Source of the DNA: Candidatus Altiarchaeota archaeon
GTDB lineage: Archaea; Altiarchaeota; Altiarchaeia; IMC4; SCGC-AAA252-I15
DNA: 64,000 bases
Direction of reading: 5' to 3'
Assembly: GCA_043804895.1 (NCBI GenBank)
Contig: JAZDIN010000004.1
Location: 72,887-136,886 of the forward strand
Shown here: positions 1 through 64,000 of the stretch, one piece after another
How the letters are laid out: every line of letters starts with the position of its first letter
Numbering within the stretch: position 1 is the first letter of the stretch
Program-made: the position numbers and the translations under genes
Notes under the pieces: generated by a model
The model's database searches: none
Seen by the model: the letters and a program-made list of their open reading frames with translations, nothing else
Told to the model about the DNA's origin: nothing

Positions 1-1
1 C

Positions 2-142
2 CACCACGCAATAGTGTCAACACTCCTCGGAGATAAGAGGATAACAAAGACTAATGACCAGCCGATGGAGGCTACGAAAGAATCAATCGAGGAGCTGAGA
101 AGAAACCTGGAGGAAACGCCGCTGTTCAAATCTGTAGCATAG
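2..142 (+). CDS. 3' end of an unidentified CDS entering from the left edge (partial)
   Basis: Open frame from the window edge to TAG at 140-142 (...EELRRNLEETPLFKSVA*). No recognisable motif. Overlaps the 3' end of the convergent Nudix gene. Confidence 0.3.
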   Translation, partial: HHAIVSTLLGDKRITKTNDQPMEATKESIEELRRNLEETPLFKSVA

Positions 143-533
143 CCTTCACGTCTGCGACTATTTTCCCGTGGTCGAATGCTAACTCTGGAAGTGCGTCTAA
201 TGAGAACCATTTCGCCTCCTTCGCATCGTCTGCGGCCTTCAGTTTCCCGCCGACTATGTCGCACAGGAATATGATGCCGACTGTGTGGCCTCGGGGGTCT
301 CTTTTCGGGTCGCTGTAGACGCCCACCAGCTTCTTTATCTTCACGTCAAGGCTCGTCTCCTCCTTGGCCTCGCGGACGCACGCGTCCTCCACCTTCTCCC
401 CTAAGTCCACAAAGCCGCCTGGAAGGGCCCAGGAGCCTTTGAACGGCGGGTTCACCCGCCTAATGAACACAATCTTCCCGGCCTCGACTATAGCAGCATC
501 CACGGTCACCGACGGAGTCTTCACGTCTATCAT
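126..533 (-). CDS. Nudix hydrolase
   Basis: Nudix box GGFVDLGEKVEDACVREAKEETSL (GX5EX7REUXEEXGU). 135 aa. Lies directly downstream of folK-folP on the same strand. Confidence 0.85.
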   Translation of the reverse strand: MIDVKTPSVTVDAAIVEAGKIVFIRRVNPPFKGSWALPGGFVDLGEKVEDACVREAKEETSLDVKIKKLVGVYSDPKRDPRGHTVGIIFLCDIVGGKLKAADDAKEAKWFSLDALPELAFDHGKIVADVKAMLQI

Positions 534-542
534 CGTATTACA

Positions 543-1007
543 CTAGCGTTTGACACTTATATTCCTGTATAGCTCAGCGACGGTCTTCTTGAGCACTGGG
601 TGGGTGAATGCAGGGCACAAGACATTCAGCGGTTGGAGTACGAACTGCCGCTCATGCAGTCGCGGATGAGGGAGTGTCAGTTCAGGCTCGTCAAATATTA
701 AGTTGTCGTAGAAGAGGATGTCAATGTCGATAGTCCGGGGGCCATTTTTCACAGTCTCCTTCCTCTTCAGTTTCTGTTCAATCACCTTGATGAACCATAG
801 GAGTTCTATGGGCGTCAGTTCGGTCTCGACTTCCGCTGCGCAGTTTAGGAACATGCCCTGCTCCTTGTAGCCGACTGGCTCGGTCTCGTAGAGCGGAGAG
901 ACGTTCATGACCTTGCACTTTTCGCCCAGCAGGCGGACTGCTTCTTTGATGTTCTTTTCCCTGACACCGAGGTTAGAACCCAGGCTGAGGAATACTTTAG
1001 CCATCAT
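543..1007 (-). CDS. folK: 6-hydroxymethyl-7,8-dihydropterin pyrophosphokinase (HPPK)
   Basis: FLSLGSNLG N-terminus, PRTIDIDILFYD and LTLPHPRLHERQFVL motifs typical of HPPK. 4-nt overlap with folP. Confidence 0.85.
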   Translation of the reverse strand: MMAKVFLSLGSNLGVREKNIKEAVRLLGEKCKVMNVSPLYETEPVGYKEQGMFLNCAAEVETELTPIELLWFIKVIEQKLKRKETVKNGPRTIDIDILFYDNLIFDEPELTLPHPRLHERQFVLQPLNVLCPAFTHPVLKKTVAELYRNISVKR

Positions 1008-1831
1008 GCACCCCTTATCGCATCGGCAACCTGGGCCGCCCTCTTCACTTGGAGGACGTCGTGGACTCTCACGATATTGGCTCCGTTCATTATGGACACG
1101 GCCACCGCAGCTAACGTCCCCTCAAGGCGCTCGTTAACAGGCAGGCCAGTGACATCCCCTATGAACGACTTTCTGGAGGGGCCGATGAGTACCGGACACC
1201 CCAGGGTTTTGAACTCTGCGAGCCGTTTAATTAACTGGAGATTGTGTTCTGTGGTCTTCCCGAACCCAATCCCTGGGTCTATGATGACGTCCTTTATGCC
1301 TGCCTTCTTCGCAGCATCAGCACGCTCCTTCAGGTAGGCCTTCACCTCATTGACGACGTCGCCGTATTTCGGTTCCTGTTGCATGCTCTTGGGTGAGCCT
1401 TTCATGTGCATTATGACTGCAGGGACGCCGTATTGTGCCACTGTGTCCATCATCCTCCTGTCAGCTAATCCGGTTATGTCGTTGACCATGTGCGCCCCCA
1501 TTTTAAGGCAAACTCTCGCGACCTCAGGTTTGTAGGTGTCTATCGATATCGGCACATCCGCCTCAGCCAGGAGCTGTGATATGACTGGCCACACCCTTTC
1601 AAGTTCCTGTTCGACTGAAATTGGCTCCGAGCCTGGCCTTGAGCTTTCGCCTCCGACGTCTATTATGTCTGCGCCTTCCTTGACCATCCTTTTGGCGTGT
1701 TCCAATGCCTGGTCTGTGTCGGCGTAGATTCCATCCCTTGAGAAGGAGTCTGGGGTGACGTTCAGCACACCCATTATGATGGTCCGCTCTAGGGTGAGCT
1801 GGTGTTTGCCGCAACGTATGGTCTTTTCCAT
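1004..1831 (-). CDS. folP: dihydropteroate synthase
   Basis: GVLNVTPDSFS and DIIDVGGESSRPG motifs. The 310-aa track ORF is trimmed to the internal ATG (MEKTIRCGKHQL...) at 1831, because the upstream extension is basic and unlike DHPS. Confidence 0.85.
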   Translation of the reverse strand: MEKTIRCGKHQLTLERTIIMGVLNVTPDSFSRDGIYADTDQALEHAKRMVKEGADIIDVGGESSRPGSEPISVEQELERVWPVISQLLAEADVPISIDTYKPEVARVCLKMGAHMVNDITGLADRRMMDTVAQYGVPAVIMHMKGSPKSMQQEPKYGDVVNEVKAYLKERADAAKKAGIKDVIIDPGIGFGKTTEHNLQLIKRLAEFKTLGCPVLIGPSRKSFIGDVTGLPVNERLEGTLAAVAVSIMNGANIVRVHDVLQVKRAAQVADAIRGA

Positions 1832-1883
1832 CCGGTTATTACATGTAAAGTCATGTTTTTTAATCTGAAATCCTGTTTGTATT

Positions 1884-1994
1884 ATGCGTTCCCTCTTCTG
1901 CCCCATGTGCGGTTGCGATATGTTGCCTGAAACCACCTTAACTTCAGGGAGACGATACCTGTGTGAGGTGTGCGGGCATAGGGTGGTAGGGTGA
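1884..1994 (+). CDS. possible 36-aa zinc-ribbon mini-protein
   Basis: My own translation gives MRSLFCPMCGCDMLPETTLTSGRRYLCEVCGHRVVG*. It has a CPxCG...CxxCG four-Cys pattern. It is below the track's length cut-off and has no other support. Confidence 0.3.
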   Translation: MRSLFCPMCGCDMLPETTLTSGRRYLCEVCGHRVVG

Positions 1995-2043
1995 CCATAC
2001 AGCCAGGCGCCTATTTTAGTTCGTCATTTGTCGTTGTCGTATG

Positions 2044-2051
2044 TTTATATT
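2044..2051 (+). promoter_or_regulatory. TATA-like box upstream of ftsZ
   Basis: TTTATATT lies about 60 nt upstream of the ftsZ ATG, in an AT-rich divergent intergenic region. Confidence 0.3.
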
Positions 2052-2109
2052 CTTGTTTCATCAAAATGAACTATATCAAAGTGATTTTTCCTCAGATATC
2101 TAATTTAAA

Positions 2110-3186
2110 ATGAAAGCACTGGTAAATGAAGCATTACAAGGCGGTGAAATACGCGGGAGCGAGATAGGGTTTGACGAGTCCGAACAGCTTAGGATTGTAG
2201 TTATGGGAGCCGGCGGAGGCGGCGGAAACACCGTGAACCGGTTGTGTAAGATAGGGGTTAGCGGAGCCGAACTCGCCGCATGCAACACCGACGCGCAGGA
2301 CCTGAAGAAAATCGACCAGCGCATAACGAAAGTACTCATAGGAGCGAAGATAACAAGAGGCCTGGGCGCAGGAGGCTTCCCTGAGATGGGGATGAAAGCA
2401 GCCGAAGCAAGCAGGAACGACCTCGTCAACTACCTACAGGGGACGCACCTCATGTTCCTGTGCGCAGGAATGGGAGGCGGAACCGGAACAGGCGCAGCCC
2501 CAGTCATCGCGGAAGTCGGGAAAGAGGTCGGAGCCATAGTCGTTTCGATAGTCACCTACCCGTTCAAGCTGGAGCGTGCAAGGATAACCAAAGCCCGCGA
2601 GGGCATAGAAAAGCTGAGGAAGGCAGCTGACACGGTAATAGTCGTCGACAACAACAAGCTCGTCGAGTACGTGCCGAACCTTCCGATAGACAAATCATTC
2701 CTGATAGCTGATGAGATTGTCGCAAGAGCTGTGAAAGGGATAACAGAGACTATCAAGGAGCCGTCACTCATCAACCTAGACTTCGCGGACATACGCTCAG
2801 TCCTCGGTGGCGGAAAAGTCTCAGTCATAGGGATAGGAGACGGCGAAGGCCCTGACAAGGTAGAGCTTGGAGTCAGGAACACGCTGGAACACCCGCTATT
2901 GGACGTCGACTACAAGGGCGCTAAGGGGGCGCTAATCCACATAACAGGCGGACCTGACCTGACAATAGGAGACGCCAACAGGGTCGGAGAGCTCATAACA
3001 CAGGAGTTCGACCCATCAGCCAACGTCATGTGGGGAGCCAGAGTGAACCCGACATTCGAGGACAGGATTGAGATTATCAACATCGCAACAGGAGTGAAGT
3101 CTCAGCACATCCTCGGAGCAGGCTCAGACGACGGCGACGGGGACTACGAGAGGGAAACATCCGACTGGGACATCAGGTCGCTCTAG
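2110..3186 (+). CDS. ftsZ: cell division GTPase FtsZ
   Basis: [13 protein letters not shown] and the tubulin signature [16 protein letters not shown]. 358 aa. Confidence 0.95.
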
Positions 3187-3269
3187 GACATACATCCCAA
3201 TCCTAATACAACCACCCATTTAGGCTCCGCCCCACATCCGGTTTTATAGCATCCATCAGATATACTAAC

Positions 3270-3641
3270 ATGGAATCAGGAAAGGTCGCATTATCCCGGA
3301 CCCCAACCGCCCCCAAACCAGAGCCATCAGATTCCACAGCCTATGCTGACAGGATCCTTGCAGAGCGTAAGGCCATGAAACTGAAGCTTAGCTTCTACAT
3401 CAGCATCCTCGTTGGAGTCGTCCTGGTCATACTGACGGTGTTCGGGATAATCGATGCAACCATCGCAGCGGTGATATTCGCATTCCTCATAGTCGGCATG
3501 CTCGTCTTCCATGGCGGAGTAACGGCCATGATCTCTGGAGTGTCAGACCACGAAGGCTACGAAAAACAGCTTGAAGAGGAGGAACAGAGGAAGGCAGAGG
3601 AGGCCGAATACTTCGGCGAGGAACACCACGACGCCGACTGA
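3270..3641 (+). CDS. small membrane protein, two predicted TM helices and an acidic tail
   Basis: Hydrophobic stretches LSFYISILVGVVLVILTVFGII and AAVIFAFLIVGMLVF. Glu-rich C-terminus. No family recognised. Confidence 0.5.
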   Translation: MESGKVALSRTPTAPKPEPSDSTAYADRILAERKAMKLKLSFYISILVGVVLVILTVFGIIDATIAAVIFAFLIVGMLVFHGGVTAMISGVSDHEGYEKQLEEEEQRKAEEAEYFGEEHHDAD

Positions 3642-3644
3642 AGG

Positions 3645-4475
3645 TTACATTCGTGATTTTTTCTGCCTTTCCACCCGCTCAACAAGTTTTTTAGCGTAGT
3701 CAAGCCCAGATATGTCAGAGGCGACATCGATTATCAGGTTGTGGTGGCTGCCAAGAAGCAGAGTCTTTCTTTCCTTTACCCGTATGTTGGTTGTGAGCAT
3801 GCTATTTCTTATGTCCGTGTATTTCCGCAGAACATCGACTGCATGCCGGTCCTCGACAAGTTGCTTCCACCTGCTTTCCCTGAGTTCTGGTCTCTGCAGG
3901 TATTCCTGCAGGGTGTGGTATTCCAGTCCGCTTGAAATGGGCGACAGGCTTTCGGATTCGCAGACGACCACATGAGGTTCGGTCAGCTTTGCCATCTTAG
4001 TGGCTAAGACGAGTCTTCGGAAGTCATCGATTAAATGCAAGTCTGGGGCAGGCCCTGCAACATCCCTTTCATATGCTTCTGTCACGATGATGTCGGCATT
4101 CACAAGCTGCACCCCCTTGTAGAGGAGTTCACTGCAATGAGCCCTCATTTCAGGGTTTTTGCTGGCGATTACGCAATCGCTAGGCTCCGGGTGGGGGCCA
4201 ATCTCCAGTTGGGAGGACCCGTCATATTCCTTGTACCTGAGGCAGAATTCTGGCAGGACGCCGCCCCAGATTATTCGTTTAGCCCCTGAGAGGGACTCAT
4301 CAATAGACTTTTTAGGGTAGGCGACGCCTGCTTCGACCAGGATTATGGTGAAGACTGCGCATGTTTCCGGCGATGTGACAGTGATGAAAGGGTGCTGGAA
4401 TTCCTTCACCCCGAGGTCACCTACTTCGCTGCCTGACCCTTTATTATCATCATCTGGTGGTTTGAGGTTGCTCAT
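3645..4475 (-). CDS. hypothetical protein (276 aa)
   Basis: Long ORF with ordinary composition. No motif I can name. Confidence 0.5.
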   Translation of the reverse strand: MSNLKPPDDDNKGSGSEVGDLGVKEFQHPFITVTSPETCAVFTIILVEAGVAYPKKSIDESLSGAKRIIWGGVLPEFCLRYKEYDGSSQLEIGPHPEPSDCVIASKNPEMRAHCSELLYKGVQLVNADIIVTEAYERDVAGPAPDLHLIDDFRRLVLATKMAKLTEPHVVVCESESLSPISSGLEYHTLQEYLQRPELRESRWKQLVEDRHAVDVLRKYTDIRNSMLTTNIRVKERKTLLLGSHHNLIIDVASDISGLDYAKKLVERVERQKKSRM

Positions 4476-4609
4476 TCCAGTAATGATAGGGGAATCGCAA
4501 GCCTAAAACATACTTTTCCGCCGCTCTAGGGATTCCTTAATACCCCCGCCATACACTAGGATATTGTATGTCAAAATCCCTTAGGACATAGGGATTTTGG
4601 GAGAGTAAG

Positions 4610-4798
4610 ATGAAAGGGCAAGTACCAGATTGGAGGGTCAGCACAGTAGTGAGCGACCCTGAAGCAGGAAAGGATAGGTGGACGAACGTCGGGGTGGCAT
4701 TCGAAGGCAACGACACGATAACAGTGCTCGTTGACGCGATGCCAGTTAACGGCAAACTCATCCTACAGCGTCCGCGCAAAAAAGAAGAGGCCAAGTAA
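4610..4798 (+). CDS. hypothetical small protein (62 aa)
   Basis: ORF preceded by GGGAGAG and a 9-bp hairpin (4573-4598). No family recognised. Confidence 0.4.
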   Translation: MKGQVPDWRVSTVVSDPEAGKDRWTNVGVAFEGNDTITVLVDAMPVNGKLILQRPRKKEEAK

Positions 4799-4824
4799 CC
4801 CCCACATGCCGGAAGCAGAGGGGG

Positions 4825-5346
4825 TTACAGTTTTTTTATCATATATATTATCTTTTCCTCCAGCCCATCCTGGCGGACGTACTCGGACTCTGACAACTCT
4901 TTGAAGCCCATCTTCTGCCAGAATTGTAGGGCCGGGGTGTTTTTCATGTTCACGTTCAGTATAACGTGCGTCGCCTCCTTAGTCCGGAGGTGCTCCTGCG
5001 TGGTCTTGTAGAGCATCGTCCCCAGGCCACGTCGTCTGAGAGGCCGTTCTATGACGATCAGGTCTACTTCAGTCAGTTTCTTTACCTTCTTGAATGGGTT
5101 AAACGTTGGTGTCCGGATGGTTATGAATCCGATTATCGTGTTGTTATCCTTTAGGACGAAGGTTTCGCATTCGCTGTCAGTGAGCGTCTTAGCCCATGGT
5201 ATCTCGCCGTCTATGTAACGGTAGTTTGCGTCTCCTACGCCGGCGGAGACCCTGTCTTCGTTGAACTCCATGTAGAGTTTTAGTATCCCCTTAGAGTCCC
5301 CAGGGGCAGCTAAGCTAACCTGCATAGTGTATATTTCACCGTACAT
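4825..5346 (-). CDS. GNAT-family N-acetyltransferase
   Basis: Acetyl-CoA loop RPLRRRGLGTMLY (Q/RxxGxG). Start trimmed to MYGEIYTMQV... (ATG at 5346), because the track extension runs through a structured repeat. Confidence 0.75.
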   Translation of the reverse strand: MYGEIYTMQVSLAAPGDSKGILKLYMEFNEDRVSAGVGDANYRYIDGEIPWAKTLTDSECETFVLKDNNTIIGFITIRTPTFNPFKKVKKLTEVDLIVIERPLRRRGLGTMLYKTTQEHLRTKEATHVILNVNMKNTPALQFWQKMGFKELSESEYVRQDGLEEKIIYMIKKL

Positions 5347-5432
5347 ATTAATCAATACCTCTAGGATAGTATTTACCAGAAAAAACGCAGAGTAGTATTG
5401 TATTAACCCTGCGCTTTTATGACGCGACCTAA

Positions 5433-5507
5433 CCCCCTGGCTAGGGCGTGTGTCTGAGCATTGCTCAGCCACATAAATACCGCAGCCTTCAGGCTGCAGG
5501 TATTTAT
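5433..5507 (-). repeat. multi-hairpin module, copy 1 (in the GNAT 5' leader)
   Basis: Read on the minus strand: hairpin CGCAGCC-TGAA-GGCTGCG, then ATGTGG, hairpin CTGAGCAATGCTCAG, ACACACGCC and CTAGCCAGGG. The same architecture occurs at 6609-6679, 21313-21360, 45178-45250 and 50194-50269. Confidence 0.7.
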
Positions 5508-5541
5508 TGTCCGTCGAGGATAGTTAAGTCGGTGAGTTGGT

Positions 5542-6411
5542 TTGAAGGCGACATTTTTTGGCAGTCTGAAGACGCTGTTGGACCTCATACGCATGAGGAA
5601 TGCGGCGATATCTTTTCTGGGAGTGTATGTGGGCGCGTTGGTCTTCCTGTTGAAGCCTTCGATGCCGCTCTTGGAAGTCCTTAAGGCAGCTGTGTCGACC
5701 AGCCTGATACTTGGGGCTGGCAACACCCTCAACGACTACTTCGACTTTGAGATAGACAGGGTGAACAGGCCGAAGAGGCCGATTCCTTCAGGGAGGATAA
5801 GCCGCCGGTGGGCGCTCATCGTGTCGGTTGTCCTTTTCCTAGTCGGTTTAGGGTTTGCTTTGGGGATAAACGACCTGTGCTTTGACATAGCCTTGTTCAA
5901 TTCCGCGCTGCTTGTCATGTACGCGGCTTACGGGAAGAGGATGCTCCTGGCATCGAATATAATGATAAGCTACCTTGTCGCCTCAGTCTTCCTCTATGGG
6001 GCGGCTGCGGTGCATTCGCCGACTGTGAGCTTTGACCCTGCGGGTGCGAAGCTTGTCGTAATACTCGCCTTGTGCGCGTTCTTCGTGAACTTCAGCAGGG
6101 AAATCGTGAAGGACATAGAGGATGTTGAAGGAGACATGAAGAAGAACAGCCTAACGCTCCCGATAAGATACGGGGAAAAAAACGCCAGACTTTTAGCATT
6201 CACCTCAGCCGTCTTCGCAGTCCTGATAAGCCTGACGCCGGTACTCTCACAGACTCACAGCTTCAACAGACTCGCCTACACGGCGCTTCTCATACCAACA
6301 GACATTATGATACTCTTCTCCTTCACCACATGCCCGGCCACAAACCAGAAGCTCCTAGTCCTCAGCATGACCCTCGCACTACTCTCATTCCTACTCGGCG
6401 CAACAATTTAG
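5542..6411 (+). CDS. UbiA-family prenyltransferase, probable digeranylgeranylglyceryl phosphate synthase
   Basis: NDYFDFEIDRVNRPKRPIPSG (the Asp-rich UbiA motif) and about 8 predicted TM segments. TTG start as in the track; an alternative ATG lies at 5593. Confidence 0.8.
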   Translation: MKATFFGSLKTLLDLIRMRNAAISFLGVYVGALVFLLKPSMPLLEVLKAAVSTSLILGAGNTLNDYFDFEIDRVNRPKRPIPSGRISRRWALIVSVVLFLVGLGFALGINDLCFDIALFNSALLVMYAAYGKRMLLASNIMISYLVASVFLYGAAAVHSPTVSFDPAGAKLVVILALCAFFVNFSREIVKDIEDVEGDMKKNSLTLPIRYGEKNARLLAFTSAVFAVLISLTPVLSQTHSFNRLAYTALLIPTDIMILFSFTTCPATNQKLLVLSMTLALLSFLLGATI

Positions 6412-6433
6412 CTCGTAACGTGATAATGCACTC

Positions 6434-6453
6434 GTGCCACCGACAGGTGGCAC
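6434..6453. terminator. 8-bp GC-rich hairpin between the convergent DGGGPS gene and tRNA-Thr
   Basis: GTGCCACC-GACA-GGTGGCAC. A terminator role is only inferred, since archaeal termination usually relies on oligo-T. Confidence 0.3.
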
Positions 6454-6516
6454 AAGTCCGTTCCGGGGGGATCAGGGTTAACTTAAAACTGAGGGGGCGG
6501 TAGCCCCCTGCGGTTT

Positions 6517-6723
6517 AGCCTCAGGCGAGAATTGAACTCGCCACCTCGTGCTGTTTGTAGCTTGAATTGACCCGGTTTTTCTTTCTTTGAACCCGAGGGC
6601 CTCACCGCCGAGCCTTTTAGGCTCGGGTGTGTGTCTGAGACTTTTGTCTCAGCCACATTCTTTCTTGCGAAGAAAGAAAGGGGCTCTACCAAGCACGCGC
6701 TCTACCTACTGAGCTACTGAGGC
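6517..6723 (-). tRNA. tRNA-Thr(GGU) with a 134-nt intron after position 37
   Basis: Manual cloverleaf: GCCTCAG-TA-GCTC-AGTAGGTA-GAGC-G-CGTGC-TTGGTA|intron|A-GCACG-AGGTG-GCGAG-TTCAATT-CTCGC-CTGAGGC-T. No encoded CCA. TTATAA box about 28 nt upstream (6751-6756). Confidence 0.85.
6553..6686 (-). other. tRNA-Thr intron (134 nt) containing the multi-hairpin module
   Basis: Begins GAGCCCCTTTCTTTC..., homologous to the start of the tRNA-Glu intron. Contains ATGTGG-CTGAGACAAAAGTCTCAG-ACACACACC-CGAGCCTAAAAGGCTCG. The exact splice junctions are inferred from the cloverleaf. Confidence 0.7.
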
Positions 6724-6872
6724 TTTGTTGATGTTGCCAATTCGCCAGCCTTATAAGGCCTTTATTGAGGCGATTTGGTTCCTATTCTTTAGGTATTTGT
6801 GGTTTATATGTTCCGGGGTGAGTGTCCCTTAGGGGTGTGGGGTTTTTTATTGCGTTGCGCTTATTATCTACC

Positions 6873-7151
6873 ATGGGTAATTGTGGGAGATGCGGTAAGC
6901 CTATGTTCAACCCGGGGGAGGCGGTTTGCGAAAGCTGTAAGAAGACTATTTCGAGGGGTGCTTCTAAACATGCTGATAGGATGAATAGGAGGATGGATGA
7001 GCAGGCTGAGTTGTTCATGAACATTGCGGCTCCGGGTGGTGATGAGGATGTTAAGGGTGACATGCGCCATGAGCATTATGTGAACACCCATGACGCCTCC
7101 GCGGTTTGGGCTGATGGGGGCGCTAAGAAGGGAGGCAGCAGGAAGCAGTGA
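6873..7151 (+). CDS. small zinc-ribbon protein
   Basis: MGNCGRCGKPMFNPGEAVCESC (CxxC...CxxC). Start trimmed to the ATG at 6873. Confidence 0.5.
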   Translation: MGNCGRCGKPMFNPGEAVCESCKKTISRGASKHADRMNRRMDEQAELFMNIAAPGGDEDVKGDMRHEHYVNTHDASAVWADGGAKKGGSRKQ

Positions 7152-7153
7152 GT

Positions 7154-8218
7154 TCAGTTCATCCTGTAGCGTAGTTTGGCTGCCATTCCCCCGAGTGAGC
7201 TTAACCTCTGTCCAGCTTCTGATTCGCTGTTGATTAGGTGGACTTTGCCTGCTGAGTTTGTGACTTGGTTCATCAGCGGTTCCGCGTGCGCTCTTTCGGC
7301 GAAGAAGAGTGCGTCGGTCACGAGGAGCATTTCAGCGGCGCCCGCGTTGACTGCGTCTGCCACTTCCTTCCGACCGTATGCTGCAAGTCCGGTGTCCTTG
7401 CCTATCTGTTTTAGTATGTCTTCGACGAGCCTGATGTCTTGGACTGAGTTGACTTCCTCGATAGTCCTTTGTATTGCTTCCCGTTTGAGGACCTCCTGTA
7501 TTCCGTTGCGTCCTGCGCTGCCTGTGTCTTCGATTGCGCATTTTCCAGCTAGTTCTTGATTTTCTTCCTTGAGGAATTTGAAGTAGTTGTTCTTCTCAAA
7601 TCCTGGCCCGGATAGTATCGCGTTGCCAGCGTTCTCCTTTTCCATGACGTTCCCGATGAGTTGGGTGAGTTGCCGGTAGAATTCGGCTTTGCGGGTCTCC
7701 CTTCCCTTCGCATCGTATTTTCCGCCGATGTTTGAGCCTATGTCATAGTATTCTAGCTTGGATTCCCTAAGGAGGGCCAGCGTGGCTTCTCCCTCATCAA
7801 GCGACACTATTATGACCTTAGGTCGTAGGGTGCTTTTGACCGCGTCGTTGAGGCGGTCCATCTCCGTCTTAGCCCACCGCTCCTTTATGATTGTCAACTG
7901 AGTGTCTGCGTCGACGTTGAGCGTGTGGTGGCTGCCTTGGCTGACTATGTCCTCGGGGCCTTCCTCGATTGTGCCTGAGACTCGCAGGACGCTGGTGTCT
8001 GATTTGAAGTCGGTCTTCTCGACTTTGACTGTCAATGTGATTGTCTTGCGTTCTCCTCCTGAGCTTTTGGTGTCGTCCTTGTCTTTGATGCGCCTCTGGC
8101 TCTTCCCCTTCACCAGGTCCCCGGAAGCGATGACCTGGCTGAGGTACCACAGGTCGTCGAGGCTCTCGCACCTGACCCTGACGAGCCCATGCCGCAAGTC
8201 CTTGTACTCTATCCTCAT
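7154..8218 (-). CDS. pelA: pelota (Dom34) mRNA surveillance / ribosome rescue factor
   Basis: N-terminus MRIEYKDLRHGLVRVRCESLDDLWYLSQVI. 354 aa with eRF1-like three-domain length, and C-terminal GGMAAKLRY. Confidence 0.88.
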   Translation of the reverse strand: MRIEYKDLRHGLVRVRCESLDDLWYLSQVIASGDLVKGKSQRRIKDKDDTKSSGGERKTITLTVKVEKTDFKSDTSVLRVSGTIEEGPEDIVSQGSHHTLNVDADTQLTIIKERWAKTEMDRLNDAVKSTLRPKVIIVSLDEGEATLALLRESKLEYYDIGSNIGGKYDAKGRETRKAEFYRQLTQLIGNVMEKENAGNAILSGPGFEKNNYFKFLKEENQELAGKCAIEDTGSAGRNGIQEVLKREAIQRTIEEVNSVQDIRLVEDILKQIGKDTGLAAYGRKEVADAVNAGAAEMLLVTDALFFAERAHAEPLMNQVTNSAGKVHLINSESEAGQRLSSLGGMAAKLRYRMN

Positions 8219-8271
8219 AACATAGGATTAGTGCGAGAAGGTTTAATATAAAAAGCCGTTAAAGTAGGGGT

Positions 8272-9426
8272 ATGGACTTCGACGTCGCAGTAATCGGAGC
8301 CGGCCCGGCAGGTTCCACAGCCGCTAGGGAATGCACGAAAGCAGGGTTGAGGACAGTTCTGGTGGAGAAGGAGAAGCTCCCAAGGTTTAAGCCGTGCGGC
8401 GGGGGGTTGACTGCGAAGACGTTGAAGGCATTAGGCTTCATAGTGCCCAAGGAGTATGTTCTAAGCCGTCTTAGCTCAGTCCGATTACACTATAAGGAAC
8501 TGTCTATCAGATACGACAGCGAGGAGACGATGGTAACTACAGTCGAACGCGACGGCTTCGATAAGCTGCTCGCAGATAAGGCGGTTGACGCCGGAGCAAC
8601 GCTCCTGGAAGGCACAAACGTCGTCGAGGTCAAAGTAAGCCGCGAGGGATGCGAGATAACCGCTGTCGGAGGGGATATCACAACATCTGTGGTAATCGGC
8701 GCAGACGGGGTGAACAGCACTGTAGCGAAGAATGTGAGGCCGCCGTTCAAGCCTGAAGATTTAGTGCTCGCTTATGAGGCTGAAGTCCCATCGAAGGACG
8801 CTGGAGGCAGCGTCTGCGACATATACTTCGACTGCGGTTGCATGGGCTACGGGTGGGTTTTCCCGAAGGGGAATCACACATCCGTCGGATTGGGGGGCGT
8901 GTTAAGCGGTTTCAGGGATTCGAGGAGGCTGTTCAACGAGCACATGAGGAGGGTGGGCTACAACGGAGACGTTGATGTTCACGTGCACCTCATACCGATT
9001 GGTAGCAACAGGACTGAGACAGTCTCTGACCGGGTCATCCTCGTGGGGGATGCGGCAGGTTTCGCTGAACCCCTCACAGGAGAAGGCATATACTACGCAA
9101 TAAGGTCGGGGCAGCTGGCTGCTAAGACGATAACGGAGGCTCAAAGCAGAGGAGACTACAGTGAACACGCTCTCCAACAGTACGAGACCGCATGGAGGAG
9201 CGAATTCGGCGAAGAATTCAGGAGGTCCCGGAAGGCTATGAGGGGATTGTTCATGGCAGGCCCCCTATCGATGAGAATCCTATTCTCAAACAAGGAAATC
9301 ATAGAGAAATTCAGCGACATACAGGCCGGCAGGATGACATACAAGGAATTCAAAAACTGGTTCATAAGAAGAACACCGCATCTTATGGCTGGAACAGCCG
9401 TTAAAATGGTGAGTGGGAAGCATTAA
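8272..9426 (+). CDS. geranylgeranyl reductase family flavoprotein
   Basis: FAD fingerprint DVAVIGAGPAGSTAAR, LVGDAAGF and PLTGEGIYYA motifs. Confidence 0.85.
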   Translation: MDFDVAVIGAGPAGSTAARECTKAGLRTVLVEKEKLPRFKPCGGGLTAKTLKALGFIVPKEYVLSRLSSVRLHYKELSIRYDSEETMVTTVERDGFDKLLADKAVDAGATLLEGTNVVEVKVSREGCEITAVGGDITTSVVIGADGVNSTVAKNVRPPFKPEDLVLAYEAEVPSKDAGGSVCDIYFDCGCMGYGWVFPKGNHTSVGLGGVLSGFRDSRRLFNEHMRRVGYNGDVDVHVHLIPIGSNRTETVSDRVILVGDAAGFAEPLTGEGIYYAIRSGQLAAKTITEAQSRGDYSEHALQQYETAWRSEFGEEFRRSRKAMRGLFMAGPLSMRILFSNKEIIEKFSDIQAGRMTYKEFKNWFIRRTPHLMAGTAVKMVSGKH

Positions 9427-9460
9427 ATAAAGACAACTTCCGAGTATTATATGGAACCAT

Positions 9461-9883
9461 ATGGTCAATAAATTGCGCAGTAGAGAGGAAGTGAAAGAAC
9501 CTGGGACAATTAAGGGATTCCCTGAGAAGCCTAAACTCGTTTGGGATGACCTTTTGGACAGGATGGAGATCAAATCGGCTGTGGAAACCAGATATGACGA
9601 GAAGAGTAAGGCTGGAGAAAGTCGCGTGATCCCTGCTATTGAGGTTACAGGACTCACAATATGGGATGACCTCCAGGTTACGATAAAGAAGGGGCCGGAC
9701 CAAGCCGAAGCTCGCCTGAAAAGAGTCAAAGTCCGTGTGGAAAGCAGACAGAACAAGAGGACGGGTGAGAGGGTGCATGTGATTCCCCCGATAGATGTGA
9801 CAGGAGACTCAGGGTACCATGAAGGAAGCCAAGTCACGCTAACAATAGAGCGGAAAAACAGCGGGAAATTCTATAAGGCGTAA
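9461..9883 (+). CDS. hypothetical protein with an internal duplication
   Basis: Two related segments: ESRVIPAIEVTGLTIWDDLQVTIKK and GERVHVIPPIDVTGDSGYHEGSQVTLTIER. No family recognised. Confidence 0.4.
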   Translation: MVNKLRSREEVKEPGTIKGFPEKPKLVWDDLLDRMEIKSAVETRYDEKSKAGESRVIPAIEVTGLTIWDDLQVTIKKGPDQAEARLKRVKVRVESRQNKRTGERVHVIPPIDVTGDSGYHEGSQVTLTIERKNSGKFYKA

Positions 9884-9894
9884 TAATCTGACAG

Positions 9895-10803
9895 TTAGTT
9901 GAACGCGTTGAACAACAGCAGTGCGATTGGCGAAAGGAGCGTTGTGAGCACTATCGCTGATGAGACAAGCTCCGCGTCAAGCTTATACTGGTCTGCGAGG
10001 ACGAAATTCGTCACCGCAATGGGCATCGCCGCCTCTATGAGCGAGACCTCGAATCCAAGGCCCCTGAGGCCGAATAGGCGGGCGAAGGCGATGTAGAGCA
10101 GCGGGAAGACTGCCATCTTGAGGGCTGCGACTGAGAGGTTAAGCCTGATGTTTGCGAGGGGGTTACGGCCGTGCATGAATATGCCGAGGGAGAGTAGGGC
10201 GAGGGGTGCTGTCACATGTCCTATGAGGCTGAGGGATGTGGAAAGCACAACCGGCAGCTGGAGCGAAAGGTAAAGGAAGCCGAGGCCAGCGAGGACGCTG
10301 ATTAGGAGCGGGTTGAAAAGGAGGCGGCGCAGTATTTCGGAAAGTTTCATGCGCATCGAAGAGTATTCGAGCATCGCAATCCCCAGTGAGAAGATGATGA
10401 TGGTGTAGATGGTGGATACTATCACCACCACCGGCACAGCCTCCCTGCCTAACGCTAATTCAACAACAGGGTAGCCCATGTACACCACGTTCCCGAAGAA
10501 GGCCGTGATGAGTAGGACTGAAGCGAGCTTGCGGGGGAGGCGCAGGAGGACTGAGGCGACTACAACCAGTGCCATCATCGCGATTATCGCGCAGGCATTG
10601 GATAGTATGAGCGGCAAGTCCGCGAACGATGTCGAGCCGGCCTCCACAAGGCTTATGAACATCAAAGCCGGCAACGTCACATAATAGATGAAGCTGTTGA
10701 ACTTCCCGTAATCCCCGGCCCCAACCACCCTAAGATGACGCGCAAGCCAGCCTACACCGATGACAATGAAAACCGAAACTATCGCACTCAACACCTCAAA
10801 CAT
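9895..10803 (-). CDS. AEC (auxin efflux carrier) family transporter
   Basis: 302 aa and about 10 hydrophobic segments. The N-terminus MFEVLSAIVSVFIVIGVGWLARH is typical of the family. Confidence 0.75.
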   Translation of the reverse strand: MFEVLSAIVSVFIVIGVGWLARHLRVVGAGDYGKFNSFIYYVTLPALMFISLVEAGSTSFADLPLILSNACAIIAMMALVVVASVLLRLPRKLASVLLITAFFGNVVYMGYPVVELALGREAVPVVVIVSTIYTIIIFSLGIAMLEYSSMRMKLSEILRRLLFNPLLISVLAGLGFLYLSLQLPVVLSTSLSLIGHVTAPLALLSLGIFMHGRNPLANIRLNLSVAALKMAVFPLLYIAFARLFGLRGLGFEVSLIEAAMPIAVTNFVLADQYKLDAELVSSAIVLTTLLSPIALLLFNAFN

Positions 10804-11177
10804 AGTCTCAGCAGGGTTATTGATTTCCTAAGATTAATACCGGGATACTGTGTAGTGCATCGGCAAAATGTAGCCAATGTTGCATGGTCTCGGTCATTTG
10901 CCCACTTTTGACCGCTGATTATAGACGATAGCAAATGTATTTGAACTTTTGACAATGTACATTTGCTATCGAATATATCGAATGACATGGAAATTTGGCT
11001 GATTTCCGACAAGCCCAAAGTTCAACAACTTATGTCATTCGCTATATATTTATACAGCCAGCTTCCGATATGTACTTGGGTGGTAGATAATAACGTGGGC
11101 AACATTGGAGAGAATATGCAATGTTCTTTCCAAATGTTATTTTTACAGGAAAAGCTAACCAGTAAAGGGAGGGGATT

Positions 11178-13269
11178 ATGTCGGATAAACAGACGACAGT
11201 TGGGGGGGATTCTAGAAGACCATACTTAACCCCGTTTTTCCTGCAGTGCATAATCGACAGCATATACTCCCCGATATTCTCGGTTGACGAAAACTACATC
11301 TACACCAGCTTCAACAAGGGCCATGCCGCAGCCATGAAGTCCATCTACGGCGTAGACATCGAATTCGGAAAAAGCATTCTGGATTACATGAGTGTCGAAG
11401 AAGACCGCGCAACCGCGAAGGCAAACCTAGACCGTGCCTTGCGCGGAGAATCCTTCATCGAAGAGGCCTATTCAGGCGATACGAAATTCTCAAGGCATTA
11501 TTTCGAAGTCAGACACACACCCCTCAAGGACGAAACCGGAACCGTATACGGCGTGAGCGTCTGCGCAAAGGATGTCACCGAACGCAAGCAGGCGCTGAAT
11601 GCGGTGCAGGCGAGTGATTCGAAGTTACAAGCCGCCATAAATATTCTGCCGGTGGGACTCTGGATTATTGACGCGGAAGGACAGATTATAACCAGCAGCG
11701 CTGCCGCCCAGCGAATCTGGGGGGGGGGTACATTACGTTGACCTAAACCAGCTTGGTGAATACAAGGGCTGGCGGACCGACAGCGGTAAACTGGTAGAAT
11801 CTCATGAATGGGCGGGGGCTCGGGCCCTTGAGAAGGGTGAAACTACAACTGAAGAGGAAGTCGAGATCGAGTGCTTTGATGGCACGCACAAGATTATCCT
11901 CGACTCTGCCGTGCCGCTGCGCAAAAGCGACGGGAGCATCTGTGGCGCCGTTACCATCAACCAGGACATCACCGAACGCAAGAAAGCGGAGGCTGCGCTG
12001 AAGGAGTCTGAGGTAAAATTCAGATCAATATTTGACAATGCAGCTGAGGGGATATTGTTAGCCGATCTGGAAACTAAGAAATTTTACATGGGCAATAATG
12101 CAATTTGCCGGATGCTTGGCTACAGCATGGAGGAAATTACAGGTTTGGGGGTCATGGACATTCATACTGAAAAAGACAGCCCTTATGTTATTGATCAATT
12201 TGAAAGGCAAGCAAAAGGAGAGTTTGTTTTAGCAAAAGATTTACCCGTTAAGAGAAAAGACGGCAGTGTTTTTTATGCTGACGTTACTTCAACAACCGTC
12301 AAAATTGCCGGAAAGACATACCTACTCGGTTTTTTCCACGACAACACTGAACGCAAGAGGATGGAGGATGCGATAAAAACCCGCGAGGAAAAATACTGCA
12401 GCCTATTCGAAAACTCGCGCGACGCCCTCATGATACTTGAACCCCCATCCTGGAAGTTCACAAGCTGTAATAATGCAACCCTGAAAATGTTCAATGCGAG
12501 AAACATGGAGGAATTCACCTCATTGGGGCCTTGGGATGTATCCCCGAAAACGCAGCTGGACGGCAGTGACTCCGGAGAGAAAGCCCAAGAGATGATTGGG
12601 ACTGCCATCCGCGATGGTAGCAACTTTTTCGAGTGGACTCACAAGCGGATAGACGGAGGGAAGTTTCCAGCCACGATCCTTTTGACCCGGATGGAAGTGT
12701 GTGGAAAGGCCTTATTACAGGCGACAGTCAGAGACATCACCGGCCTCAAGGAGGCGGAGGTTAAATTGCGGAATAGTCGGGAGTACCTAGAGAGGGTAAT
12801 AAACAGCATCGCCGACCCAGTCTTTGTGAAAGATGTTAACTCCCGGTTTGTCCTTGTCAACGATGCCTTATGCAATATGTGGGGGTTAAGCAGGGAGAAT
12901 ATGCTCGGGAAAACACTTGCCGAATCACTGCCTGAGGACCAGATAGAACACTTCCTCAGAGTCGACAAACTAGTGCTCGAATCTGGGCAGGAGAACGTGA
13001 GCGAGGAACTGCTCACTGCAAAAGATGGAAAAGTCATGAGTATAGTCACAAAGAAGACACGCTATGTCGACAACGAAGGGAACATGTTCTTAGTGGGCGT
13101 GATACGCGACATCACCAAAAGGAATATAATGGAGAATGAACTCAAGAAACGCGTTCTTGACCTTGAAAGGTTACTGAGAATAACCGTGGACAGGGAACTT
13201 ACGATGATAGCTCTCAAGAAGGAGATCAACAAAATGCTGGATGAGGCCGGCAAGACCCGGAGATACTAG
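11178..13269 (+). pseudogene. multi-PAS sensor protein interrupted by a +1 frameshift in a G10 tract
   Basis: ORF 11178-11741 (PAS) stops 4 codons after G10 (11719-11728). The +1 frame is open from the tract to 13269 and continues the same PAS domain (...YVDLNQLGEYKGWRTDSGKL...INQDITERKKAE). Removing one G restores a single ORF of about 697 aa with about five PAS repeats and no kinase domain. Confidence 0.75.
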
Positions 13270-13277
13270 GTGCGACC

Positions 13278-15026
13278 ATGAACATTCGAACCAAGCTATT
13301 CATTAGTTTACTGACGATGGTGCTGTTCGTATTGTTGATAGGCTATATCACATTAGCCAATCTTTCCGAAATCAAACGCCTAGTAGACACGAACTCGGAA
13401 AACATCGACATAAACCTGCTGAACAGCGAACAGCTAAAGCAGGACGCGATGGACATCCAATACTATGACGAGGTTCTCACGCAGTCGGCGAGAAATTACG
13501 CGTACACCGGGGACATAAAATGGAAAACCCGCTACCTCGACGCCGAACCCACGCTCGAGGCGACAATCAAGAACGCGCTGAAACTCAGCGACGAAAACGA
13601 GAGGAGGATATTCTCAGCAATGGATGAGGCCAACGTTGCCTTAGGGGCAATAGAGCACAAATCCCTGGATTACGTCGATAGCGGCATGCGCCAGGAGGCA
13701 ATCGACATACTCGACGGGGCAGAATACTCAACACAAAAGGGGATATACTCGAACGGAGTATCCAACTTCATCAGCTACTCTGCGACGAAACACTCCGACT
13801 CAATCAACAAAATCGCGGACACAGTATACGAGAACCTCAACGAAATAGAGTCGAGAATAGATGTTATCGTAGGGTACATTCTTCTAACCCTCGCCGCATC
13901 CCTTTCGGTGACAGTGGTGCTGACAATCTACCTCCAGAAGCAGGTGGCCGGACCATTACATTCCTTGGGAGACGCATCAAAAAAGATAGCAGCCGGCGAT
14001 TTCAACATAACCCTAGACACAAGGAAAAAAGATGAACTCGGCGAACTTAACGTCGCATTCAAATCGATGGCAGATAAGCTGGGAGCATACCAGGAAGAGA
14101 TTGAACAGGCAAACAAGAACCTGGAGCTGAAGGTCCAGGAGAGAACAACAGAGCTCAATGACAAGGTCGAGGACCTGGACAGGACGCGGATAGCCATCAT
14201 AAACATCATGGAGGACCTGCAGCGGAACAAGATGGAACTCGAGGAGAAGGTAAAGACCAGGACATTGGACCTGCAGAAGGCTTACGACGAACTTCGGGAG
14301 TCAGACAGAGTCAAGGACGACTTCCTGGCGATAACATCCCACGAACTGAAGACCCCCCTCACATCCATCATCGGGCTGACGCATCTGATACAGGAGGAGC
14401 TCGCCGACAAGATGAGCGACGACGAGAAGGAGGACATAAAAATAGTCATGGAGGAAGCCAACCGGCTGAGAAAACTCATAGAGGAGATACTGGAGCTGGC
14501 CAGGCTCGACGCCGGAAAAAAGGTGTTCACCATGACCGACGTGGACCTCAAGGTAGTCGCTAACGAGGTCGCAGAAGAGCTTAAACCATTCTCGCAGCAG
14601 TTCAACGTGCCGATAAGGGTGGAACCGTTTGACGTCCCAACCATAACGGGGGACACAGACTCCATAAAAACCCTCATGAACAACCTAATCAACAACGCCA
14701 TAAAATACATGTCCGGCAGGCCGGGCGAAGTGACGGTCGGAGCCCGCCTCGACGGCAAAAACGTGGTGACGTACGTCAAGGACATTGGCATTGGCATACC
14801 GGACATGTCAAAGGGGAAGATATTCGCCAGATTCTACCAGGTGGACTCGTCCAAATCCCGCAAATACGGCGGCACGGGACTCGGCCTTGCGATATGCAAG
14901 AAGATAGTGGAAGCCCACAACGGGAGCATATGGTTCGAAAGCCGGGGGGGTGTGGGCTCCACATTCTACTTCAGCCTGCCAATAAGCAAAAAAGATGCGA
15001 CAAAGCCGGCGAGGGAGGGCGCATAG
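13278..15026 (+). CDS. membrane sensor histidine kinase (periplasmic-type sensor, HAMP, HisKA, HATPase_c)
   Basis: N-terminal TM helix and a second TM before HAMP (PLHSLGDASKKIAAGDFN...ELGELNVAFKSMADKL). H-box FLAITSHELKTPLTSI and G-box GTGLGLAICKKIVEAHNGSIWFES. Confidence 0.9.
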   Translation: MNIRTKLFISLLTMVLFVLLIGYITLANLSEIKRLVDTNSENIDINLLNSEQLKQDAMDIQYYDEVLTQSARNYAYTGDIKWKTRYLDAEPTLEATIKNALKLSDENERRIFSAMDEANVALGAIEHKSLDYVDSGMRQEAIDILDGAEYSTQKGIYSNGVSNFISYSATKHSDSINKIADTVYENLNEIESRIDVIVGYILLTLAASLSVTVVLTIYLQKQVAGPLHSLGDASKKIAAGDFNITLDTRKKDELGELNVAFKSMADKLGAYQEEIEQANKNLELKVQERTTELNDKVEDLDRTRIAIINIMEDLQRNKMELEEKVKTRTLDLQKAYDELRESDRVKDDFLAITSHELKTPLTSIIGLTHLIQEELADKMSDDEKEDIKIVMEEANRLRKLIEEILELARLDAGKKVFTMTDVDLKVVANEVAEELKPFSQQFNVPIRVEPFDVPTITGDTDSIKTLMNNLINNAIKYMSGRPGEVTVGARLDGKNVVTYVKDIGIGIPDMSKGKIFARFYQVDSSKSRKYGGTGLGLAICKKIVEAHNGSIWFESRGGVGSTFYFSLPISKKDATKPAREGA

Positions 15027-15413
15027 ATGGACAAGAAGATACTCTTAGTAGACGACGACCCTGCAATCAGGCACAGCCTAGGGCGAATATTGGATTCGAA
15101 AGGATATGCTGTAGAGCTGGCCGAGAATGGACAGGACTGCCTGGACAAGTTGAACGGACATGGGAACGAATTCAAACTTATTATACTCGACATCATGATG
15201 CCGGGGCTGAGCGGAGGGGAGGTCACTAAAGCACTAATGAAAGACAAACTGCTAAAACACATACCCATAATCTATCTGATGGCCAAGACTGATGAACCAA
15301 GCAGAGTAGCCGGATATCTGGGGGGAGAGGAGTACATAACAAAACCGTTCAACACTGAAGACCTGCTTGAGAGGATACGACAGGTTCTAGCCAGAGTAGG
15401 AGGGGAAAAATGA
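15027..15413 (+). CDS. receiver-only response regulator 1
   Basis: KILLVDDDPAIR...LIILDIMMPGLSG...ITKPF. No output domain. The start abuts the kinase stop. Confidence 0.85.
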   Translation: MDKKILLVDDDPAIRHSLGRILDSKGYAVELAENGQDCLDKLNGHGNEFKLIILDIMMPGLSGGEVTKALMKDKLLKHIPIIYLMAKTDEPSRVAGYLGGEEYITKPFNTEDLLERIRQVLARVGGEK

Positions 15414-15808
15414 AAGCTAAAGTGATGATTGTGGACGACGAAATCCACACGGTAAGGCTGGTCAAACGGCTCCTGGAGCGCGAAGGCTACGAGGTAGAGT
15501 TCGCATACAACGGCGAAGAGGCCTTGAAAGTCTTATCCGGCTTCGCACCGGACGTGATGCTGTTGGACATCATGATGCCCGGCCTCCCGCCCAAGAAGGT
15601 CATAGAGAAGCTGCGGGAGATGGGGGTGAAGGTCAAGATATTCTACTTCTCCGCCTTGACAGAGAAGCACGAAACATCAGACCGCATAAAGAGGGAACTG
15701 GTCTCCGACAACGACCGAGACTACATCATCGGCTACATCGAAAAGCCGTTCGACAACCAGGACATGCTAAAAAGGATTAAGGAAGCTGTGGAGGGTTCAA
15801 ATGGCTAA
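15410..15808 (+). CDS. receiver-only response regulator 2
   Basis: KVMIVDDEIH...VMLLDIMMPG...IEKPF. ATGA overlap with RR1. Confidence 0.85.
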   Translation: MKAKVMIVDDEIHTVRLVKRLLEREGYEVEFAYNGEEALKVLSGFAPDVMLLDIMMPGLPPKKVIEKLREMGVKVKIFYFSALTEKHETSDRIKRELVSDNDRDYIIGYIEKPFDNQDMLKRIKEAVEGSNG

Positions 15809-16172
15809 GACAATCATGATAGTGGACGACGACCAGGCCATCAGATACAGTCTGGGGAGGATTCTAAGGGTCGACGGCCACACAATAATAGAAGCGGACG
15901 GCTACAAGGAATGCATGAAAGAACTGTCGAATTTAGGGGGGAAAGTCGACTTAATACTCCTGGACATTATGATGCCAGAACAGGATGGAATCGGGTTGTT
16001 CTGGGACATCAAATCCGCCTACCCTGACGTTAAAATAATATTCCTCAGCGCAATAGTGCCGGATGAGAGGGCAAAGTACAGGCTCAGAAGGGAGGGACAC
16101 ATACCTAACATAAAAAAACCCTTTGACGTGGAGGAGGTGAGGGGGATAGTGAAGAAAACGCTTGGAGAATAG
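15801..16172 (+). CDS. receiver-only response regulator 3
   Basis: TIMIVDDDQAIR...LILLDIMMPEQDG...IKKPF. Confidence 0.85.
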   Translation: MAKTIMIVDDDQAIRYSLGRILRVDGHTIIEADGYKECMKELSNLGGKVDLILLDIMMPEQDGIGLFWDIKSAYPDVKIIFLSAIVPDERAKYRLRREGHIPNIKKPFDVEEVRGIVKKTLGE

Positions 16173-16253
16173 CCTGGTAAGGATACACCCAACAACAATG
16201 GACACCAACGTAAAAAATAGGCCAAAACGCCTGCGAGCATCCCCTGATGCGAT

Positions 16254-16652
16254 ATGAAAGCAAGAATCCTGATAGTAGACGACGACCCGAGCATCAGGTA
16301 TAGCGTCAGCAGGATTTTAGACACCCACGGCTACACTGTCACCCTCATAGAAACCTCCAAGGACTGTTTAAGGGAACTCCTAAGGGTGAATGGCCAAGTA
16401 GACTTGATTCTACTGGACATAATGCTGCCAGAGCTTAGTGGGGTGACGATATTCAATGCGATTAAAAAGAGATTCCCGAAGATAAAGATAATATTCATGA
16501 GCGCCCTCCAGCCACCACAGAATATGAAGGACTTGTTAAGGTCTGAGGGCGGCGTACCAAACATCATGAAACCGTTCGACAATAGAGTTTTATTGGATGC
16601 CGTGGAAAAAACACTCGGATTCTCCAACACCCCAACCAGCAAACTCGAATAA
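16254..16652 (+). CDS. receiver-only response regulator 4
   Basis: RILIVDDDPSIR...LILLDIMLPELSG...IMKPF. Confidence 0.85.
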   Translation: MKARILIVDDDPSIRYSVSRILDTHGYTVTLIETSKDCLRELLRVNGQVDLILLDIMLPELSGVTIFNAIKKRFPKIKIIFMSALQPPQNMKDLLRSEGGVPNIMKPFDNRVLLDAVEKTLGFSNTPTSKLE

Positions 16653-16807
16653 AATTTCAATCATTGCTTCACCTCAACAACTTGATCACAAAACTGGCTC
16701 AACTGAGATAGCATCTTCTCATCAGTTTCTTTCTCTAGACAAATTACAATTTTTATAGGATATTTCGCTAGACAGCCAATATGTTCGGTCCCACTAGGAC
16801 GCAGAGC

Positions 16808-17197
16808 TCATTTGACGAACTCTACGCCCACCACGCCCCTGAAGTCCTCGTCGCCGGTTAGCATCCTAATCCCTAATCCCTGGGCTAGCACATAGTTGAC
16901 GCAGTCGGTATATGATAGGCTACGTTTTTCCTTACGCATTTTACTCCTGAATACTCCGGCTTCCTTGATAACACCAATGTCATTCAACGGTAGAATCTTG
17001 AAGTTGCCAAGTATATTGCCCAGAACCTCTTCGGCGATTCCCGCATCTTCCGCGTGAAATATGCGAGAGTATACTTCCATCAGCGACAGCATTGAAGTGT
17101 AATCTTCACCAGTGAACTTCTCAAAGTACTTCCTGTAGGATTCCCTCCCCTCAAAGTAGTATGCTATGAAGGCGTAGGTGTCGAACAGGTAGGGCAT
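16808..17197 (-). CDS. vapC: PIN-domain toxin (VapC-like)
   Basis: MPYLFDTYAFIAYY... with acidic residues at PIN positions (D at the N-terminus, E40-region, DxxxY, TGDEDF). Immediately downstream of an AbrB-type antitoxin. Confidence 0.8.
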   Translation of the reverse strand: MPYLFDTYAFIAYYFEGRESYRKYFEKFTGEDYTSMLSLMEVYSRIFHAEDAGIAEEVLGNILGNFKILPLNDIGVIKEAGVFRSKMRKEKRSLSYTDCVNYVLAQGLGIRMLTGDEDFRGVVGVEFVK

Positions 17198-17198
17198 T

Positions 17199-17432
17199 CT
17201 ATTTCCATCCACTATCTATCTCAGCCACTATATCCTCAGTGCTCTTCCCTCTAAATCCGTTGGAGTTCTTGAGTACCCCGAACAGCTCCTTAGTCGACTT
17301 CACAGGTCTCAACACAATGCTGTTTTCCTGCACGGTCTCAACCAGTTTGTCCCCGGCCTTCAAGCCCAATTTATCCCTAACACCCTTCATCAACACAATC
17401 TGCCCCTTAGACGATAAAGTAACACAATCCAT
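17199..17432 (-). CDS. vapB: AbrB/SpoVT-type antitoxin (VapB-like)
   Basis: LSSKGQIVLMKGVRDKLGLKAGDKL swapped-hairpin motif. 77 aa. Confidence 0.8.
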   Translation of the reverse strand: MDCVTLSSKGQIVLMKGVRDKLGLKAGDKLVETVQENSIVLRPVKSTKELFGVLKNSNGFRGKSTEDIVAEIDSGWK

Positions 17433-17497
17433 CTTACCAAATAGTATAGAGTTTTACATTAATAAATAAGTAAGACAGCCAATGAAAAGTAAAATAT

Positions 17498-17579
17498 GGC
17501 TCCCTTCAGGGAGCTGACGCATCAACTCCTCAAAATCGCCGAGCGATTTTGGGATGCTAGTTGCCAGAGCAACTTCGCG
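17498..17579 (+). repeat. left arm of an inverted repeat of about 80 nt flanking the GNAT-toxin cassette
   Basis: GGCTCCCTTCAGGGAGCTGACGC...TCCTCAAAATCGCCGAGCGATTTTGGGATGCTAGTTGCCAGAGCAACTTCGCG. Its reverse complement recurs at 18772-18856. Confidence 0.8.
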
Positions 17580-17765
17580 CATAAAACTGCCCGGAACATA
17601 TCCAGCAAGCCCGAGTGTATTCATCTATTGCAAAAGGATGCAAATGAGCCGTAGCGTTAGCGTGGTCTGATGCAAAAGGGTGGAGAAACTCAGTAGGAGA
17701 GCCTTATCTGGCAGGGCATAAAGTATATATCCTAGCGTTACTTATTGAGTATTACAGGCGATTTT

Positions 17766-17939
17766 ATGGCACGACCAATCGATTTTTCCACAGACCTGAA
17801 CGAGGAGGACAGCATGCGGTTTGTCAACGAGTTGATTAGAGTGGATTCTTTACCAGCGAACGACAAGGAACTGGTCAAACACAGGAAGTTCCTAGAGGAA
17901 TGCGCCATTAAGGCAAGCAAGGTCAAGTGGCTTGCTTAG
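17766..17939 (+). CDS. hypothetical small protein (57 aa)
   Basis: ORF MARPIDFSTDLNEEDSMRFVNEL..., convergent with the GNAT pseudogene and overlapping its stop. No family recognised. Confidence 0.3.
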   Translation: MARPIDFSTDLNEEDSMRFVNELIRVDSLPANDKELVKHRKFLEECAIKASKVKWLA

Positions 17940-18534
17940 AACTCCCTCAACAGGTCGAGATACATCTTGATGGTTTCAGAATCTGTTTTCTTCTTGCTTA
18001 GAACCTTGAACTCGTTGTGTTCATAGAATCCGACGGCATCGGAGTATGCGTCAACAACTATAAAACGGCAGCCAATCTTCTCTGACTCTTTCAATGCCAG
18101 ACCGATTATTGTCTTGATTATCTCCGTGCCAACACCTTTTAGCATGAAGTTCTTGTCAACACCCAGACGAGCAATCAACAGGGCCGGGAAGAGTTTGTAC
18201 TTCTTCCCCCGTTGACGTAGTATCTGCAATGCCCTTTCAGTCGGCTCTATAGCGAACATACTCAGCAAAAGTACCCCAACACATTGCCCTTTTGCATGAA
18301 GAGATACGTTACCGCCGCCTTCCCTTTTAGGTGGTCTAATGCATCTTCCTGGAGGAATTCATTCAGGTCTTTATCACCGCAGTCGAATCCATTCGTCAAC
18401 GCAAGATTGCCCTCATCCAATCTGATTATCCTGGCATCAGACAAGTCCGTGACAGCAGCGCCCATACTACCTATATTGTGGCGAGAGGATAATAAGTTGC
18501 TCGACATACCATTTTGTAGATAAACTCTAGGCAC
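17936..18534 (-). pseudogene. GNAT-type acetyltransferase toxin (TacT/AtaT-like), frameshifted
   Basis: The N-terminal ORF (FDCGDKDLNEFLQEDA...VLGYFC*) and C-terminal ORF (LLSMFAIEP...FPALLIARLGVDKNFMLKGVGTEII...) are two halves of one GNAT. The frames join if one T is added to the T4 run (plus-strand A4 at 18267-18270). No DUF1778/RHH antitoxin lies upstream. Confidence 0.7.
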
Positions 18535-18670
18535 TAAAATCAGGTGAGTCTTTAAAGACGTTGGAGATTCGAACCCAATAGGTTAATGCGCAGCTGGAAG
18601 ATTTGAACCTGAACTATATAACCTATCTGGACTGGCTAAAACGGCAGTATAATAGACGTGAGAAAATAAT

Positions 18671-18739
18671 TGCTCCCTTCGGGATTTCCCACAAGACGTT
18701 CGTCTTGCTTAAATCCCGAAGGCGTACAGTGCATGCACC
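18671..18739 (+). repeat. 69-nt palindromic element built on the tRNA-Glu 3' end (copy 1)
   Basis: TGCTCCCTTCGGGATTTCCCACAAGACGTTCGTCTTGCTTAAATCCCGAAGGCGTACAGTGCATGCACC. The first 17 nt equal the reverse complement of the tRNA-Glu 3' end. Nearly identical to 20423-20491. Confidence 0.85.
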
Positions 18740-18771
18740 CTCGAAGAGGGTGCTATCCGCTTCGGTGCGAT

Positions 18772-18856
18772 GCGAAGTTGCTCTGGCAACTAGCATCCCA
18801 AAATCGCCCGGCGATTTTGAGGATCTGACGCGTCAGCTCAATGCTCCCTTCGAGCC
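18772..18856 (-). repeat. right arm of the inverted repeat flanking the GNAT-toxin cassette
   Basis: Reverse complement: GGCTCGAAGGGAGCATTGAGCTGACGCGTCAGATCCTCAAAATCGCCGGGCGATTTTGGGATGCTAGTTGCCAGAGCAACTTCGC. It also shares GGGAGCATTGAGCTGACGC with the sequence just 3' of tRNA-Glu. Confidence 0.8.
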
Positions 18857-19064
18857 ATAAACAGTTTGTTCAATTAAGGGGAAACTCCGGCAGAAAAGGG
18901 CACATTTTGGCTCAACAACCTCCCTTCCATCCCGGCCAAATAACAAGGTTGGATGAAGGGTCAGGTGTAGTATTTATAGTTGAGATATGCTATATGTTAG
19001 CAATAACCTCCCCATCTTTAGGTAGGCTTGTCCTATCTAACGATGGGCCCTCTGTGTGCTTCTG

Positions 19065-19610
19065 ATGAAACGGGCTGTTATTTTCATAGACGGTAGCAAC
19101 TTCTACCACTCCTGTTTGGACTCATTGGGCGCCGCCGACGTCAACTTCGGCAAGTTCGCCGCCAAACTATGCAGGAGCTATGAGCTTGTTGAAATCAGGT
19201 ACTATAACGCATCCATAAATCAGCAGATGGAGCCGGAGAAGTACAGGGAACAGCAGAGGTTCTTCGCCAAGGTGGCCAAGATACCGAAGGTGAAACTCAT
19301 ACTCGGGAAACTGAAGGCACGATTTGAGACGTGCACCCAATGCAGCAAGAAGACCAGGTATTTCGTGGAGAAAAATACCGACGTAAACATAGCAATTGAC
19401 CTGGTTGACTTGGCCCACAAGAATGTGTACGATATAGCGGTTATGGTCACAGGAGACGGCGATTTCAGCGGAGCAGTCAGGTTGGTCAGAACCTTCAGCA
19501 AGGAAGTCGAACACGCAAGGTTCAGGAAGAACTACTCGACAGAACTCAACAGGGCCTGCAACAGGGAAATAATACTAGACGAGGAATACATGAGAGATTG
19601 TTTACTATAA
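19065..19610 (+). CDS. NYN-domain (LabA/DUF88-like) putative RNase
   Basis: AVIFIDGSNFYHS and DVNIAIDLVDLAHKNVYDIAVMVTGDGDFSGAV motifs. Start taken at MKRAV. Confidence 0.8.
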   Translation: MKRAVIFIDGSNFYHSCLDSLGAADVNFGKFAAKLCRSYELVEIRYYNASINQQMEPEKYREQQRFFAKVAKIPKVKLILGKLKARFETCTQCSKKTRYFVEKNTDVNIAIDLVDLAHKNVYDIAVMVTGDGDFSGAVRLVRTFSKEVEHARFRKNYSTELNRACNREIILDEEYMRDCLL

Positions 19611-19684
19611 CCCACCCTTCCAGGCTAATGACTTGGGTTCCTCGAAGACCCAAGACTGCAGACAAATTCCAACCGTAAAGATAT

Positions 19685-19700
19685 TGCTCCCTTCGGGATT
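19685..19700 (+). repeat. 16-nt copy of the tRNA-Glu 3' end
   Basis: TGCTCCCTTCGGGATT matches 21407-21422 exactly. It is followed by a truncated T-arm-like CCGGGTTCGAGTC. Confidence 0.8.
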
Positions 19701-19781
19701 CCTGTACCGGGTTCGAGTCTCAAATTTTAATTACTAATTAAAGATGAGACATGCAAGTATAAAAATTCTCGGACATAATGA

Positions 19782-20027
19782 CTATCGATACACTTTGTCT
19801 CTATGTTCAAAACAGTTTATGAGTATCCTATCCTGTTCAACTCTATAAATAATCCTAAATGGTGGGACTCGTAGACTTCTGTGGTTTTTTAGTTCATGCT
19901 TCAGTGGCTTTCCCGCATCTGGTTGTTGTTCGAGCTTCTTGATTTGTTTGATTATCCTCAATCGAGTTGCATTATCCTTTATCTTCTTATACTCTTCCGC
20001 AAACTCCTGTGAGAAAATTATTTCCAT
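19782..20027 (-). CDS. relE: RelE/ParE-family toxin
   Basis: 81 aa. KPLKHELKNHRSLRVPPFRIIYRVEQDRILINCFEHRDKVY is the typical RelE C-terminal pattern. Downstream of an AbrB-type antitoxin. Confidence 0.8.
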   Translation of the reverse strand: MEIIFSQEFAEEYKKIKDNATRLRIIKQIKKLEQQPDAGKPLKHELKNHRSLRVPPFRIIYRVEQDRILINCFEHRDKVYR

Positions 20028-20030
20028 GAC

Positions 20031-20306
20031 TCATGCTATCAGAAGGTGATCTATCTCTTCATCTCCCATCTCCGTACTCGCCTTAACCACTTTACCGGAC
20101 TTTATCTGGGATTCGCTTTTAGTTATGCGCTCAATCAACTTTATTTCCTCCGATAACGCTGCATTATTTACCAACTTCAGGAGGATGTTACTCCCTTTGT
20201 TGAATACTATAAACTTTGATTGCGGCCCCAATCCGGCGTCCCTCCTAACTTCAGCAGGTATAACTATCTGACCATTCTGGCTCATCTTTGTTATAGCAAC
20301 TTCCAT
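20031..20306 (-). CDS. AbrB/MazE-type antitoxin
   Basis: MSQNGQIVIPAEVRRDAGLGPQSKF swapped-hairpin motif. Start taken at MEVAITK. Confidence 0.75.
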   Translation of the reverse strand: MEVAITKMSQNGQIVIPAEVRRDAGLGPQSKFIVFNKGSNILLKLVNNAALSEEIKLIERITKSESQIKSGKVVKASTEMGDEEIDHLLIA

Positions 20307-20422
20307 ATACAACACCTACAATACGTTTTAATATTAAAACATAGCATATTTGAGTTTAAAAATAGGGATTTACATAAAATCCCCCCTTCAGGATATATCC
20401 GAGTTTCGAACCCTCATAGGGA

Positions 20423-20491
20423 TGCTCCCTTCGGGATTTCCCGCAAGACATTCGTCTTGCTTAAATCCCGAAGGCGTACAGTGCATGCACC
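20423..20491 (+). repeat. 69-nt palindromic element built on the tRNA-Glu 3' end (copy 2)
   Basis: TGCTCCCTTCGGGATTTCCCGCAAGACATTCGTCTTGCTTAAATCCCGAAGGCGTACAGTGCATGCACC. Differs from copy 1 at two positions. Confidence 0.85.
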
Positions 20492-20607
20492 TTGACGGCA
20501 TAAAACATATGCTGATTGATACTATCCAAGAGTTAGTGAACATTATTCATTTTTATTCTTTCATTGCAGGTAATTAACTAGTCAGCATAAGATGGAGGAC
20601 TCTAAAG

Positions 20608-21078
20608 ATGGATAAACACATCACCTTCGGAATCTGGACGGCATTCGCGGTCTTCGCGATTGGAATACTAGTAGGCGCAATGATGATGGGGAACGCAATC
20701 CCAGCAGGACAATTCAGCACTCCTGACACTTCAACACAAAGATCAGTTGAGCCGGCTAACATAATACCAACCCCCCTTGAAGGGGAAGAAGATGATGGGT
20801 GTTGTATTTATAAGGATGAGACGTATTCGGGGGAGACGACCGAGGAAGAATGCGAGGATGATGAGGGCACCTGGTATGATGAAACGTGTGAAGAGATAAT
20901 ATGTGGTTTGTATGTTGGGAACCCTACGCTGGAGGAAGAGTGCATTACTGCCGAAGAATGTGAAGAAAAAAATGGCGGTGCGATAAATAAGATATGTCCA
21001 AGACTGGGTTCAGGTGACCCGCTAGGCGCCATAGACATAGAGGAGGACATAGTCTGTTGTTTACACCCGGGTGATTAG
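20608..21078 (+). CDS. membrane-anchored acidic Cys-rich protein
   Basis: N-terminal TM helix (FGIWTAFAVFAIGILVGAMMMG), then a Glu/Asp-rich region with 10 Cys (GCCIY, EECEDDEG, CEEIICG, EECITAEECEE, IVCC). No family recognised. Confidence 0.5.
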   Translation: MDKHITFGIWTAFAVFAIGILVGAMMMGNAIPAGQFSTPDTSTQRSVEPANIIPTPLEGEEDDGCCIYKDETYSGETTEEECEDDEGTWYDETCEEIICGLYVGNPTLEEECITAEECEEKNGGAINKICPRLGSGDPLGAIDIEEDIVCCLHPGD

Positions 21079-21312
21079 GTTTCGCTCAATTAGAGTGGCC
21101 ATCCTCTTGGGGAAGAAAGTGCCCGCGGAAAGAAAACACCTAGTGCATGTGTCTTCGAAGAAGTCGTTATTCATTCGTCTTATGCGTTCTGATGGGTCGA
21201 AAGACCCATCAACACCCGTAGTTTTCGCGAGCCTTTTGATAAAAGGCTCAATGCTCGCTTCGAGGAGCCCTTCCTTTGCGAAAGAAAGCGTATAGTGCAT
21301 GTACCTTCTGAT

Positions 21313-21360
21313 ATGTGGCGTAGCCACTGGCTACGACACGCGCCCGAGACAATGTCTCGG
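21313..21360 (+). repeat. multi-hairpin module copy, inside a hairpin-rich tract of about 340 nt (21060-21406)
   Basis: ATGTGG-CGTAGCCACTGGCTACG-ACACGCGC-CCGAGACAATGTCTCGG. Confidence 0.7.
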
Positions 21361-21406
21361 TCGCGAGGCACCATCCGCTCCAGTGCGAGCTGATGCGTCA
21401 GCTCAA

Positions 21407-21568
21407 TGCTCCCTTCGGGATTTGAACCCGAGTCGCCGGATTTCTCCAGGCAGGACCTAACGGTTCTGCCACCCGTTTTTCTTGGGGGGTGAAGCACCTT
21501 TCTTTTTTGAAAAGAAAGGGGCTCTCTGCGAAAGTCCGGTATGATAGGCCGGTCTACACTAAGGGAGC
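21407..21568 (-). tRNA. tRNA-Glu(UUC) with an 87-nt intron in the anticodon loop
   Basis: GCTCCCT-TA-GTGTAGACCGGCCTATCAT-A-CCGGA-CTTTCG|intron|A-TCCGG-CGAC-TCGGG-TTCAAAT-CCCGA-AGGGAGC-A. The D-arm GTGTAGNCCGGCCNATCAT is the archaeal tRNA-Glu signature. The junction could be 37/38 or 38/39. Confidence 0.85.
21442..21528 (-). other. tRNA-Glu intron (87 nt)
   Basis: CAGAGAGCCCCTTTCTTTTCAAAAAAGAAAGG...AAGAAAAACGGGTGG.... Both ends resemble the tRNA-Thr intron (GAGCCCCTTTCTTTC... and ...AAGAAAAACCGGGTC). Confidence 0.7.
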
Positions 21569-21629
21569 GTAGATTTGTTTTGTTGGTTATCCTCTCAGTA
21601 TATCTGAGATTCATATTAGATTAGTGTAA

Positions 21630-21713
21630 TCCGGTATGATAGGCCGGTATCTGGCTCGAAGAGCCGGATATGCGCGACCGCCGCAGCGTCGCATGCATCT
21701 ACACTAAGGGAGC
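21630..21713 (-). pseudogene. partial tRNA-Glu copy B: positions 1-31 with a 50-nt insert in the D-loop and no 3' half
   Basis: GCTCCCTTAGTGTAGA-[50 nt, 21648-21697, two hairpins]-CCGGCCTATCATACCGGA, then TTACACT and the hairpin AATCTCAGATATACTGAGAGGATA. The exon parts are identical to the complete gene. Confidence 0.6.
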
Positions 21714-21768
21714 GTTTGTGCGCTCTTTTTATCTATCCTCTCCGCGTGGAGATTCATTGCTCCAGTAG

Positions 21769-21850
21769 TCCGGTATGATAGGCCGGTGTCGGGCATGGGA
21801 GTGCCCGAGACGCCCGACGCGGATGCGTCGGATGCGTCTACACTAAGGGA
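21769..21850 (-). pseudogene. partial tRNA-Glu copy A: positions 3-31 with a different 50-nt D-loop insert
   Basis: (AA)TCCCTTAGTGTAGA-[50 nt, 21787-21836, two hairpins]-CCGGCCTATCATACCGGA, then CTACTGG and the hairpin AATGAATCTCCACGCGGAGAGGATA. The first two acceptor nucleotides do not match. Confidence 0.6.
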
Positions 21851-21878
21851 TTGGTTTTGTTATTAGGGGTCTTGTTTT

Positions 21879-21887
21879 AATATAAAA
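21879..21887 (-). promoter_or_regulatory. strong TATA box driving the tRNA-Glu array
   Basis: The minus strand reads AAAATTCTTTTATATTAAAAC (purine-rich BRE-like stretch plus TTTTATATT), about 27 nt upstream of copy A. Confidence 0.55.
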
Positions 21888-21933
21888 GAATTTTGGGCAC
21901 GGAGCTTGGAGGATAGGCCTTGCTCCGTGGTTT

Positions 21934-22242
21934 TTATTTGGTTAGTTCTATTTCGATGTGCACGCCGTCTGGTACTTGTATGCGCATTATTTGGCGTAGG
22001 CTTCTTTCGTTGGCGTCTATGTCTATTATTCTCTTGTGTATGCGCATGTTCCAGCGGTCCCATGTTTCTGTGCCGTCTCCGCTTGGTGCTTTGCGGGTGG
22101 TTATTTTCATCTGTTTGGTTGGTAGGGGGATTGGTCCGCTGTATTTTGTGCCTGTTTTTTTGGTGACGTCCACTATCTGGTTGCATACGTCGTCCAGTTG
22201 TCCTGTTTCCTTCCCGATTAGTATTATGCGTGCTTTCTCCAT
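21934..22242 (-). CDS. rps10: 30S ribosomal protein S10 (uS10)
   Basis: GPIPLPTK...[15 protein letters not shown]. 102 aa. Follows EF-1alpha as in archaeal str clusters. Confidence 0.95.
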
Positions 22243-22272
22243 CTTTGATTTAAAAATTTTGGAGAAGGAGAT

Positions 22273-23544
<1,272 letters not shown>

Positions 23545-23604
23545 TTTTAGCCTATCCTCCTTTAAATTTAGCTTTAGTTATTGTTGTCTTGTCGTATTAA
23601 ATAC

Positions 23605-25794
23605 TTATGCCATGTAGTCCTCTGCTTTGGGTAGTTCCCGTTTGAGCCCCTTCCTGTCGCGTATCTGGTTGACTACCTTCGTCTGTAGTTCGCTTGGGAG
23701 TCTTGCGAATCCCGCGTTTTCGGTGCTCCAGAGGGCGTGTCCTTCGCTTGCGCTCCTCAGGTCTCCTGCGAATCCGAATGATTCTGCGACCGGGACTTTG
23801 GCTTCTATGGTCACGAGCTCGTCTTTCTGGCTCATGTTGCCTACTATACCCCTCCTCCTTTGGAGTTCCCTTGTTATCGAGCCCATATACTGTTGCGGCA
23901 CGTCCACCCATATGTTCTGGACCGGCTCCAGCATGTTAGACTTGCTCTTGATTATGCAGGCGTACATCGGGTTTTTGACCGCGGGATATATCTGTGCCGG
24001 GCCCCTGTGTATGGCGTCCTCGTGCATTGATGCGTCCTCGAGTATGACTTTGACTTTTGTCATCGGTTCCTTGGCTAGTGGGCCGTTGTCCATGACCTGT
24101 TCGAATCCGTCAAGGAGGAGTTCCATGATTTCGTCTAGGTGTTGTACTCCGCGGGTCATGTCGACCATCATGTTGCCGTGGTACACGTTCAATACCTTTT
24201 TGGACTCTTCCTTATCCATGCCGAGTTCGTGTAGGGTCTGCCATATGTCCTTGCTCTTGTCTTTGCGGCGTCCCTCGTCTATCTCTCCTGCGCGTATGGC
24301 TTCGAATACGCCCTGTTCGAGTGGTTCGACGCTTATCTTGAACTTGTTGTGTTTGTTCGGGGACTTCCCTTCCAGTGGGCCGAAGCTGCCTTCTATTGTC
24401 TCCCTGTACACGACTATCGGCTGTGAGACGATGATTTCCAGGCCGCTTGCCTTTATCCTGTTTGTGATGACTTCGAGGTGTAGTTCGCCCATTCCGGAGA
24501 GGAGGTGTTCGCCTGTCTCCTCGTTGATTGCGGCGCGCAGGGTTGGGTCTTCCTTGGCTGTCTGCCTTAGGACTTCTATGACGCGCGGAAGGTCTTTCAT
24601 GTGTTTAGCCTCGACTGCGACTGTGACGACAGGTTCGCTGTGGTGTTTTATGGCCTCGAACGGCGCTATGTGTTCCTCGGAGACGGTTTCTCCTGCGTAT
24701 GCGTGTTTGAGTCCTGATATTGCCACGATGTTCCCTGCTGGGACGTATTCCACGTTCTGTCGTGATGCTCCCATGTACAATCCGACGTGGGTGACCCTTT
24801 CCGTAATTTTGGAGTTGACGAGGTATAGTTCCTGTCCTTCCCTGACGGTGCCTGAGAATATCCTGCCAGTGGCTACTTCACCTTCGCGTTTGTCGAAGGT
24901 CTGGATGTTCGTGACCATTATCGCGACCTTGCCTTTGGCGTCGCAGTTGAGCATGCTCTTTGCTATCTCGCTTTCCAGGTCCCCTTTCCATATCTGAGGT
25001 ATCCTTATCTTCTGCGCCTGGATTGGACTCGGAAGGTGTTTCACAGCCATGTCCAGTATTATCTGGTGGGCTGGAGCCCTTTGTGACAGTTCTTTATGCA
25101 GGCCTTTCTCGCAGTTGTCTATGATGTCCTTGAACGTGATGCCTGATTTTTTCATGTAGGGTACGTTTATCGCCCATTTGTGGAATCCGCTTCCGAAGGC
25201 TACTGAACCGCCGTTTACGTCAACCCTCCAGTCCATCCCCTCAGGCTGTTTCATAGAGATTATCTTGTTTATGTCTGCGATTATCTTCATGAACCTCTTC
25301 TGTAGCTCCTCTGGGGTTAGTTTGAGTTCGTTGATTAGGCGGTCTACCTTGTTGATTAGGACGACTGGCCTTACCCTCTCCTTCAGTGCCTGGTTTAGGA
25401 CGGTCTTCGTCTGTGGCATGACGCCTTCGACAGCGCACACTACTAATACGACGCCGTCGACTGCGCGCATGGCGCGCGTCACGTCCCCGCCGAAGTCCAC
25501 GTGCCCCGGGGTGTCTATAAGGTTGACTAGGTATTCCTTGCCGTCGTACCCGTGGGTCATCGACACGTTGGCTGCGTTGATTGTGATGCCGCGCTGCTGC
25601 TCGTCCTCATGGAAGTCCATGGCAAGCTGCCTGCCTGCGGTGTCCATGGAGATGAGGCCGGCGCTGGCGAGTAGGCTGTCGGTGAGGGTTGTCTTCCCGT
25701 GGTCAATGTGTGCTACGATTCCCAGGTTCCTTACCAATTCTAGATTCCCGACAACACGCATGACCCTTTCCGCTACTTGCTCTTGGCGTCCCAT
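23605..25794 (-). CDS. fusA: translation elongation factor aEF-2
   Basis: AHIDHGKTTLTD, DTPGHVDF and NKVDR. 729 aa. Carries the diphthamide-region HRGPAQ near the C-terminal third. Confidence 0.97.
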   Translation of the reverse strand: MGRQEQVAERVMRVVGNLELVRNLGIVAHIDHGKTTLTDSLLASAGLISMDTAGRQLAMDFHEDEQQRGITINAANVSMTHGYDGKEYLVNLIDTPGHVDFGGDVTRAMRAVDGVVLVVCAVEGVMPQTKTVLNQALKERVRPVVLINKVDRLINELKLTPEELQKRFMKIIADINKIISMKQPEGMDWRVDVNGGSVAFGSGFHKWAINVPYMKKSGITFKDIIDNCEKGLHKELSQRAPAHQIILDMAVKHLPSPIQAQKIRIPQIWKGDLESEIAKSMLNCDAKGKVAIMVTNIQTFDKREGEVATGRIFSGTVREGQELYLVNSKITERVTHVGLYMGASRQNVEYVPAGNIVAISGLKHAYAGETVSEEHIAPFEAIKHHSEPVVTVAVEAKHMKDLPRVIEVLRQTAKEDPTLRAAINEETGEHLLSGMGELHLEVITNRIKASGLEIIVSQPIVVYRETIEGSFGPLEGKSPNKHNKFKISVEPLEQGVFEAIRAGEIDEGRRKDKSKDIWQTLHELGMDKEESKKVLNVYHGNMMVDMTRGVQHLDEIMELLLDGFEQVMDNGPLAKEPMTKVKVILEDASMHEDAIHRGPAQIYPAVKNPMYACIIKSKSNMLEPVQNIWVDVPQQYMGSITRELQRRRGIVGNMSQKDELVTIEAKVPVAESFGFAGDLRSASEGHALWSTENAGFARLPSELQTKVVNQIRDRKGLKRELPKAEDYMA

Positions 25795-25803
25795 CTTTTT
25801 ACC

Positions 25804-26409
25804 TCATCTAGCTGATTGCGCAATCCTCTCAGTCTCCTCCTTCCTCTGGACCGCGTACGATTTAGACTCAGAATTAGAAGCCCATATTATCTCATCAGCG
25901 AGGCACTCCTCGATTGACTTGTTCTTGTTGAATGCTGTGGCGAACGCCCCAAGAGACAGGTACTTTAGTGCGAAGTCCACCCTCCTTTGCGTGGACACGT
26001 CAACTGACTGGTGGTATCGTATTCCACCGTATATGATTGTTGTAGTCTCCTCGCGGGGTCCTGCGTTCTGTATGGCGTCAACAAAGACTTGTATCGGGTT
26101 CTTCTTCGTCCTCTTCTCGACTATCTCAAAAGCCTTCTCGATTATGTTTATAGCGTTCAACTTCTTACCTGTGTTTCCGCCGCCCCTTATGTACTTGCCT
26201 GCGACTTTTTTGGTGCCCTGCCCTGAGCGCATCATCTTGTTTATCAGGCGTTCGACTATGTTCATCTTGCTTTTGCTGAATTGCTTCCCGATATACCTTC
26301 CTGAGGTGTGCGGTACGTGGATTGGGTTCAGGCAGATGTACCTGGCCATCCCCGCGTCCTTCAGCGTCACGTTATAGTCCCATCTCCCTAACAGTTTTAT
26401 GTCGGCCAT
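25804..26409 (-). CDS. rps7: 30S ribosomal protein S7 (uS7)
   Basis: IVERLINKMMRSG...KAFEIVEKRTKKNPIQVFVDAIQNAGPRE. 201 aa. Confidence 0.93.
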   Translation of the reverse strand: MADIKLLGRWDYNVTLKDAGMARYICLNPIHVPHTSGRYIGKQFSKSKMNIVERLINKMMRSGQGTKKVAGKYIRGGGNTGKKLNAINIIEKAFEIVEKRTKKNPIQVFVDAIQNAGPREETTTIIYGGIRYHQSVDVSTQRRVDFALKYLSLGAFATAFNKNKSIEECLADEIIWASNSESKSYAVQRKEETERIAQSAR

Positions 26410-26410
26410 T

Positions 26411-26578
26411 TTAGCTGAATTTCTGGAATCCTATCTTCTCCGCGACCTCTCTGAAGCAGCGCCTGCATATGTTGAGGCCGTACTTGTGTATGAGGCCCCT
26501 GTTTGTGCCGCATACGCTGCATGCGATGGTCTTGGAGTCCATCTTCTTGTTCTTTTTCGAGTCAGTCTTCTTCTTCAA
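26411..26578 (-). CDS. rps14: 30S ribosomal protein S14 (uS14, zinc type)
   Basis: My own translation (below the track cut-off): ...[43 protein letters not shown]. The ATG is at 26542; a TTG at 26578 would add a Lys-rich N-terminus and give 55 aa. The stop lies 1 nt before the S7 ATG. Confidence 0.8.
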
Positions 26579-27083
26579 TTTTAACACCGAAATTGTTTTT
26601 CATGAATTCTATCGCTTCGTCCCTTTGCACCCTGGCCTTTTGCGGTACTTTGACGTTTTTTCTGGCGCGCCTTTGTATGCTGTAGCCGGGGTGTTCTAGG
26701 TTCACGTTCACGTTCATGCCGAATATCCCTATCTCAGGGTCGTATTTGAGACCTTGTATGTCGAGGTATTCCTGTATCCCGTATGAGACGTTCCCTGTGG
26801 TGTCGAAGTTCCCTGGGTTGAGTGCGTTGTTCTTCGCGTAGAGTGTGCGTTTGATTATCTCGACTGCGTCCTTTCCCCTGAGGGTCACTTTGCATCCGAT
26901 TGGTTCGCCCTTCTTCAGGTCCCATGTTGGTATCTTGCGTTTTGAGACTGTCCTCACCGGCTTTTTGCTTGTGAGCTTCTGAAGGAGCTTCTCGGCTTTT
27001 CCGAGCTTCTCTCCTGACTCTCCGACGCCTATGTTGACTGTGACCTTCTCTATCCTTGGGGTTTGCATAACGTTTGCTATCAT
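26562..27083 (-). CDS. rpl5: 50S ribosomal protein L5 (uL5)
   Basis: [16 protein letters not shown]...GMNVNV. 173 aa. Operon position between S4e and S14. Confidence 0.93.
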
Positions 27084-27730
27084 ACTTCAACCATCGGTTT
27101 GTCTTTTCCTATGACGAACACGTATTCTGTGAGCGTCTTGAAGTCGCCTATCGCTGTGAGGGACTTCCTTGCCGCCGTCCCCGGTAGCACCTCCTTCACG
27201 ACGCCTTTTTCGCAGCGGTGTCTTCCGCTGACGACGAGCACGTGGTTTCCTGCCTCGTAGGGTATCACTTCCTTCAGCTTCCTTCCAGGCAGTTCCAAAA
27301 CTATTGTGTCGTTCACCTTAACCTTCTTGTCTGATATCAGGTTAGTCCCATCGTGGAGGTTCAACTGGGTCTTCCCGCCTGTTAGCGTCCTCTTCCCGAT
27401 GACCCTGCATAGTTTCGTCTTGGAAGAGCCAACTACCTTTAGAGTGAAGCCCTTCTTCGCAGTTGTCACGATGAAGTTTTCCTTTGTCTTCGGTATGGAC
27501 AGGACGTCCATGAGGCCGACCCCGTATTTGGAGTCTTTGACTGGTTTGCCGTCGACCTCTATCATCCCGCCTGATATTATCTTCTCTGCTTCTTCGCTCT
27601 TGTCTGCGAGGTCCAACATCTTCAAAACGTCTATGAGCGGTATGGACTCAGTCTTCTTGTGCGGGCCCCTTGGGGTTGCAGTCCATTTCCTGCCCTTCTC
27701 CCCGCCGACCGCGATTGCCTTCGTGTGCAT
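27080..27730 (-). CDS. rps4e: 30S ribosomal protein S4e (eS4)
   Basis: 216 aa. PRGPHKK...IPL..VL, GGMIEVDGKPVKDSKYGVGLMDVLSI and a KOW-like C-terminus. Operon position after L24. Confidence 0.9.
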   Translation of the reverse strand: MHTKAIAVGGEKGRKWTATPRGPHKKTESIPLIDVLKMLDLADKSEEAEKIISGGMIEVDGKPVKDSKYGVGLMDVLSIPKTKENFIVTTAKKGFTLKVVGSSKTKLCRVIGKRTLTGGKTQLNLHDGTNLISDKKVKVNDTIVLELPGRKLKEVIPYEAGNHVLVVSGRHRCEKGVVKEVLPGTAARKSLTAIGDFKTLTEYVFVIGKDKPMVEV

Positions 27731-28104
27731 TATTTCGCCTCCGTGTTCCTGGCCATAGCATCCCTGCGTTCCTTGTCCTCCTCGTGGAATTGGGTTATCA
27801 TAACGTTTGAGGGGTGGACTGGCCTTTCGACTTCCTTCCCGTCAGTCTTCTTGGCTATGACGCCGTTTATGAATACCTTGTATTTGCTTATGTCAACTCC
27901 CATCACCTCTCCGGTGTGTCCTCTCATGGTTCCGCGCATTATCTTCACCGTGTCGCCTTTCCTGAGTGGCATGCTGTTCCTCTTGTACTTGCCCTTCAAC
28001 TCCTTGCTCAGCGCCGCTGACACCATCTTATGCCTTGCATGGAGCGGGGCCTTCGCCAGCCACTTCCTCTGCTTCCTCGGTTGCTTTGATGTTGGCCTTA
28101 TCAT
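27730..28104 (-). CDS. rpl24: 50S ribosomal protein L24 (uL24)
   Basis: KOW motif LRKGDTVKIMRGTMRGHTGEV. 124 aa. Confidence 0.92.
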   Translation of the reverse strand: MIRPTSKQPRKQRKWLAKAPLHARHKMVSAALSKELKGKYKRNSMPLRKGDTVKIMRGTMRGHTGEVMGVDISKYKVFINGVIAKKTDGKEVERPVHPSNVMITQFHEEDKERRDAMARNTEAK

Positions 28105-28105
28105 T

Positions 28106-28546
28106 TTAGATTACTATGCTCGATATCGTCGCTATCTTAGACCAGCGTTCGGTCGCCTCCTTCGCTACCGGACCTTTTATTTCCGTGCCCTTGGGCATGC
28201 CTTCCTCGCCGACGATGATTGCGGCGTTGTCTTCGAAGCATATCCTTGAGCCGTTAGCCCTCCGGTAAGGGTGCTTTTGCCGTATTACCACGGCGTGGAT
28301 GACCTGTTTTCTCATGTCAGGCCTTCCCTTCTTGACTGATGCGATGATCATGTCGCCTACGCCGGCGGTCGGCATCCTGTTTCTCACGCCCTTGTATCCC
28401 CTGACAGCTATTATGCTAATCTCCTTCGCGCCTGTGTTGTCTGCGCACACCAGGTGGGCGTTGTTTGTGAGCGTCTTGGTTATGTTAGCCGAGATAGCCT
28501 TCCCGAGGGGTAGGTTCTTCGGCATACCTCCGAGTGGCTTAGCCAT
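28106..28546 (-). CDS. rpl14: 50S ribosomal protein L14 (uL14)
   Basis: LVCADNTGAKEISIIAV...GDMIIASVKKG...AVVIRQK. Confidence 0.94.
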   Translation of the reverse strand: MAKPLGGMPKNLPLGKAISANITKTLTNNAHLVCADNTGAKEISIIAVRGYKGVRNRMPTAGVGDMIIASVKKGRPDMRKQVIHAVVIRQKHPYRRANGSRICFEDNAAIIVGEEGMPKGTEIKGPVAKEATERWSKIATISSIVI

Positions 28547-28937
28547 TCTCTACCTCCGTCTTCTTCCTCGGCTTCTTAGGCGCCTTCTTAGTTGCCTTAG
28601 GTTCAACCTCTTTTTTGTGCTTCGGCTCCTCCTTCACGACCTCGTCCTTGTTGAGCTTCTCAATTACTACGAAGCTTACGGTCTTTGCGAGCTTCCTGCA
28701 CTCCATGATCCTGACTGCGTCCCCTTCCTTTGCCCCAATGCATGGCGGGTTGTGCGCCGGCATCCTGGATGTGTGCTTCCTGTACCTGTCGTATTTCCTG
28801 ATTTTGATGAAGCGCTCCCTGAGGACGATGACCGTCCCCTGCATCTTGTCCGAGACCACCACTCCATCCAAGACCGTGCCCCTCGTAGAGAGGGTCCCGT
28901 GTACTGGGCAGTTCCTGTCCTTACATTCCATGTTCAA
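28539..28937 (-). CDS. rps17: 30S ribosomal protein S17 (uS17) with a Lys-rich C-terminal extension
   Basis: CKDRNCPVHGTL..RG..L.G.VVSDKM..TV.V and ...GD.V.I.ECR.L.K...F.V. The tail is KEEPKHKKEVEPKATKKAPKKPRKK. Confidence 0.9.
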   Translation of the reverse strand: MNMECKDRNCPVHGTLSTRGTVLDGVVVSDKMQGTVIVLRERFIKIRKYDRYRKHTSRMPAHNPPCIGAKEGDAVRIMECRKLAKTVSFVVIEKLNKDEVVKEEPKHKKEVEPKATKKAPKKPRKKTEVENG

Positions 28938-29203
28938 AACCTTATCCTATGCTTCCTCTTTATGCGGTCCTCAGGTCGCTCGGAAAGCAGTTCGCCTTCC
29001 GCCTCAACGACCGCACCGGATGGCAGCCGGAACTCCAGCACGCTGGATTCCTTCACCACCGTCTTGACCCCCGAGGGGGTCTTGAGCTTGAACGTGTTTT
29101 TCGTCTCCTCCTCCACGACGCCTTCGAACGTCTTGCCCCCCACCCGCACCTTGAGGGGGAGGCCGACCAGCTCGTGCCGGAGTATGTTATATGGGCTTAT
29201 CAT
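28934..29203 (-). CDS. rnp1: RNase P protein component 1 (Rpp29/Pop4)
   Basis: ILRHELVGLPLKVRVGG...GVVEEETKNTFKLKT matches the Rpp29 Sm-like core. Start trimmed to MISPYN (ATG at 29203). Canonical archaeal position between SUI1/L29 and S17. Confidence 0.8.
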   Translation of the reverse strand: MISPYNILRHELVGLPLKVRVGGKTFEGVVEEETKNTFKLKTPSGVKTVVKESSVLEFRLPSGAVVEAEGELLSERPEDRIKRKHRIRF

Positions 29204-29232
29204 TGTTGTTTGAGAGTAGGGCTTCAAACAGT

Positions 29233-29529
29233 TTATGCGACATCTATCATGTTCTCTGAGAACCCCATGTTTACCAGAACCTCCTTCACGCGGTTCACAT
29301 GGTTCCCCTGCAATTCTATGATGTCGTTTTTCGACGTTCCGCCGCACGCCATAGTCCTCTTCAAGTCCTTCGCGACCTTATCTACGTCGACGTTCTCGAA
29401 ACCTTCTATGACAGTCACGTACTTCCCGTAACGCCTCTTGTCACCCCTGACCCTTATCTTCTGACCCACGCGGGTCATCTCCTCGCAAACGCAAAGCTCC
29501 TTCGGCAGACCGCACTTGGGGCAGTTCAT
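29233..29529 (-). CDS. sui1: translation initiation factor aSUI1 (eIF1 homologue)
   Basis: N-terminal CPKCGLPKELCVC zinc knuckle, then KIRVRGDKRRYGKYVTVIEGF...LKRTMACGGT. Confidence 0.9.
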   Translation of the reverse strand: MNCPKCGLPKELCVCEEMTRVGQKIRVRGDKRRYGKYVTVIEGFENVDVDKVAKDLKRTMACGGTSKNDIIELQGNHVNRVKEVLVNMGFSENMIDVA

Positions 29530-29759
29530 TTCTTGGTTGAAACCTCCCTCTTGCCGCCTGCCTTGGCCTTCTGGGCCTTTATGGTCTTTATGCGCGCGAT
29601 GGTCCTTTTTATCTCCCTTGCCTTGCCGACCTCCTCGGGTATGCCCCCGGATGCCAGCACGCCCTGTATCTTCATCAACTCCTTCCGAAGTTGGGTCAGG
29701 CGCTCATCCATCTCAGAGTCGTTCATGCCCTGTATTTCATCTGAACGTAATATTGCCAT
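29526..29759 (-). CDS. rpl29: 50S ribosomal protein L29 (uL29)
   Basis: LRSDEIQGMNDSEMDERLTQLRKELMKIQG. 77 aa. Confidence 0.9.
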   Translation of the reverse strand: MAILRSDEIQGMNDSEMDERLTQLRKELMKIQGVLASGGIPEEVGKAREIKRTIARIKTIKAQKAKAGGKREVSTKK

Positions 29760-29790
29760 TTAGAGTGTATATTATAATATGTTATCGTAT

Positions 29791-30564
29791 TTAAGGTTTA
29801 TCTGCCGGTTCAGCCTCTTCTTGCGTGTTCTCCACTACAGCCACGGCCTCTGACACTGGTTCTTCTGTCTTCGTCTCGGCTTCGGCCGGCGCTACCTCGC
29901 CTTCTGGCACCTTCTTCTTCCTAGCCTTCCTCTTCGGCTTCTTCTCCTCTTCCGGGAGCGGCTGGATACCCTTTAGGACGCTGATCTGATCTGGGAATTT
30001 CGTGTCCGGCGGGACTATCTTCACAGTCACGCCTATGACCCCTGCCTTAAGGTAGGCTTGAGTGGAGCCTACCTTGACGAGCTTGAGGCTGTCCCCTGCT
30101 TTTTTCATGTAGCCTTCCGCGTATTTCTCGGATCTTGAGCGTCCGCCTTTTCCTACGATTTTTCCTGAAAGGATAATCTCAACCCCTCTGGCTCTGGATG
30201 ACATGACAGCCCTAACCGCCTTGTAGGCGATTCTTCTCCTGTTCATGCCCCTCTCTAATGCGACCGCAATCCTCCTGGCTATGATGTTCGGGTCCAATGT
30301 CGGCTTCTCAATCTTCTGCACGTCGATTGAGGGATTCTCTATGCCGAACTTCTCCTTCAGAAGCGATGTCAGCGTGTTAATCCTCTTACCCTTCTTGCCG
30401 ATGACTATCGGCGGCTTCTCGACGAACAGTATGACCCTCGTCGTGAGGGGCGTCTTCTGTATGCTGATTCCGCTGTAACCCGCCCTGTTGAGTTCATTGC
30501 GCAGGAGGCTCTCTATCTCGCTCCTTATGACACCCTCCTGTATGAAATGCCTTTCAATCGCCAT
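29791..30564 (-). CDS. rps3: 30S ribosomal protein S3 (uS3) with an acidic/Lys-rich C-terminal tail
   Basis: KH domain (MAIERHFIQEGVIRSEIESLL...VILFVEKPPIVIGKKGKRI). Start trimmed to the ATG at 30564, next to the L22 stop. Confidence 0.92.
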   Translation of the reverse strand: MAIERHFIQEGVIRSEIESLLRNELNRAGYSGISIQKTPLTTRVILFVEKPPIVIGKKGKRINTLTSLLKEKFGIENPSIDVQKIEKPTLDPNIIARRIAVALERGMNRRRIAYKAVRAVMSSRARGVEIILSGKIVGKGGRSRSEKYAEGYMKKAGDSLKLVKVGSTQAYLKAGVIGVTVKIVPPDTKFPDQISVLKGIQPLPEEEKKPKRKARKKKVPEGEVAPAEAETKTEEPVSEAVAVVENTQEEAEPADKP

Positions 30565-30565
30565 T

Positions 30566-31009
30566 TTACTTCTCCTTCCCCACGACCTGCAAGTGGCAGT
30601 ATTCCGTCTCCCAGGTGGTGTAGCGGCCTTTCGGCTTCCTCCTCGGCCTTGAGACTCCATGCTGGGCTTGTGAGTGGGTTATCTTTACCTTTTCTGAATC
30701 GTACCCCTTGAACTCCGCGTTAGATTGGAGGTTCTTCAGTATCTTCAGCGCGTATCCTGCCGCCTTCACAGGGTACCTGCTCATCTTGAACTGGTTTCCG
30801 GGGCGGTGTCCGATGCCTGTGTTGAATCTTCTGAAGGGTATTGGGCGCTTCAGCGAGACCACGTCCTCCATCCTCTTGATTGCAGTCTCAATGTTCTTCC
30901 CCTTTATGGCCTCGGCTACCATGATCATGTCCTTGAACGAGACGTTCATATCCCGTCCCATCGCCTTCACGGTCTTCTCGCCCGGCTTTATGGAGTACTT
31001 GAGTTTCAT
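30566..31009 (-). CDS. rpl22: 50S ribosomal protein L22 (uL22)
   Basis: KAMGRDMNVSFKDMIMVAEAIKGK...GRYPVKAAGYALKILKN. Confidence 0.92.
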   Translation of the reverse strand: MKLKYSIKPGEKTVKAMGRDMNVSFKDMIMVAEAIKGKNIETAIKRMEDVVSLKRPIPFRRFNTGIGHRPGNQFKMSRYPVKAAGYALKILKNLQSNAEFKGYDSEKVKITHSQAQHGVSRPRRKPKGRYTTWETEYCHLQVVGKEK

Positions 31010-31012
31010 TTT

Positions 31013-31411
31013 TTATTTGATTGGCACGAAGAGCGAGCTTCTTGTTGCTCCGACTCCCGGGGCACTGTGTTTCACGGTCCTTCTGCATAGGGCGAACTCG
31101 CCGAGGAACTTGCCCAACATCTCCACGTTCACTTCCACGTCCACGAATTCCTTCCCGTTGTAGACTCCGAACCTGAGGCCCGCCATCTCCGGGAGTATGA
31201 CCATGTCCCTGCAGTGAGTCCTTATCGGCTTCTTCTGCGGCGTCTTCCTCGCCTCCACTGCAGCCTCAAGGAGCTTAGTCTGCTGCTCATCCAACCCCCT
31301 CTTCAAGCTGCGCCTAGCCCTTGAGCTGAAAAACTTCATAACATCATCCAAAGGCATGCTCTGGAGTTCCTCAATCGTGTGACCCCTGTAGTGTAGTTCC
31401 CTTTTAGCCAT
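31013..31411 (-). CDS. rps19: 30S ribosomal protein S19 (uS19)
   Basis: IRTHCRDMVILPEMAGLRFGVYNGKEF..VEV...LGKFLGEFA..R..VKHSAPGVGATRSS. Confidence 0.94.
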   Translation of the reverse strand: MAKRELHYRGHTIEELQSMPLDDVMKFFSSRARRSLKRGLDEQQTKLLEAAVEARKTPQKKPIRTHCRDMVILPEMAGLRFGVYNGKEFVDVEVNVEMLGKFLGEFALCRRTVKHSAPGVGATRSSLFVPIK

Positions 31412-31417
31412 TTTAAT

Positions 31418-32146
31418 TTAACCCTTCTTCTTCAATCCGGTCCTTCTCGCGGCGATGTGCCCGACCTTCCTCCCTGGGGGAGCATTCCTTGACACCGTCG
31501 TCGGCCTACCGACATGTGGGTGCCTTCCTCCGCCGTGCTTGTGGTCCACAGCGTTCTTCGCGCGGCCTACGACCACAGGCCACAACTTCCCGCGAGCCCT
31601 CATGGGGTAGAAGTTCTGGCCTGCATGGAGCATCGGCTTGTCCTTGCGGCCGCCTGCCGCTACCCTGCCGACGCTCGCGAGCGATTCGCTTCTGACGAAC
31701 TTAATCTTCTTTGAAGGTAGTTTAAGCTGCGTCAGCCCGGTTAGTTTGTCGTGCGCTACAACAGACCCTGACGTGCCTGCAGTCCTCACCATCTTCCCGC
31801 CGTCTCCCGGCTTGTTTTCGATGTTGTAGATGTCGGTTCCGGCCGGTATCTTGATTAACGGCAGCACGTTTCCTGGATTCAGCTTCGCCTCTGAGCCTAA
31901 CTCGATGGTCTGGCCTACGTGCAAACCCTCAGCAGCTATCATGTTGGTTGTAGTGAAATCGTCGAGCATGATGTTCGCAAGCGGGGCAGTCCTCCCGGGG
32001 TCGTTGATGAACTCCAGTATCTGACCTAGCCTTTTCCCGTTATAATCCATCCTCGGATAGGCTACTTCGCCTTTGAACCTGTGAGATGGCGAACGGTACC
32101 TTGGGGTTCCGCGTCCGCGCCTCTGGGGGATGTTCCGGTTCGGCAT
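31418..32146 (-). CDS. rpl2: 50S ribosomal protein L2 (uL2)
   Basis: GNVLPL..IP.GT.I.NIE..PGDGGK..R.AG and DHKHGGG...GRP motifs. 242 aa. Confidence 0.96.
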   Translation of the reverse strand: MPNRNIPQRRGRGTPRYRSPSHRFKGEVAYPRMDYNGKRLGQILEFINDPGRTAPLANIMLDDFTTTNMIAAEGLHVGQTIELGSEAKLNPGNVLPLIKIPAGTDIYNIENKPGDGGKMVRTAGTSGSVVAHDKLTGLTQLKLPSKKIKFVRSESLASVGRVAAGGRKDKPMLHAGQNFYPMRARGKLWPVVVGRAKNAVDHKHGGGRHPHVGRPTTVSRNAPPGRKVGHIAARRTGLKKKG

Positions 32147-32147
32147 C

Positions 32148-32408
32148 CTACAGCACCCCCATGTGAGACGCTATCTCGTCAGCCTTATGCTTCTTGTCCA
32201 ATTTTATGTGAGCCTTCTTGTGGCCATCTGTCGTGTGCATTACCCTGACGTCAACCACCTTAACGTTGAACATCTTCTCCGCGGCGATTCTGACATCCTT
32301 CTTTGAGGCCCTCTTGTCAACTATGAATGTGAGCGTATTCTCCTTCTCCCTGAGCATCGTCGCCTTCTCGCCCATCAACGGGTATAGGAGTGTCTCGTAT
32401 GGTTCCAT
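32148..32408 (-). CDS. rpl23: 50S ribosomal protein L23 (uL23)
   Basis: LYPLMGEKATMLREKENTLTFIVDKRASKKDVRIAAEKMFNVKV. 86 aa. Confidence 0.92.
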   Translation of the reverse strand: MEPYETLLYPLMGEKATMLREKENTLTFIVDKRASKKDVRIAAEKMFNVKVVDVRVMHTTDGHKKAHIKLDKKHKADEIASHMGVL

Positions 32409-32409
32409 C

Positions 32410-33135
32410 TTATTTAATATTCTTTATCGCAGATTCGCTCCAGACTGTGAGCCGGCCTGCCTTAGCGCCGGGGGCGAGGACGTCCACGCCCATGTCATCC
32501 ACTGTCGCAACGTCAACGCCGCTTATGTTGGACGCCGCCTTCCTTATCCCCTTATCTTCTTTCACTATGATTAGGATTTTCTTCCTCTTCCCGGAGTCAA
32601 GCTCATCATGTAGGCCGACAGCGACGAGAGCCTTCTTCACGTCAGATGCTTTCTTAAGGCCTTCCAGCTTGTCTTCGAAGACAACTGGAAGTTCTAAGCC
32701 GCCTATTATGTGACCATGGGATTCGACGAGCGCCCTGTTGCCTGTTGCCGCGACCGCGGAATCCAAAGCCAGCTTAAGCTCCTTCTTGTTTATCTTGCGA
32801 CTGTAATCCTTGCCCTTCGGCGGGTGAGCCCTCCTGCCGCCCTTAGCCTGCGGTAGCCTCACCACACGACCTAAACCGCCTCCTCCAGTCTTGACCCTTG
32901 GAAGCCTGCTCATACCCTTGTTTATCGTCTGCCTGTAATGGTTCTTCCTTGAGCCGAAATAGTTTCCGCTAGTCTGCAACCCTGCAAGAGGCGAAGTCGC
33001 ATACGGTTGGCGTAGGTTAGCGAGCGCTGCCACGACCGTCCGTTGTATGATGTCCGGCCTGTAGGCTGCCGAAAACACCCTCGGCAATTCGACGCTGCCC
33101 TTCGTCTTCCCGTCCAACGAATAAACCTTCACCAT
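32410..33135 (-). CDS. rpl4: 50S ribosomal protein L4 (uL4)
   Basis: MVKVYSLDGKTKGSVELP...GGGLGRVVRLPQAKGGRRAHPPK. Start trimmed to the ATG at 33135. Confidence 0.93.
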   Translation of the reverse strand: MVKVYSLDGKTKGSVELPRVFSAAYRPDIIQRTVVAALANLRQPYATSPLAGLQTSGNYFGSRKNHYRQTINKGMSRLPRVKTGGGGLGRVVRLPQAKGGRRAHPPKGKDYSRKINKKELKLALDSAVAATGNRALVESHGHIIGGLELPVVFEDKLEGLKKASDVKKALVAVGLHDELDSGKRKKILIIVKEDKGIRKAASNISGVDVATVDDMGVDVLAPGAKAGRLTVWSESAIKNIK

Positions 33136-33139
33136 CTTC

Positions 33140-34126
33140 TCATGCCCCCTGCTTCGACGAAACGTCAATGTGCTTTATCGTGTAATTAACCGGCTGATGC
33201 CCACGCCGGGGGAACGTGAACCTGACGACCCTCTTGCTCGGCCCAGGGACGCTGCCGTACAGCATCACATAGTCGCCCTTCACAGGGCCGTAGTGTAGGA
33301 ATCCTCCGGCAGGCGAGACTTCCCCGCCGTTTCCGCTTATCTTAAGTATCAATTTGTTGAATTCAGTCCTCGTATGGTATCCTATCTGTCCGGGGAGGGG
33401 CTCAACCCACAGTTTCCTGGCTGGCTGCCAGGAGCCGCCAGTCCCGCCGTGCCTTCGCTTCTTGGTAGCCTTACTAGGCTGCTTCCTCACGCCGTACCTT
33501 TTGATGACGCCGCCGAAACCCTTACCCTTTGTCACGGACGTGACGTCAACGAAATCTTTTTCTTTGAACACGTCCTTGAACGAAATCTCCTTCCCCAACA
33601 CGCCCTTAGCATAAGCTAGTTTGTCTGCCACGGTCCCGCTTAGGACAAGTTCCATGATGTCAGGAATCTTCTTAGGAGCATGAGTAAGGTAAGGCTGAGT
33701 ATAGGATATCAAACGAACGTCGCTGACGTTTTTAAGGCCCTTATCGACTTCAGCAAGCTTCTTCGCAGAATCAGTCTTTTTAGGCAGGCTCGTGCGCTCG
33801 CCCACCTCCTTCCCAGGAGCGTCGCACCATATGTCTGTGAAGGATTCGGGGCCGCCGTAGCCTGCGCGGTAGACCCTGATTCCCACAATCTTCATCGGAG
33901 GAGTCTCAACGATTGTGACAGGAACGAAAACCTCAGAACCTGCCGTGACATTCCCCTTATTCTCATCGACTGCCATGCAATGGGTCATCCCAGCCTTATA
34001 GCCCGTGAAACCAAGAACCTTAGAATCTCCAGACGGCCAAGTGTGTATCCTCGGCTTCTCCTGCCTCGCCCTCTTCAAAGGACGGTACGCTCGTGAGCCA
34101 GCAACTGGCTTATTACGTTTTGCCAT
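33140..34126 (-). CDS. rpl3: 50S ribosomal protein L3 (uL3)
   Basis: GYKAGMTHCMAVD...TKGKGFGGVIKRYGV...GQIGYHTRTE. 328 aa. First gene of the operon. Confidence 0.96.
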   Translation of the reverse strand: MAKRNKPVAGSRAYRPLKRARQEKPRIHTWPSGDSKVLGFTGYKAGMTHCMAVDENKGNVTAGSEVFVPVTIVETPPMKIVGIRVYRAGYGGPESFTDIWCDAPGKEVGERTSLPKKTDSAKKLAEVDKGLKNVSDVRLISYTQPYLTHAPKKIPDIMELVLSGTVADKLAYAKGVLGKEISFKDVFKEKDFVDVTSVTKGKGFGGVIKRYGVRKQPSKATKKRRHGGTGGSWQPARKLWVEPLPGQIGYHTRTEFNKLILKISGNGGEVSPAGGFLHYGPVKGDYVMLYGSVPGPSKRVVRFTFPRRGHQPVNYTIKHIDVSSKQGA

Positions 34127-34189
34127 AGGCCTTCTTAAAAGAAATGGTCTTGGAAGACCATTAGAATAGCATAGCAGCTTAAAAACTGC

Positions 34190-34220
34190 CCTTAAATATA
34201 AACACTTCGCCTATATAAGC
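34190..34220 (-). promoter_or_regulatory. promoter region of the L3 ribosomal operon (two TATA-like boxes)
   Basis: The minus strand reads GCTTATATAGG and GTTTATATTTAAGG, 65-95 nt upstream of the L3 ATG. A hairpin (ATGGTCTT-CC-AAGACCAT) follows in the leader. Confidence 0.4.
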
Positions 34221-34225
34221 AGTGT

Positions 34226-34405
34226 CTATCTTAGCCTTCTCTTCCTCTTCGCTTGGGGGACCCTCTTAAGCCTCGGACCACGGCCGAAGCCGCATGAAGC
34301 GCACACTTTCTTCCGCTGGTGGTAGCTTCTTGAGCCGCACCTACCGCATTTCACATGGGTCTTCCTCTTACCCATCTTCCCGTGGCTTGCAGTCCCCTTG
34401 CTCAT
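34226..34405 (-). CDS. rpl37e: 50S ribosomal protein L37e (eL37)
   Basis: My own translation: [59 protein letters not shown]. It has the C4 zinc-ribbon eL37 signature. Below the track cut-off. Confidence 0.88.
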
Positions 34406-34444
34406 CTTAACCTACTAATATGATATCCTACTATAAAAGTGGAT

Positions 34445-34651
34445 TTAACTTATGAACAAGATCATGTCCCCGCGCAGGAATAGCCTCTTAAACTTCTTGC
34501 TCACATCCCCATCCTGGAACTCCGCATCCTCCAAGACAAGGTTGATGTGTATGTCAAAGGCCTTCAACTTCCCGCGTATCTCCATCCCATTCTTCAGTCG
34601 CACGATAACATGGTTGTCCAACAGCTCCCCGAGCGCATCAAGTGGTTTCAT
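34445..34651 (-). CDS. Sm-like archaeal protein (LSm/SmAP)
   Basis: Sm1/Sm2 pattern: VIVRLKNGMEIRGKLKAFDIHINLVLEDAE...LFLRGDMILFIS. The conserved LSm-L37e gene pair. Confidence 0.9.
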   Translation of the reverse strand: MKPLDALGELLDNHVIVRLKNGMEIRGKLKAFDIHINLVLEDAEFQDGDVSKKFKRLFLRGDMILFIS

Positions 34652-34741
34652 TTTAGAACACCTTAAAAAAATAACTTAGTGATAGAATATGCGAGCAGTA
34701 CTTAAAAACGCTTTTACGTCTTTGATGCAATATTATATACT

Positions 34742-35770
34742 ATGTCTTCTGAGTTGCGTTTGCGTCTTCGTAAGGTTAGGGAGGGTATGCGTGAGGCTAG
34801 AGTGGGGGCTTTTTATGTCACCCGTGACGTTGACGTGCTCTATCTTAGCGGGCAGGAGAGCGGCCGTATCCTGGTGACAGACAAGGATGCGATACTGTGG
34901 GTTAAGGATATATATGAGGAGCTTTATGATGCGACCTATTCTTCAGCCGGTTATCCTCTTGAGGTGAGGGAGTATGATAAGGAGAAGTTGGAGGGGACGT
35001 TGCGCGGCCTCCGTAAGAAGGCAATCGGAGTCTGCTCTTATGATGCTGCAGCCGCGCTGAGGAAGGTTTCCGGAAAGAGGAGTGTGGTGGCTGATGTGGT
35101 GAAGTCCGCGCGGAGTGTGAAGACGAAGCATGAGATTGAGTTAATCAGGAGATCATGCAACATGGCGAAGGCTGGGATGAGGAAGGCCCGCGAAGTCGTC
35201 CGCAAGGACGTGAGGGAGTTGGACGCCGTCGCAGAAGTAGAAGCCGAACTTAGGAGGCGCGGTTCCGAGAAGGCTCCCTTCGGCAGCGGGATGCTCCTTG
35301 CCTCAGGCCGATTCAGCTCCGACATACACGCGAAAGCTTCTTTGAGGAGGATTCAACGCGGCACCGTCGTCGTCGACTTGGGGGCCTGCCATAGGGGGTA
35401 TTTTTCTGACATGACGAGGACGCTCATGGTCGGTGCACCGACGGTTGATGAGAGGCGTGTGATGGAGTCTGTGAGGAATCTCAGGGATGAGACGATAGAC
35501 TACATCAGGCCTGGTATGTTGGCCTCAGAAGTCCATAGGCACGTTGAAGGGAGGATTAGTGGGTTGGGTTTCAATTTCTATCACCTCACAGGACACGGCG
35601 TCGGCTTGGAGGTGCATGAGAGCCCCAGCTTCAGTCCGGATTCGAAGGTGAAGTTGAGGGATGGTATGGTGTTCACTGTCGAACCTGGGATTTACGTGCC
35701 TAAGAAATTCGGAGTCAGGTTCGAGGACACGGTGCTTCTGACAAGAAACGGCTGCAAGAAACTAACCTAA
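34742..35770 (+). CDS. M24-family Xaa-Pro aminopeptidase/dipeptidase
   Basis: Pita-bread metal ligands: VVVDLGA...YFSDMTRT, HLTGHGVGLEVHE, FTVEPGIY, VRFEDTV. Confidence 0.85.
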   Translation: MSSELRLRLRKVREGMREARVGAFYVTRDVDVLYLSGQESGRILVTDKDAILWVKDIYEELYDATYSSAGYPLEVREYDKEKLEGTLRGLRKKAIGVCSYDAAAALRKVSGKRSVVADVVKSARSVKTKHEIELIRRSCNMAKAGMRKAREVVRKDVRELDAVAEVEAELRRRGSEKAPFGSGMLLASGRFSSDIHAKASLRRIQRGTVVVDLGACHRGYFSDMTRTLMVGAPTVDERRVMESVRNLRDETIDYIRPGMLASEVHRHVEGRISGLGFNFYHLTGHGVGLEVHESPSFSPDSKVKLRDGMVFTVEPGIYVPKKFGVRFEDTVLLTRNGCKKLT

Positions 35771-36093
35771 TCGTTTTTCGCCTCCATCTGGAGGTAGCGG
35801 AAGAGTAGTCTCTTAGCGTAAGGCGTTTGTTCAGGAACATCCTCAGGCCTCCTTTTCAGTTTCTCTGCCACCATATTTCTTGTGTTATCCAAGATTTTGC
35901 CCTTCTCCTCACCTGTCAGGGCAGACCACAGGTCATTTGTAAGATTTACCTCATCGGCATGGGGTACGCCCTCCATTGTGAAAGGTGTGAAGTCAAGCCT
36001 CCTTCTGAATTTGTTCACCAACTCAGCTGTCCTCTCCTTCGAAAAAGCAGTAGCCTTCACTATCAGACACCCTCTATAGCCCTCTTCGCACAT
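35767..36093 (-). CDS. hypothetical protein (108 aa)
   Basis: ORF only. A 57-aa ORF (36233-36060, other frame) lies directly upstream, so a frameshifted longer gene cannot be excluded. Confidence 0.35.
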   Translation of the reverse strand: MCEEGYRGCLIVKATAFSKERTAELVNKFRRRLDFTPFTMEGVPHADEVNLTNDLWSALTGEEKGKILDNTRNMVAEKLKRRPEDVPEQTPYAKRLLFRYLQMEAKND

Positions 36094-36273
36094 TTTGCGC
36101 TGTATCTCGTAGAATCATCGCCATGTAGTTCGAAATCCCTGTTTAGCTTGACTAGTATGTTATCCATCGGCCCTCCCAGCGCCCCAATGTCTAGCCCACT
36201 GGGGATTCGTTCTAGAACTCCTCTTTCCGCCATTTTCTCAGTTATTATCTGGCTTTTTTGTTATATTAATGGT

Positions 36274-36585
36274 ATGGTCAGGGGCAGGGAGCGGGATGAG
36301 CAGAGGACTATAGCCTTGGAGCGGATTAGGTTGCTCTTCGACCAGGCTGGGAAATTGGCCGGTTCTGACGTTGAGGCTGCCACAAGGAGGGTTGGGCAGG
36401 CTCATAGGATAGCGTTAAGGTGTAATGTGCGTATGCCGAGGGAGTTGAAGCTGAGGTTCTGCAGGAAGTGCCTCACCTACTTCAACTCTGTGAACTGCAG
36501 GCGTAGGCTGAACTCAAGGCAGCATAGGCTGGAGTTGAAGTGCCTCGGGTGCGGGCGCACAGCGTACATCCCGTACGGCAGGTAA
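36274..36585 (+). CDS. rnp4: RNase P protein component 4 (Rpp21/Rnp4)
   Basis: RIALERIRLLFDQA...RFCRKCLTYF......LKCLGCGR, the Rpp21 zinc ribbon. The 252-aa track ORF is trimmed to the ATG at 36274. Confidence 0.8.
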   Translation: MVRGRERDEQRTIALERIRLLFDQAGKLAGSDVEAATRRVGQAHRIALRCNVRMPRELKLRFCRKCLTYFNSVNCRRRLNSRQHRLELKCLGCGRTAYIPYGR

Positions 36586-39327
36586 TCACTTATTCTGCCT
36601 TGGCACCAGTATAACCTTCGGCCTCTTCCTTATGCCGAGTATTCCGGTAACTTGGTTTTTCACCTGTTCTGCCTTTTTGACGAGCGGAGGTTGCGGGTCG
36701 GCTGGAGCCTGCAGGATTTTTGTCTCGATTTTCTTCTTCCACGGCTTAACTAGAGGCCCGGCCTCAACCGCCCTCTTTTCCAGTTTAGGTAGTATGACAG
36801 TCCTTTGCTTCAGCCCGAAGCGCGTCACGTTCGTGAGCCTCTCAAGTTCCTTCGCGATCGCCTGCTGTAGTGTGAGTTGTTTCTTCGACTCCAGCGCCTT
36901 CCCGTCTTCGACTGGTTTAGGTTTCCTCCCAAAGAATTTTTCCTTCAGTCCGGTGACGTTGAGTACGATCTTTTTCTTAGGTTCGGTGGACGGCCTTCGA
37001 AGGAGCAGGTAGGCGACGGCTGCTAAGCTCAATGCTATTGCGATGTTCTGGCTGGTGAGCCAGGATGATGAAGTGGAGAACGTTTTCTTGCCGTCCTCGG
37101 CCTGCATGTATAGTCGCTGCGCCTTCCTGTATCCGGTCGCGTCGCCTGAGGTGTTGAATGCTGACATGGACTTGCCGGAGTATTCTAAGGCTTCGTCGAA
37201 GCTCATGTTGTCGTACGACTGCTGCGCCCTCACGTAGAGTATGTCCGCTTCCACCAAGCTTTTGGTGCTGTCGTACATGGTTATGGCTTTTTCAGCGTTT
37301 TCTCCGCCTGTCTTCTGGTAGAGTGGTATGGCCTGCTTCAACTGGTCTGATGCCTTGATGTAGTCTCCTTCGTTGTAATATTCCAATGCCTTCTGATAGT
37401 ATGTGTCTGCCTTAATCTTGGTGAGCATCCTCTCGGTCTTCTCCAATCCGGCGTTGTTGCCTGCGAGCTCGTACGACTGTCTGGCGAAGCCGAATATCAT
37501 CAAGGCGTTATCTGGTTTCCCCTCACCGATAGCCTTCAGGCCGTCGGCATAGTATTTGTCTGCCTTCTCGGTTAGGCTGAACATGTCAGACGCGTTCCTA
37601 AGTTTGATGAGACTTTGGGTGTCGTTCACTCCACGGTAGAATCTCGCCGCAGCAGCAAGGTATGTTGACGCGTTCTCTGTGAGCCCGATGGAGTAGTAGT
37701 ATTGGGCTTCAAGGAGGTATTTTTCAGCCTCTATCTTCTGGTAGAGGAGCTGGCTTTTCCTGATGCCTGCCGTATCGTTGACGTCCCCGTAAATCCTAGA
37801 GGCCTCATCAAGCCTGCGGCCGGCTTCGGTCAGGTTGGCGTCGATGTAGAGGCCTTCAGCCCGGTTGAACACGAGGTCAGCGTCGAGGGAGCGCAGGAGG
37901 TTGTCGCATTTGACTATGCCATCAGGGTAGGATATCTTCGAGTATACGGACCTTGCAGCCGCAATGTTCTCCTTCGCCGACTCCATGTCGCCCACGTCCC
38001 TGTTCCTGAGCGCAGCCCGGTATGAGACGTCGCCGAAGGCTATCCTCACGCGCCGCATGTCGCCGAACATGTAGAGGCGGCCGTCGTCTGAGCCGACTGC
38101 GAACTCCAGCGCCCCGTCGTTTGTGAGGTCCGCTACCGCAGGCGACGACTTCACTTTCCCGCCGGTCCTGTAACTGAACTTCCTCGTGCCAGGATAGTTT
38201 ATGACGTACACCACCCCATCGTCTGAGCCGAAGATGACGTCGGTCACGTTGTCGCGGTTCAGGTCAGCGAGCGCTGGTGAGGATTCTATCGGCTCGGTGA
38301 GCGTGTACCGTTTGACTAACGTGAGGTTCGTGTGCATGAAGTAGAGGGTGCCGTCCGCTGACCCGAATATCACGTACGCGACTCCGCTGTCGTCCAGGCT
38401 GGAGAGAGCCGCGGAGGATGTTACGGCCCCCCAGGAGGTGTAGTTGACTGCTGACATGCCTGTCGTCCCAATCGACTCCGTCGTCCACCCTGCCGCAGTC
38501 CTGACGCGACGCGTCTCGGTCGCATCGGTAGCTTCTATGGTCAGCCGGTATATCTTCCTGTCCTCTGAGCCTACGTAGACGTATCCGGTGTTGGCTATCG
38601 CTGGCGTTGCTGATATGTCGCCGTCGACAGCATAGGACCAGGACTTGTATGGGGGGTGTTTTAGGATGTACACCATGTTGTCGTTGGAGCCTATGATGAC
38701 GTCAGCCCCACCGGTGTGGTCAACGTCAAAGAGCGCGGGAGAGGACGCTATGCTGTCGAGGGTCTGGTACTCCCACACCCTGATGCCCGGGTGGTTGAGG
38801 CAGTAGACTGCACCGTCGTATGAGCCGAACACGACCTCCTTGGCTGGTGTGCCTCCCAAGTCCATGACAGCCGGCGAACCCCGAACAACACCATGGGTGG
38901 TGTAGTTCCACATTAGCCTGCCATTGTTGTCGAGGACGTATAGGTTGCCGTCGTCTGAGCCGAACACGACGTCCGTCTTACCGTCGCCGTCAACGTCAGC
39001 GAGAGTAGGGGACGAGCGGACAGGCGCGCCTGTTGCGAACTTCCACAAGAGCCTGCCAGAGTAGTCAAGCGCATATAGGCGGCCGTTGTCTGAGCCGAAC
39101 ACGACCTCGAGGATTGTGTCGTTGTTTATGTCTGCTATCGCAGGGGAGGACCTTACCGGCTTCCCAGTCGAGTAGTTCCACAGGAGTTGTATGTCGTTGA
39201 GGCTGTACTTCGAATACGCCGTCGAAACTCCATTCCTTTGGTAGTTGCCACGGAACGTGGGCCAGTCATGGGATGACACGGACTGAGCCAGGGCGAAGAG
39301 CGCCAAAACCAGGAGAATCTTCCTCAT
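36586..39327 (-). CDS. large type I membrane protein: signal peptide, 8-blade PQQ/FG-GAP-like beta-propeller, helical (TPR-like) repeats, TM helix and a Lys/Pro-rich cytoplasmic tail
   Basis: Signal peptide MRKILLVLALFALAQSVSS. Eight repeats of the (F/V/I)GSxDxxxY type (FGSDNGRLYALD, FGSDDGNLYVLD, FGSYDGAVYCLN, IGSNDNMVYIL, VGSEDRKIYRL, FGSADGTLYFM, FGSDDGVVYVIN, VGSDDGRLYMF), preceded by ADxDxDG-like loops. TM helix IAIALSLAAVAYLLL. Confidence 0.8.
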   Translation of the reverse strand: MRKILLVLALFALAQSVSSHDWPTFRGNYQRNGVSTAYSKYSLNDIQLLWNYSTGKPVRSSPAIADINNDTILEVVFGSDNGRLYALDYSGRLLWKFATGAPVRSSPTLADVDGDGKTDVVFGSDDGNLYVLDNNGRLMWNYTTHGVVRGSPAVMDLGGTPAKEVVFGSYDGAVYCLNHPGIRVWEYQTLDSIASSPALFDVDHTGGADVIIGSNDNMVYILKHPPYKSWSYAVDGDISATPAIANTGYVYVGSEDRKIYRLTIEATDATETRRVRTAAGWTTESIGTTGMSAVNYTSWGAVTSSAALSSLDDSGVAYVIFGSADGTLYFMHTNLTLVKRYTLTEPIESSPALADLNRDNVTDVIFGSDDGVVYVINYPGTRKFSYRTGGKVKSSPAVADLTNDGALEFAVGSDDGRLYMFGDMRRVRIAFGDVSYRAALRNRDVGDMESAKENIAAARSVYSKISYPDGIVKCDNLLRSLDADLVFNRAEGLYIDANLTEAGRRLDEASRIYGDVNDTAGIRKSQLLYQKIEAEKYLLEAQYYYSIGLTENASTYLAAAARFYRGVNDTQSLIKLRNASDMFSLTEKADKYYADGLKAIGEGKPDNALMIFGFARQSYELAGNNAGLEKTERMLTKIKADTYYQKALEYYNEGDYIKASDQLKQAIPLYQKTGGENAEKAITMYDSTKSLVEADILYVRAQQSYDNMSFDEALEYSGKSMSAFNTSGDATGYRKAQRLYMQAEDGKKTFSTSSSWLTSQNIAIALSLAAVAYLLLRRPSTEPKKKIVLNVTGLKEKFFGRKPKPVEDGKALESKKQLTLQQAIAKELERLTNVTRFGLKQRTVILPKLEKRAVEAGPLVKPWKKKIETKILQAPADPQPPLVKKAEQVKNQVTGILGIRKRPKVILVPRQNK

Positions 39328-39367
39328 CCTTAATTAATGGTGTTTAAAGAACATATTTATACGAGAA

Positions 39368-40072
39368 ATGGGTAAACTTGCCGGGAGAGGACAAAGCGGG
39401 GTGGAATTGATAGTCGGACTCGTCTTCATAGTGATGATATTCCTAGTCATCGTCCTCCTGTCCATGGAGAAGACTTCGGAGAGCGCGGACATAAAGACCT
39501 ACCTTGACGTGAAGAGGCTCGGAGGAAGCGTAAAGGACAACATAAACATGATAAGCCAGCAGGGGCCAGGATACTACAGCTACTTTTCAATACCGGAACA
39601 GTTGCAGGGCGGGTACGAGTATGACCTGTTCATGAGGGGCAACGTCATGGAACTCATGTGGGGGAACAACACGTGGTCCGCGAAGCTCTTGGCATCAAAC
39701 GCGACGGTGCACTGCCTAAGTAAGGGATTGAACAGGAAGAACAGGATATTCTACAGTGAGGACGGCATAGAAATAACATGCCACCTCCCCAACCTGAAGA
39801 TTCCAAAAAATAGGGTGATCGTGAACAAAGATGGCAACTACACTAAGGCCTACATTGTAAACGATGCGCATGTGGATTCGCCGGGATTCACAGCAACGTT
39901 CCGCACGAGAGACAATGAGACGAACGTTTCCATGAGCGGCCTGCCAGCCGGAGAATCGGTGATGCTCCAATTCAACTCCACTCTCGCTGATTATGTGACA
40001 GTGTACGCGGACTCCGGCTATGAGGTGAACGAGAGCATAGAGGACGACAACAACTACACGGCAATAATATGA
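39368..40072 (+). CDS. prepilin-like protein (class III signal peptide), 234 aa
   Basis: N-terminus MGKLAGRGQSGVELIVGLVFIVMIFLVIVLL: a basic residue, then G|Q, Glu at +5 and a hydrophobic helix. Several N-x-S/T sequons. Confidence 0.65.
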   Translation: MGKLAGRGQSGVELIVGLVFIVMIFLVIVLLSMEKTSESADIKTYLDVKRLGGSVKDNINMISQQGPGYYSYFSIPEQLQGGYEYDLFMRGNVMELMWGNNTWSAKLLASNATVHCLSKGLNRKNRIFYSEDGIEITCHLPNLKIPKNRVIVNKDGNYTKAYIVNDAHVDSPGFTATFRTRDNETNVSMSGLPAGESVMLQFNSTLADYVTVYADSGYEVNESIEDDNNYTAII

Positions 40073-40614
40073 AAAAAACTGGGGAACCACGGGGGCAGAT
40101 GTTCAGCGGCGAACTACTGATAGCCCTGGTGGTCGCACTAGCAGCAATAATACTGATACTGGGGCTTTGGAGCTCATCAACCAGGGAGGTCCTTGAAACA
40201 GAAGGCTTCAAGGACATGGAGGAGGCGGGCGTGGACGCGGCTGAGGAGCTTGTGAGGACACCCGGGATACCATCAGACTGGGGCGTCGAAAACGTCACAT
40301 CACTCGGCCTAGCCAACGAAAGCAGAATACTGATGCCGCATAAGATCAGAAGTTTCATCGAATACATGAGCAACGACGTCTCCACCTTGTGCAGCGGAGG
40401 CATGAACTACGAATGCAACCTCCACATGCTCGGGATGGGAGGCTACCAATTCTGGTTCAACCTCACATACATGAACGGCTCCACCGTCAACGCAGAGGGC
40501 ACACCAGCCTGGACCGGCGTGCGCCCAGGAAGCGGAAACAACACCATAACAATAGTACGTACAGCGATACTTGAAGGTAAGGTAACAAAGATGTACCTCA
40601 CGGTGTGGAGATGA
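40069..40614 (+). CDS. prepilin-like protein, 181 aa
   Basis: MKKTGEPRGQMFSGELLIALVVALAAIILILGLW. ATGA overlap with the upstream gene. Confidence 0.65.
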   Translation: MKKTGEPRGQMFSGELLIALVVALAAIILILGLWSSSTREVLETEGFKDMEEAGVDAAEELVRTPGIPSDWGVENVTSLGLANESRILMPHKIRSFIEYMSNDVSTLCSGGMNYECNLHMLGMGGYQFWFNLTYMNGSTVNAEGTPAWTGVRPGSGNNTITIVRTAILEGKVTKMYLTVWR

Positions 40615-42545
40615 GAAGAGGATACGCAATGCTGTTGGACGCTGCAGTAGCCTTGACGTTCACCCTCATAATACTCTACTCGCTCATTGGGATGCAATAC
40701 ACCGGCTCATCAGGCTCGGACGCGTCCATGAGGAGGCTCCACTACGTCTCCGAAGACGTCCTGGACGTGATGAACAAACAGGGAATCCTGGACCAGGTGG
40801 GTGAGGAATGGGCCGCTGCGGACGGCAACAAGAGCAGCCCCCACTACATCAACGCCACAATATTAGCCAATGAAAGCATACGGCCCCTACTGCCCCAAAA
40901 CATCGGATACATGCTCACCATAGACGACGACCCAGTCGTAAACGACAGCGAAACCCCCCAAGACATATCAGACTCCCTAACCCATTCCACCCGACTCCTA
41001 GTCGGCTACGGAAAAGGCCTCCCAACCCGCGGGAACGTGGCTAGGGCATTCCTGACAAGCATTAAGGGAAAACAGGCCTCAGCTTACACTTTCTTCGGCG
41101 GGAGGGTGGGATTAGGGAACATTACAGTCGACGTCAAAGACGTCCCCCAAGACAACACGAACATACTAAAATACTGCCTCGAATTGAACACCAACTCCAG
41201 CTTTAATTTAAAAATTGACGGCCAAGCCGCCGGCACGTATAACATAATCGCTTCCCCGCAGATGAAACCAAACGTGGTCGAAGGTGAGAACGACGCAGAT
41301 CAGATACAATGCTGCGTGAATTCGACGTCATACCCTCTTTCAGACCAAGGCAGTGACGGCATCTTAAGGTTCGAGATAACGTTCACTAACCCTGACATCA
41401 AAGACCATTACGTCAACGGCGGCTACGCCCACGTCAGGTACAACACCTCGGAGATGGACACCAAGCCGATATCAAAGTACATGGAAAAGAACCTGCCTGG
41501 AATAAAGGGTGGGGTGATTGACCTGAGGGACTCATTCTACGTCCCAGGGGCGATAAAGGATATGAACGTGCACCTGCACTTCAAAAGCAAGCCGCAAGTC
41601 TACTTCAACATTGCGAACGTCACTGTATACAATTCAACCGACGGGGACTCAAGCGAGCAGGTGGTCGACATACCTAATCCAGTGGGATTGTACTATGAAC
41701 CGGTTGAGGATGCATCCTCCCTAAGCGGCAAGACCGTGCCGATAATGATGGGAACATACAACTACACCGAACTGGCTGAAGCAGGCTACACAGAGGCTGA
41801 ATTATACCCGGACTCATACATCGAGTTCACGTATGACACAGCCAACAAATCCTACTATGGTATGGTCTCCCTAACCGAGGCGACCGGAAGGTTCGACAAC
41901 CCTATGGACCCATGCGAAGGCAATATCAGCACCCCCCCGGGCGTCACATTATCAGACGTCGAAGTCCTCTCATATTCAGGCCCACACTGGACTGATTACG
42001 TGGACCTAGGTGGAGTGGCAGTCTACAATCTGCCAGGAAGCTGGTCGAGCGAGAACTATTCCATGTTAGGCAACCCATCAGCAGTAAACATCCCGCCAGA
42101 GTACGTCACCCCAGGCGGGACCAACATAGTTAAAGTCCGTACTGGAAACACGACAAAGGCCTCGCAAGGCTGCACCACATACAACAAGGGAGTGTACACC
42201 ATGAGGGTTAAGACGCTCGTCGGATACGGAGACGTCTACCAGAAGATGGAGGGCTGCAAATGGGACATTGAGTTCGAGGACGGCTCGCCGCTGACTGGGG
42301 AGAGGATACCAGCCTCCTACGCAGGAAACGACACCTGCAACTACACGAGCTACAGCATAGCGTACGCGAAGGACGATGCCATGAAGGACGCGGTATACAG
42401 GCTATTTTATGAGCTTGACTTCGACAAGGACGGGGAAGTGGATTTATTATTCGACCAAACCATGATAGATTTTGAGATTGGACAGGCCGGAGGAGTCCAG
42501 TCACTATGGGGCCCGGCAAGGTTCAAACTGGTGGTTTGGATATGA
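40611..42545 (+). CDS. large prepilin-like protein, 644 aa
   Basis: MRRGYAMLLDAAVALTFTLIILYSLIG. The start is set at the ATG forming an ATGA overlap (the track used GTG at 40605). The remainder is Asn/Thr-rich and extracellular-like. Confidence 0.6.
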   Translation: MRRGYAMLLDAAVALTFTLIILYSLIGMQYTGSSGSDASMRRLHYVSEDVLDVMNKQGILDQVGEEWAAADGNKSSPHYINATILANESIRPLLPQNIGYMLTIDDDPVVNDSETPQDISDSLTHSTRLLVGYGKGLPTRGNVARAFLTSIKGKQASAYTFFGGRVGLGNITVDVKDVPQDNTNILKYCLELNTNSSFNLKIDGQAAGTYNIIASPQMKPNVVEGENDADQIQCCVNSTSYPLSDQGSDGILRFEITFTNPDIKDHYVNGGYAHVRYNTSEMDTKPISKYMEKNLPGIKGGVIDLRDSFYVPGAIKDMNVHLHFKSKPQVYFNIANVTVYNSTDGDSSEQVVDIPNPVGLYYEPVEDASSLSGKTVPIMMGTYNYTELAEAGYTEAELYPDSYIEFTYDTANKSYYGMVSLTEATGRFDNPMDPCEGNISTPPGVTLSDVEVLSYSGPHWTDYVDLGGVAVYNLPGSWSSENYSMLGNPSAVNIPPEYVTPGGTNIVKVRTGNTTKASQGCTTYNKGVYTMRVKTLVGYGDVYQKMEGCKWDIEFEDGSPLTGERIPASYAGNDTCNYTSYSIAYAKDDAMKDAVYRLFYELDFDKDGEVDLLFDQTMIDFEIGQAGGVQSLWGPARFKLVVWI

Positions 42546-45103
42546 AAGTCAAGGGATTGTTCTTCACGGTTGGCGCCTTAATCCTCATAATACCCCTCAT
42601 ATTCTTCGTAGCATACTACTCCACCATGGCGCCGACGAAGACGGCGGACACGGTGTCTAAGATACGCTGCGACGAGCTGCATTACTTCGTCGAAGACGTC
42701 CGCGGAGACCTTGAGCGCGCCCTTGTGATATTCGGCCGCAGGGCCACAATTTACGCGATAGACGATGTTGTTAAAAGCGGCAAGCCACTCAACGACTACG
42801 TGTTCAACTGCTCCACAAGCTGCAACCTGGACTGCAGCGAATTCAAGTTCGAGGTGAACGGCAGCGAGTCAGCCCTCGCTGAACTCATGCTCTGCGGCAC
42901 GTTACACGGCCAAAACGTCACATACATGACCAACCACACAGTGTCGCAGTGGATTAACCGGATACAACAGCATGCCAAGGACATGCACTTCAATGTCACC
43001 ATAACGATGAGACAGTTGAAGATCACGCCAAAGGACCCCTGGACCTACCAAATCTACACCAACAGCACATTCAACGTCTTCGACGAATCAGGCACATGCT
43101 ACTACGTCGGCGACAACATCATAACATCCTCCCCCTCATCAATACTCGGACTGGAGGACCCCCTATACCCACTCAACACCAACTCAGAAGTAATAAAATT
43201 CATAAACAACTGCACCACCAAAATAAACCTCCAGATGCTGGCAGGTTGCAGTAAATCTGATTTAGGCAACGGCACCGGGACCGGGAGAGTCATATTCTAC
43301 TCGCACAGGCAACCGCATCCTGGTTGGGATGATTTTTGCTCCACGACACCAAATGCAGATAAGTACATACTCGTAATAGACCAGGCGATAGGGGGCGGTT
43401 CGTTGTGCACACACATAGAGAACTCTTGTTTTAACGCATCAAGCCCTAGTCATCTTGCAGGTTTGATAAACGAAGGCCCAGATAACATAAATTCGTTGCT
43501 ACACAATTGTGAGGTCACGATACCATGGATAACCGACACAGGAGTCATCGACGATGACCCTGAAGGCCACCCCGGCTGGGACCCAGACCCAAACTGCTTC
43601 CAAGCGAACATATCAAACGACTCCTGCGTGGAAATCCATAACGACGAGAACTGCGGACTATACCAGGTTCTTGTCGGCCAGGATGCGGAGTCGTTGAACA
43701 CCACATGCTATCAGCTGAGCAACGTATCGGAATACGTTTTCGGGGGAGTGAATGGCCCGAGCTTCTTCGACAGGCTTGACGGGAACCTGAACCTAACCAA
43801 CAAGTACGCAAACCAGAGTTTCGAGTACTTCGGGACAAGGCTCATCGGCATTGAGACCCTTGTGAGTCCATACGACCTGAACAGGCATGGCGTCCGGGTG
43901 AACACGAACGCCACATGGGTGGACTACCTGTACTGGGCTGGAGTGGACGGCTGCGGAGCGAGGGGCTTCTGCGAAGGCGGAAGATACGCCTTCCGTTTGG
44001 AGGAAGAGCATGTGCCAGTATACAAGGTCGAAACCGAATGCGCGATTATCCCGGGCTGCCCCAACTCAGCGGAGACATGCGTCGATTTCATCGACCAGGA
44101 CAACGACACCCAAGAGGACTGGAGGGACTACGACTGCAATCCCTCCTTTGCAAGATGTGGTGAGATACAACTATGCGGCATCACGGGGCCTGAGGAGTGC
44201 GAAAGCTGCGACGACACGACTCCGGAGCAGATGTCAGAGAACACGACAAGGACTTGCAACTATTACGGCTACAACGACACCGAATGGCATTTCTATAGAA
44301 TAACTCCCACTTCAGACGGTAGGCTGAGTGTGTTCTTAAACAGCACAAGCAACGTCACTGATGCGCAGAAGACGGACTTCAGCGTATACAACTACTCAGT
44401 CCCCGGCGTAGGTTGCACAAGCCAGGTGGAGAGGTTCCAGGACATTGAAGGAGCTGATACGGACACGGTCTGCGTGCTAGCCTACTCCGAGTATATCCTA
44501 GGCCTTGATGTCGACGTCCCATCATACGGTTACAACGGCTCATATGTGATGAACGTCACAGTAACCCCCGACCCAACGTGCGCCTCAGGCACCACATCCA
44601 CGACTACGACGTCCACGACAGGCTCGACGACAACGACCACGATATGCGGATTCTACGACGACATGGAGTCTGATAAGGAATGGAACAACGAAAACGAGTG
44701 GATAAGGGGTGTCCCAAGCAAACCAGGCTGGAGCAGCTGCTTTGCAGGAAGCTGCTTTGTGACTGACCTGTACGGACCGTACGACAACAATGCAAACGAA
44801 TCCCTGACCAGCCCGTGGATAAACCTGGCGCCGGCTGCTGGGGGTGCGGCGACCCTCAGATACCACCTGACATACAAGACTGAAGATAAGAGAGATTACG
44901 TCCACGTCGAATCCTCCGACGACGGAGTAAGCTGGATGGAGATTGTGAACTACACAAAGAACAACGGAAACGGTGACGTATACTCGCATAACATGAACAG
45001 CTACGCCGGAGGGCTGCTTAAGGTAAGGTTCAGGCTCACATCAGACTCAAGCGGAGACGACCGCGGAGCGATGGTGGATAACGTGAACGTAACCTGTTAC
45101 TGA
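42542..45103 (+). CDS. giant prepilin-like putative adhesin, 853 aa
   Basis: MKVKGLFFTVGALILIIPLIFFVAYY. It has a Cys-rich middle and a PPC-like segment (WHFYRITPTSDGRLSVFL...DFSVYNY). A Thr linker (TSTTTTSTTGSTTTTT) precedes a C-terminal jelly-roll/MAM-like segment (FYDDMESDKEW...SPWINL...LRYHLTYKTEDKRDYVHVESSDDGVSW...LKVRFRLTSD). Domain names are by resemblance only. Confidence 0.6.
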   Translation: MKVKGLFFTVGALILIIPLIFFVAYYSTMAPTKTADTVSKIRCDELHYFVEDVRGDLERALVIFGRRATIYAIDDVVKSGKPLNDYVFNCSTSCNLDCSEFKFEVNGSESALAELMLCGTLHGQNVTYMTNHTVSQWINRIQQHAKDMHFNVTITMRQLKITPKDPWTYQIYTNSTFNVFDESGTCYYVGDNIITSSPSSILGLEDPLYPLNTNSEVIKFINNCTTKINLQMLAGCSKSDLGNGTGTGRVIFYSHRQPHPGWDDFCSTTPNADKYILVIDQAIGGGSLCTHIENSCFNASSPSHLAGLINEGPDNINSLLHNCEVTIPWITDTGVIDDDPEGHPGWDPDPNCFQANISNDSCVEIHNDENCGLYQVLVGQDAESLNTTCYQLSNVSEYVFGGVNGPSFFDRLDGNLNLTNKYANQSFEYFGTRLIGIETLVSPYDLNRHGVRVNTNATWVDYLYWAGVDGCGARGFCEGGRYAFRLEEEHVPVYKVETECAIIPGCPNSAETCVDFIDQDNDTQEDWRDYDCNPSFARCGEIQLCGITGPEECESCDDTTPEQMSENTTRTCNYYGYNDTEWHFYRITPTSDGRLSVFLNSTSNVTDAQKTDFSVYNYSVPGVGCTSQVERFQDIEGADTDTVCVLAYSEYILGLDVDVPSYGYNGSYVMNVTVTPDPTCASGTTSTTTTSTTGSTTTTTICGFYDDMESDKEWNNENEWIRGVPSKPGWSSCFAGSCFVTDLYGPYDNNANESLTSPWINLAPAAGGAATLRYHLTYKTEDKRDYVHVESSDDGVSWMEIVNYTKNNGNGDVYSHNMNSYAGGLLKVRFRLTSDSSGDDRGAMVDNVNVTCY

Positions 45104-45177
45104 CCAGCGGGAAACCAATGCCAAGAGCCGTTCGTGAGCGTTTTAACCCGGTGAGTTAAATATATTCTCTGAATGAA

Positions 45178-45334
45178 CCGCAGCCTTTAGGCTGCGGTAC
45201 AACGGACACTAGGTGTCCGTGTACACGAACTCCAAAAGGAGTTCGTTGTATTCCAAATACGCTTAAAATGCCAAACAGCCAAACAAACACAGGAGGTGTA
45301 AGCGAGTAGGCTGTAGTGCCATCGCGTATTTGTA
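45178..45334 (+). repeat. three-hairpin module plus conserved leader upstream of 45335
   Basis: CCGCAGCCTTTAGGCTGCGG, CGGACACTAGGTGTCCG and GAACTCCAAAAGGAGTTC, followed by ...AAAATGCCAAA...AGGAGGTGTAAGCGAGTA...CGCGTATTTGTAATGA. Paralogous to 50194-50347. Confidence 0.75.
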
Positions 45335-46987
45335 ATGACCGAGGTGAAATCGAGGCTGCACGGCGGCATGGAGGAGAAGAAGAAGAAAGGCGCTGAGATG
45401 CTCAGACTCATCCTCGACAGCGTGAAAGCCAACGGCGTCCTATCCGAGAGCGAACTGGCCGGGAAAGTCGGATTAGACAAGAAAAGCCTCTCAAAATACG
45501 TCGAATACCTGAAGGAGAAGGAGCTCATCGCAGTCAAAAAGAGGATATTCGGCGAAGCTGAGATATCACTGACCGGTAAGGCATCCATTAGGCCGAAGCA
45601 GGAACACCCCGCCGAGGAGAAGAAACAGGAGATTCCGCCAGAAGTGCAGAAGGCTATCAGCACCATAAAATCGTGGGAGGCGCAAAGGAGCGGGACAGAA
45701 CCCCAGCCTGAACCTCCTGCGGCACCGGAACCTGAGGAGAAAGTAGGAGAACCCCCAGCAGAACCTGTGAAGACTGAGCCTACGCAACCAGTTGAACCAG
45801 CACCGGGTATTGAACCTAAATTTGAGCTGGCAAAGCCCATGCCAAAAACCAAGCCAGAGGAACCACCAGCTCAACCGCCCGCGCCAGTCCAGAAGGTGGA
45901 AACTCAGGAGAAGAAACCTGATGAGCCGGCCGGTGTTGGGGGAGGCGAGAAGGTCGTGCCAGAGACCGCTCAGGAGTTGAGGGAGGTCGTTAAAAGCCTG
46001 GTCACAGACTTCATCGGTGTGATGAGACTTTATGGGGAGGCGCAGGGGCAGTCGTACACCGCGGGACTCCTGATAGACAAGGGCGAGATAGTCGCAGTCT
46101 CCTTCGAGCACATGGACACCGTGGAACTCTCATACGGCGATGAGGCGATGAAGGAAATCCAGTCAAAGTTCATGGGCACCAAAGGCGACCTGGAGATATA
46201 CGAGATGAGCGAAGACGACCTCAACGCCTCGCTACGCGACAACGCGAACTACATGCTCTCCGCCCCGGTGAAGCTCTCCACTATGAACATCAGGATAAAG
46301 TCGCGGCTGAAGGAGGAGCCGGAAGCCGCGCCAAAAGGCTCACTCTTCTCCAAGCTCAAGGGAGCCCTCACAACACAAGACACCTCCGTAAAGGAGGAGC
46401 GGAAGAAGATGATGAGGGACCTGGAGAAGAAGGAGGGTAAAATCAACCTCGTCGAATTCGCCAGGAGCCTCACAATAGACCCGCTCAAAGCTAAACGATT
46501 CGAAGAGTTGAGAAAGCTCAGACAGGGAGTGGGCTCACAGAGGGGTGAGACTGAGGGGAGGAAAGCCGAACGGCTGCAGGAGCTGAAACTCCAACAAGCC
46601 ACGGCAGCGGCCGTAGGGATACTAGGCGGGGGGAACGCGAAGGAGGCGAGGCTTGAGGAGATGAGGCAGGCGAGGGCAGAGCCGATTAAAGTGGAGGTTG
46701 AGGAGAAAATCCCGACACAGGCGGTCCAAGAAGGCCATAAGGTGGAGACGAACATAGACAAGCTGTACTCGCTCGTCGAATCACAAGGTAAACTCAGGAT
46801 AAACGACGCCCTAGCAGCCAAACTCAAAGTCAGCAAAACGCAGATAGAGGAATGGGCGATGATACTGGAGGAACACGGCCTCCTCGAGCTCAAGTACCCG
46901 ACGATGGGGGAACCGGAGATAATTAGCGCGCACCCAAGCAAAAACGTTAAAAACGAGGCAGCAGATGGAAAGAAAAAACAGCAGTAA
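45335..46987 (+). CDS. pilus-locus protein: N-terminal wHTH, Pro/Glu-rich linker, central domain, C-terminal wHTH-like domain
   Basis: LRLILDSVKANGVLSESELAGKVGLDKKSLSKYVEYLKEKELI (wHTH). A PEPPAAPEPEEK...PAQPPAPVQ linker. C-terminus IDKLYSLVESQGKLRINDALAAKLKVSKTQIEEWAMILEEHGLLELKYP. Precedes and overlaps the ATPase gene. Confidence 0.6.
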   Translation: MTEVKSRLHGGMEEKKKKGAEMLRLILDSVKANGVLSESELAGKVGLDKKSLSKYVEYLKEKELIAVKKRIFGEAEISLTGKASIRPKQEHPAEEKKQEIPPEVQKAISTIKSWEAQRSGTEPQPEPPAAPEPEEKVGEPPAEPVKTEPTQPVEPAPGIEPKFELAKPMPKTKPEEPPAQPPAPVQKVETQEKKPDEPAGVGGGEKVVPETAQELREVVKSLVTDFIGVMRLYGEAQGQSYTAGLLIDKGEIVAVSFEHMDTVELSYGDEAMKEIQSKFMGTKGDLEIYEMSEDDLNASLRDNANYMLSAPVKLSTMNIRIKSRLKEEPEAAPKGSLFSKLKGALTTQDTSVKEERKKMMRDLEKKEGKINLVEFARSLTIDPLKAKRFEELRKLRQGVGSQRGETEGRKAERLQELKLQQATAAAVGILGGGNAKEARLEEMRQARAEPIKVEVEEKIPTQAVQEGHKVETNIDKLYSLVESQGKLRINDALAAKLKVSKTQIEEWAMILEEHGLLELKYPTMGEPEIISAHPSKNVKNEAADGKKKQQ

Positions 46988-48530
46988 ACCGGCGGATGAG
47001 GAGATACTCTCAACCTATGAGATAGAGTCGGCGGAAGTGAAGACTACAGTGCAGGTGGTCATGAAGGACTATGTGCCCTACTACAGGCTAGTGCTGCCAG
47101 AGGTCGACGTCGCAACACTCGCACTCCTGGATGACATAAAGGACAGGATGATATCCGGCGTGGAGATGACGACGACCGAGATACTGGACCCGAAACTCCT
47201 CGGCCAGCTGAAGAGTGAATTCAGCAAGAAGGCGGATTCCATACTCGAGAAGGAACTCCCCGAACTCGACGACGACGTGAAGAAGCACTTCATAGTGAAC
47301 ATCATCCACGAGCTTCTGGGCCTGGACGAGATAGAGTACTTCCTCTCAGACCCGAACCTCGAGGAGATAGTCGTCAACTCCTCAACAGAGCCTGTTCGGG
47401 TGTACCACAAGAAGTTCGGATGGCTTAAGACTAACATAACGCCCCAGAACGAGCTTAGGATACAAAACTACGCGAACACGATAGCAAGGAGGGTGGGCAG
47501 GGAAGTGACGACACTCAACCCGCTCTTGGATGCGCACCTGGTGAGCAAGGACAGGGCGAACGCGATACTAACCCCCATATCCACGAAAGGGAACACCATT
47601 ACTATAAGAAAATTCGCAAGGGACCCGTGGACCTGCACAGACTTCATAAACACAGAAACAGCCACACCGGAAGTCCTAGCACTAATCTGGCTGATGATAC
47701 AATACGAGATGAACATAGTAATCTCCGGAGGAACAGGCTCGGGGAAGACCAGCTTCCTGAACATCTGCATGCCGTTCATACCCCCCAACCACCGCATCAT
47801 AAGCATCGAAGACACGAGGGAACTGCAGCTGCCAGACTACCTGTACTGGTGCCCGCTCACCACAAGGGAGCCGAACCCAGAGGGGAAAGGCGAAGTCAAC
47901 ATGCTAGACCTGCTCGTGAACTCGCTGAGGATGCGGCCGGACAGGATAATAATGGGTGAGGTCAGGAAGAAGAGGGAGGCTGAAGTCCTCTTCGAGGCGA
48001 TGCACACCGGACACTCCGTCTACTGCACCATACACGCGGACACATGCGAGCAGACCATAACGAGGATAACCAACCCGCCCATAGAGGTGCCGCACAGCAT
48101 GCTAGAGGCTGTCCACCTTAACATCGTCATGTTCCGCGACAGGAGGCGCGGGATAAGACGGATCTTCGAAATGGGTGAATTCGTCCAGGACGAGGAGAAG
48201 AGGCACAGTGGAGAAGTGAGGTACAAACCGAACATAATCTACAGGTGGGACGCGAGAGACGATAAGATAGTCCCCAACATGGAGCCGATGAGACTATTCA
48301 CCGAACTATACCGCCACACCGGCCTCACAAGAGCCGAAGTCGTAGAGGACATAAACGAGAAGAAGGCAATCCTCGAATGGCTTGTGGAACACAAGGTAAG
48401 GCAGATAAACGACGTCGGCAAGGTCTTCAACAGATACTACATCGACCGAGCGACTGTAATCAAGCAAGTGAAGAAGAACGGCGACCCAAGGGAGATAATA
48501 GGCGAGTTCACGCCTGACATTCTCATTTGA
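46965..48530 (+). CDS. type IV pilus/archaellum-type secretion ATPase (FlaI/TadA/GspE superfamily)
   Basis: Walker A ISGGTGSGKTSFLN, Walker B/Asp box PDRIIMGEVR and His box TGHSVYCTIHA. 521 aa. Confidence 0.9.
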   Translation: MERKNSSKPADEEILSTYEIESAEVKTTVQVVMKDYVPYYRLVLPEVDVATLALLDDIKDRMISGVEMTTTEILDPKLLGQLKSEFSKKADSILEKELPELDDDVKKHFIVNIIHELLGLDEIEYFLSDPNLEEIVVNSSTEPVRVYHKKFGWLKTNITPQNELRIQNYANTIARRVGREVTTLNPLLDAHLVSKDRANAILTPISTKGNTITIRKFARDPWTCTDFINTETATPEVLALIWLMIQYEMNIVISGGTGSGKTSFLNICMPFIPPNHRIISIEDTRELQLPDYLYWCPLTTREPNPEGKGEVNMLDLLVNSLRMRPDRIIMGEVRKKREAEVLFEAMHTGHSVYCTIHADTCEQTITRITNPPIEVPHSMLEAVHLNIVMFRDRRRGIRRIFEMGEFVQDEEKRHSGEVRYKPNIIYRWDARDDKIVPNMEPMRLFTELYRHTGLTRAEVVEDINEKKAILEWLVEHKVRQINDVGKVFNRYYIDRATVIKQVKKNGDPREIIGEFTPDILI

Positions 48531-49245
48531 CGACTATGCCTGTGTCCGTGAACTCCATGTTATGAGAGCCTGCGTTAATCCTAGTCTGCCGCAGCTTCTC
48601 GACGCTCACGGACCTCAGGACATCCTTGCCTATCATCAACTTCTTGAACACCACAACCCCGTCGCAGACGAACTCGCTCACCTCGTCCCTCGTCATCCTC
48701 TCAGGGTCAAGCTGCTCTGAGATTATCAGTGATGTGACACCCATGGACTTGATCCTGCTCAGTATGTGGTATATCGTCTGCTTCCGGTACTGGTCTGGGT
48801 CCATCGCAATCCTGGAGTGTAAGTCAACGGACAAATCCATAAGCTTAATGTGCTCAGGGTCCTCAAGTATGTTAGTGTAGACTGAGACAACCGACAGACT
48901 GTCGATGACAAGGCGCTTTGCGCCCTTAGCCTCCACCTCATCCTTAAGGTAGCTCATGAAACCCTGGATGTCCTTGTGCTTAATGGACAAAAGCGAAAAA
49001 AGCTTCTCGTTGCGTATCTCATTCCAGCCGAACTGCTCGGCCTGCATGATAATGTCCTCCCTGAACTGCTCGAAGCTGACGTAAATCCCAGGCTCGCCCC
49101 TCTTGACACCATCATGAATGAACTGTAAACCAAGTATCGTCTTGCCTGTTCCTGGAGCCCCAGAAACAAGAACGTTAAAGCCTTCGGGAATTCCCCCGGC
49201 AATAAGGCTGTCTAATCCGCTAACCCCTGTTGAGAGACGTTTCAT
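48523..49245 (-). CDS. KaiC/RecA-superfamily ATPase (FlaH-like)
   Basis: RLSTGVSGLDSLIAGGIPEGFNVLVSGAPGTGKTILGLQFI and Walker B RLVIDSLS. 240 aa, single domain. Confidence 0.85.
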   Translation of the reverse strand: MKRLSTGVSGLDSLIAGGIPEGFNVLVSGAPGTGKTILGLQFIHDGVKRGEPGIYVSFEQFREDIIMQAEQFGWNEIRNEKLFSLLSIKHKDIQGFMSYLKDEVEAKGAKRLVIDSLSVVSVYTNILEDPEHIKLMDLSVDLHSRIAMDPDQYRKQTIYHILSRIKSMGVTSLIISEQLDPERMTRDEVSEFVCDGVVVFKKLMIGKDVLRSVSVEKLRQTRINAGSHNMEFTDTGIVVK

Positions 49246-49287
49246 GTTAATTAATACGTCTTTAATATTAAATCCTATTCCTATTTA

Positions 49288-50187
49288 ATGCAAGCCATTA
49301 GGATACCCATGCTAGGCTCCGCGAGCATAAGAAACACATCCCGCATATTCATAGGAGTCGGCGCCATAATGCTCCACATATTCCCCTCCATGAAGAACGC
49401 CGTCGAACAGTCCGGCGTCCGAGAGGAATACAAGATAGACACCCGCGAATACCTCGCATTCTGCTTCTTCGTCTCGATGATAATGCTAGTCGGCTTCGGA
49501 GGCCTCATAACAGCCATACTGGTGTTGGGGAAGGCTAAGATGCCCATGCTCGGGCCGACGATTGGAGTCGTCCTTGGGCTGGTGTTCTTCATGTACCTCA
49601 TGGTTTACCCAAGATCCATAGTCAACAAGAGGGTCAAGTACATAGAACGGAACCTCCTCTTCGCCCTCAGAAGCCTCCTGATACAGGTCCGCTCCGGTGT
49701 ATCGCTGTTCAACGGGATGGTTTCCATCGCCACCGGCAACTACGGTGCAATAAGCGAGGAATTCAAGCTGGTCGTGGAGAAGGTGAACGCAGGACGCCCG
49801 GTCGTAGAGGTCTTGGAGGAGATGGCGATAAGGAACCCGAGCCTGTACTTCAGGCGCGCCCTATGGCAGGTAGTCAACAGCCTCAAATCCGGCAGCGACG
49901 TCGGCAAAAACCTCGAGGACGTGATACGCTCCCTCTCAAAAGAACAACTCGTGGAGATAGGCAGGTACAAGAGCATACTCAACCCCCTCGCAATGATGTA
50001 CATGATGGTCGCAGTCATAGCACCGTCACTTGGCATAACCATGCTCATAATCCTCTCCTTCTTCCCTGGAATGGAGAAACTAGGCAACGAAACCGTATTC
50101 TGGGGCCTCCTCGTAGGCGTCGTGTTCATGCAGTTCGTGTTCCTCGGCCTCATAAAATCAAAGAGACCGAACCTGATAGGAGGATAA
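49288..50187 (+). CDS. T2SSF-domain membrane protein (TadB/FlaJ N-half-like)
   Basis: One T2SSF-like cytoplasmic domain (LFALRSLLIQVRSGVSLFNGMVSIA...EVLEEMA...SLKSGSDVGKNL) between TM segments. Confidence 0.8.
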   Translation: MQAIRIPMLGSASIRNTSRIFIGVGAIMLHIFPSMKNAVEQSGVREEYKIDTREYLAFCFFVSMIMLVGFGGLITAILVLGKAKMPMLGPTIGVVLGLVFFMYLMVYPRSIVNKRVKYIERNLLFALRSLLIQVRSGVSLFNGMVSIATGNYGAISEEFKLVVEKVNAGRPVVEVLEEMAIRNPSLYFRRALWQVVNSLKSGSDVGKNLEDVIRSLSKEQLVEIGRYKSILNPLAMMYMMVAVIAPSLGITMLIILSFFPGMEKLGNETVFWGLLVGVVFMQFVFLGLIKSKRPNLIGG

Positions 50188-50193
50188 AATAAA

Positions 50194-50347
50194 CCGCAGC
50201 CTTTAGGCTGCGTATTCCAATGTGGCCGAGACAAATGTCTCGGACACACACCGGAGGCTAAGAGCCTCCGATGTGATACGCTCAAAATGCCAAAAAGCAA
50301 AAAACAGATAGGAGGTGCAAGCGAGTAAGAATACTCGCGTATTTGTA
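50194..50347 (+). repeat. three-hairpin module plus conserved leader upstream of 50348
   Basis: CCGCAGCCTTTAGGCTGCG, ATGTGG, CCGAGACAAATGTCTCGG, ACACACACC, GGAGGCTAAGAGCCTCC, then ...AAAATGCCAAA...AGGAGGTGCAAGCGAGTAAGAATACTCGCGTATTTGTAATGA. Confidence 0.8.
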
Positions 50348-51346
50348 ATGAGTTTCGTGAAGATGCTGTCCCGGATGCTCCCGAGGAAGATGAGGGACAA
50401 CTACCACCAACTGCTCGGGTGCTCCACAGTCAAGGGAGACCCGGACTCGTTCATAGGGATGGCCCAGGTCATCGGGATAGTGGCGAGCTTCACCATCACC
50501 CTCTTCACAGGAAACTACAAGACAGTACCACCCCTCCTAGTGTTCGTCGCATCGTTCATGGTCATAGAATTCCTCATATACCTCTGGCTGGTCCTGAACG
50601 TGAGCGCCAAGGGACAGCAGGTGGAGGCCGCCCTCCCGGATGCACTCCAGCTGATGTCATCCAACATCAGAGCAGGCCTCACCACAGACAAGGCCCTCCT
50701 CCTTGCAGCAAGACCAGAGTTCGGGGCCCTTGAGGAGGAGCTAAGGAGGGTGGGGAAGGAGACGATGGCAGGCAGAAGCCTCGCCGACGCCCTCTCAAGG
50801 ATGACTCTCCACATAAGGTCCAACGACCTGGACAGGACCATAGAGTTGCTCATACACAGCCTAAAATCCGGAGGACAGCTCGCAGACCTCCTCGACCAGA
50901 CAGCAAACGACCTGAGGGACCAGCAGATAGTCCAAAAGGAGATAAGCGCCAGCGTCCTCATGTACGTCCTTTTCATATTCATCGCCCTTGCGATAGGCGC
51001 CCCAGTGCTCTTCTCCATGTCATCGTTCCTAGTCGAACTCCTCTCCACGAACATGCAACTGATAGCGAAGGAGATGCCGAAGGACTTCGGCGCCCACGGC
51101 GGGTCCATGCCGATAAAGATGACCGGCACCACAGTCAGCACCACCTTCCTCCACACCTACGCCATAATCTCGATAACGCTATCGTGCGTATTCGGAGGCC
51201 TCATAATCGGGATGATACTCAAAGGAGAGGAGAAGGAGGGAGTCAAATACATACCAATCATGCTCTTCGTAGCGCTGCTGCTATTCTTCTTGGCCACGTT
51301 TGTGTTGAAGTCGACAATCGGCGGCATGATGCCGATGGGCGATTAG
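50348..51346 (+). CDS. T2SSF-domain membrane protein (TadC/FlaJ C-half-like)
   Basis: [22 protein letters not shown]...LADALSRM...[11 protein letters not shown]. The ATG at 50348 is chosen by analogy with the conserved leader of 45335; the track's GTG at 50315 lies inside the AGGAGGTG block. Confidence 0.8.
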
Positions 51347-51347
51347 A

Positions 51348-51527
51348 ATGGAATGTAAGAAAAGAGAGAACCTTAAAGACTGCAACTGCACGTACCCGTG
51401 CGAGAGAAGGGGCCTCTGCTGCGAGTGCGTGAGGTACCACAGGAGCAGGAACGAAATACCTGCCTGCTACTTCAGCCCAGAGAAGGAAAAGACGTACGAC
51501 AGGAGCATAAGGGGATACGGCCGCTAG
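51348..51527 (+). CDS. small Cys-rich protein (59 aa)
   Basis: My own translation: [59 protein letters not shown]. It starts 1 nt after the TadC-like stop. It resembles a widespread small Cys-rich family seen in anaerobes, recalled from memory and not verified. Confidence 0.5.
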
Positions 51528-51790
51528 CCCCCCCTGTTTCTCAACCACATGCCCTTGAAATACGGCATCGTCAGCGTGGACAGCATGAAAGCCACTGCAG
51601 GGACTATCGCATTCAGCCACGGTTGCGGGACGTTTATCGCATGCAGGTAGAATCCCACAGCCAGGTAGGTGAACGCCATGAGGAGGAACCTTCTCGTGAC
51701 GCTAGTCTCCCAAGCCTTCTCTGACTCCACCCTACGATTCCTCTCCTTTATCTCAGAGATTTCCTTTTCAAGCTCCTCCAACGCAGCCAT
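51524..51790 (-). CDS. small membrane protein (coiled-coil N-terminus, two TM helices)
   Basis: [20 protein letters not shown]... then [15 protein letters not shown] and [13 protein letters not shown]. Trimmed so as not to overlap the SprT-like gene. Confidence 0.45.
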
Positions 51791-51819
51791 AGTAGAGTTA
51801 TTCCCAGATACGTTTAATA

Positions 51820-52296
51820 CTATCTTTCCTCCGTTAGATAGAGTCTGTGCCGTGGGTTGTATCTCCTGTCGCAGCTTCTGCAGCTGTACCTCCACGGGTG
51901 CCTGATTTTCCTCAGGCGGTGCATCTCCAACCCGCACGTGGGGCAGGCGTAGACGAATCCTCCAACCGGCTTAACCTCCAGTTTGTCCCTTACTCCGCCC
52001 CTGCTTTTGAACTCAGCCCAGAATAGTTTCGTGTGCCTGTCACGCCTCCCCTCTTGGTGCAGGAGGGCGTGAGTCATCTCATGCAAAAGCGTCTGGACCA
52101 CGGCCTCCCAACCGTGCTGCTCATAAAGCTGCAATGAGACCCGTATCTGTTTCCTTCTGAAGTTTATGCTACCGTGGGTTCGGAACGACCTTCTGCTGAA
52201 CCTCACCGAATGCTCCTGGATTAAACCTCCGAAACGCTCGATGTTAAGCCTCGCGAACTCGTCCCTAAGACGCAAAGTAAGCTCGTCCATGCACAA
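51820..52296 (-). CDS. SprT-like zinc metalloprotease domain protein
   Basis: HExxH in TLLHEMTHALLH, plus a C-terminal zinc ribbon CPTCG...CRSCD. Confidence 0.75.
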   Translation of the reverse strand: MCMDELTLRLRDEFARLNIERFGGLIQEHSVRFSRRSFRTHGSINFRRKQIRVSLQLYEQHGWEAVVQTLLHEMTHALLHQEGRRDRHTKLFWAEFKSRGGVRDKLEVKPVGGFVYACPTCGLEMHRLRKIRHPWRYSCRSCDRRYNPRHRLYLTEER

Positions 52297-52321
52297 TCAC
52301 ACACTACAAGGCGAAGAGCGC

Positions 52322-52735
52322 CTAATTGCCTCCAATGTGTCTGACAAATTCCGCCCCATTGAATATCCGCACGCCCTTGTAACTCCCCAACCTAAGCAGG
52401 TCCTGGTCACCTGTGACCACGCAGTCAGCCTCTGCTTCGAGCGCGCACTCAAGCACCCTGTTGTCAGCAGGGTCTTCTTTGATGACAGCAACTACACTCT
52501 TCGGGGACACCAAAACTGAAGCAGCCCTCACGGCCTGACAAGCCTCGTCCACCATGTCCTGAGTGTAGCCGAACTTTGGCCGTGACATCACAACCCGGAA
52601 CTCTTTTAACATGCACTCGGAGGCGTAAATCTTAAACTCACCCTTGAGTGCCTTCCGCAGTATCGCATTCTCGTTCCCGCCATCCATCAGGAAGGCGGAG
52701 ATGAGGACGTTGGTGTCCAAAACTACTTTTTTCAT
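52322..52735 (-). CDS. PIN-domain toxin
   Basis: KKVVLDTNVLISAFL... and ...CVVTGDQDLL. 137 aa. 4-nt overlap with the upstream AbrB-type antitoxin. Confidence 0.8.
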   Translation of the reverse strand: MKKVVLDTNVLISAFLMDGGNENAILRKALKGEFKIYASECMLKEFRVVMSRPKFGYTQDMVDEACQAVRAASVLVSPKSVVAVIKEDPADNRVLECALEAEADCVVTGDQDLLRLGSYKGVRIFNGAEFVRHIGGN

Positions 52736-52995
52736 GCCTTGGACGCTCTCACTTCCTTTATTGCGTCTTCTATATCGCTGCGGGTTATGCCCCTGCGCTT
52801 GGCTATGCTTGATAAGTCCTTGGTTAACCTGTCGAATTCCTCGACTGTCGGGACCTTAAGCCTCCTCAGAACCACAGTGTCCCCCTTCCCATACACCGCG
52901 AACTTGGCCCCTGGCCGTATGCCAAGTTCCTCCCTGATGCCTGCAGGCAGGACAATCTGCCCCTTAGATGAGGCTGTCGTAAACACAACATCCAC
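52732..52995 (-). CDS. AbrB/SpoVT-type antitoxin
   Basis: SSKGQIVLPAGIREELGIRPGAKF. GTG start at 52995, 5 nt after GGAGGTG. Confidence 0.75.
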   Translation of the reverse strand: MDVVFTTASSKGQIVLPAGIREELGIRPGAKFAVYGKGDTVVLRRLKVPTVEEFDRLTKDLSSIAKRRGITRSDIEDAIKEVRASKA

Positions 52996-53138
52996 AAAAA
53001 CACCTCCAAGTAAGACTGACTTACATACTACCATTAGGCATTAGGTGTATAAAAACGCAAGAGAATGGTTTAAAGGATGATTTGAGGGTTTTTATAGTAG
53101 AAGAGCTTATATGATTGGGATATGATTGGTGTAATATT

Positions 53139-53318
53139 ATGCCGCGTATTTCAGTGGAAGTCCCGAAACACATACTAGACGACCTGAGAACCCACATAGG
53201 GGATGACAGGAAGTTCGTGAACCTATCCGACGCAGTCAGGACAGCATGCAGGAAGATGCTCGACCAAATGGACGAGATAGACAAAAGACACGGCAGAATC
53301 AAGGAGGAGAAAAAATGA
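53139..53318 (+). CDS. ribbon-helix-helix (CopG-like) DNA-binding protein
   Basis: MPRISVEVPKHILDDLRTHIG...NLSDAVRTACRKML, the RHH beta-alpha-alpha pattern. Its stop overlaps the queD ATG. Confidence 0.65.
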   Translation: MPRISVEVPKHILDDLRTHIGDDRKFVNLSDAVRTACRKMLDQMDEIDKRHGRIKEEKK

Positions 53319-53656
53319 GACTATGCAGGGAATTCATATTCGACGCAGCCCACTACATCCCAGACTACAAAGGAGAATGCGAGAAACTCCACGGCCACAC
53401 CTACAAGCTGGAAATCACAGTTGAGGGGAAGGTCGGGAAAGACGGTATGGTGATGGACTTCTCGGCACTGAAGAATGTGGTTGAGGAGAACGTGCTTGGA
53501 AAGCTCGACCACCAGAACCTCAACGACGTCATGGACAACCCCACCGCCGAAAACATCGTGGAGTGGATTCACAAGAGACTGGAGAAAAAGCTGCCGCTCT
53601 ATTCGATTAGGCTGTGGGAGGGAGATGGGAAGTGGGTCGAAAGGCAGTGTGCCTGA
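53315..53656 (+). CDS. queD: 6-carboxy-5,6,7,8-tetrahydropterin synthase
   Basis: FDAAHYIPDYKGECEKLHGHTYKLEI...NPTAENI (the Cys/His zinc site of the QueD/PTPS family). ATG at 53315 after AAGGAGGAG. Confidence 0.88.
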   Translation: MRLCREFIFDAAHYIPDYKGECEKLHGHTYKLEITVEGKVGKDGMVMDFSALKNVVEENVLGKLDHQNLNDVMDNPTAENIVEWIHKRLEKKLPLYSIRLWEGDGKWVERQCA

Positions 53657-54306
53657 TTTCAGGCGGGATGGACTCCGCTGTCGCGGCTGCGGTGGCGATG
53701 AGGGACGGTTTTGAGATATACGCCCTCACATTCGACTACGGGCAGAGGCATCGAAGGGAGTTGGAGAGTGCTAGGAAGATAGTTAGGCACTACAAGGCTA
53801 AGGAGCACAAGATACTCAAAATCAGCCTTGACAAGATAGGAGGCTCGTCGCTCACTGACAGGAGGATGAAGATTCCGAAGAAAAAAACGAAAGGCATCCC
53901 CTCAACTTATGTGCCTGCGAGGAACACGATACTGCTCTCATACGCTCTCGCCTTTGCTGAAGTGGCCGGCGCTGATGCGATATACATCGGAGCCAACCAC
54001 ATAGACTACAGCGGATACCCTGACTGCAGGCTGGAATACTACAGGGCATTCCAGAATTTGGCGAATCTCGCAACGAAGAGGGCGGTCGATGGCAATCCCG
54101 TGAAGATTAGGACTCCGCTTCTTCAGATGAGCAAGGAGGAGATAATCAGAGAGGGGGTTAAGCTCAAAGTCCCATTCGAAGTCACCTGGTCATGCTACAA
54201 CGGTGGGAAGAAAGCGTGCGGCAGATGCGCAAGCTGCATCCTCAGGCTTGAAGGATTCAAGAAGGCAGGGTACGAGGACCCAATAGAATATGGAAGGAGA
54301 GTCTGA
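53614..54306 (+). CDS. queC: 7-cyano-7-deazaguanine synthase
   Basis: AVCLISGGMDSAV PP-loop and the C-terminal zinc cluster CYNGGKKACGRCASC. GTG start at 53614 or 53632. Confidence 0.9.
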   Translation: MGGRWEVGRKAVCLISGGMDSAVAAAVAMRDGFEIYALTFDYGQRHRRELESARKIVRHYKAKEHKILKISLDKIGGSSLTDRRMKIPKKKTKGIPSTYVPARNTILLSYALAFAEVAGADAIYIGANHIDYSGYPDCRLEYYRAFQNLANLATKRAVDGNPVKIRTPLLQMSKEEIIREGVKLKVPFEVTWSCYNGGKKACGRCASCILRLEGFKKAGYEDPIEYGRRV

Positions 54307-54847
54307 AGCTGGAAAAAACTGCATGGAGGCTGAAGTGTTCGCAAGGAAGGGGGAGCCAGGATTAGCCATAGCCCACCTTCACGAAGCCTTGAAAACCAGC
54401 CCAGAAAACGCCCTAATCCACTACGAGCTCGCGGTACTTTTGGAGGATTCAAACAGGAAGGAGAGCATAAAACACTACCTAGCCTCAGCGAAGGCGGACC
54501 CAAGGGAAAGCGACGTCCAATACGCCTTAGGCAGGCTCTACGGCATGGAAGGCGAGATGGAAAACTCCATAAGATGCTTCACAGAATGCATCAGACTGGA
54601 CCCGTTCGACAGCAGACCCTACTGCGGACTCGGAGTCGCATACAACGTCAGGAAGGACAACACCAAGTCGATTGAATGCCTCCAGAAGGCCATCGAACTC
54701 AACCCCAAAGACCCGGTCGCATATGAACTTCTGGGCGACGTGAAAGCCGAAGCAGGCGACAAGGAAAACGCACTCAAAAACTACAAGAGAAGCTGCGAAC
54801 TAACAAGTAGCGAAAGAATCAAAGAGAAGATTAGAGGGTTAAGATGA
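54290..54847 (+). CDS. TPR-repeat protein
   Basis: About four 34-residue repeats of the A..YELA..L......A...Y..A...DP type. Confidence 0.7.
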   Translation: MEGESEAGKNCMEAEVFARKGEPGLAIAHLHEALKTSPENALIHYELAVLLEDSNRKESIKHYLASAKADPRESDVQYALGRLYGMEGEMENSIRCFTECIRLDPFDSRPYCGLGVAYNVRKDNTKSIECLQKAIELNPKDPVAYELLGDVKAEAGDKENALKNYKRSCELTSSERIKEKIRGLR

Positions 54848-55464
54848 GAGGAGATTGGTTTAACGCATTCAAGGCGGCGCATAATCTCGAGTTCACTCCG
54901 GAGGATTACAGTGGATGGAGCAAGATGGTCGACGAGTGCATGCCCTTCTACCTCAACCACCTGCCTGAAGGCTCAAGCATGCTTGAGTGCTGCTCGGGCC
55001 TCGGGTGCACCGCGATACCACTGTCCCACCACTACCGCGTAACAGCCTTCGACAAGGATGAGGGGATACTAGAGTACACGAGAAAGAACGCTAAGAGGTT
55101 CGGAGGAGACATCAATGTAGTGAACGCCGACTTCAGGAGTATTGTTGAGAAGTTCGGCCCAGACTCCTACGACGCCTGCAGTTCAGGCGGCGTCCTCGAA
55201 CACTTTAGTGTGGATGAGATTCACGAGCTCGTCAACAAACAGCTGACCGTCGCCCCCCTGGTTTTCATCTCAGTTCCACTTGGAGACGGGAAGAAGACGA
55301 CAGACGAGCATAGCATTACAAGGTACGGTTACACGAGAAGACAATGGTTGAAGGAGATACTAAATGAGCATAACCTAGTCGACAGCATGGTGAGCGAATC
55401 AGACCCGAAAGTATCAGGAGACAAACCCTGGACCGAGTTGAACATAGCGATGAGGCGAATATGA
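54844..55464 (+). CDS. class I SAM-dependent methyltransferase
   Basis: Motif I MLECCSGLGCTAIPL, an acidic residue at the end of beta-2 (VTAFDKDE), and NADF. Substrate unknown. Confidence 0.65.
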   Translation: MRGDWFNAFKAAHNLEFTPEDYSGWSKMVDECMPFYLNHLPEGSSMLECCSGLGCTAIPLSHHYRVTAFDKDEGILEYTRKNAKRFGGDINVVNADFRSIVEKFGPDSYDACSSGGVLEHFSVDEIHELVNKQLTVAPLVFISVPLGDGKKTTDEHSITRYGYTRRQWLKEILNEHNLVDSMVSESDPKVSGDKPWTELNIAMRRI

Positions 55465-56069
55465 AAATCTCAGAGATATTTGCGAGCATACAAGGGGAGG
55501 GCCGATATATTGGTAGGCCGCAGGTGTTCGTTCGACTAACCGGGTGCAATCTCCGCTGCTCCTGGTGTGATACCAAGTACGCCTGGGAGTGCGGGAAGGA
55601 GTTGACAGTCGATAGGGTTGTGAGGGAGGTGGCGCGGCATAAAATCAAGAGCGTGTGCATCACAGGCGGGGAGCCTATGCTCCAGTTGGTTGAGCTTCGG
55701 CAACTTGTTGACAGGCTGAAGTCGAGGGGGTATTTCATAGTCCTTGAGACGAACGGCACACTCTATGACAGGAGGATATTCTCGAAAGTCGACTGCGCGA
55801 GCGTGGACATGAAACCGCCAAGCTCAAAGGAGAAGAGCGATGAGCGAATCCTCGGGAAACTGAGAGCCAAGGACCAGGTGAAGGTCGTCGTAGCAGACGA
55901 CAGAGACCTCAAATACGCTAAGAAGGTAATATCAAAGACGAAAAAGGCGGAAGTGATACTGCAGCCCGCAGGCGGCAAAGACATTAAACCCCTCGCCAGG
56001 AAGCTGCTGGACCTTAAGATGGACTCCCGGGTGCTGCCACAACTGCACAAGGTAGTGGGATTAAAATGA
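55461..56069 (+). CDS. queE: 7-carboxy-7-deazaguanine synthase (radical SAM)
   Basis: EIFASIQGEGRYIGRPQVFVRLTGCNLRCSWCDTKY. Confidence 0.9.
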   Translation: MKISEIFASIQGEGRYIGRPQVFVRLTGCNLRCSWCDTKYAWECGKELTVDRVVREVARHKIKSVCITGGEPMLQLVELRQLVDRLKSRGYFIVLETNGTLYDRRIFSKVDCASVDMKPPSSKEKSDERILGKLRAKDQVKVVVADDRDLKYAKKVISKTKKAEVILQPAGGKDIKPLARKLLDLKMDSRVLPQLHKVVGLK

Positions 56070-56743
56070 AACTCGTGCTCTTCGACATAGATGGAGTGCT
56101 GCTTAAGCCAAAGTCGGTGGAATTCGACTACTGGGGAGCCATCGTAAAGAAGCACTTCGGGCTTGCGGTCAGGAGAGACGACATTTACATGGAGGGCAAG
56201 ACTGACAGGGGGATACTATATGAACTCCTGAAGAGCGCGGGGGTGGAAGACTCTGAGGCAGACCCACTTTTCAAAACAGCAATCGATGACATCGGCAACG
56301 TGGTCGCACAGGGGATAAAAGGCAAGCAGCTGAGGAAGGTCGAAAACGTCGAGGAACTCGTACAGCGCCTCATAAAGGACGGACACGTCATCGGCATCTT
56401 GAGCGGCAACACCGGGGAAAAAGCCAAAGTCAAACTTGAGAGCGCAGGCCTGTGGAAGTATTTCAGGTTCGGGGCCTTCGGGGATGCGAGCAAGAGAAGG
56501 AGCGAACTCGTCCCCATCGCCTTAGAGCGAGCTAGACATGAGACTGGATTCGTCTTCGACAGAGGCGACGTTTACATAATCGGGGACACTATCAGGGACG
56601 TGCAGTGCGCGAGGGATGCTGGTGTGAAGTCTATAATAGTAGCCACTGGGAACGAGGGCATGGACGAGCTTAGGAAGGCGCGCCCAGACCACCTGTTCAG
56701 GGACTTCAATGCATTAGATGAAATAATGGCGGTGATAAAATGA
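56066..56743 (+). CDS. HAD-superfamily hydrolase
   Basis: Motif I LVLFDIDGVL, motif II ILSGN, and motif IV IGDTIRDVQCARDAG. Confidence 0.8.
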   Translation: MKLVLFDIDGVLLKPKSVEFDYWGAIVKKHFGLAVRRDDIYMEGKTDRGILYELLKSAGVEDSEADPLFKTAIDDIGNVVAQGIKGKQLRKVENVEELVQRLIKDGHVIGILSGNTGEKAKVKLESAGLWKYFRFGAFGDASKRRSELVPIALERARHETGFVFDRGDVYIIGDTIRDVQCARDAGVKSIIVATGNEGMDELRKARPDHLFRDFNALDEIMAVIK

Positions 56744-57525
56744 AGGACACGCAGGATAAGAAGCCGAATGTGGAGAGGAGCTTGGATAGGGTTGGGATAA
56801 CGAATCTGAGGACGCTGATACACACGACCTGGGGCGGCCAGGATTACAGGTTCACACCCAAAATCGAGATTACGATAGACTTGGAGAAGGGCAAGAAGGG
56901 GATTCATATGAGCAGGCTCGTGGAGGCTATCGGGGAGGCTGTGGAGGAGGAGACGCAGAAGCCTGGAAGCTCGATTGAGGAGATTGAGAAGAGGATACTG
57001 GAGCGGCTCCTAAGACGCCACCCCTACCGTCGCGGTGAGGTTAGGATGGAAACGGACCTGATAGTGGAGAAGAGGACGCCTGTGAGCGGGCTTAAGACAA
57101 CCGAAGCCCATAAGGTCGAAGTGACCGTGGCGAAAGACAACGGCAGGTACTCGAAAAAGCTGAAGGCCACAGTCCTTGGCAACACCGTCTGCCCGCATTC
57201 GATGGAGACGGCAGGTAAGCCGCACATCCAGAGGGCTGTTGGGGAGCTCGAAGTGGAAACCGGCTACGGCAACTATGTCGACTTGGAGGACATGATAGAG
57301 TGCGTCGAAGGGTCCTTCTCATCCGAAGTGTACACCCTCTTGAAGACCGAGGACGAGAGGCACGTCGTGGAGAAGATGTTCAAGAACCCCAAATTCGTGG
57401 AGGACGTGGTGAGGGACATACTACATGATGCGAAAAAGAGGTTCAGAGGCTGCAGGATAAAGTCGAAGGTCATCTCATACGAGTCCATACACAGGCACGA
57501 CGTCATAGCTGAAGGGTCCTGCTGA
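56740..57525 (+). CDS. folE2: GTP cyclohydrolase IB family (FolE2/MptA)
   Basis: LDRVGITNL, KGIHMSRL, VCPHS and ESIHRHDV motifs. 261 aa. I cannot tell FolE2 from MptA chemistry by eye. Confidence 0.8.
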   Translation: MKDTQDKKPNVERSLDRVGITNLRTLIHTTWGGQDYRFTPKIEITIDLEKGKKGIHMSRLVEAIGEAVEEETQKPGSSIEEIEKRILERLLRRHPYRRGEVRMETDLIVEKRTPVSGLKTTEAHKVEVTVAKDNGRYSKKLKATVLGNTVCPHSMETAGKPHIQRAVGELEVETGYGNYVDLEDMIECVEGSFSSEVYTLLKTEDERHVVEKMFKNPKFVEDVVRDILHDAKKRFRGCRIKSKVISYESIHRHDVIAEGSC

Positions 57526-57562
57526 ACCCTTATATATTAGTACGCGTAAGATTAGACTCGAA

Positions 57563-58897
57563 ATGGACTTTGAAAGCATAGGACTGCAGGTTCCGACGAT
57601 ACTTTTGCCAAGGAATGGGGTGGACATGACGAAATGGGCTGTTGTCGCATGCGACCAGTACACCGCAGAGGAGGAATACTGGCAGAGGGCGAGGAAGTTC
57701 ATAGGAGACGCACCGTCAACCCTGAACATCATACTACCTGAAGTCTACCTTGAGTCAGCTGACAAGGAGGAGAGGATACGGAACATCAACAATAAAATGG
57801 GGGAATACGTCGAAGGCGGCGTCCTCACACCACAGGAGCCAGGATTCATACTAGTCGATAGGAAGACGCCATCCACAAAGTCGAGGAAAGGTCTCGTCGT
57901 CGCATTGGACCTGGAAAGATACGATTACAGCAAAGGCTCCCAGACGCTCATCAGGGCGACTGAGGGCACGATTGTGGAGAGACTGCCGCCGCGGGTGAGG
58001 ATAAGGGAGAACGCAGCCATAGAGCTGCCCCACATCATGGTACTGATAGATGACCCGAAGAAGACCGTCATAGAGCCGCTATTCAAAAAGAAGCTGAAGA
58101 AAGCCTACGACTTCGATTTGATGGCCGGAAGCGGCCACATCAGAGGCCTCAGGGTAACAGACGAGAAGCTGTTGGAAGGCATCGCAGAAAAGCTCGGGAA
58201 ACTCGCTGACCAGAAGACGTTCGACAAGAAGTATAAGGTGTCAGGGAAGGGAGTCCTACTCTACGCTATGGGCGACGGCAACCACTCCCTCGCAACCGCG
58301 AAGGCAATCTGGGAGAGGCTGAAGGAGAACGCCAGCGACAAGAAGGCTGTGATGAACCACCCGGCACGCTACGCCCTAGTGGAACTCGTGAACGTACACG
58401 ACAAAGGCCTCGAATTCGAGCCCATACACCGCGTAGTGTTCGGAGTCGACGTCGAAGACATGCTCAAAGCAATGGAATCGTACTACAAGGCCGAAGGCTC
58501 CCAGTTCACTAGCGAGAGATTCAACTCCCAAGCGAAGATGAGAAAAGAGCTGAAGAAAGCCAAGAAAGGAGTACACGCCATCTCCTTCGTCGCAGGCAAG
58601 GAGTACGGGATACTCTACATAAAAAAACCTAAACTCAACCTCGAAGTGGGGACGCTACAAACCTTCCTCGACAAGTACCTGAAAGAGAAATGCTTGAAAG
58701 TCGACTACATACACGGGGACGAAGTCGTCACAACACTCGGCGCCAAAACAGGGAACATCGGATTCCTACTCCCGGCCATGTCAAAACACGAACTATTCAG
58801 AACAGTAATACTAGACGGCGCACTACCCCGGAAGACTTTCTCCATGGGCCACGCACCAGACAAAAGATTCTACATCGAATGCAGAAAAATAGTCTAA
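57563..58897 (+). CDS. DUF1015-like protein (tentative)
   Basis: 444 aa. The assignment rests on length and a MGDGNHSLATAKAIWE segment that resembles the ADGHHR core of that family. Needs an HMM check. Confidence 0.45.
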   Translation: MDFESIGLQVPTILLPRNGVDMTKWAVVACDQYTAEEEYWQRARKFIGDAPSTLNIILPEVYLESADKEERIRNINNKMGEYVEGGVLTPQEPGFILVDRKTPSTKSRKGLVVALDLERYDYSKGSQTLIRATEGTIVERLPPRVRIRENAAIELPHIMVLIDDPKKTVIEPLFKKKLKKAYDFDLMAGSGHIRGLRVTDEKLLEGIAEKLGKLADQKTFDKKYKVSGKGVLLYAMGDGNHSLATAKAIWERLKENASDKKAVMNHPARYALVELVNVHDKGLEFEPIHRVVFGVDVEDMLKAMESYYKAEGSQFTSERFNSQAKMRKELKKAKKGVHAISFVAGKEYGILYIKKPKLNLEVGTLQTFLDKYLKEKCLKVDYIHGDEVVTTLGAKTGNIGFLLPAMSKHELFRTVILDGALPRKTFSMGHAPDKRFYIECRKIV

Positions 58898-59103
58898 GAA
58901 CGCTTCTTTTTCTTGTTTTTCTTTAGAACGTTCAGACCGTAGTCTATCTCCTTCTTCCGGTTGGCTATCTCCTTTTCCCAGTAGCCGAGGGTGTGTTCCA
59001 TGCCTTTCACGCCGACGTTGCATTCTATCTTTTTCTCGTGAATCTCTATCTGGCGCTTTAGGCTTTCGACTCTCTTCCCCAGCCGTTTCTTCCTACTTGC
59101 CAT
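58894..59103 (-). CDS. hypothetical basic coiled-coil protein (69 aa)
   Basis: ORF only. Overlaps the 3' end of the upstream nucleotidyltransferase gene. Confidence 0.35.
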   Translation of the reverse strand: MASRKKRLGKRVESLKRQIEIHEKKIECNVGVKGMEHTLGYWEKEIANRKKEIDYGLNVLKKNKKKKRS

Positions 59104-59860
59104 CTTCCAACATCGCTCCTAGGCTTTTGTTCTCCTTCTCCAATATCCCCTGCAGGACGAGGATATCCTCTATGTCCAGTAGGGAGTCTGGGAGGGGCTT
59201 ATCATCCCTCACAGCACGGTAGACGGTGTATAATCCCTCATATGCTTTCTCGCTTAAACCTTTCGGAAGGACATAATCCTTGAAGTCCTTGTTAGCGTAC
59301 TTACCGCCGGACAGGAGCATCCTCGCAAGGTAGACCGCCTTCAGACGGATTAGGAGGGAGTATATGACAGCCCCAATCCTCTTCCTGCCTTTAATCAACT
59401 CCCTGTTCTCCTTTAGTATCCTGCTCGTGTCCTTAACCAGCTTCAGGTAACCGCGCTGGTCTATTTTCCGCTCCCTCAGGGTCTGCAGGTATGGGCCGTT
59501 GATCAAGGCCTCTGCTTCGGAGAGTATAGGAGTCAACTGTATGGGGTCGTTGGAGAGTAGCCAGTCGACTTCCTCAGGCGTTGAGACTACGATATCCAGT
59601 GGAAATGTTGAGGGTATCTTTATCTTCTCGCTCGCGACTACGAGCACGTCAATGTCCGAGTGCTGCGTCTCCTCCCCCCTAACGTGGCTGCCGTGCATGT
59701 ACGCGCCGACTATCTTAGGCAGGTAAGGCATCAAGGCCTCCAGCGCAGCCTCCCTGGGCGACAGCAACCGCACGACAACCTTCTGATTCTGCCAGCCGCG
59801 AGGCACATAAACCGCTGAAGAATTCCCCATAGGCCTACACACCTTCACCAAACCATCCAT
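59093..59860 (-). CDS. nucleotidyltransferase-domain protein with an N-terminal AbrB-like/DUF2080-like segment
   Basis: Minimal NTase motif GSHVRGEETQHSDIDVLVV. N-terminus VCRPMGNSSAVYVPRGWQNQKVVV. The C-terminal helical region is unassigned. Confidence 0.7.
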   Translation of the reverse strand: MDGLVKVCRPMGNSSAVYVPRGWQNQKVVVRLLSPREAALEALMPYLPKIVGAYMHGSHVRGEETQHSDIDVLVVASEKIKIPSTFPLDIVVSTPEEVDWLLSNDPIQLTPILSEAEALINGPYLQTLRERKIDQRGYLKLVKDTSRILKENRELIKGRKRIGAVIYSLLIRLKAVYLARMLLSGGKYANKDFKDYVLPKGLSEKAYEGLYTVYRAVRDDKPLPDSLLDIEDILVLQGILEKENKSLGAMLEDGK

Positions 59861-60029
59861 ATAGTAAATACAATGTATTTACCTTAATAAATACATGCTT
59901 AAACCAAATCGAAGCATTTTAAAACCCAGCGTTTAAAGGCCTTAAACAATGGAATGCCCAGTCTGCGAAGGCCAGGTCCAGAAAAATACGTACTGAAGGC
60001 AACAAATGCTATAGGCTCTCGTGATTTTG

Positions 60030-61271
60030 TTATGTGTGTTTTTCGTAGATTTTGCTTTGTTTCAGTGCGATGTATGTGACTGGGATTGAGAGTATGAGAA
60101 TGCACCCGAGTAGCATGAACGTCGAGCTGATGCTGTAGGACTCCGCTATCAGTCCGCCGATTATGGGGCTTGCCACGTAGGCCGCATCCTCGGAGACGTT
60201 CCATACGCCTACTATTCCGCCCCTCTCCTTGTCTGAGGATATGTCGGTTAGGAAGCCGTCTATGGCAGGCCTTGAGAGTGCTAGGCCGGTGGTTGCGATG
60301 AATGCGGATATCATGAGTATGTCGGGGTCTTTTGTGGAGCCGAATATTATTAGGAACGCCCCCGCCACTGCCATTCCTAGGATGAACATCTTCACCTTCC
60401 CTATGCGGTCTGCCGCCATTCCAGCCGGAACTTCAAAGAGTACGAACGGTATGACGAACATGACGAGTATGATGCCCACAGTCTCAACGTCCAAGCCCAG
60501 CGTGGTGTAGAGCGGCTCCAGGGTCCAGATCACGCCGTCTATGAATACGGTGATGAAGGTTGTGAATAGGATGGCCGCGCCAGAGTAGTGGAGATCCCTG
60601 AAGTCTGTGAGGCTCCTCAGGTACACCTTGTCTTCATGGATTGCATCCTTCAGGCTCGCAATCAGGGTCTTCCCCAGGAGGATGGATTCCTTTACTTTTA
60701 GCATGATGAGTGCTGAGGCCAGGCAGAGGAGGAAATAGAATAACCCGGTGTTTGACACACTCACATCCAACGAGTCAGCAATCAAGTACCCTGCGACCAC
60801 AGGGCCGACCGCGAACCCCACCTGGTATGCCACTTCTATTATCCCGAAGAATTCGGAGGATTTCGCCTTAGGCGCGATGTCCATGACGTAAGCCCTCACT
60901 GGCACTATGATCATCAGGTTAGCGAACCCGAAGAAGACCATGAAAATAGCATAATCCAGGAGGGTGTGGACTGAAGGCAGAACCAACCCAAGAAGACCCA
61001 TAAACACCATCCCGTAGATTATGAACTTCTTCCTACCCACGTGGTCTGAGAGGCCGCCAACAGGTATGTCAAAGACCATCGCTATGAGCGAGGGGACTGC
61101 GATGAGGAGGCCTACGGTGAAAAGATTCTTGAAGAGACTCTCCGCGATTATTGGCAGGACAAACCAAACCACAGCATTGCCTATCGAGAACAGGACGCCG
61201 CCCATACCCAAGAGGAAGATGGGACGATACTCCCTCTCAGCTGACGCGAACCTGCGGAAGAAGGGAGGCAT
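60030..61271 (-). CDS. MFS transporter
   Basis: About 12 TM segments and the GGLSDHVGRKK loop (MFS motif A). Start trimmed to MPPFFRRF (ATG at 61271), because the track extension overlaps the upstream MFS gene. Confidence 0.8.
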   Translation of the reverse strand: MPPFFRRFASAEREYRPIFLLGMGGVLFSIGNAVVWFVLPIIAESLFKNLFTVGLLIAVPSLIAMVFDIPVGGLSDHVGRKKFIIYGMVFMGLLGLVLPSVHTLLDYAIFMVFFGFANLMIIVPVRAYVMDIAPKAKSSEFFGIIEVAYQVGFAVGPVVAGYLIADSLDVSVSNTGLFYFLLCLASALIMLKVKESILLGKTLIASLKDAIHEDKVYLRSLTDFRDLHYSGAAILFTTFITVFIDGVIWTLEPLYTTLGLDVETVGIILVMFVIPFVLFEVPAGMAADRIGKVKMFILGMAVAGAFLIIFGSTKDPDILMISAFIATTGLALSRPAIDGFLTDISSDKERGGIVGVWNVSEDAAYVASPIIGGLIAESYSISSTFMLLGCILILSIPVTYIALKQSKIYEKHT

Positions 61272-61279
61272 ATGATAGA

Positions 61280-62467
61280 TTACTTTTTGTCGTATAAATG
61301 CATTCTTTTGATTAGGAGCGTGGACAGTATCATCAGAATCCCGAGTGTTATGAATGGCATCCGGATGCCCGAGTACTGTGCGACCAGACCGCCTAGTATG
61401 GGGCCTGCGAGGTAACCTAATTCCTCTGAGGTGTTCCAGACTCCGATGATTCCACCTTTTTTGGATTTCCTTGAGGCATCGGCGAGTAGGCCGGAGAGTG
61501 ATATCCACGCGAACGCTAAGCCAGCGGTGGATAGGAAGGCGAATACTATGAGGAGCGGGGTATCCCTGGCTAAACCGAACAGTATCATGAAGAATCCTGC
61601 CGTGATGAGGCCTGGGACTAGCACTTTCATCTTACCGTACCGGTCTGCGAGTATCCCGGCTGGTATGTTGAACAGTATGAACGGGAGTATGAACATCGAC
61701 ATTATCAGCCCGGTAGTGAAGGAATCAAGGCCGTAGTATTTGTTGAAGAGGGGCTCCAGCGTCCAGACCAGTCCCTCGTAGGTGGTGAACATTATTGTAA
61801 GCCACAGGACGGTGACGCCAACACGGCCGAGTTTCATGTACTCTCTTATTCCGCCGAAGATGAAGTCCTTCAGGTTGAGTTTCAGCTTTGAGGTTACCTT
61901 AGATTCGCTGAACCTGAAGAAGAGGAAAAACAACGCCACCAGAAGTAGGTCGATGGCGAACAGGTTTGAGGCTGAAGCCAAACCCGCCTCCAAGCTGTTG
62001 ATTATGAGGTACCCCCCGACCAGAGGACCTAAACCAAGCCCGGCCTGGAATGCCGTGGCGACTACGCCGAAATGCTTTGACGCGCTGTCTGTTATGTCAA
62101 ACAGGTGGACTTTGATTGAGGCGTATATCAGCTGACTGGCGACGCCGAAGAAAAACGCGAAAAATAGGAAGCCAGCTAGTGTTGAACAGTACGGCAGACA
62201 CAACATCAAAAGCACCATTAGAGACAACCCTGCGAGGACGACAGTCTTACGCCCGTAAGCGTCCGCAAAATTCCCGGCAGGTATGGCAGTGAACATCGAA
62301 GCCAACGCAGGGACAGCAACCAAGAGGCCGACTGCGAGGACGCTCCCGGACACCTCATAAGCCATGAAAGGTAGTAGAAACAACACCAATCCGAAGCCGA
62401 TGGAGTACAGTAGCGAGATGAACGCAAGCCCCGCAACACCATGCGACGCCTTCATATTATCTATCAC
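61280..62467 (-). CDS. MFS transporter (tandem paralogue)
   Basis: GNFADAYGRKT and GILADRYGKMK loops, about 12 TM segments. Confidence 0.8.
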   Translation of the reverse strand: MIDNMKASHGVAGLAFISLLYSIGFGLVLFLLPFMAYEVSGSVLAVGLLVAVPALASMFTAIPAGNFADAYGRKTVVLAGLSLMVLLMLCLPYCSTLAGFLFFAFFFGVASQLIYASIKVHLFDITDSASKHFGVVATAFQAGLGLGPLVGGYLIINSLEAGLASASNLFAIDLLLVALFFLFFRFSESKVTSKLKLNLKDFIFGGIREYMKLGRVGVTVLWLTIMFTTYEGLVWTLEPLFNKYYGLDSFTTGLIMSMFILPFILFNIPAGILADRYGKMKVLVPGLITAGFFMILFGLARDTPLLIVFAFLSTAGLAFAWISLSGLLADASRKSKKGGIIGVWNTSEELGYLAGPILGGLVAQYSGIRMPFITLGILMILSTLLIKRMHLYDKK

Positions 62468-62505
62468 ACGGGAGCCCTTATATTAGAAATCTCATATAAC
62501 CTACA

Positions 62506-63768
62506 ATGGAGGGGAAGACTGTCGAATGCGACGTGCTGGTCGTCGGGGCCGGACCGGCCGGTTCAGCCGCTGCGAGGGCCTCAGCGCTCGCAGGATTGAA
62601 GACTGTTTTCATAGACAAACGCGCTGAAGTCGGCTACCCGGTCCGCTGCGCCGAAGGGATGGGCAACTACCTGTTCCCGTTCATGCCGTTCAAGATACCC
62701 AGAAGGGAGATAGTGTGGGAGACTGACGGTATCGAATTCTGGGCTGAGGACATCACAATAAGACGCCGGGGCGTGCTGTGGGCCGGCTACACTGTCAACC
62801 GCCGTTTGTTCGACAAATGGGTGGCGAAGCAGGCTGTTGAGGCGGGTGCTAGACTGATGTTGGATGCGGAACTTGAGGGGTTCGAGTTCAAGGGGAAACA
62901 CACAGTCGAAGAGGCTAAAATCAAAACAAAAGAGGGGGAAGTAACGATAAAGCCGAAGGTTGTTGTCGGCGCTGACGGATTCGAGTCCACTACATTGAAG
63001 CTATTGGGTGAGTACCATCCGAAGGAGGGTGCAGTCGCTGAAATCTACTCCTATGAGATGAAGGATATGAGACTCGCCTCCCCGAAGTACGAGCAGGTGT
63101 TCGTCGGAGACTTCAGCGAAAGCGGATACGCTTACGTGTTCCCGATATCGAAGACGAGGGCTAACGTCGGAGTAGGATGCGCGTACCCGACTAAACCGAT
63201 TGAAGAATACTTTAACGAGTTCCTGCAGATTCCTGAGATGAAGCATCAGGTGAAGGAAGCTGTGAGGGTGGAGAATAAGGGCGGGAAGGTGAACGCCCTC
63301 GCACTGTCCAAACGGTGGGCGTACGGGAACGTGCTCCTGGCAGGCGACTCAGCAGACCAGAACTTTAAACCGTTCGTTGAGGGCATACTCCCAGCCATAA
63401 TCTGCGGCGACATCGCAGGTAAGACCGCAGCCAAACACCTCCAGGGAGTGGAGGGACTAGACCAGTACACCCACGAGGTGAAACGAGTCCTGGGGCCGGT
63501 GCTCAACCAGTCTGACAGAGTCGGAGACCTCATATACGAGCTATTCAGCATCAAAGACCCGAAAAGATACCTACTACTACTCAACCTACTGGCCGACTTG
63601 AACAGCCCAGATAGGATTCATGAGATGAAACGGATGCACTACGACAGGCTCAAAGACGAAACCCTACTCTGGCAGGAACACTACAAACAAATCCCAACCA
63701 GAATACAAGAATACCTCTGGTACCAGTACATAAAAGCAGAAAAACAGATTCACAGACTCCTGCCGTAA
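62506..63768 (+). CDS. geranylgeranyl reductase-family FAD-dependent oxidoreductase (second paralogue)
   Basis: DVLVVGAGPAGSAAAR and LLAGDSAD. 420 aa. Confidence 0.75.
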   Translation: MEGKTVECDVLVVGAGPAGSAAARASALAGLKTVFIDKRAEVGYPVRCAEGMGNYLFPFMPFKIPRREIVWETDGIEFWAEDITIRRRGVLWAGYTVNRRLFDKWVAKQAVEAGARLMLDAELEGFEFKGKHTVEEAKIKTKEGEVTIKPKVVVGADGFESTTLKLLGEYHPKEGAVAEIYSYEMKDMRLASPKYEQVFVGDFSESGYAYVFPISKTRANVGVGCAYPTKPIEEYFNEFLQIPEMKHQVKEAVRVENKGGKVNALALSKRWAYGNVLLAGDSADQNFKPFVEGILPAIICGDIAGKTAAKHLQGVEGLDQYTHEVKRVLGPVLNQSDRVGDLIYELFSIKDPKRYLLLLNLLADLNSPDRIHEMKRMHYDRLKDETLLWQEHYKQIPTRIQEYLWYQYIKAEKQIHRLLP

Positions 63769-63894
63769 GCTAGTGCTATCAGGCTTAGGATAAGTATCAC
63801 CACAGTTATACTTATGGTAGTTATTGTTAGGCCTGGTGAAGTGAAACAAAATGTGGGCTGTTTTTATACCGTGCTTGGATTAAGTAGTTATGTT

Positions 63895-64000
63895 ATGAGA
63901 AAGAAGTACAATTTCCCGGTTGTGGTTGAGGGGGATGAAGACGGTTACTTCGTGTCATGCCCGACACTGCAAGGCTGCTACTCGTGCGGGGACAGTTATG
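63895..64000 (+). CDS. HicB-like antitoxin, 5' part (runs off the window)
   Basis: MRKKYNFPVVVEGDEDGYFVSCPTLQGCYSCGDSY..., the typical HicB/UPF0150 N-terminus. Confidence 0.6.
   Translation, partial: MRKKYNFPVVVEGDEDGYFVSCPTLQGCYSCGDSY

Follow-up and report, generated by a model that had tools for sequence, protein, structure and literature searches.

The introns of the tRNA-Thr(GGU) and tRNA-Glu(UUC) genes in a 64,000-nt stretch of DNA from a Candidatus Altiarchaeota archaeon (contig JAZDIN010000004.1, in the following termed the window) are almost certainly canonical bulge-helix-bulge (BHB) introns, each carrying a member of a large family of conserved structured modules. Judged by comparative evidence, the module is a previously undescribed, widely conserved structured RNA. 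The origin of tRNA introns is an open question, and a 2026 census of Asgard tRNA introns reports neither a general arrival route nor copying between tRNA genes. In the present genomes, copying between tRNA genes is plain and the copied unit is defined, which renders the route of intron arrival testable, with filled, partial and empty orthologous sites available in close relatives.

tRNA genes and introns of the window

No tRNA gene was detected in the window by ARAGORN without intron mode or by Rfam at gathering threshold; ARAGORN with introns called two. The first, c[6516..6724], was called tRNA-Thr(GGU) with an intron of 134 nt, and the 5' part of this gene alone yields a weak Rfam tRNA match. 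For the second, c[21407..21568], the ARAGORN label Ser(aga) was rejected, as the splice site is misplaced; the exons read as tRNA-Glu(UUC), in agreement with the identity proposed in a preceding sequence-only reading of the window. Complete cloverleaves (73–75 nt) are obtained only after removal of 134 nt (Thr) or 87 nt (Glu) past position 37, and the Thr intron coordinates and both intron lengths given in that reading proved exact by ARAGORN with introns and exon readout. As most tRNA genes of these genomes escape standard tRNA finders and Rfam, the annotated tRNA complements are incomplete. The tRNA-Thr(GGU) gene is composed as follows:

6517..6723, minus strand: tRNA-Thr(GGU) gene (ARAGORN with introns, exon and intron sequences read out)
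6687-6723, minus strand: exon 1 (exon/intron readout)
6553-6686, minus strand: intron, 134 nt, position 37/38
6680..6686, minus strand: intron segment A, GAGCCCC (BHB folding)
6658..6679, minus strand: intron hairpin P1 (fold; hairpin covariation over 115 distinct copies)
6670-6679, minus strand: P1 pyrimidine arm, UUUCUUUCUU
6667-6669, minus strand: P1 loop, CGC
6658-6666, minus strand: P1 purine arm, AAGAAAGAA
6602..6657, minus strand: 56-nt double-hairpin element between purine arm and linker (copies elsewhere in the genome)
6589..6601, minus strand: linker D, variant form, GGCCCUCGGGUUC
6576..6588, minus strand: purine tail E, AAAGAAAGAAAAA
6553..6575, minus strand: tRNA-specific 3' part of the intron (spacer and BHB strands)
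6559-6561, minus strand: 3' strand of helix h', GCU
6555-6558, minus strand: central-helix strand, ACAA
6553-6554, minus strand: bulge, AC
6517-6552, minus strand: exon 2 (exon/intron readout)

The G of segment A forms the third base of the 5' bulge, and the following AGC pairs with GCU (6559-6561) to give helix h' of the BHB. The Thr(GGU) module copy is a variant, characterized by linker GGCCCUCGGGUUC, which is common to the introns of Thr(GGU), Thr(UGU) and Leu(UAG), and by the inserted 56-nt double hairpin, which represents a separate repeat family with copies on contigs C33, C30, C48 and C3. Its nearest neighbours are the introns of Thr(UGU) and Leu(UAG), plus a 110-nt copy with 97% identity on contig C33; by itself, the Thr(GGU) copy yields only partial profile matches (E = 1e-4). 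In tail E, the runs A3-G-A3-G match U3-C-U3-C of the 5' arm in parallel register. The tRNA-Glu(UUC) gene harbours a copy of the common type:

21407..21568, minus strand: tRNA-Glu(UUC) gene (ARAGORN with introns and exon readout)
21529-21568, minus strand: exon 1
21442-21528, minus strand: intron, 87 nt
21476..21524, minus strand: module copy, common type (covariance model, fold)
21518-21524, minus strand: segment A, GAGCCCC
21510-21517, minus strand: pyrimidine arm, UUUCUUUU
21497-21506, minus strand: purine arm, separated from UUUCUUUU by the loop
21484-21496, minus strand: linker, UGCUUCACCCCCC
21476-21483, minus strand: purine tail, AAGAAAAA
21442..21475, minus strand: variable 3' part of the intron (fold)
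21407-21441, minus strand: exon 2

The covariance model matches this copy at 21472-21526 with 71.5 bits, and the module fold has a z value of -3.6. In the variable 3' part, CGGGUG, which is able to pair with CACCC, is followed by a hairpin (GCAG...CUGC), the h' strand CU, the central-helix strand GGAG and the bulge AA. Orthologous tRNA-Glu introns retain the module, the remainder including the variable 3' part being unalignable.

Profile and covariance-model matches bear out the earlier proposal that the two introns are long and homologous across tRNAs of different acceptor identity. The profile of the shared part matches the Glu intron at E = 2e-15; seven further tRNA introns of this genome give E values between 1e-11 and 1e-15, and additional copies are matched as well. 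The scores of profile and covariance model, together with a linker that is conserved and non-repetitive, rule out low-complexity or chance likeness. With respect to the shared parts described earlier, GAGCCCC, the pyrimidine arm, the loop, the purine arm, a later purine tail and C(C)GGGU are indeed present in both introns, but the tail is not terminal, as 21 nt (Thr) and 31 nt (Glu) remain beyond it to the intron end.

Splice junctions and splicing endonuclease

In the fold of the tRNA-Thr(GGU) junctions, the anticodon stem (5 bp) is followed by a 3-nt bulge, a central helix with three of four positions paired, a second 3-nt bulge and helix h' (AGC:GCU, 3 bp). The tRNA-Glu fold has a central helix with all four positions paired (two G-U) and a shorter h' (AG:CU, 2 bp). 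The sequence-only reading had seen no obvious strict BHB by eye and noted that, in this case, a relaxed-specificity splicing endonuclease would be needed; neither part was upheld. A canonical hBHBh' structure no more than 8 nt from the ARAGORN call was detected in 60 of 75 module introns, compared to 5 of 75 with shuffled intron 3' ends. Helix h' is built from the 5' bases of the module and attains 10–12 bp in compact introns of 55–57 nt. The sole EndA gene (C1:19115-19663) codes for a protein of 183 amino acids with Pfam N and C domains, the best full-length match of which is the α4 enzyme of M. jannaschii (1A79, E = 2e-38); no EndA paralog was detectable in the genome. As predicted from folds and gene content, the two are protein-spliced archaeal tRNA introns of the ordinary kind, located at the canonical site 37/38.

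Anatomy and distribution of the module

The module (about 55 nt) consists of GARCCCC, pyrimidine arm, loop, purine arm, GGUGYUUCAYCCCC and purine tail, in this order, and starts 0–5 nt past the 5' splice site. In this genome, at least eight canonical tRNA introns contain the module, namely those of Phe, Met, Glu, Gln, Asn, Thr (two genes) and Leu, with many more identities found in relatives. Next to the introns, the module locates directly 3' of several tRNAs of this genome (trailers and spacers), and either the module or a mini version, (A)A-GARCC...GGYUC-RCGAAGG, lies behind most tRNA 3' ends; 5' tRNA fragments followed by the module are likewise present. The two introns originally noticed thus turned out to be two members of a large family reaching outside introns.

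Among the relatives, 38 of 41 genomes harbour the module, with up to 42 copies per genome, whereas one family is free of it; phylum-wide, 43 of 61 genomes contain it. The 136 copies in relatives include 59 in sense orientation inside ARAGORN-called canonical introns and 22 further ones that start no more than 10 nt from a tRNA 3' end; five are antisense (every one a second copy within an intron) and only two have a downstream tRNA within 25 nt of the copy end; these context counts, like those of arms and tails below, ignore the shared ancestry of copies. All called intron copies are at position 37/38. Near-identical module sequences were also detected in metagenome-assembled genomes (MAGs) labelled DHVE2, Thermoplasmata and Micrarchaeota, which differ in splicing-endonuclease architecture; the module occurs alongside EndA architectures of the α4, α'2 and ε2-like types. 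Some genomes contain intergenic tandem arrays and copies beside protein genes, which are unexplained by a purely tRNA-processing role, and in one lineage, judged by a noisy ORF-context analysis, copies are located downstream of genes in either orientation.

Sequence, beyond structure, is conserved over paralogs, orthologs and phyla, and a linker that hardly differs between phyla hints at a trans-acting partner. In the genome, no partner complementary to tail or linker was found besides the modules' own antisense. Rfam holds no family resembling the module, permissive scans of both introns gave chance-level matches only, and none of the Rfam C/D families reaches E = 1 on the Thr and Glu introns. 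The conserved module core lacks C box, D box, guide and H/ACA features, and no conserved promoter-like element is present in the module loop. Literature searches returned nothing on tRNA introns of Altiarchaeota or on triple helices in archaeal tRNA introns.

Hairpin covariation and register of the purine tail

Across 115 distinct copies, 98% of the cells of the hairpin are paired, and both-side changes occur in 11 of the 14 pairs; none of 500 shuffles reached the observed values and slid controls gave 60–85% pairing. Pairs of the G-U type are frequent and C-A almost absent, which favours sense RNA.

In 119 of 126 copies, the first A-run of the tail has the length of the first U-run in the 5' arm, compared with a mean of 43 and at most 63 copies under permutation (shared ancestry ignored). 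Where the arms are asymmetric, a parallel rule holds for 95 of 101 copies and an antiparallel one for three, the parallel rule being valid inside each stem type and for run lengths of 3, 4 and 5. A second data set, made up of MAGs of other phyla, yielded agreement with the tail rule in 31 of 33 copies, and with the parallel versus antiparallel rule in 24 and 0 of 26, respectively. C-run lengths are equal as well, and the register match spans 10–18 nt. A tail antiparallel to the 5' arm, or forming a direct repeat of the purine arm, was accordingly rejected (3/101 and 0/26). Such parallel co-variation between a tail and a helix strand is rarely met in comparative data. Since Watson-Crick pairing cannot give a parallel register of tail and arm, a three-stranded or pseudoknotted fold of the module is suggested.

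Loops starting with CC(C) go along with GGG directly after the tail (16 of 24 copies, as opposed to 3 of 100 with other loops). In compact introns, the strand pairing with GARCCCC comes immediately after the tail, and at least two alternative folds must exist there, because the three-stranded register and helix h' exclude each other. One consistent secondary structure could not be derived, the helices A:D1, A:F, D2:F and GGUG:CAYC being partly mutually exclusive.

It is conceivable, though doubtful, that the module represents a natural long triple-stranded RNA of at least three archaeal phyla and a bulk product of EndA, RNase Z and RNase P from tRNA transcripts. A purine-rich strand would then run residue for residue along the 12–17-bp pyrimidine:purine hairpin, with a loop-to-flank pseudoknot in some copies. 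According to work of Semerad and Maher from 1994, RNA strands reportedly do not form purine-motif triplexes, and an all-RNA major-groove A*A-U/G*G-C helix is therefore questionable. If real, a three-stranded fold would constitute a new natural RNA motif with hundreds of sequence variants in hand; the triple-stranded module would define a new class of RNA tertiary motif and would parallel, in prokaryotes, the triple-helix elements linked to tRNAs, of which the MALAT1 3' end is an example.

Intron gain and possible mobility

Orthologs of tRNA-Thr(GGU) are devoid of an intron in G017 and G010, contain an 83-nt intron without module in G020 and a partial version of 51 nt in G003, a member of the same genus, and possess module introns in G000, G007 and G016. 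Because the orthologs vary between no intron, a module-less intron and a module intron, gain or replacement is real; the earlier proposal of intron gain instead of vertical descent alone agrees with this pattern of gain, loss or replacement.

Reverse transcriptase (PF00078) is lacking in this genome as well as in 37 of 41 relatives, module-rich ones included, and Y1 transposase (PF01797) in this genome and several module-rich relatives. The presence of neither tracks module counts over the 41 genomes, and a single LAGLIDADG_3 match was found, away from tRNAs. As drivers, reverse transcriptase, Y1 transposase and LAGLIDADG proteins were discarded, being absent or unlinked. Comparison of a few filled and empty sites revealed no target-site duplication, and viral contigs contained no module, three IMG/VR pattern matches being coding sequence without hairpin. 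Compact copies are bounded by inverted segments, GARCCCC...GGGGYUC, which double as BHB helix h'.

Proposed role and rival explanations

For the putative cis role of the module we tentatively prefer a packaging cassette. Its first bases (GARCC) would build helix h' of the BHB together with the final, tRNA-specific bases of the intron, and the rest would fold on itself into the 12–17-bp pyrimidine:purine hairpin. The conserved linker, containing UUCA, would reverse chain direction, and the purine tail would follow the hairpin from base to loop, one nucleotide per base pair, to yield a three-stranded or pseudoknotted clamp. Thereby, a long insert would be held as a compact, inert body and the intron ends would meet, offering a strict BHB to a strict α4 or α'2 endonuclease; directly after a tRNA 3' end, the module would shield the tRNA from what is transcribed downstream. 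Being self-contained and always removed by tRNA processing, the cassette could be copied at low cost between tRNA transcription units, which would account for a module common to unrelated tRNAs and for differing orthologs. The route of copying would probably be DNA recombination or conversion between tRNA loci.

A selfish nature appears rather unlikely: the module would be a non-autonomous miniature mobile cassette spreading among tRNA loci and archaeal phyla, persisting because tRNA processing removes its insertions in introns, trailers and spacers, and with a fold recognised by some mobilising enzyme. Patchiness in orthologous tRNA-Thr genes, a copy number that varies between 0 and 42 in the relatives (0 and 16 inside the genus), the tandem arrays and the copies away from tRNAs, the terminal inverted GARCCCC...GGGGYUC of compact copies and near-identical sequence in three phyla would all be in line with it. 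The genome is, however, devoid of reverse transcriptase and Y1 (IS200/IS605 or RAYT), neither tracks counts in the 41 genomes and the sole LAGLIDADG_3 match is not at a tRNA; moreover, target-site duplications were not seen at the few sites compared, viral contigs hold no copies, and the Glu and Met introns are stably orthologous across families. Descent from split tRNA genes, with the intron as fused trailer of a 5' half and leader of a 3' half, is very improbable. Module and mini version follow most tRNA 3' ends of this genome, GARCC pairs with the intron 3' end in the manner of the flanks of split halves, and 5' tRNA fragments followed by the module occur, but close relatives possess intron-less orthologs, so that the introns are gains, and the module loop carries no conserved promoter-like element.

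The conservation of sequence across paralogs, orthologs and phyla beyond structure, together with an orientation following tRNA transcription, could also reflect a functional small RNA, stable and nuclease-resistant, which EndA would free from introns, and RNase Z with RNase P from spacers, the linker GGUGYUUCAYCCCC of which binds a conserved partner and the folded-back tail of which guards the 3' end. In two spacers of this genome, the tail ends 3–4 nt ahead of the next tRNA 5' end, so that cleavage by RNase Z and RNase P would release precisely the module. This explanation is unlikely, considering that the genome contains no complementary target for tail or linker, that a downstream tRNA closely follows only the aforementioned 2 of 136 copies, and that C/D or H/ACA features and an Rfam match are lacking. 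Still less probable is an element acting at the DNA level, i.e., a homopurine mirror repeat (H-DNA) which gives a pyrimidine-motif fold-back triplex on the antisense strand and would pause or terminate transcription or stall forks at highly transcribed tRNA genes. The tests of tail/arm register measure exactly the mirror symmetry of the two purine tracts, T-rich tracts exist on both strands, and one lineage has copies in both orientations downstream of genes. In contrast, the abundance of G-U and near absence of C-A pairs in the hairpin fit sense RNA and not DNA or antisense, copies are strictly co-directional with tRNAs, and the equality of C-runs and the link between loop CCC and GGG fall outside a mirror repeat. 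Intron copies must also be transcribed through and match trailer copies in the length of their T-runs, and a terminator, for which longer T-runs in trailer copies had been considered, was rejected for lack of any difference.

Comparison with known systems

Like REP/BIME, IS200/IS605-derived PATEs and MITEs, the module is a short multi-copy hairpin in non-coding DNA, and, akin to the module tail, a sequence adjoining the hairpin of IS200/IS605 recognises a remote one via non-canonical pairing. It differs from these elements by the absence of a Y1 transposase from the genome and of a correlation with Y1 across relatives, by target duplications not being seen at the few sites compared, by its strict linkage to tRNA transcripts and their orientation, and by the register match over 10–18 nt. 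With H-DNA mirror repeats, the module shares two purine tracts forming perfect mirror repeats with a 12–14-nt spacer, but its spacer is conserved, its orientation relative to transcription is fixed, and it additionally contains an inverted repeat with G-U pairs of the RNA type.

In the triple helices of MALAT1 and MEN-β (next to the tRNA-like mascRNA) and in viral ENEs, an A tract is clamped by two U-rich strands (U*A-U). A U-rich hairpin with a genome-encoded A-rich tract folding back is likewise predicted for the module, and in the two spacers the tract ends, as in MALAT1, at the RNase P site of the downstream tRNA. In contrast to ENEs, most module copies are not at a 3' end, and the module has one pyrimidine (U-rich) arm and two purine (A-rich) tracts, so that the chemistry of a module triple would have to differ.

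The canonical intron of archaeal tRNA-Trp houses a C/D box sRNA that is released by the splicing endonuclease; hallmarks of C/D sRNAs are the C (RUGAUGA) and D (CUGA) boxes, a K-turn and a guide. The module resembles it as a conserved RNA within a canonical tRNA intron, but is devoid of C, D, C' and D' boxes, of a guide and of an Rfam match, and resides in many tRNAs instead of one.

Very similar introns in different isoacceptor tRNAs, dependent on the BHB, are described for Thermoproteales by Fujishima et al. (2010), as summarised in PMC4090602, where intron gain is inferred at the DNA level with its mechanism unknown. Near-identical sequence across tRNA identities and BHB junctions are features common to these transposed introns and those studied here. 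In contrast to Thermoproteales, the module spans MAGs of Altiarchaeota, Micrarchaeota and Thermoplasmatota, the shared part is a structured module of about 55 nt and not a short intron, all intron copies occupy the canonical site and none a non-canonical position, and a single, α4-like EndA takes the place of the broad-specificity (αβ)2 enzyme, with the module additionally occurring outside introns, directly after tRNA 3' ends.

Interrupted tRNA genes in the window

No tRNA was detected in the 64-kb window by ARAGORN without its intron mode or by Rfam at the gathering threshold; two genes appear once introns are allowed. The coordinates, lengths and tRNA identities proposed in the sequence-only reading are correct according to ARAGORN with introns and reading of the exons.

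Features of the window
6517-6723, minus strand: tRNA-Thr(GGU) gene (ARAGORN with introns)
6553-6686 exactly, minus strand: 134-nt intron of tRNA-Thr(GGU) (ARAGORN with introns)
6602-6657, minus strand: double hairpin, ~56 nt, inside the module of the Thr intron
21407-21568: tRNA-Glu(UUC) gene (ARAGORN with introns; identity from the exons)
21442-21528: 87-nt intron of tRNA-Glu(UUC) (exon/intron readout)

The ARAGORN label of the gene at 21407-21568, Ser(aga), is wrong, its exons being those of tRNA-Glu(UUC). Both introns fold far better than shuffled sequences (z = -3.6 and -4.9). They have in common GAGCCCC and a pyrimidine arm joined through a short loop to a purine arm; a purine tail lies farther along, with C(C)GGGU after it. 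Of the shared intron start and end claimed earlier, the shared segments stand; the tail is not the intron end, as tRNA-specific sequence of 21 nt (Thr) and 31 nt (Glu) lies beyond it. Both are securely identified as canonical bulge-helix-bulge (BHB) introns, and the module in each belongs to a large, undescribed family of structured elements linked to tRNA transcripts.

The Thr(GGU) module is a variant with the linker GGCCCUCGGGUUC, also present in Thr(UGU) and Leu(UAG), and is interrupted between purine arm and linker by the 56-nt double hairpin, which belongs to a separate repeat family (AUGUGG, stem, ACACACACCC, stem, GYKGUGAR; the stems covary). Contig C33 holds a 110-nt copy 97% identical to this variant. 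The double hairpin was also found in further introns and spacers as a repeat family of its own.

Splice junctions and splicing endonuclease

The geometry tested comprised anticodon stem, 3-nt bulge, 4-position helix (nucleotides 32-35 with the intron 3' end), 3-nt bulge and inner helix h'. In this genome, the introns of Phe, Met, Thr (both genes), Asn, Leu and Arg have a central helix of 3-4 of 4 pairs and an h' of 3-5 bp; Glu and Gln, both sites of which ARAGORN had misplaced, reach 4 of 4 by hand and after re-calling. The strands of h' are the first bases of the module (GARCC) and the tRNA-specific intron end. In 55-57-nt introns of Thermoplasmata and DHVE2 MAGs, h' extends to 10-12 bp (GARCCCC... 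with ...GGGGYUC).

One gene for the splicing endonuclease EndA was identified (183 aa, both Pfam domains), over its whole length closest to the alpha4 enzyme of M. jannaschii; no paralog was detected in the genome by tblastn, and the same form (175-190 aa) is present in five other Altiarchaeota genomes. According to PMC5829648, relaxed motifs are cut by (alpha-beta)2 and epsilon2 enzymes only. The earlier suggestion of relaxed junctions served by a relaxed-specificity endonuclease is not supported, given the canonical motif in 60 of 75 module introns across all loci (42 with 4 of 4), compared with 5 of 75 after shuffling of the last 25 intron bases, and the single alpha4-like EndA; no such enzyme is needed.

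Module structure

The consensus reads NN-GARC-C-C(C)-U_a-C-U_b-(C-U_c), loop, (A_c-G)-A_b-G-A_a-G(G)-U-GYUUC-AY-CCC(C)-A_a-G-A_b..., with GGG(G)(UG or YUC) often next; insertions are tolerated in the hairpin loop, at the arm/linker joint and 3' of the tail. Covariation was assessed in a covariance-model alignment of 115 distinct copies, which is biased toward the structure it fits. In the hairpin (arms plus the basal GARC:GYUU helix spanning a conserved C x U mismatch), pairing extends to 98% of cells, compared with 60-85% in slid controls, and two-sided changes occur in 11 of 14 pairs (246 cells); none of 500 shuffles attains these values. Since G-U pairs are frequent and C-A mismatches nearly absent, folding of the sense RNA fits, rather than of DNA or the antisense strand.

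The tail keeps a parallel register with the 5' arm: in 119 of 126 parsed copies, the U's from the C-run to the first interrupting C are as many as the A's that precede the first G in the tail (permutation mean 43, maximum 63 in 10,000 trials), and the second run agrees in 31 of 32 copies with a second interruption in both. Among 101 copies with asymmetric arms, 95 obey the parallel rule; the rule expected of a direct repeat or of antiparallel pairing of the tail holds in 3. Equality is present separately in the GAGC/GCUU, GAAC/GUUU and UAGC/GCUA stem types, each with run lengths 3, 4 and 5, and thus runs or stem types changed repeatedly and in coordination. C-run lengths likewise track each other between the two strands, and the R of GARC, Y of GYUUC and Y of CAY are associated (A,U,U in 43 copies; G,C,C in 40; mixed minorities). 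GGG directly 3' of the tail occurs in 16 of 24 distinct copies with CC(C)-starting loops versus 3 of 100 with other loops (Fisher p = 1e-11, computed without ancestry correction). In a second data set, from other phyla, the register recurs in 31 of 33 distinct copies; of the 26 with asymmetric arms, 24 are parallel and none is antiparallel. Some matches extend over three runs, for example U5-C-U4-C-U2 with A5-G-A4-G-A2.

Watson-Crick pairing has the opposite polarity to this register, and we know of no replication or recombination process that produces mirror or parallel-complement repeats. In the simplest physical interpretation, the conserved UUCA reverses the chain and the tail follows the hairpin from its base up to its loop, with one residue for each pair; loop-flank pairing would lock this fold in some copies. 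All-RNA purine-motif triplexes are, to our knowledge, without support in published biophysics. Tail register and h' are incompatible in compact introns, so alternative folds must exist.

Copies in the genome

The assembly (1.58 Mb, 71 contigs, 88.7% complete; window at C4:72887-136886) contains 26 tRNA genes by ARAGORN with introns, 17 of them interrupted. Module-bearing canonical introns reside in Phe(GAA), Met(CAU), Glu(UUC), Gln(UUG), labelled 'Stop' by an ARAGORN miscall, Asn(GUU), Thr(UGU), Leu(UAG) and Thr(GGU). A profile built on the common portion matches module introns at E = 1e-11 to 2e-15, and also copies directly 3' of the ends of tRNA-Gly(UCC), Leu(GAG), Ser(GCU) and Leu(UAG), of a displaced tRNA-Ile 3' fragment and of a 20-nt tRNA-Val 5' fragment. 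At two sites the module fills the whole spacer between tRNAs, from 2 nt past the first to 3-4 nt before the second.

Most other tRNA 3' flanks open with a miniature relative, (A)A-GARCC, short T/A-rich hairpin, GGYUC and RCGAAGG, located 1-2 nt past the discriminator, which looks like a short form of the module.

Related elements and sites (C, contigs of this genome; L, sequences from other genomes)
C2:23411-23440; C24:28730-28767; C25:40280-40319; C48:4120-4160: miniature hairpin
C33:5170-5230; C30:~700-790; C48:~12150-12230; C3 (tRNA intron): double hairpin
C25:114380-114445; C48:~12140-12200; L096, L098, L064: GAGGAGGGUAGGGUUGAUAAGGG motif
C3:36344-36693; C52:34220-34442: long introns without module

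Several further arrangements were observed. Upstream of the complete tRNA-Val(UAC) gene lies a duplicate of its first ~20 nt, with a module directly after (C33:23440-23654), an arrangement kept in several genomes (L036 of genome G011; L023 and L108 of G036). The conserved motif GAGGAGGGUAGGGUUGAUAAGGG lies 3' of tRNA-Leu genes or fragments and of some modules in several genomes. In two more canonical introns of great length (256 nt and 151 nt), the module is absent and other hairpin repeats are present; ARAGORN calls the host of the former Ser(cga), and its BHB scores poorly. The module copies at C17:25074-25131 and C20:55769-55841, which sit at or near contig ends, are identical, as is the sequence downstream of them; the repeat probably breaks the assembly there.

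Distribution across archaea

By covariance model, 38 of 41 relatives carry the module, with seven families of the order represented and as many as 42 copies in a genome; so do 43 of 61 genomes of the phylum, and in one family all four genomes lack it. A scan of 185,579 species genomes for the exact pattern also matched MAGs, outside these 61, titled DHVE2/Aciduliprofundum, Thermoplasmata/Thermoplasmatales and Micrarchaeota, with 1-24 copies each in canonical tRNA introns and at tRNA ends. Their EndA forms differ (306-350 aa with two repeats, alpha'2-like, or 389-463 aa, epsilon2-like), and the taxonomic spread is therefore real and no labelling artefact. A full-scoring module directly 3' of an archaeal-looking tRNA-Arg on a 3.3-kb contig (L134) of a 'Candidatus Taylorbacteria' CPR bin may reflect a mis-binned archaeal contig. 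Viral contigs yielded no true copy. In Thermoplasmata MAG AUK033 (L191:7480-7850), the region between divergent protein genes is taken up by three tandem 144-nt units, every one of which contains a full module plus two degenerate hairpins that resemble it.

Discussion

Among 136 copies of the Altiarchaeota set, 59 lie in sense orientation within ARAGORN-called canonical introns, and in nearly all re-called copies the C-run of the arm begins 3-8 nt into the intron. Another 22 begin at most 10 nt from a tRNA 3' end, 12 are located upstream of tRNAs (several of them after 5' tRNA fragments), 5 are antisense second copies inside introns, and 38 are without assigned context, many with anticodon-loop-like upstream sequence missed by ARAGORN. 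Tentatively, and at somewhat less than even probability, the module is regarded as a cis-acting packaging cassette: it would supply h' and keep most of a long insert locked in an inert form, making the cassette cheap to copy among tRNA transcription units.

A purely selfish cassette is the next reading to consider and appears rather unlikely. Some module introns are old: in tRNA-Glu, six genomes belonging to three families have one, and G000 and G016 share ~96% identity in the module while their remaining intron sequence is unalignable. Others are labile, orthologous tRNA-Thr(GGU) genes being intron-less or having a module-less, partial or module intron. Neither reverse transcriptase nor Y1 transposase was found in this genome, neither tracks copy number, and the one LAGLIDADG_3 match lies away from any tRNA. 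Release of the module as a functional RNA is less probable still, and a triplex element acting at the DNA level is improbable. Descent from split genes is very improbable.

The closest precedent is provided by the intron families of Thermoproteales (PMC4090602), from which the present case differs in module structure, canonical position, copies outside introns, taxonomic spread and endonuclease type.

Follow-up and report, generated by a model that had tools for sequence, protein, structure and literature searches.

Cis-mobilizable elements (CIMEs) and accretion at tRNA att sites are known from streptococcal ICE and IME biology, where elements that have lost their integration genes keep attL and attR and form tandem arrays at a tRNA gene's 3' end (reviewed in PMC5704250). 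As outlined in 10.1101/2020.12.28.424599, the tycheposon islands of Prochlorococcus are built by tyrosine-recombinase elements whose targets are tRNA genes; each new integration moves the older elements into the island, which is strewn with partial tRNAs and degenerate remnants and carries adaptive or defensive cargo. In integrons and CALINs (attC clusters without an integrase), archaeal ones included, short and mostly single-function cassettes lie between recombination sites of one orientation, toxin-antitoxin (TA) genes feature prominently in the cargo, and arrays are maintained although no integrase lies next to them (PMC9668308). Archaeal tyrosine-recombinase elements, such as thaumarchaeal iMGEs, integrate into tRNA genes, are bounded by attL/attR direct repeats and form arrays by re-use of the site (PMC6563490). 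The locus described here appears to resemble these systems in each of these respects; our literature search found no description of such integrase-less elements specific to Altiarchaeota.

The window, i.e. the whole stretch of DNA that was analyzed, comprises 64 kb of a 141-kb contig of an Altiarchaeota MAG. Beside a tRNA-Glu gene it holds a chain of short units separated by copies of the tRNA 3' end (cores). With a probability of roughly 75%, we interpret this chain as an array produced by serial site-specific integration, in which the cores are att sites of tyrosine-integrase elements and the units have no integrase of their own.

The tRNA-Glu gene, its repeated 3' end and the chain of units

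The array is anchored at a tRNA-Glu(UUC) gene on the minus strand, in which an 87-nt intron (21528->21442) separates exon 1 (21568->21529) from exon 2 (21441->21407). The preliminary description was right to place a tRNA-Glu gene at 21407, but had overlooked the intron. Because of this intron, standard tools miss the gene: neither ARAGORN at default settings nor Rfam called it, and ARAGORN in intron mode returned i(37,87), an intron after position 37. The exons match the intronless tRNA-Glu of the L111, L103 and L089 loci at 100% and 92-98% identity. Two partial copies of the tRNA 5' part lie upstream; in each, the D-loop contains a two-hairpin insert of ~50 nt, and the end reads AUGAA-hairpin-GGAUA. 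They belong to the same dynamic locus as the array. In L005, the corresponding copies are perfect 68-nt tandem duplicates, flanking sequence included, and duplication therefore does occur at the tRNA-Glu locus. The features of the locus are as follows:

21588..21852, minus strand: partial copies A (~21852->21735) and B (21715->~21590) of the tRNA-Glu 5' part
21407..21568, minus strand: tRNA-Glu(UUC) gene, putative attB and anchor of the array; spliced sequence called tRNA-Glu(ttc) by ARAGORN
21407..21423, minus strand: core C0, AAATCCCGAAGGGAGCA, spanning T-loop to discriminator base of the gene
20439..21406: unit E1, 968 bp (984-bp period, 20439-21422), absent from L111/L211
21252..21264, minus strand: degenerate core C1', CTCGAAGCGAGCA, then TTGAGC and a hairpin, likewise at C0 and C4'
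20608-21078, plus strand: Cys-rich membrane ORF of 156 aa, in E1
20423..20439, minus strand: core C2, exact 17-mer, preceded by a type-1 arm
19701..20422, minus strand: unit E2, 722 bp, AbrB/MazE antitoxin (20031-20315) and ParE/RelE toxin (19782-20027), by Pfam
19685..19701, minus strand: core C3, GAATCCCGAAGGGAGCA, with type-2 arm GAGACTCGAACCCGGTACAGG
18853..19684, plus strand: unit E3, NYN-domain protein (19056-19610; Pfam NYN 2.8e-22, PADLOC HEC-09 3.9e-28)
18671..18858, minus strand: mini-unit M, no ORF, ends matching those of E1
18842-18852, minus strand: degenerate core C4', inside M
18671-18687, minus strand: exact core C5, inside M
17579..18670, minus strand: unit E5, frameshifted GNAT (17936-18534, minus) and small convergent ORF (17745-17939, plus)
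17497..17578, plus strand: inverted copy of the core-proximal part of M (18772-18858), starting with palindrome GGCTCCCTTCAGGGAGC; inverted repeat I1, 68 nt, 94%
16808..17432, minus strand: VapBC-like pair, PIN toxin and MazE/AbrB antitoxin (Pfam), just left of the last repeat

The 16-mer TGCTCCCTTCGGGATT occurs exactly at 18671, 19685, 20423 and 21407, always on the plus strand, so the four direct copies reported in the preliminary description are all genuine. By chance 0.06 copies are expected, 0/100 shuffles reached four matches, and the core is not scattered elsewhere across the window. On the tRNA-sense strand, the 17-mer AAATCCCGAAGGGAGCA is present in three of the four copies, the one at 19685 having G at the extra position. 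A shorter match noted at 18842 also proved real: its 11 nt extend with the flank to 28 nt at 96% identity to 21390-21417, and this degenerate core, like that at 21252, points to older integration events. The match given as 17499 exists too, but is no direct copy; it sits (at 17498) in palindrome GGCTCCCTTCAGGGAGC at the end of the 68-nt inverted copy (17511-17578) of 18772-18839, and it looks directly oriented only because of the palindrome. On the left, the recognisable array ends with this inverted copy.

Read from the gene, the chain is tRNA, E1, E2 (AbrB-RelE), E3 (NYN), M and E5 (GNAT), head-to-tail. Pfam bears out the NYN protein, the RelE/AbrB pair and the VapBC-like pair outside the leftmost copy, all named in the preliminary description; the GNAT lies in two overlapping frames, with a weak Acetyltransf_1 match (E 1e-3) that bridges the junction. 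The Cys-rich protein had no family match, and a homolog search returned only itself. E1 further contains the cargo-less mini-units U1 (21252-21406) and U2 (~21080-21251) as well as a type-1 arm (20439-20491). M consists of C4', P' arm, hairpin run, palindrome GTGCATGCAC, type-1 arm and C5; its ends match those of E1 over 28 nt (96%) and 69 nt (97%), and its folding z-scores are -5.6 and -6.4, one per strand. Such cargo-less mini-units of 155-187 nt are unusual. The GC content of the units is 38-48% (38% in E2) vs 52% for the window, a foreign composition; because its GC is low as well (44-48%), the VapBC-like pair may also belong to the island.

A split tRNA assembled by trans-splicing from several pieces, or tRNA-like RNA processing signals punctuating transcripts, would be in keeping with the intron, the extra 5' pieces with inserts upstream and the extra 3' ends downstream. 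Nanoarchaeum has split tRNA-Glu genes with a common 3' half. However, the orphan 3' copies cover positions ~58-73 only and lack the T-stem 5' strand, the variable loop and the anticodon-stem 3' strand. Positions 38-57 are absent from every candidate combination, and there was no sign of complementary leader/trailer pairs. The cores share one orientation, whereas the cargo genes lie on both strands, which argues against cores as signals within cargo transcripts. With the modularity at the DNA level seen in L211 (below), this explanation is exceedingly improbable.

Unit gain and loss at the cores and integrases at the same site in relatives

The comparison at unit resolution covers two genomes, the window and the related L211, which is identical to L111 over 10.1 kb. 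In L211 the order is tRNA-Glu, AbrB-RelE unit, core, radical-SAM unit, core, and the tRNA core is directly joined to sequence that in the window comes after core C2. Homology with the window extends over 756 nt at 88.6% identity (L211 9868-10623); it starts at one core and stops exactly at the next, and therefore the 984-bp unit is present in the window and absent in L211. The DNA beyond E2 differs between the two as well. The comparison of cassette content proposed in the preliminary description thus shows whole units that differ, with breaks exactly at the core.

Relatives carry tyrosine integrases at the same spot. In L103 and L204, two independent assemblies, the tRNA and its core are followed by a 91-nt mini-unit, a second core and a 423-aa tyrosine integrase; in L001 the gene for a 403-aa integrase, with 37% identity, lies directly against the tRNA, and L002 retains a 61-aa N-terminal integrase remnant at the tRNA-Glu core. 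Members of the L103/L001 family were also found on virus- or plasmid-like contigs. Within the 64-kb window, neither tblastn with two relatives' integrases nor a family HMM on six-frame ORFs detected an integrase or a fragment of one, in agreement with the earlier reading. Since whole units are gained or lost exactly at cores and an integrase occupies the same spot in relatives, several tandem integrations at the tRNA 3' end, as initially suggested, are the probable origin of the array.

In the mechanism we propose, tRNA-Glu would be attacked at its T-loop and 3' end by a tyrosine integrase from the family that related Altiarchaeota carry beside the same tRNA. Strand exchange would take place inside the 16-nt identity, and the T-loop box would be the feature recognised by the integrase. 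At every event the incoming element would supply the copy from which the tRNA 3' end is remade, and the earlier core would be shifted further away along with the DNA that follows it; a head-to-tail chain of units beside the tRNA would be the outcome. Functionally, the units would be CIMEs, with small TA/defence cargo, or none, between two att sites.

An origin without recombinase, by tandem duplication, unequal crossing-over or slippage between short tRNA-like repeats, would fit the L005 duplicates and the like architecture of U1, U2 and M. This is already disfavoured and has very little probability: the inter-core units are unrelated in sequence and cargo and hence no duplicates, a 16-nt repeat offers very little length for homologous exchange, the same core is abutted by an integrase in relatives, the arms have an attP-like box layout, and the GC content of the units is unlike that of the host.

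Conserved arms and the question of continued mobility

The T-loop box RGGTTCRARWC occurs five times in 64 kb vs 0.65 expected, always at the tRNA or beside a core. In E2, the boxes at 20403-20413 (minus) and 19709-19719 (plus) are inverted and lie 9 and 8 nt from the flanking cores; this layout, 8-9 nt either side of the joined core, is also found in L211. Both E5 boxes (18566-18576 and 18600-18610) are on the minus strand. The type-1 arm before C2 consists of CCTTCGGGATTT, an inner hairpin and AAATCCCGAAGG, and the type-2 arm, as at C3, also precedes both distal cores of L211. Both arm types are common to units with different cargo, and the arms carrying extra T-loop boxes are attP-like.

Between the window and L211, dS is 0.89 for AbrB and 0.83 for RelE, compared with 0.96-1.22 for the host genes S10, EF1a, EF2 and S7. 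Judged by this divergence (about 0.85), the AbrB-RelE unit would be as old as the host split. Over the same comparison, the E2 arms are identical at 104/116 and 75/81 positions (90-93%, P <= 3e-11) and the distal core at 16/17 (P 1e-4 to 2e-3), whereas the S10-tRNA spacer is only 57% identical. Other functions could also explain why the arms are conserved: the TA promoter/operator lies in the P' arm, and a terminator may be located in the P arm. The host-like dS of E2 fits simple vertical inheritance of a fixed islet over recent movement.

These observations bear on whether the units are inert fossils, i.e. the last pieces of full-size integrase-bearing elements that integrated serially and decayed, with nothing moving now and the non-coding ends conserved for ordinary reasons such as TA expression or transcription termination. 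Decay of this kind is the usual fate of CIMEs (PMC5704250) and of tycheposon islands as outlined in 10.1101/2020.12.28.424599. The window without integrase, the degenerate cores at 18842 and 21252, the frameshifted GNAT and the integrase decay in L002 are consistent with it, as is the dS of E2, which places the unit at its present site since before the window/L211 split. However, four cores have kept their exact sequence; in E2 the distal core, outside any tRNA, matches the tRNA at 16/16 positions in the window and departs from it in L211 at one position of the 17-mer despite a pS of about 0.5. The 81-nt P arm is 93% conserved with its inverted T-loop box retained, a paralogous P arm persists on other cargo in L211, and arms are common to units of different cargo. 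Nor would independent erosion be expected to yield arm-only cargo-less units (M, U1, U2 and the L103 mini-unit). Conserved non-coding arms and an intact distal core argue against pure decay, and the sequence comparison of E2 leans away from erosion alone, which the preliminary description had named beside mobilisation of the cassettes in trans as one of two options; we regard the fossil explanation as rather unlikely.

Under serial integration, excision, reshuffling or carriage of units with an integrase supplied in trans, genomic or incoming, may still be possible, at somewhat less than even odds. No excised circle junction was found among the matches listed in a metagenome scan, and IMG/VR matches to the core and both arm patterns were absent or unrelated. 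Tyrosine-recombinase chemistry would have to act on very small circles, of 91-187 bp.

A capture platform of integron type would make tRNA-Glu the primary site and integrase-less cassettes the normal mobile form, with hairpin arms recognised by structure like attC. As in chromosomal integrons, most units are small (155-1092 bp), single-function and rich in TA and defence genes, with conserved ends and variable cargo; the arms are under constraint, type-1 arms keep their pairing while the inner hairpin sequence changes between the window and L103, and the mini-units are strongly structured on both strands. We nevertheless consider this improbable. The relatives' integrases score 31-46 bits against the integron-integrase model (cut-off 265 bits), and even with the model that fits them best, a generic archaeal XerA-like one, they stay under cut-off. 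Cassettes lie on both strands with their own upstream regions, type-2 arms show conserved sequence and a sequence box rather than a conserved fold, the L103 and L001 integrases lie within the array like an ordinary element gene and not upstream of a primary site, and only three such arrays are known.

Comparison with known systems

Taken as serial integration, the array is an archaeal analogue of CIMEs and tycheposon islands and not an integron. Unlike CIMEs, it belongs to an archaeal host, lacks any conjugation functions, and has units of 0.16-1.1 kb instead of kilobases to tens of kilobases, several of them cargo-less, whose mobilisation in trans is putative. Compared with tycheposons as outlined in the source cited above, another domain of life and another integrase family are involved, this array shows neither a replication module nor a fragmented integrase, each unit is about as large as a single gene, and the arms of one integrase-less unit are conserved over deep divergence. 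The term integron-like, used in the preliminary description, holds as an analogy, but the sites are a tRNA-derived 16-17-nt core with arms and not attC, the relatives' integrases are not IntI, the strand arrangement of the cassettes differs, and there is no attI/Pc organisation. Finally, the archaeal elements described at tRNA genes are full-size, integrase-bearing elements or proviruses (PMC6563490), whereas the Altiarchaeota locus is a chain of five integrase-less mini-elements.

Copies of the tRNA-Glu 3' end and the gene itself

In the 64-kb window, the 16-mer TGCTCCCTTCGGGATT occurs in exact copies at 18671, 19685, 20423 and 21407, all on the + strand, and one of these four same-orientation copies is the 3' end of the tRNA-Glu gene itself, just as the preliminary description had reported. 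Chance would give 0.06 matches on average, and four matches were seen in no shuffle. On the tRNA-sense (-) strand, three of the four copies lengthen to AAATCCCGAAGGGAGCA; the fourth, at 19685, reads GAATCCC.... Two degenerate copies were found at 21252 (CTCGAAGCGAGCA) and 18842 (CGAAGGGAGCA), the latter carrying on as a 28-nt, 96% match to 21390-21417. These copies are referred to as cores, and the locus has the following features.

Features at the tRNA-Glu locus of the window
21568-21407, - strand: tRNA-Glu(UUC) gene with an 87-nt intron after position 37
20439-21406: unit E1, encoding a Cys-rich protein of 156 aa with an N-terminal hydrophobic segment and no family match
21252-21406: mini-unit U1, within E1
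about 21080-21251: mini-unit U2, within E1
19701-20422: unit E2, with a ParE/RelE + MazE/AbrB pair (19782-20315)
18853-19684: unit E3, with an NYN-domain protein (19056-19610) matching the PADLOC candidate defence family HEC-09 (3.9e-28)
18671-18858: mini-unit M
17579-18670: unit E5, with a GNAT gene in two frames (17936-18534) and a weak Acetyltransf_1 match across the junction (E 1e-3)
16808-17432: PIN + MazE/AbrB pair

Two shorter matches had also been listed previously. The one at 18842 is real, whereas the one at 17498/17499 turned out to be the palindrome GGCTCCCTTCAGGGAGC, which tips a 68-nt inverted copy (17511-17578) of 18772-18839 (94%). This inverted repeat encloses the GNAT unit and mini-unit M, and it may be the trace of an inversion, or of an inverted insertion, at a core. 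Outside 17.5-21.9 kb, the sole core-like match in the 64-kb window is a 13-mer with two mismatches at 35272-35284 (GGCTCCCTTCGGC), which is probably due to chance, but could mark another intron-hidden tRNA-like sequence.

ARAGORN with default settings and Rfam reported no tRNA in the whole window; Rfam gave nothing at or above gathering thresholds in 64 kb, and just noise at E <= 10 in 17-22.3 kb. The gene ending at 21407 is nevertheless present as first described, except that its 87-nt intron (37/38) had been overlooked, and it is this intron that hides it from both tools. The spliced 75-mer is called as tRNA-Glu(ttc) by ARAGORN, and the intron mode returns i(37,87), the same position. Among the contigs from related Altiarchaeota, tRNA-Glu carries an intron in L001, L003, L005 and L089, those of L005 and L089 being different ones, and is intronless in L002, L004, L006, L204 and L211, so that intron presence is patchy among close relatives. 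One conserved block of the window's intron (21442-21528, -), GAGCCCCTTTCTTTTnnAAAAAGAAAGGTGCTTCACCCCC, is also found in the L001 and L003 introns.

Ahead of the real gene, several Altiarchaeota carry incomplete tRNA-Glu copies that comprise its first 16-17 nt (GCTCCCnTAGTGTAG), in part or whole, and are followed by hairpins: two in the window (21588-21852, -), one in L001 (11711-11815), one in L003, two in L005 (a perfect 68-nt tandem), at least one in L204 (9560-9760) and two in L211 (9600-9790; one without TAGTGTAG). None were found in L002, L004, L006 and L089. Each 5' unit of the window, L001, L204 and L211 closes with an invariant AUGAA, a hairpin and GGAUA, with compensatory changes at four of the five stem pairs across seven copies. 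This motif is absent from Rfam and was found only in these tRNA-Glu leaders; its GA/AG flanks are kink-turn-like, and a flanking canonical stem is not evident. The extra 5' and 3' pieces were first read as a split, trans-spliced tRNA, but no combination of pieces yields a full tRNA. The orphan 3' copies comprise the last 16-17 nt (about positions 58-73), positions 38-57 are absent, and the intact gene is cis-spliced at 37/38.

Cargo, mini-units and arms

The units have a GC content of 38-48%, compared with 52% for the window, and their cargo genes lie on both strands, each with an AT-rich stretch of 100-200 nt upstream. The NYN protein fits HEC-09 (3.9e-28) far better than the generic NYN model, and judged by this match the gene of its unit is probably antiviral and not that of a housekeeping nuclease. 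For the Cys-rich protein, the homolog search returned only itself, and exact-protein look-ups of the S10, EF1a and NYN proteins of the window found none of them on record.

The mini-units U1, U2 and M share a common layout, in which TTGAGC and a hairpin follow straight after a core and RCATGCACT comes about 115-125 nt further on; these motifs are confined to the tRNA-Glu locus. At the far end of U1 and M, an arm hairpin leads to a core or core relic; U2 has no recognisable core and merges with the Cys-rich ORF at the 3' end of the latter. Both ends of M are common to E1. By their layout, the mini-units look like elements cut down to two arms, and they may be deletion products or miniature non-autonomous elements. 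All fold far better than shuffles. Folding energy was considered as a guide to their strand, but both strands fold equally well, so that folding decides neither the strand nor an RNA versus DNA role.

The distal cores are preceded by one of two types of arm. Type-1 arms (20439-20491 and 18687-18739) are 97% identical over 69 nt including the core, and in them CCTTCGGGATTT pairs with AAATCCCGAAGG around an inner hairpin; a mini-unit in the relative L103 shares this layout, with an inner hairpin of its own. The type-2 arm (...GAGACTCGAACCCGGTACAGG + core) is found at 19685 and ahead of both distal cores of the related contig L211, i.e. beside two different cargos. The box RGGTTCRARWC corresponds to the left half of the tRNA-Glu T-arm. 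The 64 kb contain five instances of it where 0.65 would be expected; one belongs to the tRNA and the other four to arms. Two of these boxes stand inverted in E2, at distances of 9 and 8 nt from the cores; circularisation of the unit would thus place them on either side of one core (box - core - box). L211 keeps an inverted box ahead of each distal core. Such a layout would be attP-like, with the T-loop box as the putative site recognised by the integrase.

Short near-perfect hairpins, CCTTTTCTTTC...GAAAGAAAAGG, recur in the tRNA intron, the mini-units and the tRNA flanks of several Altiarchaeota (window 21080-21406, 20439-20491 and 18687-18841; L003 about 11964-12000; L204 about 9420-9470). 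They may represent a lineage-specific family of small palindromic repeats.

Comparison with relatives and age of the AbrB-RelE unit

The best EF-1a match of the window is L001 (86% identity), which places it within the Altiarchaeota, and the gene order S7, EF-2, EF-1a, S10, tRNA-Glu is conserved. A metagenome search for the core gave at least 120 matches; among those listed, three were true relatives, L089, L103 and L111. L211, a longer contig identical to L111 over 10.1 kb, was found via the closest AbrB homolog and is organised as follows.

Layout of the relative L211
9868-9884: first core, belonging to the intronless tRNA-Glu
between the first and second cores: AbrB-RelE unit
10607-10623: second core, GAATTCCGAAGGGAGCA
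between the second and third cores: radical-SAM unit
12330-12346: third core, GAATCCCGAAGGGGGCA
beyond 12346: unrelated genes

In a residue-level alignment, the homology between window and L211 spans 756 nt at 88.6% (window 20439->19685), from one core to the next. Before the first core of E2, a hairpin arm in the window takes the place of the tRNA body of L211; beyond the distal core, an NYN unit in the window stands against a radical-SAM unit in L211. E1, with its 984-bp period, is whole in the window and absent in L211, whereas E2 is discrete in both with differing neighbours. All breaks between the two fall at the core. Presence or absence of individual cassettes with breakpoints at the core is what the preliminary description had predicted for relatives, and this unit-level comparison of two genomes, the window and L211, bears it out.

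The synonymous divergence of E2 between window and L211 (dS 0.89 for AbrB and 0.83 for RelE) is near that of the host genes S10, EF-1a, EF-2 and S7 (0.96-1.22), and E2 is therefore about as old as the host split. A recent horizontal transfer of the unit, considered in view of 94% identity over its first 270 nt, is unsupported: dS resembles that of the host genes, and only the non-coding arms show the high identity. From core to AbrB start, 104/116 positions are identical, and from RelE stop to distal core 75/81; the distal 17-mer itself is 16/17 identical, and the S10-tRNA spacer only 57%. Assuming a neutral identity of 0.5-0.6, the binomial tail probability is <= 3e-11 for the arms, and for the distal core it lies between 1e-4 and 2e-3. 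Since the distal core of E2 lies outside any tRNA, it has been kept by something other than tRNA function. The simplest reading of this conservation is that the core would have been retained because recombination continued to make use of it; for parts of the arms, roles as promoter, operator or terminator are alternatives.

Beyond the repeat-marked units, a pelota homolog follows directly after tRNA-Glu in the relatives L003 (12222-13154) and L004 (5464-6552), and lies 13 kb away in the window (7154-8218). The interval (11.2-16.7 kb) holds genes for PAS sensors, a histidine kinase, a permease and a geranylgeranyl-reductase-like protein, as well as four CheY-like receiver genes in tandem. At tRNA-Glu, the variable region may be far larger than the repeat-marked 4 kb, or an unrelated rearrangement may have taken place.

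The same AbrB-RelE pair was also found in L212, a contig of a lower-GC organism (42%), with 77% nucleotide identity over genes and promoter only. There it lies between 38-nt imperfect direct repeats (2476-2513 and 3157-3194) holding a T-loop-like box, GAGGATTTsAACC (given strand), that differs from the box of the window array. Two boxes much like those of L212 occur at 18561-18625 in the window, immediately within the boundary of the GNAT unit; only 33 nt separate them, and nothing else lies in between. The L212 arrangement is a hint that the pair might travel with tRNA-targeting elements more widely.

Integrases and known systems

No integrase or integrase fragment was detected in the 64-kb window by tblastn with the L001 and L103 integrases (E <= 10) or by the family HMM on six-frame ORFs, and the initial remark that none is in sight thus holds for the full stretch. 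The same searches found no self-splitting (SSV-type) integrase pieces next to any core. An element-internal integrase beside the att site was seen only in relatives, namely L103/L204 and L001; in L002 a remnant is left. In L103, as well as in L204 and L205 (two separate assemblies), tRNA-Glu is followed by the core, a 91-nt mini-unit, a second exact core and, at once, a 423-aa tyrosine recombinase. A 403-aa homolog (37% identity over 381 aa; PF00589, 7.6e-19) adjoins the tRNA on the other strand in L001, and the L002 integrase is reduced to its first 61 codons. The integrases that L103 and L001 have beside the core are intact and not split. A suspected remnant after the third core of L211, based on short DNA resemblance to L001, was negative by tblastn. 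The best model for the relatives' integrases is XerA-like, at 93 bits versus a 220-bit cut-off, and by their profile matches they are generic archaeal tyrosine recombinases.

Members of the integrase family also occur on virus- or plasmid-like contigs crowded with small ORFs. Three contigs of this family, L206, L207 and L210, have neither a tRNA-Glu core nor a tRNA, and therefore yielded no attP. In the viral collection, the core had three unrelated matches, and neither arm type nor the L103 integrase had any. Circle junctions, defined as a unit's two ends joined across one core (e.g. ...GAGACTCGAACCCGGTACAGGAATCCCGAAGGGAGCATCCCTATGAGGGTTCGAAAC...), were found neither in this collection nor among the metagenome matches listed.

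Serial integration at tRNA genes is textbook biology. E1, E2 and M keep intact cores at both ends (the proximal one of M being degenerate) and have no recombinase, as in CIMEs (cis-mobilizable elements), which have lost their genes for integration and transfer yet still possess both att sites. The array matches what is described for these elements and their accretion, i.e. loss of the integrase, retention of attL and attR, and tandem arrangement at the tRNA 3' end (PMC5704250). By gene order, the mini-unit of L103 in tandem with an integrase-bearing element is the arrangement that CIME cis mobilisation needs. The array also shows the pattern reported for tycheposon islands, in which successive tRNA integrations push older elements inward and leave partial tRNAs and degenerate remnants (bioRxiv 10.1101/2020.12.28.424599). 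Arrays from re-use of a site have been noted for archaeal tyrosine-recombinase elements as well (PMC6563490).

In contrast to integrons and CALINs (PMC9668308), the array has no IntI, no attC core and cassettes on both strands, and is therefore neither. The relatives' integrases reach only 31-46 bits with the IntI model TIGR02249 (cut-off 265) and 19 with NF011946 (cut-off 435). The core is tRNA-derived and not GTTRRRY. Regarding attC-like features, type-1 arms fold into a long hairpin whose centre varies, and in type-2 arms it is the sequence that is conserved, not the fold. Promoterless, mostly co-oriented cassettes downstream of Pc, as typical for integrons, are not what the array contains.

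A bolder reading, to which we assign a probability of roughly one in five, is that in Altiarchaeota, and perhaps other DPANN archaea, tiny integrase-less units carrying single toxin-antitoxin or defence genes, or consisting of two arms alone, may be the normal mobile currency. A tyrosine integrase provided in trans would insert, excise and reshuffle them at a site derived from the tRNA, with their arms kept by selection and the cargo-less units of 91-187 nt as miniature non-autonomous elements. If true, this would functionally be an integron made from a tRNA T-arm. The AbrB-RelE pair of L212, bracketed by repeats with another T-loop-like box, is one hint that would suit a wider phenomenon. Recombination-competent units would offer archaea a simple, integron-independent route to gather and swap toxin-antitoxin and defence genes, with the T-arm as dock. 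The integrase family of L103/L001 and the 17-nt core with its T-loop boxes form a concrete pair to test.

We found no description of integrative elements in Altiarchaeota. Since the 87-nt intron makes this tRNA-Glu invisible to default finders, such islands are missed by 'tRNA + integrase' pipelines. What is unusual is a chain of tiny integrase-less units whose sites and arms have stayed intact over a divergence that half saturates synonymous sites. The array is set apart from the known cases by its host phylum, its very small units, some of them without cargo, and the evidence for long-term constraint on the arms of an integrase-less unit.

Follow-up and report, generated by a model that had tools for sequence, protein, structure and literature searches.

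Echo-hairpin modules at the 3′ ends of archaeal tRNA genes: two tRNA-Glu versions in a cassette-bearing island of an Altiarchaeota genome

Introduction

Two near-identical 69-nt palindromes, each enclosing the 3′ end of tRNA-Glu in a long hairpin, lie in a 64-kb stretch of an Altiarchaeota contig (the window, which denotes the whole stretch analysed; positions are counted from its first letter). The locus raises the question of what kind of element folds the end of a tRNA gene onto an inverted copy of itself, and whether it acts as DNA or as RNA. A sequence-only reading had proposed a folded single-strand recombination site made from an att core, of the attC or IS200/IS605 kind, or equally a processing or termination hairpin. 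Here we compare the two copies with the tRNA gene, with the surrounding island and with related genomes.

Results

The two 69-nt copies and their predicted fold

The segments 18671-18739 and 20423-20491 are identical at 67 of 69 positions. Their flanks are unrelated and homology breaks off sharply at either border; each copy is a discrete unit and not a piece of a longer segmental duplication. On the plus strand, the first 17 nt of each 69-mer (TGCTCCCTTCGGGATTT) are the reverse complement of A57 to A73 of tRNA-Glu(UUC), from the T-loop to the discriminator. Read on the minus strand, the element runs GGTGCATGCACTGTACG / CCTTCGGGATTT / AA / GCAAGAC-GAAY-GTCTTGY / GGG / AAATCCCGAAGG / GAGCA. The direct copy of the tRNA end, here called the echo, contributes its first 12 nt (within 18671..18687, minus strand, for copy 1) as the 3′ arm of an outer stem. 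The predicted fold has a 12-bp outer stem, a 2x3 internal loop, a 7-bp inner stem and a tetraloop, with a free energy of -28 to -36 kcal/mol and, for both strands, a z of -5 to -7. The two differences between the copies lie in the inner hairpin: one is in the loop, and the other changes G.U to G-C on the minus strand. The near-identity, the outer stem with its inner hairpin and the tRNA-derived core had all been read from the letters alone, and all three hold (the core is 17/17 identical to the tRNA-Glu 3′ end).

Copy 1 belongs to a full module, which has a hairpin inserted in its tail and reaches approximately 18775; the whole unit, called U3 below, reaches 18837. Copy 2 retains only the part from GGTGC onwards, with unrelated sequence in place of the first half of the tail, and is a 5′-truncated derivative of a copy-1-like module. 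The features are collected in Table 1.

As had been argued, neither copy is a tRNA half. A split-tRNA 3′ half was rejected, since only positions 57-73 are present (not 38-73), neither T54-C56 nor the 5′ T-stem is there, and the leader folds onto its own piece and not onto a 5′-half trailer. Two tRNA-Glu 5′ fragments lie upstream; a role of the 69-mers as their trans-splicing partner was also rejected, there being no BHB geometry between the splice-like boundaries.

The exact 69-mer has only its two window copies, with none elsewhere in the 1.58-Mb assembly; the genome search thus removes the expectation of a genome-wide repeat of this sequence. No exact or near-exact copies were found among 40 relatives or in viral or metagenome contigs, and seven pattern matches in the genome collection are unrelated bacterial hairpins. 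Rfam gave no match at gathering thresholds or at E up to 10. Two exact copies only, 1.75 kb apart, might be taken for a chance palindrome or a plain segmental duplication. The unrelated flanks speak against this, as do the seven occurrences of the 12-mer AAATCCCGAAGG (≤1 mismatch) in the 64-kb window against 0.4 expected, and the recovery of both copies by an independent family model (below); we regard such an origin as next to impossible.

Table 1. Features of the tRNA-Glu island in the window (E-values of the covariance model R2 are rough).
Feature	Position	Strand	Basis
tRNA-Glu(UUC) gene, 87-nt intron at 37/38, source of core	21407..21568	-	ARAGORN with introns; synteny
U1: decayed module directly after tRNA	21246..21406	-	sequence comparison
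U2: still more decayed unit, next after U1	~21090-21245	-	sequence comparison
Cargo between tRNA and copy 2: 156-aa Cys-rich protein	20608..21078	+	N-terminal hydrophobic segment; no Pfam match
Echo-hairpin module, tRNA-Glu version, copy 2	20423..20491	-	R2 match 20423-20509, E=5e-4
Outer-stem 5′ arm, copy 2	20463..20474	-	12-mer search
Echo, copy 2	20423..20439	-	17/17 identical to tRNA end
ParE-type toxin + MazE/AbrB-type antitoxin cassette	19782..20315	-	cores 20423-20439 and 19685-19701 as bounds
Bare core (16/17), no hairpin; distal boundary of ParE/AbrB cassette	19685..19701	-	core search
NYN-domain protein gene, between core 19685 and module copy 1	19056..19610	+	domain search
Degenerate core + trailer start (CTCGAAGGGAGCA/TTGAGCTGACGC), opening unit U3	18838..18853	-	sequence comparison
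Echo-hairpin module, tRNA-Glu version, copy 1 (69-mer)	18671..18739	-	R2 match 18671-18756, E=1.1e-3
Module-tail 3′ half (GGTGCATGCACTGTACG)	18723..18739	-	matches conserved ..GTCGTcTCACGAA motif of family
Outer-stem 5′ arm, copy 1 (CCTTCGGGATTT, minus strand)	18711..18722	-	inverted copy of first 12 nt of echo
Inner hairpin, copy 1 (7 bp + tetraloop)	18691..18708	-	sequence comparison and predicted fold
Echo, copy 1: direct copy of tRNA-Glu positions 57-73 (AAATCCCGAAGGGAGCA)	18671..18687	-	17/17 identical to 21407-21423
Split GNAT gene (two ORFs) and, convergent to it, a 64-aa ORF; immediately downstream of copy 1	17745..18534	.	domain search
Degenerate core (17496-17510), then inverted U3 piece	17496..17578	+	sequence comparison

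The tRNA-Glu gene and its core copies

The tRNA-Glu(UUC) gene is missed by default ARAGORN and by Rfam; ARAGORN with introns finds it, but miscalls it as Ser. The gene is located downstream of EF-2, EF-1a and S10, and this synteny is the same in relatives. On the tRNA strand, the 17-nt core is found at 21407 (the gene), 20423, 19685 (16/17) and 18671, and degenerate cores at 21246-21264, 18838-18853 and 17496-17510. U1, which follows the gene, consists of trailer hairpins, a degenerate tail GGTACATGCACTATACG, an 8-bp hairpin and a degenerate core CTCGAAGCGAGCA. Degenerate versions of the tail had been noticed in this region, and they are real (at 21128-21156 and 21280-21308). U3 (18837 to 18671, minus strand) is a full module behind ordinary tRNA-trailer hairpins, its tail interrupted by one extra hairpin, GCACCCTC-TTC-GAGGGTGC; with the longer unit as query (18665-18860), only short hairpin matches were obtained in relatives. 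Positions 17511-17578 repeat the initial 68 nt of U3 in inverted orientation, with 94% complementarity to 18772-18839, and 17496-17578 is a local inversion at a core.

A family of modules behind tRNA genes

In the window's genome, the places where perfect hairpins cluster are tRNA loci. Units constructed like the 69-mers lie directly after tRNA-Val (two loci), tRNA-Ile and two tRNA-Ser, and each of these five is built from the tRNA that it follows. The tail of the Val unit, for example, closes with ...GTGTATCACATA, after which come CTCGCCGGATT / AA / GCGAGCCT-CGTA-AGGCTTGC / GG / GAATCCGGTCGAGCCCA. With the Val and Ile loci as queries, such units were also detected in other genera.

A first covariance model (R1), run against 49 genomes of the order, gave 61 matches in 10 of them. 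The second (R2), for which 37 modules from outside the window were used, gave 62 matches in 10 of 61 phylum genomes, spanning four genera of the window's family and one genus of a second family. With filters off, the two 69-mer sites are the only significant R2 matches in the 64 kb (next E 0.71; the E-values of both models are rough). Covariation supports both helices: across the 37 modules of the R2 set, 81% of the cells are paired as against 69% in shuffles, and double-change cells number 79 as against 27.5; none of 500 shuffles reaches as high, and slid controls are far lower.

Under strict filters, the census contains about 50 unique modules, which is a lower bound, in 10 of the 61 phylum genomes, namely G000-G007, G016 and G027. 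All share one fold type and one order of parts: a tail of ~33 nt, an inverted copy of tRNA positions ~58-69, a variable near-perfect inner hairpin and a direct echo of 57-73. The unit is 83-91 nt long, and more than 12 different tRNA ends are represented. G001 holds 17-18 modules, with up to four units in tandem at a period of 87 nt; identical tandem copies occur. All genomes are MAGs (the window's assembly is 88.7% complete at 1.58 Mb, G001 92% complete). Judged from sequence and predicted fold, the 69-mers are very probably the tRNA-Glu versions of this ~85-nt hairpin-module family. Literature searches, whose coverage was incomplete, found no description of such modules.

Position, arms and scaffold

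Nearly all modules begin 0-4 nt past the discriminator base of a tRNA or past a previous module. The echo runs from T-loop position 57/58 to exactly 73 in all tRNAs; the tRNA itself stays intact, and its last 17 nt are duplicated. The displaced exceptions are the window copies, separated from the closest upstream core by 897 and 928 nt, and two further modules at 589 and 1408 nt. The window copies do not start within 0-4 nt of a core, match the model and carry both the tRNA echo and the inverted arm, with a 5′ arm that is complementary at 12/12 positions. We interpret their displacement as the result of later cassette insertion. Copies do not, as a rule, sit at cassette boundaries: the ~50 homologous modules of this and nine related genomes are almost always found directly against the 3′ end of a tRNA.

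Each module's arms correspond to the tRNA at its own locus, frequently save for a single mismatch or bulge in the middle. Tails and inner hairpins show relatedness between modules at different tRNAs, and for 36 of 47 modules the nearest scaffold relative stands at a tRNA with a different 3′ end. The 21-nt AAGCAAGACGAATGTCTTGCG (inner hairpin of copy 2 with linkers) is identical at 21/21 positions in a module of the congener G002 that has the arms of another tRNA. The tail has the consensus AT.GTATCAC.TCGAAGCG.AGTCGT.TCACGAA, with two TCAC motifs ~21 nt apart. It is conserved as sequence, not as structure, a pattern that is what putative protein-binding sites look like.

Occupancy differs between relatives. 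Five congeners differ at tRNA-Ile: one module is present in G000 (the window's genome) and two in G001, the module of G004 is decayed, and G003 lacks this type. Presence and absence at orthologous tRNAs of congeners thus vary, which speaks for insertion. After tRNA-Val, more distant families have no modules; the orthologous tRNA-Val modules across five genera could alternatively reflect vertical retention under selection.

Base pairing was counted strand-neutrally. Inner hairpins contain 230 Watson-Crick pairs, 2 G.T and 0 A.C, and outer stems show 16 G.T and 12 A.C mismatches. An apparent wobble bias in a first MFE-based count (36 G.U and 3 A.C) was an artefact of alternative folds, and the strand-neutral recount is unbiased.

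These data bear on an RNA-level explanation, that the module is a pre-tRNA 3′ trailer element (a terminator, a 3′-processing or decoy signal, or a stable small RNA). The hairpin would mimic the acceptor/T-arm helix and carry a 3′ overhang of 4-5 nt with the same sequence as the tRNA end, and the arms would match the tRNA because a mimic must. Modules that begin immediately after the discriminator base would be co-transcribed with the tRNA. The end of the echo at exactly 73 in every tRNA, the strong structural conservation with covariation, the slightly better folding of the sense strand in 26 of 37 modules and the change of G.U to G-C on the tRNA strand between the window copies all fit this explanation. 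The inner hairpin of the genus-g1 relatives is terminator-like (A5-stem-T5/6) and resembles an oligo-T terminator. Against it stand the lack of any G.U excess over A.C and the almost pure Watson-Crick inner hairpins, the patchy distribution (5 tRNAs in the window's genome, none in 51 of 61 phylum genomes), the identical tandem copies and the empty Rfam search. As a 12-bp stem leaves 4-5 nt unpaired, the geometry offered to RNase Z or the CCA enzyme would not be that of the tRNA end. The window copies lie ~0.9 kb from the tRNA, behind opposite-strand genes and at no gene's 3′ end; as both sit between divergently oriented genes, neither is able to terminate a neighbouring gene. A processing or termination hairpin is hence weakened by the missing strand bias and by the position of the copies, and retains the terminator-like hairpin of genus g1 in its favour; overall, we hold an RNA-level function to be rather unlikely.

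Cassettes around the window copies

The cassettes in the window are 0.7-1.2 kb long. The one at 19702-20422, which holds the ParE/AbrB pair, is bounded by bare cores with no hairpin and has a GC content of 39% as against ~51% for the genome; the island as a whole has 39-48%. A VapBC pair is also among the genes of the core-bearing region. No recombinase domain was found in any ORF of 16808-21407. In the congener G003, the tRNA-Glu 3′ end is identical and the island is absent downstream. Together with the core copies and the low GC, this absence marks the region as an insertion hot spot. Exact-protein look-ups with S10 and ParE found no record of contigs from the same population.

In tblastn of the island proteins against all fetched loci, the GNAT/antitoxin pair was the sole set of island genes recurring beside a module; the NYN and Cys-rich genes did not recur there. 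The recurrence is at the tRNA-Arg of G003. There, the order is a module, a GNAT/antitoxin pair with 54-67% amino acid identity to the one that lies beyond copy 1, another copy of the core and then another module, and core repeats flank this cassette as they do cassettes in the window. This layout is the expected outcome of cassette integration into an echo. In G006, a 488-aa tyrosine integrase is located 1.2 kb downstream of tRNA-Glu. This integrase and the core-bounded cassettes indicate that the lineage has active site-specific insertion at the cores of tRNA 3′ ends. Judging by their arrangement, the cassettes of the window are best read as core insertions that displaced pre-existing Glu modules.

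A further explanation is membership in a known family of folded single-strand sites, as an attC in a CALIN-like array or as an IS200/IS605/PATE end; attC and IS200/IS605 had been named in the sequence-only reading. The hairpin is of attC-like size, and the neighbouring toxin-antitoxin pairs and acetyltransferase are the commonest integron cargo. Integrons and CALINs occur in Archaea, and in that work Altiarchaeota appear solely as the archaeal tree's root and are not listed among integron hosts (PMC9668308). Against this, neither strand of the 69-mer has the R″ (RYYYAAC) and R′ (GTTRRRY) boxes that mark the stem ends of attC. An attC stem is imperfect, and its extrahelical bases determine which strand is used; the outer stem of the 69-mer is perfect (12/12) with no extrahelical bases, the sole irregularity of the fold being the 2x3 internal loop. 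Integron cassettes are co-oriented and promoterless, each with one site at its 3′ end, whereas the genes here are in mixed orientation and bare cores form the bounds of one cassette. Each unit is flanked by 17-nt direct repeats, and the arms are copies of tRNA ends. As the binned, 88.7%-complete assembly also has neither a PF00589 match, and thus no IntI, nor a Y1 transposase (PF01797; below), the assignment to attC or IS200/IS605 falls, and we consider it highly improbable.

Search for an enzyme

The window's 88.7%-complete assembly has no match to tyrosine recombinase (PF00589; controls positive), serine recombinase (PF00239) or Y1 transposase (PF01797). Tyrosine recombinases are present in 10 of 21 family genomes, with none in G000 or G001. 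Cas1 (PF01867) is encoded in two of the 21, G006 and G020, and is absent from G000, G001, G003, G007 and G016. As candidate enzymes, PF00589 and PF01867 were rejected, for neither is associated with the modules across the family.

The enzyme distribution also bears on whether the modules are inert scars, that is, immobile attR-type junctions (P arm plus 17-nt core) of decayed tyrosine-integrase elements, the palindrome being a former recombinase-binding dyad in attP. Many integrase att sites duplicate the tRNA from the T-loop to the 3′ end, as the modules do. Cores, low GC and toxin-antitoxin genes form a mosaic in the island, an integrase adjoins tRNA-Glu in G006, and a trailer-like P′ segment (TTGAGCTGACGC...) is found behind the genuine tRNA as well as behind a degenerate core. 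Partial tRNA copies arising from integration have been reviewed (PMC9897764, PMC3293823). A scar would not be expected to show a constant 83-91-nt unit with a homologous tail at ~50 sites and more than 12 tRNA ends, identical tandem copies, or scaffolds common to different tRNAs with differing arms. Further, the attL junction of the G006 element contains no module sequence, and the module-richest genomes have no integrase. We rate this explanation as improbable, a little below the RNA-level one.

Discussion

A proposed mechanism

Our data suggest, with about as much to be said for as against it, that the modules are DNA-level, non-autonomous, site-specific insertion units that duplicate the tRNA end. 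That the palindrome is nearly perfect and neutral as to strand speaks more for a DNA-level site than for a processing hairpin. The proposal of a DNA-level recombination or insertion site thus survives, aided by the att-like core of the hot spot, without its membership in attC or IS200/IS605.

Under such a mechanism, modules, MITE-like or minimal-cassette-like, would insert at tRNA gene 3′ ends with duplication of the 17-bp core. The target would be restored every time, which would explain the tandem arrays. The hairpin, a helix of ~12 bp made from the target's own sequence, would serve as the structure or half-site recognised by a trans-acting enzyme. A ~12-bp helix has the same length as the acceptor/T-arm stack. 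The arms would be rewritten for each new tRNA, either copied from the target at insertion or converted between tRNA, echo and arm. We know of no mechanism that yields direct and inverted target copies separated by element sequence, and arm rewriting is for this reason pure inference. No terminal inverted repeats were found in the modules.

In the window, regenerated cores would have taken in cassettes (toxin-antitoxin pairs, GNAT, NYN and the Cys-rich protein). These would have pushed the two Glu modules ~0.9 kb off the upstream core, so that the modules now look like cassette boundaries. A more far-reaching version is a self-retargeting system, in which the recognition hairpin is rewritten from each target tRNA, the enzyme belongs outside the tyrosine, serine, HUH-Y1 and Cas1 types, and the same machinery captures integrase-less cassettes. 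This we regard as a speculative extension that is probably not correct in full.

If the modules are mobile, they would be site-specific insertions whose target-recognition part is copied from the target. To our knowledge, no described transposon, integron or integrase system copies its recognition part in this way. Mobility would also point to an as yet unidentified recombination activity in a poorly known archaeal phylum, and the self-retargeting version, if true, would be a functional analogue of the integron built on tRNA genes. Should the RNA-level explanation be right instead, the modules would form a new class of tRNA-mimicking trailer elements. The family also touches on a long-standing question, namely why tRNA genes in Archaea so frequently show disruption and piecemeal duplication and serve as landing pads. 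Repeated partial copies are observed at both ends of tRNA genes in this lineage. For practical work, modules and bare cores make partial tRNA copies that confuse tRNA annotation and MAG assembly, and the family model is a simple marker for integration hot spots and cassette arrays in these genomes.

Comparison with known systems

The module system shares the full set of defining features with none of the known systems compared. IS200/IS605 elements insert 3′ of a short target without target duplication and have distinct left- and right-end hairpins, whereas each module unit lies between 17-nt direct repeats and forms one hairpin only. Plant mitochondrial t-elements and tRNA punctuation place a stem-loop that mimics the acceptor/T-arm in the transcript, a likeness relevant only to the RNA-level explanation. 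In contrast to t-elements, the module does not have the first 3-4 acceptor pairs, its T-loop is replaced by a hairpin, there is no wobble strand bias, and the window copies are not at transcript ends.

Like MITEs and REPIN-type repeats, the modules are short, non-coding, multi-copy, hairpin-forming and non-autonomous, and their copy number varies between close relatives; Altiarchaeota have been reported to be MITE-rich (PMC11602168). Unlike those of MITEs, the module ends, AT(A/C)GTATCAC... and ...GCGG/..AAGA, are not inverted repeats. The target, the tRNA 3′ end, is strict, the 17-nt duplication is far longer than usual, and part of the module is target-specific. The casposon integrates at the 3′ end of tRNA-Pro, where the T-loop sequence TCAAATC is recognised, with a 14-15-bp target duplication overlapping that end, and tandem insertion into a regenerated site is possible (PMC6614799), as proposed here for the modules. 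The module duplication differs in that it begins inside the T-loop and stops at 73, and terminal inverted repeats are absent; Cas1, moreover, is absent from 19 of 21 family genomes, including G000, G001 and G003.

attC and the attP(+) hairpin of Xer-dependent filamentous phages are 50-70-nt imperfect palindromes with a stem that imitates the double-stranded target or partner site (PMC2727003, PMC3442271, PMC3089051). As is proposed for the modules, the hairpin stays at the end of the insert beside a regenerated target, the enzyme is encoded elsewhere, and arrays of short cassettes are formed. The modules, however, have neither R boxes nor dif-like half sites and are flanked by the 17-nt direct repeat; their stem is tRNA-derived and different at every locus, and no tyrosine recombinase was detected in the module-richest genomes.

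Archaeal att duplications at tRNA genes (PMC9897764, PMC3293823) likewise copy the tRNA from the T-loop to the 3′ end, leave the gene intact and form arrays of regenerated sites, with accessory genes, including toxin-antitoxin genes, between the repeats as in the window. Of the features of an integrative element at its att site, the modules show the T-loop-to-3′ repeat and not the integrase inside the element. The module differs from these elements in being only ~85 nt long, in carrying no integrase and in containing the core a second time in inverted orientation, paired with the echo as a hairpin, and in that one scaffold is found at many tRNAs with its arms matched to each.

Tyrosine recombinases

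No match to PF00589 was found in four of the five genomes of the genus (the whole assembly of the window's own genome, G000, and the congeners G001, G002 and G004), with controls and other genera positive; a XerA-type recombinase is therefore also not found in these four. In G006, a relative of a different genus, the syntenic tRNA-Glu has an ORF for a 488-aa tyrosine integrase 1.2 kb downstream (contig C27, locus L017, 1922-3388), on a contig that stops before the point where a second att copy could show.

Hairpins and partial copies around tRNA genes

The sites are collected in the table. In G000, most tRNA genes have behind them a trailer of 150-200 nt in which perfect hairpins are stacked, with the pattern aGAGCCTTnnnAAGGCTCgcgaagg ... 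gataatgcattcGTG..CAC ... GAGCTGAcgygTCAGCTC. These trailers are homologous to one another, and the long tRNA introns contain the same hairpin units. Five perfect hairpins stand in an unbroken row in G026, a genome of a distant family (L034, C1:46300-46480); the tract includes CAAAATCGCTCGGCGATTTTG, and two window hairpins, at 18799-18819 and 17531-17551, have almost this sequence. A second type of echo of the tRNA end has the form ...GAGGGTAGGGTTGATAAGGGC-hairpin-GCCCTTATGTTCAAATCC together with the 3' end. It is present in several genera, on the downstream side of the tRNA at a distance of 130-280 nt, and its duplication starts at about position 54.

At the 5' side, each additional tRNA-Glu fragment in the window is split in its D-loop, where about 50 nt are inserted, and compensatory changes in the two hairpins of the inserts distinguish the copies. 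The same layout of split tRNA-Glu fragments is seen in G003 (L016), and a comparable 5' fragment is located upstream of tRNA-Gly in G016 (contig C11, L130); partial tRNA copies thus occur at both ends of tRNA genes in these genomes. The hairpin motif AATGAAYCTC-loop-GAGRGGATA is found repeatedly ahead of tRNA starts, at a distance of about 25 nt. In several genera, the loop of the hairpin just 3' of the S10 stop codon contains the complementary CCTATCCTCC.

Location of tRNA-associated features
Feature	Location	Strand
Trailer hairpin stacks, G000	C2:23411, C24:28767, C25:40319, C48:4160, C48:12261, C33:5139	minus
Two additional tRNA-Glu 5' fragments (positions 1 to ~32)	window 21570-21860	minus
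Second echo type	G000 C25:114220-114450 (tRNA-Leu); L070, L073, L074, L082	
AATGAAYCTC-loop-GAGRGGATA motif and S10 hairpin	window 21575-21610, 21715-21745, 21890-21925; L016, L018, L019, L023, L116	
T-arm-like fragments (GGTTCRAAT..) of non-Glu tRNAs, scattered through the island	window 18566-18610, 19705-19721, 20403-20417	

Cassettes and their ends

In G003 (L157, C9:72730-74160), tRNA-Arg(UCG) is followed by an echo-hairpin module, a GNAT/antitoxin cassette, a core (a copy of a tRNA 3' end) and another module. Window 17745-18534 is homologous to this cassette, which has core repeats on both sides. The GNAT gene is unbroken in G003 and consists of two overlapping ORFs (90 and 110 aa) in the window (17936-18534), where it is likely a frameshifted pseudogene.

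The island downstream of tRNA-Glu holds four non-tRNA matches to the T-arm-like pattern in about 5 kb, versus about one per 37 kb genome-wide, the same loose pattern being used for both. The ends of the ParE/AbrB cassette (19702-19721 and 20400-20415) carry T-arm-like, imperfect inverted repeats of 13 nt, GAGACTCGAACCC and GAGGGTTCGAAACTC. If the cassette were circularised, these repeats would lie symmetrically, 7 nt either side of the 17-nt core, and the joined ends look like an attP layout.
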